Positions 1 through 17,844 of a stretch of DNA of 17,844 nucleotides are shown one piece after another. The notes below the pieces were generated by a model. That model had not been told where the DNA came from. It saw only the letters and a program-made list of their open reading frames with translations, and did not search any database. The number at the start of each line of letters is the position of its first letter. Position 1 is the first letter of the stretch. Made by a program: the position numbers and the translations under genes. Origin of the DNA: Deinococcales bacterium (GTDB taxonomy: Bacteria; Deinococcota; Deinococci; Deinococcales; JAAFIG01); contig JAYWGM010000073.1 in assembly GCA_043778225.1 (NCBI GenBank), positions 1 to 17,844 on the forward strand, read 5' to 3'.

Positions 1-480
1 TTCGACCAGTGCCATTCCAAGGGCTTGGATGCCATAGCCGCCAGCTTTGTCTAAGCCTTCGCCGCTTTTGGCATAGCCTAGAATTTCGGCATCCGATAGC
101 TTTCTAAATTTGACCCGAGTCATTTCGACCGCAGTAACCTGTTGGTCTGGCAACACAAAAGCAATTCCTGTATAAACTTCGTGCCAAACCCCAGAGAGTT
201 TTTTGATAAATTCGGCATTCTCGGCTAGGCTAATTGGTTTGTTCAAAATCAAGTTCTCGAGTGCCACGGTTGTGTCGGCTGCCAAAATAACGGCTTGTGG
301 CTCGAGACGCGCCACCGCTTGGGCTTTCTCGAGCGCCAGGCTTTGTACCATCTGGCTTGGGTTGGTCTCGGTACTTGTTTCGTCTATATCGGCTGCCAGT
401 ACCCGAAACGAAATGCCCAGCCGCTCGAGTAATTCACGACGGCGCGGGCTACCCGACGCTAAAATAAGTTCTTTATCCAC
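1..480 (-). CDS. maf: Maf family nucleoside triphosphate pyrophosphatase (3' end runs off the window)
   Basis: Not in the ORF track. Manual translation from GTG at 480 gives MDKELILASGSPRRRELLERLGISF, with SGEGLDKAGGYGIQ near position 1-70; both are Maf signature motifs. AAAGG RBS-like sequence upstream. Confidence 0.93.
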   Translation of the reverse strand, partial: MDKELILASGSPRRRELLERLGISFRVLAADIDETSTETNPSQMVQSLALEKAQAVARLEPQAVILAADTTVALENLILNKPISLAENAEFIKKLSGVWHEVYTGIAFVLPDQQVTAVEMTRVKFRKLSDAEILGYAKSGEGLDKAGGYGIQALGMALVE

Positions 481-581
481 GTTCGCCTTTCAAACCATGC
501 AAGCACAGTGGTCAATAGTGTAACGCCAAAATGTGAAAGCGTATTAGTTTCGTCCCGAGTTGGGTGTGTCAGAATCTGCGA

Positions 582-1145
582 ATGCCGCGAATCGTGATTG
601 GAATGACGGGTGCAAGTGGAATTCAATACGCTTTTGATTTATTAGAAACCGTGCAAAACCAGACCCTCGAGACTCATTTGATTATTTCTGAAGGGGCAAA
701 GCGAGTTTTGGCAGAAGAACTGAAAATGAATTCAAGAGACTTAGCCAAGCTCGTGACCCAAGTCCATGACGACCGCGATGTTGGGGCGGGAATCGCCAGT
801 GGCTCGTTTCGTACCCTCGGCATGGTTGTGATTCCTTGCAGTGCCAGTACCCTGAGTAAAATCGCCCACGGTATGGCAGACACGCTGATTACCCGAGCCG
901 CCCATGTCCACCTCAAAGAACGCCGCCCTTTGGTTCTTGTGCCTCGAGAAACGCCCTACTCGAGACCTATGCTTGAAGCGATGCTCAAAGCCCACGATGC
1001 TGGCGCACGGATACTGGCAGCCAATCCGGGGTTTTATGGCAACCCACAAAGCGTTAAAGACTTGCTCGGTTTTATCACGGCTCGAGTGCTTGACCAGTTG
1101 GGCATCGAGAACACCCGAAGCACTCGGTGGAAAGAAACAGACTAG
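582..1145 (+). CDS. ubiX: UbiX family flavin prenyltransferase
   Basis: RIVIGMTGASG, IASGSF, PCSASTLSKIAHG, RAAHVHLKERRPLVLVPRETP and PGFY motifs. Start placed at ATG 582, with CAGAAT 6 nt upstream. Confidence 0.95.
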   Translation: MPRIVIGMTGASGIQYAFDLLETVQNQTLETHLIISEGAKRVLAEELKMNSRDLAKLVTQVHDDRDVGAGIASGSFRTLGMVVIPCSASTLSKIAHGMADTLITRAAHVHLKERRPLVLVPRETPYSRPMLEAMLKAHDAGARILAANPGFYGNPQSVKDLLGFITARVLDQLGIENTRSTRWKETD

Positions 1146-2278
1146 GGTATCAAACGCAATAACTGCCCAGCCCCGTCGCAAGACTCAGACTCGAGACAGC
1201 CCAAGCCAAAAATCCAAGACGAACCAAGCCGTTCAAAACTTCGGGCAAAGCGACTCGTTGTAAAAAAGAACTGGGCGGTAAAATCTGCCCCATTGCTCGA
1301 GAGGTAGACCCGATTCGTGTAGCCATCGGAAGTTTTTGTGGCAGTTAAGAGCGCCACTTGGTTCTCGAGCGGCAAAATATCGGTTGGGCGCTCGTCGGCT
1401 GCCAAGATTATCCGTTGGGCATTGCTCAAGGAATCCGCCGTGTACGCAGCTTCGGGCAAGGCAACATTGTTTCCTAAACTCGAGGCGGTGTACAACAAAC
1501 GATTTTGATACCCGCTGATTCGCCCAAGTCGTCCGCGCCAAGTTGGTGGCAAATCGGGAATCAAGGCTTTATCGGTTTGCCCAGCACTCGAGAAAACCCC
1601 GTTTTGGTACTTAGCTAAACCCATACTCGAGTCGGCTCGAACTTCTTGGACTGCAAATAGTTGGTTATTCAGCACAAAAAACCGCGTGAAGGTCAAACCC
1701 AATAATTCTGGGGCAGTCACCGATTTCCAAGTTTGCCCAGCATCGGCAGACTCGAGTAAGCCCGGTTGAACAGTCGGGTCGTAGCCGCCAATGGTCACAA
1801 ATAACTTATTCTCGAATTCGATTAAGTCATAACTATGCACCCCAAAAGGAATCGTGCGGGTTTTATTCCAACACGGAATTGGCGCAAGGCACAAAGTCTC
1901 GAGGGTGTAGAAATTCCCCAGACTCCAATCCTCGAGCGGGTCGTAACCTGGAATAAAAACTTTGGCATCCGAAACGATAAAACGGTGAATTTGCTCATCG
2001 TCTATGGTAAATTCTTTGCTAAAAAAGTTATTGCTCGAAATTGAGACCACATCAATCTTTTTGATGTTTGTGCCAGAGTTGCGCCACGCATCACCAGAAG
2101 CAATCAGCACACGGTCTTGAATAAGTTGTAAATCCCAGACGTTTCTCGAGAATGGGTCTGGGTGTAAAAAAGGATTCTCGAGCTTCTCGAGTTTTTCGGT
2201 CACATCACCTTGCAAAATTGGGGTCGGTGGGCAAGCCACCAGAAATAAAAGCAGCAACCCAAGGAAAATCTGTTTCAC
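1142..2278 (-). CDS. Putative lipoprotein, likely beta-propeller with BNR/Asp-box-like motifs
   Basis: 378 aa ORF. Signal peptide with lipobox LVAC; SADAGQTW and SSNGADF resemble Asp-box motifs. TATTCT 7 nt before the GTG. Confidence 0.75.
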   Translation of the reverse strand: MKQIFLGLLLLFLVACPPTPILQGDVTEKLEKLENPFLHPDPFSRNVWDLQLIQDRVLIASGDAWRNSGTNIKKIDVVSISSNNFFSKEFTIDDEQIHRFIVSDAKVFIPGYDPLEDWSLGNFYTLETLCLAPIPCWNKTRTIPFGVHSYDLIEFENKLFVTIGGYDPTVQPGLLESADAGQTWKSVTAPELLGLTFTRFFVLNNQLFAVQEVRADSSMGLAKYQNGVFSSAGQTDKALIPDLPPTWRGRLGRISGYQNRLLYTASSLGNNVALPEAAYTADSLSNAQRIILAADERPTDILPLENQVALLTATKTSDGYTNRVYLSSNGADFTAQFFFTTSRFARSFERLGSSWIFGLGCLESESCDGAGQLLRLIP

Positions 2279-2326
2279 GGCAACCAGAATACCAAGAAAT
2301 CAGAGCAATCACTGTAAACTAAAGAC

Positions 2327-3685
2327 ATGACCACTGTTCTCGAGTCCCTAAAACGCGCCCTTGGCGATAAAGTCCGCGATAAAATCACCGACACGCTGCT
2401 GTATCGCTACGATGCCATTGCCCAAGGACCTGCCCCTAGAGCGGTGGTGCTTGCCGAATCGGCTCGAGATGTCGCCGTGGCGCTCGAGATTTGTAATGCC
2501 GCCAGATTCCCCGTTGTGCCGCGTGGCGCTTCCAGTGGCTTGTCGGGCGGAGCAGTCCCGATTGGCGACTGCATCATGATTGCCACCAACCGCATGACGC
2601 GGCTCGAGCTAAACCCAGAAAAGCGCACCGCCAGAGTCCAACCGGGCGTGATTACTGATGCGGTCAGTGCTGCCGCCAAGCCGCATGGTTTGTACTATCC
2701 GCCAGACCCAGCCTCGAGCCGCCAAAGTACAATTGGTGGCAATATCGCCGAGAATGCTGGCGGTCCACAGTGCCTCAAAAAAGGTGTGACTGGCGATTAT
2801 GTCCTCGAACTCGAGGTGGTTACAGCCGATGGACAGATTCAGCGCCTGACCCGAGACGGCATTGATTTGGCTGGTATGGTGATTGGCTCAGAAGGCACAT
2901 TGGCATTTGTGACCGAGGCAACCCTAAAACTCGAGCCACTGCCTAAATTTACCCGCACGGCGTTTGCAGTCTTTAATGAACTTGGGCAAGCTGGTCGGGC
3001 TGTGGCGCTGATTACCGCGAGGGGTTTAACCCCAGCCAAGCTCGAGTTGATGGATCAAAACAGCATCCGAGCGGTTGAGCAGTTTATGCAGATGGGTTTA
3101 CCAACCGATGCCGAAGCGATTTTGGTCTGTGATTCCGATGGCGACAATGCCGAAATTGTCCAACTCGAGATTGAGGGTGTTGCCGAGGCGTTTCGGGAAG
3201 CCAAAGCTCGAGAAGTGCGTTTGGCTGCCACCCCCGAAGAAGCCGCCCAGCTATGGAAAGCCCGCCGCAGTGTTTCGCCCGCCTTGGGCAACTTGCGTCC
3301 GCACCGTTTTAACGAAGACATTGTTGTGCCACGCAGCACTTTAGAATCGGCGATGCGCGAGATGCAGCAGCTTGCTCAAAATTACCCACAATTTCCATTT
3401 GCGATTTTTGGTCATGCAGGCGATGGAAACTTGCACCCCAACATCTTGTTTGACCGCAGCCAAGACGATATTAAAGAAGTAGACCATTTTGCCCATGAGG
3501 TGGCTCGAGTGGCAATTCGTCATGGTGGCGTTTTAAGCGGCGAGCATGGCATTGGTCTGATGAAGCGCAGTTTTATGTCCGAAGCCACTTCGCGCAGCAC
3601 ACTCGAGGCATTCTGGCGGATTAAGCACGCTTTTGACCCATATGGCATTATGAATCCCGGCAAGGTACTGCCCGAATTAGACTGA
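2327..3685 (+). CDS. glcD: FAD-linked oxidase, glycolate oxidase GlcD / D-lactate dehydrogenase family
   Basis: PRGASSGLSGG, YPPDPAS, STIGGNIAENAGG, GSEGTL, GHAGDGNLHP, SGEHGIG and FDPYGIMNPGK motifs. Confidence 0.9.
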   Translation: MTTVLESLKRALGDKVRDKITDTLLYRYDAIAQGPAPRAVVLAESARDVAVALEICNAARFPVVPRGASSGLSGGAVPIGDCIMIATNRMTRLELNPEKRTARVQPGVITDAVSAAAKPHGLYYPPDPASSRQSTIGGNIAENAGGPQCLKKGVTGDYVLELEVVTADGQIQRLTRDGIDLAGMVIGSEGTLAFVTEATLKLEPLPKFTRTAFAVFNELGQAGRAVALITARGLTPAKLELMDQNSIRAVEQFMQMGLPTDAEAILVCDSDGDNAEIVQLEIEGVAEAFREAKAREVRLAATPEEAAQLWKARRSVSPALGNLRPHRFNEDIVVPRSTLESAMREMQQLAQNYPQFPFAIFGHAGDGNLHPNILFDRSQDDIKEVDHFAHEVARVAIRHGGVLSGEHGIGLMKRSFMSEATSRSTLEAFWRIKHAFDPYGIMNPGKVLPELD

Positions 3686-3686
3686 G

Positions 3687-4181
3687 TTAGACCAATGCCC
3701 TACCAATGCGGGCAGCGGCTTCCTCGAGCGAAATATCCAACGCTAACGCAATTTCGGTCGAAACCATCTGCCGTGCATCTTCCATCATTTTGTGTTCGGT
3801 GGCAGACAGGGCTTTTTCGGCATCACGCCGTGCCAATGTGCCAACCAAGGCAGCAATCTTAAAAATGTCGCCTTCAGCAAGGATTTGTTGCTCTTTGCGG
3901 TGGCGTGGAGTCCAACCGAGCGGCAACTCGAGGTCTGGGCGCTCGAGTTCAGACATCAATTCTGGAACTCGTTTTTCTTCGGTGATGCGGCGCAGACCAA
4001 TTCGTTCGCCTTGCCCAACTGGCACAAGCACTTTGGTACTGCCTTTGACCAACTCAATTTCAAAATAATGGTTTGTTTTGCCAGCGATAATCCGTTCAAC
4101 TTGTCCAACGATGCGCCCCGCCCCTTGGGTCGGGTAAACGACACTATCACCAACTTTGAATGCTGCGTTTGGTACTGTCAT
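3687..4181 (-). CDS. carD: CarD family transcription regulator
   Basis: FKVGDSVVYPTQGAGRI N-terminal domain and conserved Trp in GWTPRHRK. Start placed at ATG 4181 with AAGGGG RBS. Confidence 0.92.
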   Translation of the reverse strand: MTVPNAAFKVGDSVVYPTQGAGRIVGQVERIIAGKTNHYFEIELVKGSTKVLVPVGQGERIGLRRITEEKRVPELMSELERPDLELPLGWTPRHRKEQQILAEGDIFKIAALVGTLARRDAEKALSATEHKMMEDARQMVSTEIALALDISLEEAAARIGRALV

Positions 4182-4298
4182 GGATTCCCCTTGTGGTGCG
4201 TCATGAAGGCGGCATAAATTGATTAAACGCTCGAGTATACACCTAGATTGCGATTCTTGCAACAAAAAGACTGTGCTTTACAGCTAAATGGTTAAAAA

Positions 4299-5114
4299 TC
4301 AACTGGTTTTTGAATCCAGCAATCCAGCTTGCTGAAATAATTTTTCTTTGTCAACACGGTTAATTTTTTGCCAATCCTGATTCGTCACCGCGCCATACAA
4401 TGCCAATAAAAAACTGCGTGAGGGCTGTATCGCCTCAGCTTCTCGCAGTGCCATGTACGCCTCGAGCGCCCCAAAGGTCTCGAGGTCGGCTTGGGTCTGA
4501 ATGCCAATACGCTCTAACAACCGCCCTGACCGCTCGCCAAGATTGCGTAAACTCGAGACTGGCACAACACTTGGGTCTTTGGATTGATGCCACGGTAATT
4601 CGGTTTGGTCACCTTGGGCAAACCAAACACACCCCAAAAAACTTATTGCCATACAAAGCGAACCAAAACCCCAAAAGACATTGGCAATAAAAGTATCGGC
4701 GGGCAGTAAATTAAGTGCCTCCAGCAAATAATTCCAATCGTGAATCACATTCTCGCCACCCAAAAGTGGCAACAGCATGGCTCGAGCATCGGCGATATAC
4801 ACAGCCGTATCGAGCAAATTGTAACCAAACCAAAAAAGCGTCGCAAAAACGGCAAATTGCTGCCGAGTTCGCCAAAATGAAAAAATAAACAACAATGGAA
4901 AAACACATTGCGTCAGGCTACCCGCTAAGATATTTAAGAACGGCGGAGCCCAGGCAAAAATAAAATAATGCCCCGCCTCATGAATCGCTAGGCTGACTCC
5001 ATGCAGCCAAGACGACATCACGGCATCACGATTAAAAACCAGGTAGGCACTGTATGCCCCAAGTATTACCGCAAAAATCAAACGACCGACCGAAAAACGC
5101 TTTAGCCACTCCAT
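4299..5114 (-). CDS. Multi-pass membrane protein with HExxH (M50-like) motif fused to a C-terminal TfoX_C-like domain
   Basis: Hydrophobic N-terminal ~170 aa with IHEAGH and HDWNYLL. C-terminal SLRNLGERSGRLLERIGIQTQADLETFGALEAY...LLALYGAV...WQKI matches the TfoX C-terminal domain pattern. Confidence 0.75.
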   Translation of the reverse strand: MEWLKRFSVGRLIFAVILGAYSAYLVFNRDAVMSSWLHGVSLAIHEAGHYFIFAWAPPFLNILAGSLTQCVFPLLFIFSFWRTRQQFAVFATLFWFGYNLLDTAVYIADARAMLLPLLGGENVIHDWNYLLEALNLLPADTFIANVFWGFGSLCMAISFLGCVWFAQGDQTELPWHQSKDPSVVPVSSLRNLGERSGRLLERIGIQTQADLETFGALEAYMALREAEAIQPSRSFLLALYGAVTNQDWQKINRVDKEKLFQQAGLLDSKTS

Positions 5115-5122
5115 GCCATCAA

Positions 5123-5179
5123 TTCTACTCGAGGCTGAAGAGAGTTTCTACTCGAGGCTGAAGAGAGTTTCTACTCGAG
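5123..5179. repeat. Perfect 23-bp tandem repeat (TTCTACTCGAGGCTGAAGAGAGT) x ~2.5
   Basis: Copies at 5123-5145 and 5146-5168, partial copy at 5169-5179. Each contains CTCGAG. Confidence 0.95.
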
Positions 5180-5181
5180 CA

Positions 5182-5604
5182 TCAAGAAGGTGTCGCATTG
5201 ACCTTGGTCCAATACTCAACAATTGTTTCAAGCACTGCCCGAAACTCGGTGAACTTAGCAGGTTTGACCACAAAACTATTTGCCCCAGCATTCAGCGCCC
5301 GTTCAACCTCGAGCCTCAATTTAGAAGTGCTAAAAACCACCATCGGTACACAACGCCACTCTGGTTTAGAGCGCAGTTTCTCCAGCACCTCGAGACCAGA
5401 TAGGCGCGGCAAATTGACATCTATCAGCACCAAGCGCGGCAGTTCATCCATCCACGACTCGAGCGTCTCGAGCAGTTGCTCACCATCAGAGGCATAGGTG
5501 AGTTGACAATGTGGCTCGAGAACTCGGCGAATCAAAAAGGCATGGTCTGGGTTGTCCTCGGCAAAGACAATATGTGGCAAAACAGCCTCGCTCGAGGGAT
5601 TCAT
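5182..5604 (-). CDS. Single-domain response regulator receiver (CheY/Rcp1-like)
   Basis: AEDN acidic pocket, LIDVNLP phospho-Asp, FSTS, and GANSFVVKP. Confidence 0.92.
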   Translation of the reverse strand: MNPSSEAVLPHIVFAEDNPDHAFLIRRVLEPHCQLTYASDGEQLLETLESWMDELPRLVLIDVNLPRLSGLEVLEKLRSKPEWRCVPMVVFSTSKLRLEVERALNAGANSFVVKPAKFTEFRAVLETIVEYWTKVNATPS

Positions 5605-5624
5605 GGCACAAGTCTACACCACCC

Positions 5625-5653
5625 TTGACCAAACGCCGCAGATACGTTAAACT
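5625..5653 (+). promoter_or_regulatory. Sigma70-type promoter of tRNA-Gln
   Basis: TTGACC (5625-5630), 17-nt spacer, TAAACT (5648-5653), upstream of the tRNA. Confidence 0.75.
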
Positions 5654-5684
5654 CTCGCCCGTTGTCCGCATTGGAATCCCTCGC

Positions 5685-5758
5685 TGGGGAATCGTCTAAC
5701 GGCAGGACAACGGTCTTTGGATCCGTTAATCGTGGTTCGAATCCACGTTCCCCAGCCA
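5685..5758 (+). tRNA. tRNA-Gln (anticodon TTG)
   Basis: TGGGGAA...TTCCCCA acceptor stem, anticodon loop CTTTGGA, T-arm CGTGG-TTCGAAT-CCACG, encoded 3' CCA. Confidence 0.97.
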
Positions 5759-5787
5759 AAGCTCGAGCAGTTTGCTCGAGCTTTTTT
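5758..5787 (+). terminator. Intrinsic terminator after tRNA-Gln
   Basis: AAAGCTCGAGCA-GTT-TGCTCGAGCTTT hairpin followed by a T tract. Confidence 0.85.
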
Positions 5788-5839
5788 GTTAATTTGAATT
5801 TGCACACCGTTAAGCAAAGTTTACTGGTATTCTAGTTTT

Positions 5840-5917
5840 ATGAAAGCTGTCATTCTGGCTGGTGGGCTTGGCACTCGTTTAGCCGAAGAAACCAGTGTTC
5901 GCTATTGGAGATTTTGA
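5840..5917 (+). pseudogene. rfbF: 25-codon N-terminal remnant of a sugar-1-phosphate nucleotidyltransferase (RfbF-like glucose-1-P cytidylyltransferase)
   Basis: Manual translation [31 protein letters not shown] 6 nt upstream. Its stop overlaps the next ATG (TGATG). Confidence 0.8.
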
Positions 5918-6387
5918 TGAACCAACCCTTTATACATCCTCAAGCCCTTGTTGAAAGTCGAAGCATTGGACCAGGTACTCGTATTTGGGCATTCGCCCAT
6001 GTATTACCAAATGCTCAAATAGGTGAGGATTGCAACATTTGCGACCATGTTTTCATCGAAAACGACGTTCTGATAGGACATCGTGTCACCATTAAGTGCG
6101 GCGTTCAAATTTGGGATGGATTAACCATAGAAGATGATGTTTTCATAGGTCCAAACGCGACTTTTACAAACGATGCTTTTCCCAGAAGTAAGGTACATCC
6201 AGATCGTTTTTTACGCACAGTCGTAAAGAAGAATGCCTCTATCGGAGCGAATGCAACGATTTTACCGGGCTTAATCATTGGTGAGGGTGCAATGATTGGG
6301 GCAGGTTCTGTTGTTACAAAAGATGTTCCACCTTTTGCAGTCATGGTTGGTAATCCTGCTTTTATTAAACGATTTATTGCCCCATAA
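5917..6387 (+). CDS. fdtC: Hexapeptide-repeat N-acetyltransferase, FdtC/QdtC/WxcM-like
   Basis: [31 protein letters not shown] and [11 protein letters not shown] motifs. GGAG RBS at 5907; adjacent to fdtA/fdtB-like genes. Confidence 0.85.
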
Positions 6388-6402
6388 TTAAGGAGTAAAC
6401 TG

Positions 6403-6813
6403 ATGAATCTTGATAAAGTTAGACTGATTGATTTACCCAAAATCACAGACCCTCGAGGCAACCTGACTTTTGTTGAGGGAAAGCAACACATCCCATTTGA
6501 CATTGCGCGTGTTTATTATTTATACGATGTCCCTGGAGGCGAGTCTCGAGGCGGTCATGCACATAAGCAACTCGAGCAGTTTATTATCGCCGTTTCAGGG
6601 AGTTTTGATGTTGTTGTGCGTGATGGTTATACGGAAAAGCGTTTCTTTTTAAATCGTTCTTATTTTGGGCTGTATCTGCCTAGGTTAGTTTGGCGTGAAC
6701 TCGAGAACTTCTCTTCTGGTTCAGTGTGCTTAGTAATGGCTTCAAAACGTTATGAAGAAGCTGATTACTACCGCAATTATTCTGAATTTTTGAAGGCTGT
6801 CGGCAATGAATAG
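6403..6813 (+). CDS. fdtA: dTDP-4-keto-6-deoxyhexose 3,4-ketoisomerase (FdtA/QdtA cupin)
   Basis: DPRGNL, IPFDIARVYYLYDVP, RGGHAHK, WRELENFS and YYRNY motifs. AAGGAG RBS. Confidence 0.92.
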   Translation: MNLDKVRLIDLPKITDPRGNLTFVEGKQHIPFDIARVYYLYDVPGGESRGGHAHKQLEQFIIAVSGSFDVVVRDGYTEKRFFLNRSYFGLYLPRLVWRELENFSSGSVCLVMASKRYEEADYYRNYSEFLKAVGNE

Positions 6814-7900
6814 CGTTCCTTTTTTAGATGTTGCAGCCACATATCAAACTCTTAAAGCTGAAATTGATGCTGCTGTTCAGCGTGTTTTACAACGCGGGTG
6901 GTACATTGGTGGTGATGAAGTTCAGTTGTTTGAGGCAGAATTTGCTGCCTTTGTTGATGCAAAAGGCTGTGTTGGTGTTGGCAATGGCTTAGATGCAATT
7001 ACCATTTCCTTAAAAGCTTTGGGCATTGGCACAGGTGATGAGGTGATTGTTCCCAGCAACACTTTCATTGCCACTTGGTTAGCTGTCAGTAGTGTGGGTG
7101 CTATTCCTATTCCAGTCGAACCCAACAAAAACACCTTTAATCTTGATGCAACTCAACTTCAATCAGCTTTAACGGCAAAAACCAAAGCTGTAATTGCCGT
7201 GCATCTGTATGGTCAACCAGCAGACCTCGAGCCAATTCAGAAGTTTTGCCAAGACAATCAACTCAAACTGATTGAAGATGCCGCCCAAGCCCACGGCGCA
7301 CGATACCGAGGAAAACGAATTGGATCTCATGGGGATGTTGTGACTTGGAGTTTCTATCCTGGAAAAAACCTTGGGGCTTTTGGCGATGGTGGTGCAATCA
7401 CTTCAAATAATTCTTCCTTACTCGAGCAAATTCGGATTCTGAGTAATTATGGTTCACCAACTAAATATGTGCATCAAGTTCAAGGTTTCAATAGTCGCCT
7501 TGACACTTTGCAGGCTTGTGTGCTTCGGGTCAAACTGAGATATTTAGAGACTTGGAACTCGAGGCGAAAAGAAATTGCTAAAATGTACATTCAATCTTTG
7601 AACACTGTTCAATTACCATTTGTACCGAACTGGGCAGATCCTGTTTGGCATTTGTTTGTCATTCGGCATCCAAATCGTCAAGCCCTGATGAGCCATTTAC
7701 AGGCAGAAGGTGTGCAAACTGTTATTCACTATCCAACTCCGCCACATCTTCAGCTTGCTTATTCAAGCCTTGGTTATTCAAAAGGTGATTTTCCTATTGC
7801 TGAAAAAATTCATCAAGAAGTTCTAAGTTTACCAATAGGACCACATTTATCTGAAGCACAAGTACATTATGTGGTTGCCAAGGTACAGGATTTTCAATGA
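6806..7900 (+). CDS. fdtB: DegT/DnrJ/EryC1/StrS aminotransferase (FdtB/QdtB-like)
   Basis: VHLYGQ, IEDAAQAHG, SFYPGKNLGAFGDGG (PLP lysine) and GFNSRLD motifs. Confidence 0.92.
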   Translation: MNSVPFLDVAATYQTLKAEIDAAVQRVLQRGWYIGGDEVQLFEAEFAAFVDAKGCVGVGNGLDAITISLKALGIGTGDEVIVPSNTFIATWLAVSSVGAIPIPVEPNKNTFNLDATQLQSALTAKTKAVIAVHLYGQPADLEPIQKFCQDNQLKLIEDAAQAHGARYRGKRIGSHGDVVTWSFYPGKNLGAFGDGGAITSNNSSLLEQIRILSNYGSPTKYVHQVQGFNSRLDTLQACVLRVKLRYLETWNSRRKEIAKMYIQSLNTVQLPFVPNWADPVWHLFVIRHPNRQALMSHLQAEGVQTVIHYPTPPHLQLAYSSLGYSKGDFPIAEKIHQEVLSLPIGPHLSEAQVHYVVAKVQDFQ

Positions 7901-8865
7901 CCGCACTTCAGGCAACCCCTAAAGTTTCGGTCATGGTCATTACCTATAACTTTGCCGATATTGTCCATGAAACGATAGATAGTGTTTTAAGTCAAGATTA
8001 TCTCGATTTTGAATTGATCATTGCTGATGACGCTTCCACAGATGGGACACAAACTATTCTTCAAGAGTATGCAAGTCGTAACCCAGACCGAATCAAGCTC
8101 ATACTGAACCCGAAAAACCTTGGTATCACTGCGAATTGTAATGTTGCTTTTTTTGCTTGCAGTGGAGATTTAATTGCCATTATGGGCGGTGACGATGTAA
8201 TGTTTCCTCAAAAAATATCATCGCAAGTACAAGTCTTTACATCTGACAATAAAGTGGTTCTTTCGTACCATCCCGTAGAAGTTTTTGACTCGAGAACTGG
8301 TAAAACCATATATGTTACAAATCAAATTGCTTCTGAAGATACGCCTGATGTACTAGCAATCATCCGTCAGGCAGGTATTCCGGGAGCATCTTCAGTAATG
8401 GTCAGACGCGATGCCTGTCCTGAATACGGTTTTGATACTCGTATTCCGCATGCTAGTGACTGGAAACAACAGATTGATGTAGCTTTACGTGGTCAGGTCG
8501 TAAAAGTTAATCAAGTCTTGGGGCGGTATCGTAGACATATAAATAATGTCAGCAATAGAAAATTTGAACTGATTGATGAGAGTCTAAGTGTTCTTGACAT
8601 CACACTGCAAGAAAACCCTGATTATCCAGGATTAGCTGAAGCTGTACGTGTTGGCAAAGCAAGGTACTTAGCGGGAGAAGCATATGTACAAATGTCGTTA
8701 AACTCACGACGGGCATCCGAATTAATAGCTCGAGCGCTTGAGCTTGACCCAAGCAATTACAAGCTACGTCTGATGAATTTTGTGAATCATCATGCTTCAT
8801 TACGATTCTTAGCAAAACATTTGCTCCCTAAGTTTCGCCGATTTTTAAAACGATGGGCTTCTTAG
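7897..8865 (+). CDS. Glycosyltransferase family 2
   Basis: PKVSVMVITYN, IDSVLSQ, IIADDASTDGT, GDD and ASDW motifs. Confidence 0.92.
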   Translation: MTALQATPKVSVMVITYNFADIVHETIDSVLSQDYLDFELIIADDASTDGTQTILQEYASRNPDRIKLILNPKNLGITANCNVAFFACSGDLIAIMGGDDVMFPQKISSQVQVFTSDNKVVLSYHPVEVFDSRTGKTIYVTNQIASEDTPDVLAIIRQAGIPGASSVMVRRDACPEYGFDTRIPHASDWKQQIDVALRGQVVKVNQVLGRYRRHINNVSNRKFELIDESLSVLDITLQENPDYPGLAEAVRVGKARYLAGEAYVQMSLNSRRASELIARALELDPSNYKLRLMNFVNHHASLRFLAKHLLPKFRRFLKRWAS

Positions 8866-8866
8866 T

Positions 8867-10282
8867 ATGATTCAGTCTGTTTATAAAACAATTGCAGGTA
8901 CATTATTAACATTGGGATTTGGACTGATCACCATTAAAGTGCTTGCTCTTATAGCTGGTCCTACTGGAGTCGGTTTACTTTCTATACTCAGGCAGTTGCA
9001 ACAAACAGGTAGTCTCATTGGTTCAATTGGTGGTCAAACAGCCTTAATTCAAGGATTAGCCAGTCGTAGGGGACAAGAAAAACTGCTATATACCAAAACT
9101 GCTATGATTGCGTATTTTGTTTGCTCAGGTTTAGTTGCGGTGATTCTATGGCTAACGGCACCATCAATTGCTCAATTCATTTTTGATGATCCAACTCTTA
9201 TTAAAATTGGTATGGATTTAACATCACAAATTACTTTGGTAAAATGGAGTATTCTTGCCGTGATTATTGGTGTTGTGATGATTTTCTTTCAAGGTATTCT
9301 CAATGGATATCGTGCCTTGGGTAGATTGGCGCTACTGCAAGTTGTAGGAGCAGTCATAGGCGCGATTCTGGTTTATCCGAGTGCATTATTATTCAAAATC
9401 AATCAGCCCACAGCAATTTTCTTTATACTTGTTGGTTCTTTGTTAGGGAGCGCAATAACTGGTGGGTATGCCGTTTGGAAAGCTGGCTGGTTAGCAGGTA
9501 TCTGGAGGGTAAAAATTGAATCAAGTGTACAAAAAGCATTTACTAAACTTGCTTTCAGTATTTTGTTAGCCAACCTTTTAAGCCTACTGACGCTTTTGTT
9601 TTTACGGTCAAAAATTATAGGGGATTTCGGGTTGTATAAAGCAGGTTTATTTGATGCCGCTTGGACAATCAGTAATACCTATGTTTTAATTGTCCTAAGT
9701 TCTTTAGGTACCTATTATTTGCCAACCCTTAGTGCAGCAAGTAATTTAGGTGAACAACAGCTTTTAATACGCAAAGTTTTAACATGGTGTACGGCTGCAT
9801 CCATACCCCTTATTTGTACTTTAATACTCTTACGTGACCCAATTTTATACTTATTGTACTCGGAACAGTTTACAGAATCATCTCAGGTCATGCGGTTTAT
9901 GCTACTTGGTGATTATCTCAAAATCTGTAGCTGGGTACTTGCTATGCCATTGGTGGCTCTAGCTAAACCGAGCGCTTTTTTGCTTGGTGAAGTCGTTGCC
10001 AATGCAACTTTTTTGCTATTCGGTTTAACAACCAATACCTTGCAAGGTATTGGTATGGCTTTCCTTATGTCTTACATTGTTTATTTAATTTATATTATTG
10101 TTTTAGCTTTACATTCCAAGTATATTCGGATCAAAAATCTGTTACCGTGGTTATACGGGACTTTTTTTATAAGTAGCATAAGTTTTCTGAGTTGGCAACA
10201 ACCACTTGCATGGTATACGATTTTTGGGCTTTTAGTCGCATCGTTTTTTATTGGCTTTTGGGTTTTGAGAGGAACAAAATAA
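8867..10282 (+). CDS. wzx: Wzx-type oligosaccharide flippase
   Basis: 471 aa with about 12 hydrophobic segments. KVLALIAGPTGVG, YYLPTLS, LYSEQF and LLGDYLKICSW are typical of WzxE-like translocases. Confidence 0.85.
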   Translation: MIQSVYKTIAGTLLTLGFGLITIKVLALIAGPTGVGLLSILRQLQQTGSLIGSIGGQTALIQGLASRRGQEKLLYTKTAMIAYFVCSGLVAVILWLTAPSIAQFIFDDPTLIKIGMDLTSQITLVKWSILAVIIGVVMIFFQGILNGYRALGRLALLQVVGAVIGAILVYPSALLFKINQPTAIFFILVGSLLGSAITGGYAVWKAGWLAGIWRVKIESSVQKAFTKLAFSILLANLLSLLTLLFLRSKIIGDFGLYKAGLFDAAWTISNTYVLIVLSSLGTYYLPTLSAASNLGEQQLLIRKVLTWCTAASIPLICTLILLRDPILYLLYSEQFTESSQVMRFMLLGDYLKICSWVLAMPLVALAKPSAFLLGEVVANATFLLFGLTTNTLQGIGMAFLMSYIVYLIYIIVLALHSKYIRIKNLLPWLYGTFFISSISFLSWQQPLAWYTIFGLLVASFFIGFWVLRGTK

Positions 10283-11409
10283 TGTATACCCTGATTACAG
10301 GTGGACTGGGGTTTATTGGCTCGAGATTAGCCTTAGCACTCGTATCTCGAGGTGAAGAAGTTTTTTTGCTCGATAATCTCAATACGCAGATTCATGGGGA
10401 TAATCCTATTTTTTCACTGCTCAAGTTACCTCAAATTCGTTTTTTGCAAGGTGATGTAACTGATATTGCGGCTCTTAAAGTAGCTTTGGAGGGTGCAAAA
10501 GCAGTGGTGCATTTAGCGGCAGAAACCGGTACGGCGCAGTCCATGTATGAACTTGCAAAGTACAATTCGATTAACTCTCAGGGAACAGCGCTGCTGATGG
10601 ATTACTTGGTCAATCATCCACATTCGGTACAAAAAGTAGTGCTGGCTTCCTCGAGGTCAGTTTATGGTGAAGGTGCATACTTGTGCGGCGCACATGGCAT
10701 GGTCACACCACATCCTCGAAGTTATGTGACACTCGAGCAAAAACAATGGAATCCAGTCTGTCCGCTTTGTGGTGGTCTGATCGAGCGCATGGCAACACCA
10801 GAAGAAGCTCGAGTTTATCCCGCTTCGATTTATGCTGCGACCAAGTATGCCCAAGAAGACTTGGTGCGAATTGCGTGTGCTTCGGCTGGGATTGGTGCGA
10901 GTATGCTGCGTTTCCAAAATGTTTATGGTGCAGGGCAATCGTTGCATAATCCGTACACAGGTATTTTGTCAATTTTTTCAACGCGGATTAGGCAACAAAA
11001 AACCATTCCGATTTTTGAAGATGGACTCGAGAGTCGTGACTTTGTTCATGTTTCAGATGTGGTAAACGCCATTGTCATGGCTTTGGATTCGAGTACCGCC
11101 AATGCAGAGGTCTTAAATGTTGGTAGTGGCGTTCCAACTTCGGTTCTCGAGGTAGCAAATTTATTGTTCACAGCATTAAATGGTAAAAAAATCTCAACTC
11201 CCACCATTTCTGAGCAATTCCGAGTAGGCGATATTCGACACGGGTACGCTGATATTCGGCGGATTGAAACGGTTTTAGGCTGGCAACCAATGGTCAGTCT
11301 CGAGATGGGCATAGCCGAATTTGCCGCTTGGGTGGAGTCGCAACCGCTTCCAGAAGACCGCTTAGATGCTGCTCTAGCAGAACTGAAAGCCAAACGCATG
11401 GGAGCATAA
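10282..11409 (+). CDS. NAD-dependent epimerase/dehydratase (extended SDR) with Cys-rich insert
   Basis: [24 protein letters not shown] and RDFVHV motifs. Start at ATG 10282 overlaps the wzx stop. Confidence 0.92.
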
Positions 11410-11960
11410 TGACCTTAAAAGAATTATTATTGGCTGATCTTGAACGACAAGATTTTTATGCGAATACGCCAGACATTCCTAAAACATTGCTCCGCGTTGT
11501 TTTGAAGGCGTTCTCACCGCGTTTTGCGCCAGTGGTACTTTACCGTTTATCCCATTTTTTTTGGCAAAAGAAACTGAGTCCATTAGCGAAATTCTTTTCG
11601 TTGCTGAACTTTTGGTTCTTTGGTCTCGAGATCGCTGTTCGTTCCGAAATTGGTGCGGGTTTGTACTTACCTCACACAGTTGGAACGGTTCTTAGTGCTG
11701 AACGAATTGGTTGTCGTTGCGTGATTTTTGGACAGGTTGTGCTTGGCGCAAAAGAAGTAGATTTTGCTTTTACCAGTTCATCACGTCCGATTCTTGGTGA
11801 TGATGTGATGATTGGAACGGGCGCAAAAGTATTAGGTGGTATTAAAATTGGCAATCGTGTCAAAGTAGGTGCAAATGCCGTGGTGATTCGGGATGTGCCT
11901 GATGACTCTGTGGCTGTTGGTGTACCCGCTATGCACAAGCCACTTGAGGTAAATCGGTGA
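11409..11960 (+). CDS. Serine-acetyltransferase-like (CysE/WcaB family) hexapeptide O-acetyltransferase
   Basis: [34 protein letters not shown] and [11 protein letters not shown]...VGVPA motifs. TAATG coupling to the upstream gene. Confidence 0.88.
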
Positions 11961-12946
11961 GCTTAGCAGGGAAAAACATTCTATTTTTTAGTCCAGAATT
12001 TTTTGGCTATGCCAAAGCCATTACTGCCGAATTATTACGTTTGGGTTCAAATGTAGATGCGTATGATACTCGTCCTGATAACTCTACCCTAACCAAAGTA
12101 GGATTGCGGATTGCACCATTTTTACTGGCTAATCGAACTAATACCTACCACAAAGAAATTCTTGGGCGCTGCCAAAAACAATACGATTATGTGTTTGTTA
12201 TTCGTGGCGAAGGCATGAACTCGAGTATCCTTAAATCGTATCGAACAGCCTTTCCAGACGCTAAATTTGTTTATTATACCTACGATGCTTTGTCCGAAAA
12301 TCATTTAACCCTCGAGTTCGAACCATATTTTGATCGCCTTGCTTCGTTTGACCCACTAGATTGTGCAACTCACTCATTTCTCGAGTACCAACCTCTATTT
12401 TACATTCCCAAGTATGCTTCTGTTCCCAATACTCCATTTGCAACTCGAGCTTATGATGTCTCAAGTATTGGAACATTCCGATTAGATCGGTATGAAACTA
12501 TAAAGCGCATAGATGGTATTCTCGAGCCGAATCTGAAACGATATTACTTTCATTATCATCCAAGTCAAGTTATTTTTAATACTTTTAAGTTATTTTCTCG
12601 AGCATATCGTGAAGTCAATCCTGCCGAACTGCACTTCCAATCGTTAGCGGCAAATGCAGTAGCGGATGTGCTGACCGAATCAAAAGTGGTAATTGATGTA
12701 CAAAAATTGCATCAACGTGGTTTAACCATGCGAACCATCGAAATGTTAGGGGCAAATAGAAAACTCATCACCACCAACAGCCAAGTCAAAACCCATGATT
12801 TTTATAATCCCAATAATATTTGTGTGGTCAACCCACTCGAGCCAGTTATTCCTGGCAATTTTTTTAGCATACCGTACCAAGCTCCAGCTTTTGAGACTCG
12901 AAAGAAGTACAGTCTTGCATCGTGGCTCGAGCGGTTATTAAGCTAG
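11957..12946 (+). CDS. Polysaccharide biosynthesis protein, putative GT-B glycosyltransferase
   Basis: [26 protein letters not shown]...[13 protein letters not shown]...KLITTN resemble uncharacterised cps/LPS cluster proteins. Operon context. Confidence 0.65.
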
Positions 12947-12948
12947 TT

Positions 12949-14394
12949 TTAGTATGCACCCTCAGCGCGTAACACGGCTCTAAAGGTTCTAGCAAGGATG
13001 TAAATATCGAGCCAAACACTCCAGTTGCGAGCATAGTAAGCATCAAACCGAACCCGTTCAGCATAGGTTGTGTTGTTGCGTCCGTTGACTTGCCACATTC
13101 CAGTTAAACCTGGGGTGACTTTGGTGTAGAGCTTATACGCATCACCATAACGGGTTATTTCGTTTTGCACAATCGGTCTTGGTCCGACCAAGCTCATTTC
13201 GCCTAAAAACACATTCCAGAGTTGTGGCATTTCATCCAAACTGGTTTTTCGCAGCAGCCAGCCAACTTTAGTTACTCGAGGGTCACGGCGAAGTTTTTGA
13301 TCCAACGCCCATTCTGCTTGCAGTGCTGGGTTTTGCTCGAGTGATGTTTTAAGGACTTCCTCGGCGTTATGAACCATACTACGGAATTTAAATGCTCGGA
13401 ATGGTTTGCCACCTCGTCCAATGCGTTCTTGGGTAAAGAAAACCGCACCTCGAGACTCGAGCCTGATGGCAAGACTGATTAAAATCGTTAATGGCAATAA
13501 AAATGGTAATGCCAGCAACACAAGCACCAAATCCATAAACCGTTTAACCCGTTTAGAGAGTGGTTGCAGCAAGTTCTGTCGCACCTCGAGCGCAAGTAAG
13601 CCGCCATAGTCCTTGGCGCTCGCCCAAAGACTTGCAACACCAAGTAAGTCAGGAACCAAATACAACCTAGGAAAGAACGAACCGTAGTCCTCGATAATCT
13701 CGAGGAGTCGTTCGCGTTTTGCCCCAGGCATGGCAAGCAGCGCATGGCGTACCCCATAGCGCTCGGCAAGAATTGGGGCGAGTTCGAGTCCACCAATCAC
13801 GGGTATGTTCTCGAGTTCGCCGTGTTTGGTTGGGTCATCGTCTAAAAACGCCACAAGTTTTAAGCCAAGTCCTGGTTGTTTTTGTAGACTTAATGCAATA
13901 ATCCGACCTGTTTCGCCAGCCCCTAGAATCACCACTGGCACACCCCACCAAGCAGCTTTGGCAAATAAACTACGGGTGATGGCTCGAGCTAGTGGCACAA
14001 GCAGTAAACTGAGCAGCAGCGCCACAATAAAAGCCAACCTCGAGTACAGTTCTGCGGCTCTCAAGAAAAAACTGGTTGCCCCAAGCAGCGCATAGACCAA
14101 GGTAATTCCAAGTGTAGTCAGCCGCAATTCTTCGACTGGATTTAAGCCCGAGCCTTGGTAGAGTCCAAAAGCTGCAAAAGCCACAATAAATAAGCCCAAG
14201 AATGGTGCAAGCGCAATATAGGTTTGGAATTCAAACGAGCCACCGGTGACCCAACGCCAAATAACGCTGCTGCTGTTGGCTAAGGTTATTGCCAGTACAT
14301 CGGTCAGGATTAAACTCAGCATTGTTAGCCAAGGCTGGGTTTTTACGCCCACGGAAACACGGCGTACAGTCTCGAGGGTTTGGGGAGTAAGCAT
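12949..14394 (-). CDS. wbaP: Undecaprenyl-phosphate sugar-1-phosphate transferase, WbaP type
   Basis: N-terminal TM helices, [35 protein letters not shown] and MSLVGPRP motifs. Confidence 0.95.
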
Positions 14395-14428
14395 AGCAGG
14401 TAGTCTAACCGATAAGATTCTTCTGCAT

Positions 14429-14794
14429 TCACTTTAGCATCAGCGTTGGCTTACTGCCTTGGCGTGGTACAAGCAGCACATCGTAATCGGCTTCATGGGC
14501 AAAACGCAGCAGCGTTTCGACATTGGCATTGCTGGCTTTTTCAAGTGCTGTAACTCGAGGCTGGCTCAGTCCAAGGGCTGCACCTAATTCTCGGGTGGTT
14601 AAGCCCTGAATTTGACGCAACTGAGTAAGTGCTTGTCCAATATCTTCAACTTCGATACTCTGCTCGAGTAATGCCCGAATTTCTTGTGGTGTGACCTTAG
14701 CCAAATGATGAGCTTGAATAACAGCTTCGGATTCTGGTGAGCCACGAAGTGCTTTGATTCTGGCTTTCATGGTTGCGTCAATACTGTTCTTCAT
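14429..14794 (-). CDS. XRE-family HTH protein, putative HigA-like antitoxin
   Basis: IGQALTQLRQIQGLTTRELGAALGLSQPRVTALEK HTH. Starts 3 nt after the upstream toxin-like gene. Confidence 0.8.
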   Translation of the reverse strand: MKNSIDATMKARIKALRGSPESEAVIQAHHLAKVTPQEIRALLEQSIEVEDIGQALTQLRQIQGLTTRELGAALGLSQPRVTALEKASNANVETLLRFAHEADYDVLLVPRQGSKPTLMLK

Positions 14795-14797
14795 TTT

Positions 14798-15241
14798 TTA
14801 TACCATCCTTTGTAAACGATTCTGATGCCGAGTGCGTTGTGATTCTGGGAATACTGGCTTACCTTGCTCGAGTGCGTCCTGAATTTCCAAAGTGTCGGCA
14901 ATCATCCATTCGTTTGCTTGGTTGCGTTTTTTACATTCAGCATGGGTAACATAAGCACAATGGTCGTTACCCCGAATTAAATAGACTCGAGCCGCTCCAG
15001 AGCCTACTTTTCCTGCTTTTAATTCGTAAATTGCACCACCAAAAGGCTTGATGAAACGACAGTTGTATGTTCCTCGCTCATTCTTTGTAAAACCATGCAA
15101 ATACAAATCCTCGAGCATTGCAATAACCTTATTTACACAATCCTGTTTGCCTTCTTGAACCATCTCGAGCAAATCTTGAAGCAATGGTTCTCGAGCAGCA
15201 TTTAAGCGGTTTGGGTGAAAGGGTAATGCAATCATGGACAT
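14798..15241 (-). CDS. Putative RelE/HigB (Gp49-like) type II toxin
   Basis: FIKPFGGAIYELK...ARVY...YVTHAECKK pattern of RelE-superfamily toxins. Toxin-first order with an XRE partner. Confidence 0.7.
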   Translation of the reverse strand: MSMIALPFHPNRLNAAREPLLQDLLEMVQEGKQDCVNKVIAMLEDLYLHGFTKNERGTYNCRFIKPFGGAIYELKAGKVGSGAARVYLIRGNDHCAYVTHAECKKRNQANEWMIADTLEIQDALEQGKPVFPESQRTRHQNRLQRMV

Positions 15242-15276
15242 AATTTGATAATAGAAATAATATCAAGTTATGTCAA
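15241..15276 (-). promoter_or_regulatory. TA promoter (leaderless) with overlapping palindromic operator
   Basis: Minus strand TTGACA (15276-15271), 17 nt, TATTAT (15253-15248), 6 nt, ATG. Inverted repeat TAATTTGATA-N10-TATCAAGTTA at 15241-15270. Confidence 0.8.
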
Positions 15277-15280
15277 GTCT

Positions 15281-15354
15281 GGGTCTTCCTTTGACTAATT
15301 TGGTCAAAAGCCACATCAGCCACTAGCAAAAAGCTCGAGCTTTTTTGTTTACCA
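15281..15354 (+). repeat. Direct repeat copy R2 (pairs with 17508-17594), containing the palindrome AAAAAGCTCGAGCTTTTT
   Basis: GGGTCTTCCTTT..TTTGGTCAAAAGCCACATCAGCCACTAGCAAAAAGCTCGAGCTTTTTTGTTTACCA aligns with R1. Confidence 0.85.
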
Positions 15355-15358
15355 GCGC

Positions 15359-15484
15359 TCAATCTGCCTGAAAAGAAATCGTTTCACCATCAATAATAGT
15401 TGTAACAATCCGTCCACGCGGTTGCCGTAAGCCTCGAGCCACCATCACTTGACGTTTGGCTTCAGGTGGGTATTCATACCGTCT
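15359..15484 (-). pseudogene. Possible C-terminal gene remnant (RRYEYPPEAKRQVMVARGLRQPRGRIVTTIIDGETISFQAD*)
   Basis: Protein-like 41-codon open frame with no start codon at its 5' end, truncated near the IS end. Its stop lies just before repeat R2. Confidence 0.35.
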
Positions 15485-15528
15485 TTATTTAGATACTATG
15501 CAATCCGCAAAAAACGCGGATTGAATTG

Positions 15529-16462
15529 TCAAGAAGTCGTGGACATGAAGTTCGGTACTTGAGCTTGAGTCCAGCATTCCTCGAACTCAACAGGCGATTT
15601 ATAGCCAATTGTGGAGTGCAACCGTTTCCGATTGTAGAACACTTCAATCCACTCGAACACCACAGCTTTAGTTACCTCTCGAGACCCGATAACCTTATTT
15701 AAGCCCAACTCGAGTTTGAGAGTGCCAAAGAAGCTCTCAACCACGGCATTATCCCAGCAATTACCTTTTCTACTCATACTCGAGACTCCGTTAAACTTAT
15801 TTACGGCTGTTTGGAACTCGAGACTTGCGTACTTCTTGACCCCTAAAGATGCACCTTGCGGGCTGGGGTCGCTGAACACCGCGATCAGAGTGATGCAGCA
15901 ATCCATCAGCAGGTTTACGACTCACTCGAGCCATCTCAAGTGCTTTGACTGGCAGACTCGCCTCGAGACTCGTTCCCATTTCCCAGCCCACGGTCTTTCT
16001 CGAGAATAAGTCCAGCACGACAGCCAGATATAACCAACCGTCACTTGTGGGAATGTAAGTAATGTCTGATGCCCATTTCGTATTTGGCTTTTCTGCGCCA
16101 AAGGCTCGATTCAGTTTATTCTCAAAATACCCAAGTGAATGCTTAGAATCGGTTGTGACACGGAATTTGCGTTTACACTTGCCTTTCCACCCATGAGACT
16201 TCATGATTCTAGCCACTCGAGGACGACTCGCTTTGATTCCTCGAGCCTCCAAACCCTTTTGTACTTTAAGACTGCCAGAGTTACCTCGAGACTCGTTGTA
16301 GACCTCCTCAATGTCTTTCTCGAGGGCTTCATTCTCGAGTGTGCGTTTGCTTTTGGGGCGGGTTAGCCATGCGTAGTAACCACTTCTCGAGACGTTTAGT
16401 ACGTGTAGCATTAGTCTAAGTGGGAATTTCACAAAGTTCTCTTTGATAAAACCGTACCTCAC
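15529..16462 (-). pseudogene. IS3 transposase OrfB (DDE integrase core), frameshifted by a 40-nt insertion
   Basis: WASDITYI, WLYLAVVLDLFSR and HHSDRGVQ lie in one frame. YAS...SMSRKGNCWDNAVVESFFGTLK and FYNRKRLHSTIGY lie in another. Removing 15832-15871 rejoins them. Confidence 0.9.
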
Positions 16463-16773
16463 TTGCTCTCTCTCGCAAAGAATTTGGCTGCTGCTTTTAA
16501 AATTTCACGCTCCTGTCGAAGTAGCACGACTTCCCGTTCAAGGTCTTTCATCTTTTTTTCGGATTCACTTAATGCAGCTACACCTCGTCCAGTAAAGGCT
16601 GGTCGTCCATAAAGGTCGGCTTGTTTAGCTTGGTTGACCCATCGGTTGAGTCCTGCTTGAGAGACTCCTAAGTCCCGAGCAGCTTGTGAAATGCTCATCC
16701 CCTCTTGCTGGGCGAGTTGAATAGCTTGTTGCTTGAATTCTAGCGTATATGTTTTCATTTGTTTTGACATCAT
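16459..16773 (-). CDS. IS3 transposase OrfA (HTH)
   Basis: KTYTLEFKQQAI...SISQAARDLGVS...LNRWV and LRQEREILKAAAKFFA. GGAG RBS (start 16773 or 16770). GTGA overlap with orfB and a candidate -1 slip site T-TTA-AAA at 16501-16495. Confidence 0.9.
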   Translation of the reverse strand: MMSKQMKTYTLEFKQQAIQLAQQEGMSISQAARDLGVSQAGLNRWVNQAKQADLYGRPAFTGRGVAALSESEKKMKDLEREVVLLRQEREILKAAAKFFARESK

Positions 16774-16827
16774 AGTCTCCGATTTCATTTTGAAACCGAA
16801 CTTCATGTCCACGAAAGTGTATCTAAT

Positions 16828-17463
16828 TCACTGGATAGGGTACAACAATTCACGGTACTTTGAATCAGAAAAAGCACCAATTTGCAGACGCATTTCTCGA
16901 GAATCGCTTGTCAAAGCAATAAACTGAGCATAAGAACGAGCAAATAGCTCATGCCACTCGAGATAATAAGCTAAGTCGTCTCGGTTAATAAGTCGTTCAT
17001 ATTCCAAGCCTAACACCTGAATCTTTCAGGTTTTAAGACTTCGCATCGAAACCAAAGTCTTAAACGCCTCAGAATCAGCGATTGCTAGTCGCCAAGGTTC
17101 AAACTCGAGCGCAAAAGCACTTGGATATACTCCAAGGTCAGCAAAACCATACGCCTCGAGTCCATGACCAAATTCATGCGCCAAGTCTAAACTGCTGACC
17201 GATTGGTCAGAATGCAAAAATAACCACGCTCGGTCTTTATCGGCTTTGAAACCAGCAATCCAATCATCACCATCGCTATTCACGTCAATGCGGACTGGTT
17301 GCCAGAAACCATCACCATGAACTTGGTCAATGGCAGATAGCGCTGTTTGTAATCTGTTTGAATACCAAACTTTGGCATTCAAAACTGGAAAGTGCGAACT
17401 GATAAATGTGCCATGAGGTGAATATAACTGCACTCGAGCTTCGGGGATTTCTACGCCATTCAT
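16828..17463 (-). pseudogene. Zincin-like metallopeptidase (HExxH...ELFARSYAQ), with an in-frame TGA and 3' end truncated by the IS
   Basis: ORFs 17026..17472 (LAHEFGH) and 16828..17016 (HELFARSYAQFIA) share a frame and are separated by one TGA at 17028-17026. The final stop is supplied by the IS terminus. Confidence 0.65.
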
Positions 17464-17507
17464 GAAGCCCAAGCATACTCGGGAAAGGGATTGTAGGCTC
17501 GAGTTTA

Positions 17508-17594
17508 GGGTTTCCTTTACCTTGTTTGGTCAAAACCCACATTAGCCCCTAGCCAAAGCTCGAGTAAATTGCTCGAGCTTTTTTTGATTTACCA
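17508..17594 (+). repeat. Direct repeat copy R1 with terminator-like hairpin; 3' half resembles the tRNA-Gln 3' end plus terminator
   Basis: GGGTTTCCTTT..TTTGGTCAAAACCCACATTAGCCCCTAGCCAAAGCTCGAGTAAATTGCTCGAGCTTTTTTTGATTTACCA. Confidence 0.85.
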
Positions 17595-17777
17595 TTTGTG
17601 TATTTGCTTACAATTTTATGCGTACTGCAAGGTATAAATCAATTAAACCCATTGTGATTATGCTGTAAGAATAACTGTGCTATTTTTCTGAGTACCTATG
17701 AAAATCTAAACCGCATAGGTTATATGCACCATACGCTCGAGCGTACATATTGCCCTCGAGCAAACTAGGAGAACCAC

Positions 17778-17844
17778 ATGAAAAACCGTAGTGTAAAAGG
17801 CTTCACCCTGATCGAACTTTTGATTGTTATCGCAATCATCGGTA
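17778..17844 (+). CDS. pilA: Type IV pilin-like protein, N-terminus only (runs off the window)
   Basis: AGGAG RBS, then MKNRSVKG|FTLIELLIVIAIIG: a class III prepilin signal with G|F cleavage site and Glu at +5. Confidence 0.85.
   Translation, partial: MKNRSVKGFTLIELLIVIAIIG

Follow-up and report, generated by a model that had tools for sequence, protein, structure and literature searches.

The 40-nt insert that interrupts an IS3 transposase gene in the window (the whole 17,844-nt stretch of Deinococcales DNA analyzed here) is one copy of a family of gene-less hairpin mini-elements found in an uncultured Deinococcales family. We are highly confident that it is a mobile mini-element and that the orfB gene is knocked out. 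With moderate confidence, we favor the fuller explanation that a gene-less element spread across the whole family has likely inactivated orfB, and that it likely moves as folded single-stranded DNA (ssDNA) with the help, in trans, of a RAYT-type Y1/HUH nuclease.

Results

The insert and its IS3 host element

A first-pass annotation of the window had reported 40 extra nucleotides within the orfB frame of an IS element on the minus strand, and this was borne out, with an IS3 element as the host. Scripted removal of the 40 nt left orfB open over 297 codons, whereas the unaltered frame stops after 221, and the HSDRGVQYAS motif, which the annotation expected to be restored by exact removal, is intact in an insert-free paralogous IS3 on contig C94 (82% identical). 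The inverted arms and inner hairpin were found as previously described. The position given for the insert (15832..15871) was one base off: other copies and empty sites place it one base upstream, at 15833-15872. It consists of a 39-nt core (15872-15834) and a 1-nt 3' tail, A, at 15833, for a net gain of 40 nt and a frameshift. The features of the insert and of its host are as follows.

15833..15872, minus strand: mini-element as inserted, from the family alignment and homolog-anchored empty sites
15865..15870, minus strand: 5' arm of outer stem P1, which covaries across variants
15838..15843, minus strand: 3' arm of outer stem P1, with the invariant AAGA next to it at 15837-15834
15851..15863, minus strand: invariant inner hairpin P2, with four G-C pairs, a bulged T at 15853 and a GN(N)A loop at 15859-15856
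15522..16830, minus strand: IS3-family insertion sequence with TG...CA ends
16459..16812, minus strand: orfA, HTH_Tnp_1, open
15797..16462, minus strand: orfB as now read, 221 codons, with HTH_21, a truncated rve, 24 foreign codons and a stop
15529..15832, minus strand: orphaned 3' part of orfB (rve_2, rve_3), which carries the Glu of DD(35)E

The host has an orfA with a helix-turn-helix domain, an orfB with an rve domain and TG...CA inverted ends, as expected of the IS3 family, and its inner inverted repeat (IR) is perfect over 20 bp (15537-15556 and 16795-16814). The rve domain of the current orfB ends past the region of the second catalytic Asp. Given the residues that we take to form the DD(35)E motif, the spacing of which was counted on the sequence, the break falls between the second Asp and the Glu. 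Judged from the reading frames, the element likely inactivates this transposase gene. The 10-bp inverted match between the insert and the terminal IR of the IS, which had been noted as possibly due to chance, proved to be a feature of the IS itself, as GTCAAGA is also present in the right IR of element-free IS3 copies.

A hairpin repeat at 15470-15523 abuts the right end of the IS3 element and is also found near the ends of six other contigs. No target duplication is present and the left flank (16831-16840) is unrelated, pointing to a rearrangement after the IS had inserted. The gene pair at 14429-15241 beside the IS, encoding a 147-aa protein and a 121-aa HTH-like protein, resembles by eye a type II toxin-antitoxin system.

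Independent contigs support the insert

Four sequencing runs (X1, X2, X3 and X6) of 16 listed were compared. Contigs of runs X1 and X2, which are of the same study and possibly of the source sample, cross 15640-15941 with 0 differences. All four runs, among them X3 from another study, also have contigs of related IS copies in which the two sides of the site are contiguous and the insert is absent. Because independent contigs span the site and related copies lack the insert, it is not an assembly artefact, an outcome that the first-pass annotation had named as fatal to its reading; the comparison of IS copies that it proposed yielded both kinds, the C94 IS3 being empty. That the insert is an artefact, or else the scar of a larger element, is thus extremely improbable. 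In its favor, the four runs contained no insert-free copy of an identical IS, but it is countered by the spanning contigs, by the approximately 152 copies described below and by a half-site search that found no larger element with such ends among the matches listed.

A mini-element family in Deinococcales genomes

The exact 40-mer occurs once in the source genome (G000), and its relatives are present throughout. With a structure-aware pattern, and with inner copies successively peeled from outer ones, the proposed search for further copies returned 152 family members (130 + 19 + 3 by peeling round), compared to 2 in the Markov control and 1 in the reversed genome. Inserted lengths were 36-41 nt, mainly 39 and 38. 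Intact copies that became visible only once an inner copy was removed numbered 22, which indicates that insertion is precise. An example of such nesting from another genome lies inside an IS3 orfB (G016, L183:520-660), where three mini-elements are inserted in one another.

A looser pattern gave 40-327 matches in 16 of the 18 other genomes of the same Deinococcales family, with 0-8 in reversed controls; the two low-copy genomes, G013 and G002, had 14 and 1. The full-element pattern matched 81 times in G009, 8 times in G013 and once in G002. Twelve genomes from four other families of the order remained at background level. In GTDB, 70 of the 80 titled matches among those listed were Deinococcales/Deinococcota metagenome-assembled genomes (MAGs), and the other 10 had, by eye, no complementary 5' arm, so that true copies were confined to Deinococcales among the matches listed. 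A search of viral contigs yielded, across 118 loci, 2 weak matches that are probably due to chance, and a phage reservoir for the element was rejected on this basis. In the freely accessible main texts of the literature on small mobile repeats, we found no published description of the family.

The element folds in two tiers

Each copy contains a 5' GC, an outer stem of 5-7 pairs, an inner hairpin, a pyrimidine-rich linker of 5-7 nt, the second arm of the stem, an invariant AAGA and a 1-2-nt tail (GC-stem-GCCC-GN(N)A-GGTGC-linker-stem-AAGA + 1-2-nt tail). The inner hairpin is invariant, with four G-C pairs, a bulged T and a G-N(1-2)-A loop. We examined pairing in 44 distinct 37-nt variants from the loci, leaving out 1 of 45 that was a chimera of nested copies. 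In this set, 94% of the cells were paired, compared to at most 40% in slid controls, and five of the six outer-stem pairs varied on both sides (39 cells vs. 11.5 in shuffles). The inner stem never varies and therefore holds no covariation information by itself. Predicted folds of the single copy had z scores of -2.1 as RNA and 0.0 as DNA (56 nt); a fold predicted from a single sequence is weak evidence by itself.

The loops and mismatches bear on which nucleic acid folds, and on which strand. Tetraloops (n = 185) were GNYA in 120 cases and GNRA in 64, and a GNA triloop was found in 20 of 205 contexts, a set that still includes three of six non-Deinococcales ids, all six of which were dropped from the pair-type count. 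The GNYA/GNA pattern is typical of DNA mini-hairpins (PMC13037366), and its predominance points to a DNA-type fold rather than to the GNRA loops of RNA. On the GCG...AAGA strand, mismatches were G-T in 9 cells and A-C in 1, and G-A in 29 and C-T in 3 (565 cells, 113 variants). Since G-T exceeds A-C and G-A exceeds C-T there, this strand is likely the folded one, and these sequence patterns make it probable that it folds as DNA. ViennaRNA, which has no GNNA bonus, favors the opposite strand of the window copy (-7.1 vs. -5.6).

Likeness to the twister, pistol, HDV and SAM-I motifs, judged by eye, was rejected, as the matching letters vary across copies. An Rfam covariance-model search of the region gave no ribozyme or intron match, the only hit being sucC, at an E value of 1.7, elsewhere.

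Ends, tail and target site

Unoccupied sites, in homologous IS3 copies as well as in paralogous repeats, set the 5' end of the element at G 15872, and the net gain equals the core plus 1-2 nt. For IS3, we used 23 homolog-anchored insertions, having dropped 3 of 26 rows (two nested inner copies and one outside the IS). The tails were A in 17, CA in 2, AA in 2, C in 1 and G in 1, and the targets were A↓G in 13 of 23 and T↓G in 2 of 23 (the arrow marks the insertion point). Over 137 non-nested contexts, the base before the element was A in 61% and the base after it was G in 69%; target information reached at most 0.7 bit per position, and there was no fixed tetranucleotide target. The target preference that the first-pass annotation had proposed to determine is probably a weakly defined N↓G, usually A↓G, or C↓T when read on the opposite strand.

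The AG direct repeat described at the borders of the insert does not hold as a feature of the element. An A↓G target joined to an element whose first letter is G and whose last letter is A produces it, with no fixed duplication. Overall, a 1-nt duplication was slightly more frequent than by chance (62 of 118 copies vs. 51 in permutations). Of 54 cases with a non-A upstream base, 16 had that base again behind the element, compared to 5.6 expected, and a GA tail followed a GA target in 12 contexts. There is, then, a partial tendency to copy target bases into the tail. A fixed AG or 1-nt target duplication as a rule was rejected, as many homolog-anchored cases have no duplication.

Copies accumulate in repeats and in IS3 elements

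Intergenic junctions lay in multi-copy DNA in 79 of 92 cases, compared to 216 of 1500 random intergenic points, and the DNA of landing sites forms more stable hairpins than that of random intergenic points (p 0.002). Copies have landed in GTAG-type REPs, in runs of heptamers, in the ends of other mobile elements and within the loop of the element itself. The inner-hairpin loop is the commonest site of nested insertion and is also an IS110 target elsewhere in the genome. For a possible targeting of hairpin tips, this greater hairpin stability is favorable, but insertion points were unpaired in 85 of 137 cases, no excess over the 62% average, and the orfA hot spot described below gave no predicted hairpin.

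To survey IS3 elements, the intact C94 OrfB was used as the query in 19 family genomes. Of 67 matches, 30 loci were considered, and removal of two duplicates and of the window's own copy left 27; the strict pattern makes the resulting counts a lower bound. At least one element was present in 12 of the 27 copies among the matches listed. The density was 18 elements in 26.9 kb of IS3 vs. 2 in 46.0 kb of flanks, the latter being mostly coding. At one site near the end of orfA, six different variants were found in seven IS3 copies from six genomes, always antisense; the window copy is empty there. Further IS3 sites were hit two or three times, some probably by descent. Enrichment figures of this kind are overstated, since related genomes and multiplied IS ends are not independent. 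Relaxed selection accounts for much of the IS3 load, while the repeated hits at single sites indicate a real site preference. IS3 elements are hot targets for the mini-element, presumably because certain sites attract insertion and hits in IS3 copies escape purging.

The first-pass annotation had proposed a tiny non-autonomous mobile element parasitizing an IS. The approximately 152 copies, their precise nesting, the empty homologous sites and the repeated independent IS3 hits uphold the former part; specificity for an IS fell away, as most copies lie in REP-like palindromes, other repeats, heptamer runs, each other and, in frame, host genes.

Several individual loci illustrate the range of sites. 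One IS3 copy in G009 carries six different mini-element variants (L151:3690-4743), and in its sister (L152:1341-2161) a chimeric element marks a partial orfB deletion between two copies. In the source genome, a 37-nt copy lies antisense in the anticodon loop of what by eye is a tRNA-like sequence (C28:45893, L202), and two gene-less repeat families of ~150-200 nt (L167 and L168, on C98 and C1) each have three or four element insertion sites. An IS110 of 336 aa, with DEDD_Tnp_IS110 and Transposase_20 domains, has inserted into the loop of a nested mini-element and is bordered by AAG on either side (L199:240-1410; C26, ~30440-31610). Two short pieces of its upstream non-coding stretch match the element loop, as expected of the target loop of a bridge RNA. 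This IS110 parasitizes the element and is not what moves it.

Host genes retain only frame-preserving insertions

Among sites in host genes with Pfam support, none of seven shifts the frame (purL twice, dnaE, dnaX, metH, a nuoC-like gene and a U32 peptidase gene). The net lengths there are 39, 78 or a cluster of 3n, and the frames stay open; a nuoI-like gene provides two further 39-nt cases. In IS3 copies, by contrast, 15 of 23 insertions shift the frame (Fisher p 0.006). The host genes were chosen on the element-free version of the genome, so that broken ones would have shown up, as did an xisH-like gene and a transposase gene. These are frameshifted by a 40-nt copy (xisH-like) and by a 37-nt copy (DDE_5/DDE_Tnp_1 transposase), respectively (G000 C27:31009 and C45:2318; L162 and L161). 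Left out of the host-gene count were six other non-3n junctions in long frames of that version, which lie between genes, before the first domain or in last codons, and three more in short unsupported frames.

These results bear on the suggestion that the insert is an RNA element, spliced or bypassed to control the transposase. Survival of only 3n lengths in host genes speaks against splicing or skipping of the element, since its removal would make length irrelevant. Elements in IS3 occur in both orientations, antisense being common. The take-off codon (CAG) differs from the one that precedes the resume codon (AAG), no stop follows take-off, and CGA is common here (10.2 per 1000 codons). Together with the lack of an Rfam match, these observations argue against a spliced or bypassed RNA element.

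A recoding or splicing signal that limits transposase output would suit the position of the hairpin right behind a codon boundary and a Gln codon within the loop that lies in the downstream frame. We regard this explanation as highly improbable. Besides the unmatched codons, the missing stop and a CGA that is not a hungry codon, a ribosome landing at the Gln of the loop would lengthen the catalytic core by 8 residues, and the loop in question is found in 8 of 205 contexts; the 3n restriction in host genes, the common antisense IS3 insertions and the absence of an Rfam family weigh against it as well. The flagged copy is an ordinary knock-out and no control switch.

A RAYT-type nuclease as the candidate mover

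Under the mechanism that we favor, the element would move as folded ssDNA, cut and pasted in trans by a RAYT-type Y1/HUH nuclease. Candidates for the protein-binding signals are the terminal AAGA and the inner hairpin, which is invariant and has a bulged T. Repeats and mobile DNA would be entered at loosely specified N↓G sites, chiefly A↓G, with the addition of a 1-2-nt tail, A by default or else a copied target base.

RAYT as the mover is our best guess, a tentative one that stops slightly short of an even chance. RAYT-like genes were found in 17 of 19 family genomes. RAYTs cut ssDNA at CT or CA, and the E. coli RAYT needs a bulged hairpin (PMC8266576, PMC3333891). Both junctions of the element and most of its targets read C↓T on one strand, and the favored landing places include REPs, where RAYTs work. 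Against a RAYT, the element has no GTAG tag, and RAYTs cut the hairpin-bearing strand, whereas the C↓T reading holds on the strand that is probably unfolded. The copied target bases (16 of 54 vs. 5.6) argue against a clean HUH strand swap, which would copy none. Of 20 RAYT-like loci, 3 have an element nearby, and in all three cases it lies within a GTAG-type REP. In G013, 7 RAYT-like matches go with just 8 element copies, and G005 has 78 element matches with no RAYT found in a genome that is 84% complete. At one locus of the source genome (L134:1477-2230, on C32), a RAYT-like gene contains two GTAG-type REPs within its reading frame, and a mini-element lies in the REP just upstream.

Spread through an RNA copy, in which a reverse transcriptase or polymerase starts from a nick that bears a 1-2-nt overhang and uses the short RNA as its template, would yield a precise 5' end and a variable tail of A or target bases. 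The tail is indeed 1-2 nt and mostly A, with the copying of upstream bases and the 12 GA-after-GA contexts described above, and the tandem arrays and the RNA fold z of -2.1 also suit this route. We consider it unlikely. Reverse transcriptase genes are present in 5 of 19 family genomes and in 1 of 7 high-quality ones (the single one of G000 had no mini-element next to it among the features listed), GNYA and GNA loops predominate, G-T pairs are few (9 of 565), and nesting accounts for the 5'-truncated copies. Reverse transcriptase was rejected as the mover on its presence in 5 of 19 genomes.

A different ssDNA-processing enzyme, such as an IS200/IS605 TnpA, a tyrosine recombinase or another host protein, has in our estimate a low probability. 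The bulged hairpin and strand asymmetry would suit any hairpin-reading HUH or integron-like enzyme, the strand conflict with RAYT rules would be avoided, and an IS200/IS605 TnpA is present in G000. However, the element has no tetranucleotide target, the IS605 ends in L002 are unlike the element, and, except for the loop-inserted IS110, no gene lay between half-sites among the matches listed. The same half-site search for an autonomous parent with the same ends gave only nested remains and that one IS110 among the matches listed.

Comparison with known systems

The ends of IS200/IS605 elements and of PATEs are recognized as ssDNA hairpins, and insertion requires a fixed tetra- or pentanucleotide target. 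The Deinococcales element shares with IS608/ISDra2 the ssDNA hairpin and an unpaired base as the likely recognition signal (PMC3333891, PMC8266576), but it has one nested hairpin rather than two ends and no fixed 4-5-nt target 5' of the insert. Unlike in a classical MITE, the inverted arms are subterminal and asymmetric, and the 1-2-nt tail is often no copy of the target.

The small dispersed repeats (SDRs) of Nostocaceae, described by Elhai et al. in 2008, are reportedly 21-27 nt long. Compared by description, these are likewise very small, precise, lineage-restricted insertions with no known mobilizer (PMC4390886, PMC5861425, PMC3116915); the Deinococcales element is 36-41 nt, belongs to another phylum and has no fixed octamer target like HIP1. 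Rickettsia palindromic elements, which the first-pass annotation had also cited as analogs, are similarly found in frame in housekeeping genes, where they are read as an extra peptide, but they are ~150 bp vs. 39 here (PMC10969869); in the Deinococcales family, only 3n copies survive in host genes, and others frameshift IS genes.

The closest parallels are with REP/REPIN/BIME repeats and their RAYT (TnpA_REP) partners. These are also gene-less imperfect hairpins of 20-40 nt in high copy number, with strand asymmetry and a conserved bulge (PMC3333891, PMC8266576, PMC3733652, PMC3116915) and with intragenic in-frame copies (PMC3733652); C↓T or C↓A junctions on one strand (here probably the unfolded one) and RAYT genes in the same genomes are further likenesses. 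The element differs in having no GTAG/CGTC at the hairpin foot and invariant ends GC(G) and AAGA instead, in its two-tier fold of a covarying outer stem and an invariant inner hairpin, in forming no inverted doublets and apparently not flanking RAYT genes as a REPtron, and in inserting into REPs, IS genes and itself with a 1-2-nt tail. The T4 gene 60 cassette and yeast byps resemble it as hairpin inserts of 30-55 nt in coding sequence, and bypass cassettes have matched take-off and landing codons and a stop or hungry codon (bioRxiv 2022.08.31.505936). In contrast, the Deinococcales element has unmatched codons, no stop or hungry codon, both orientations and 3n selection in host genes. It is a further variant of the tiny REP/SDR-like mobile repeats, one that lacks the tag of REPs, the terminal repeats and fixed duplication of MITEs and the fixed target of PATEs.

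Significance of the family

A bolder reading, which we consider rather unlikely, is that these elements form a distinct class of ~38-nt ssDNA micro-transposons that borrow a HUH nuclease in trans, find targets by shape or by hand-over to mobile DNA and act as a natural IS silencer, with IS3 riddled at recurring sites and an RNA-guided IS110 homing into the element loop. If true, they would be among the smallest mobile units in bacteria, and a 38-nt precise ssDNA insertion unit could serve as a tool.

Little direct evidence bears on the old question of how REPs, SDRs and other tiny repeats of this kind spread. The present family supplies hundreds of dated, nested and precisely bounded insertions with known empty sites; its covarying fold names likely recognition signals, and the list of candidate enzymes is short. 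The recurrent hits in IS3 transposase genes indicate that tiny repeats can shape insertion-sequence turnover. The present analysis contributes a survey of IS3 based on homolog-anchored insertions, and a test of frame selection that removes recoding as an explanation.

Other observations on the window and the genome

The hexamer CTCGAG is very frequent in the window. In the G000 genome, many 6-bp palindromes are strongly avoided, GGCGCC being seen 3 times vs. ~2070 expected. On one contig of this genome, 23 tRNA genes lie in a block on one strand (9937-14171).
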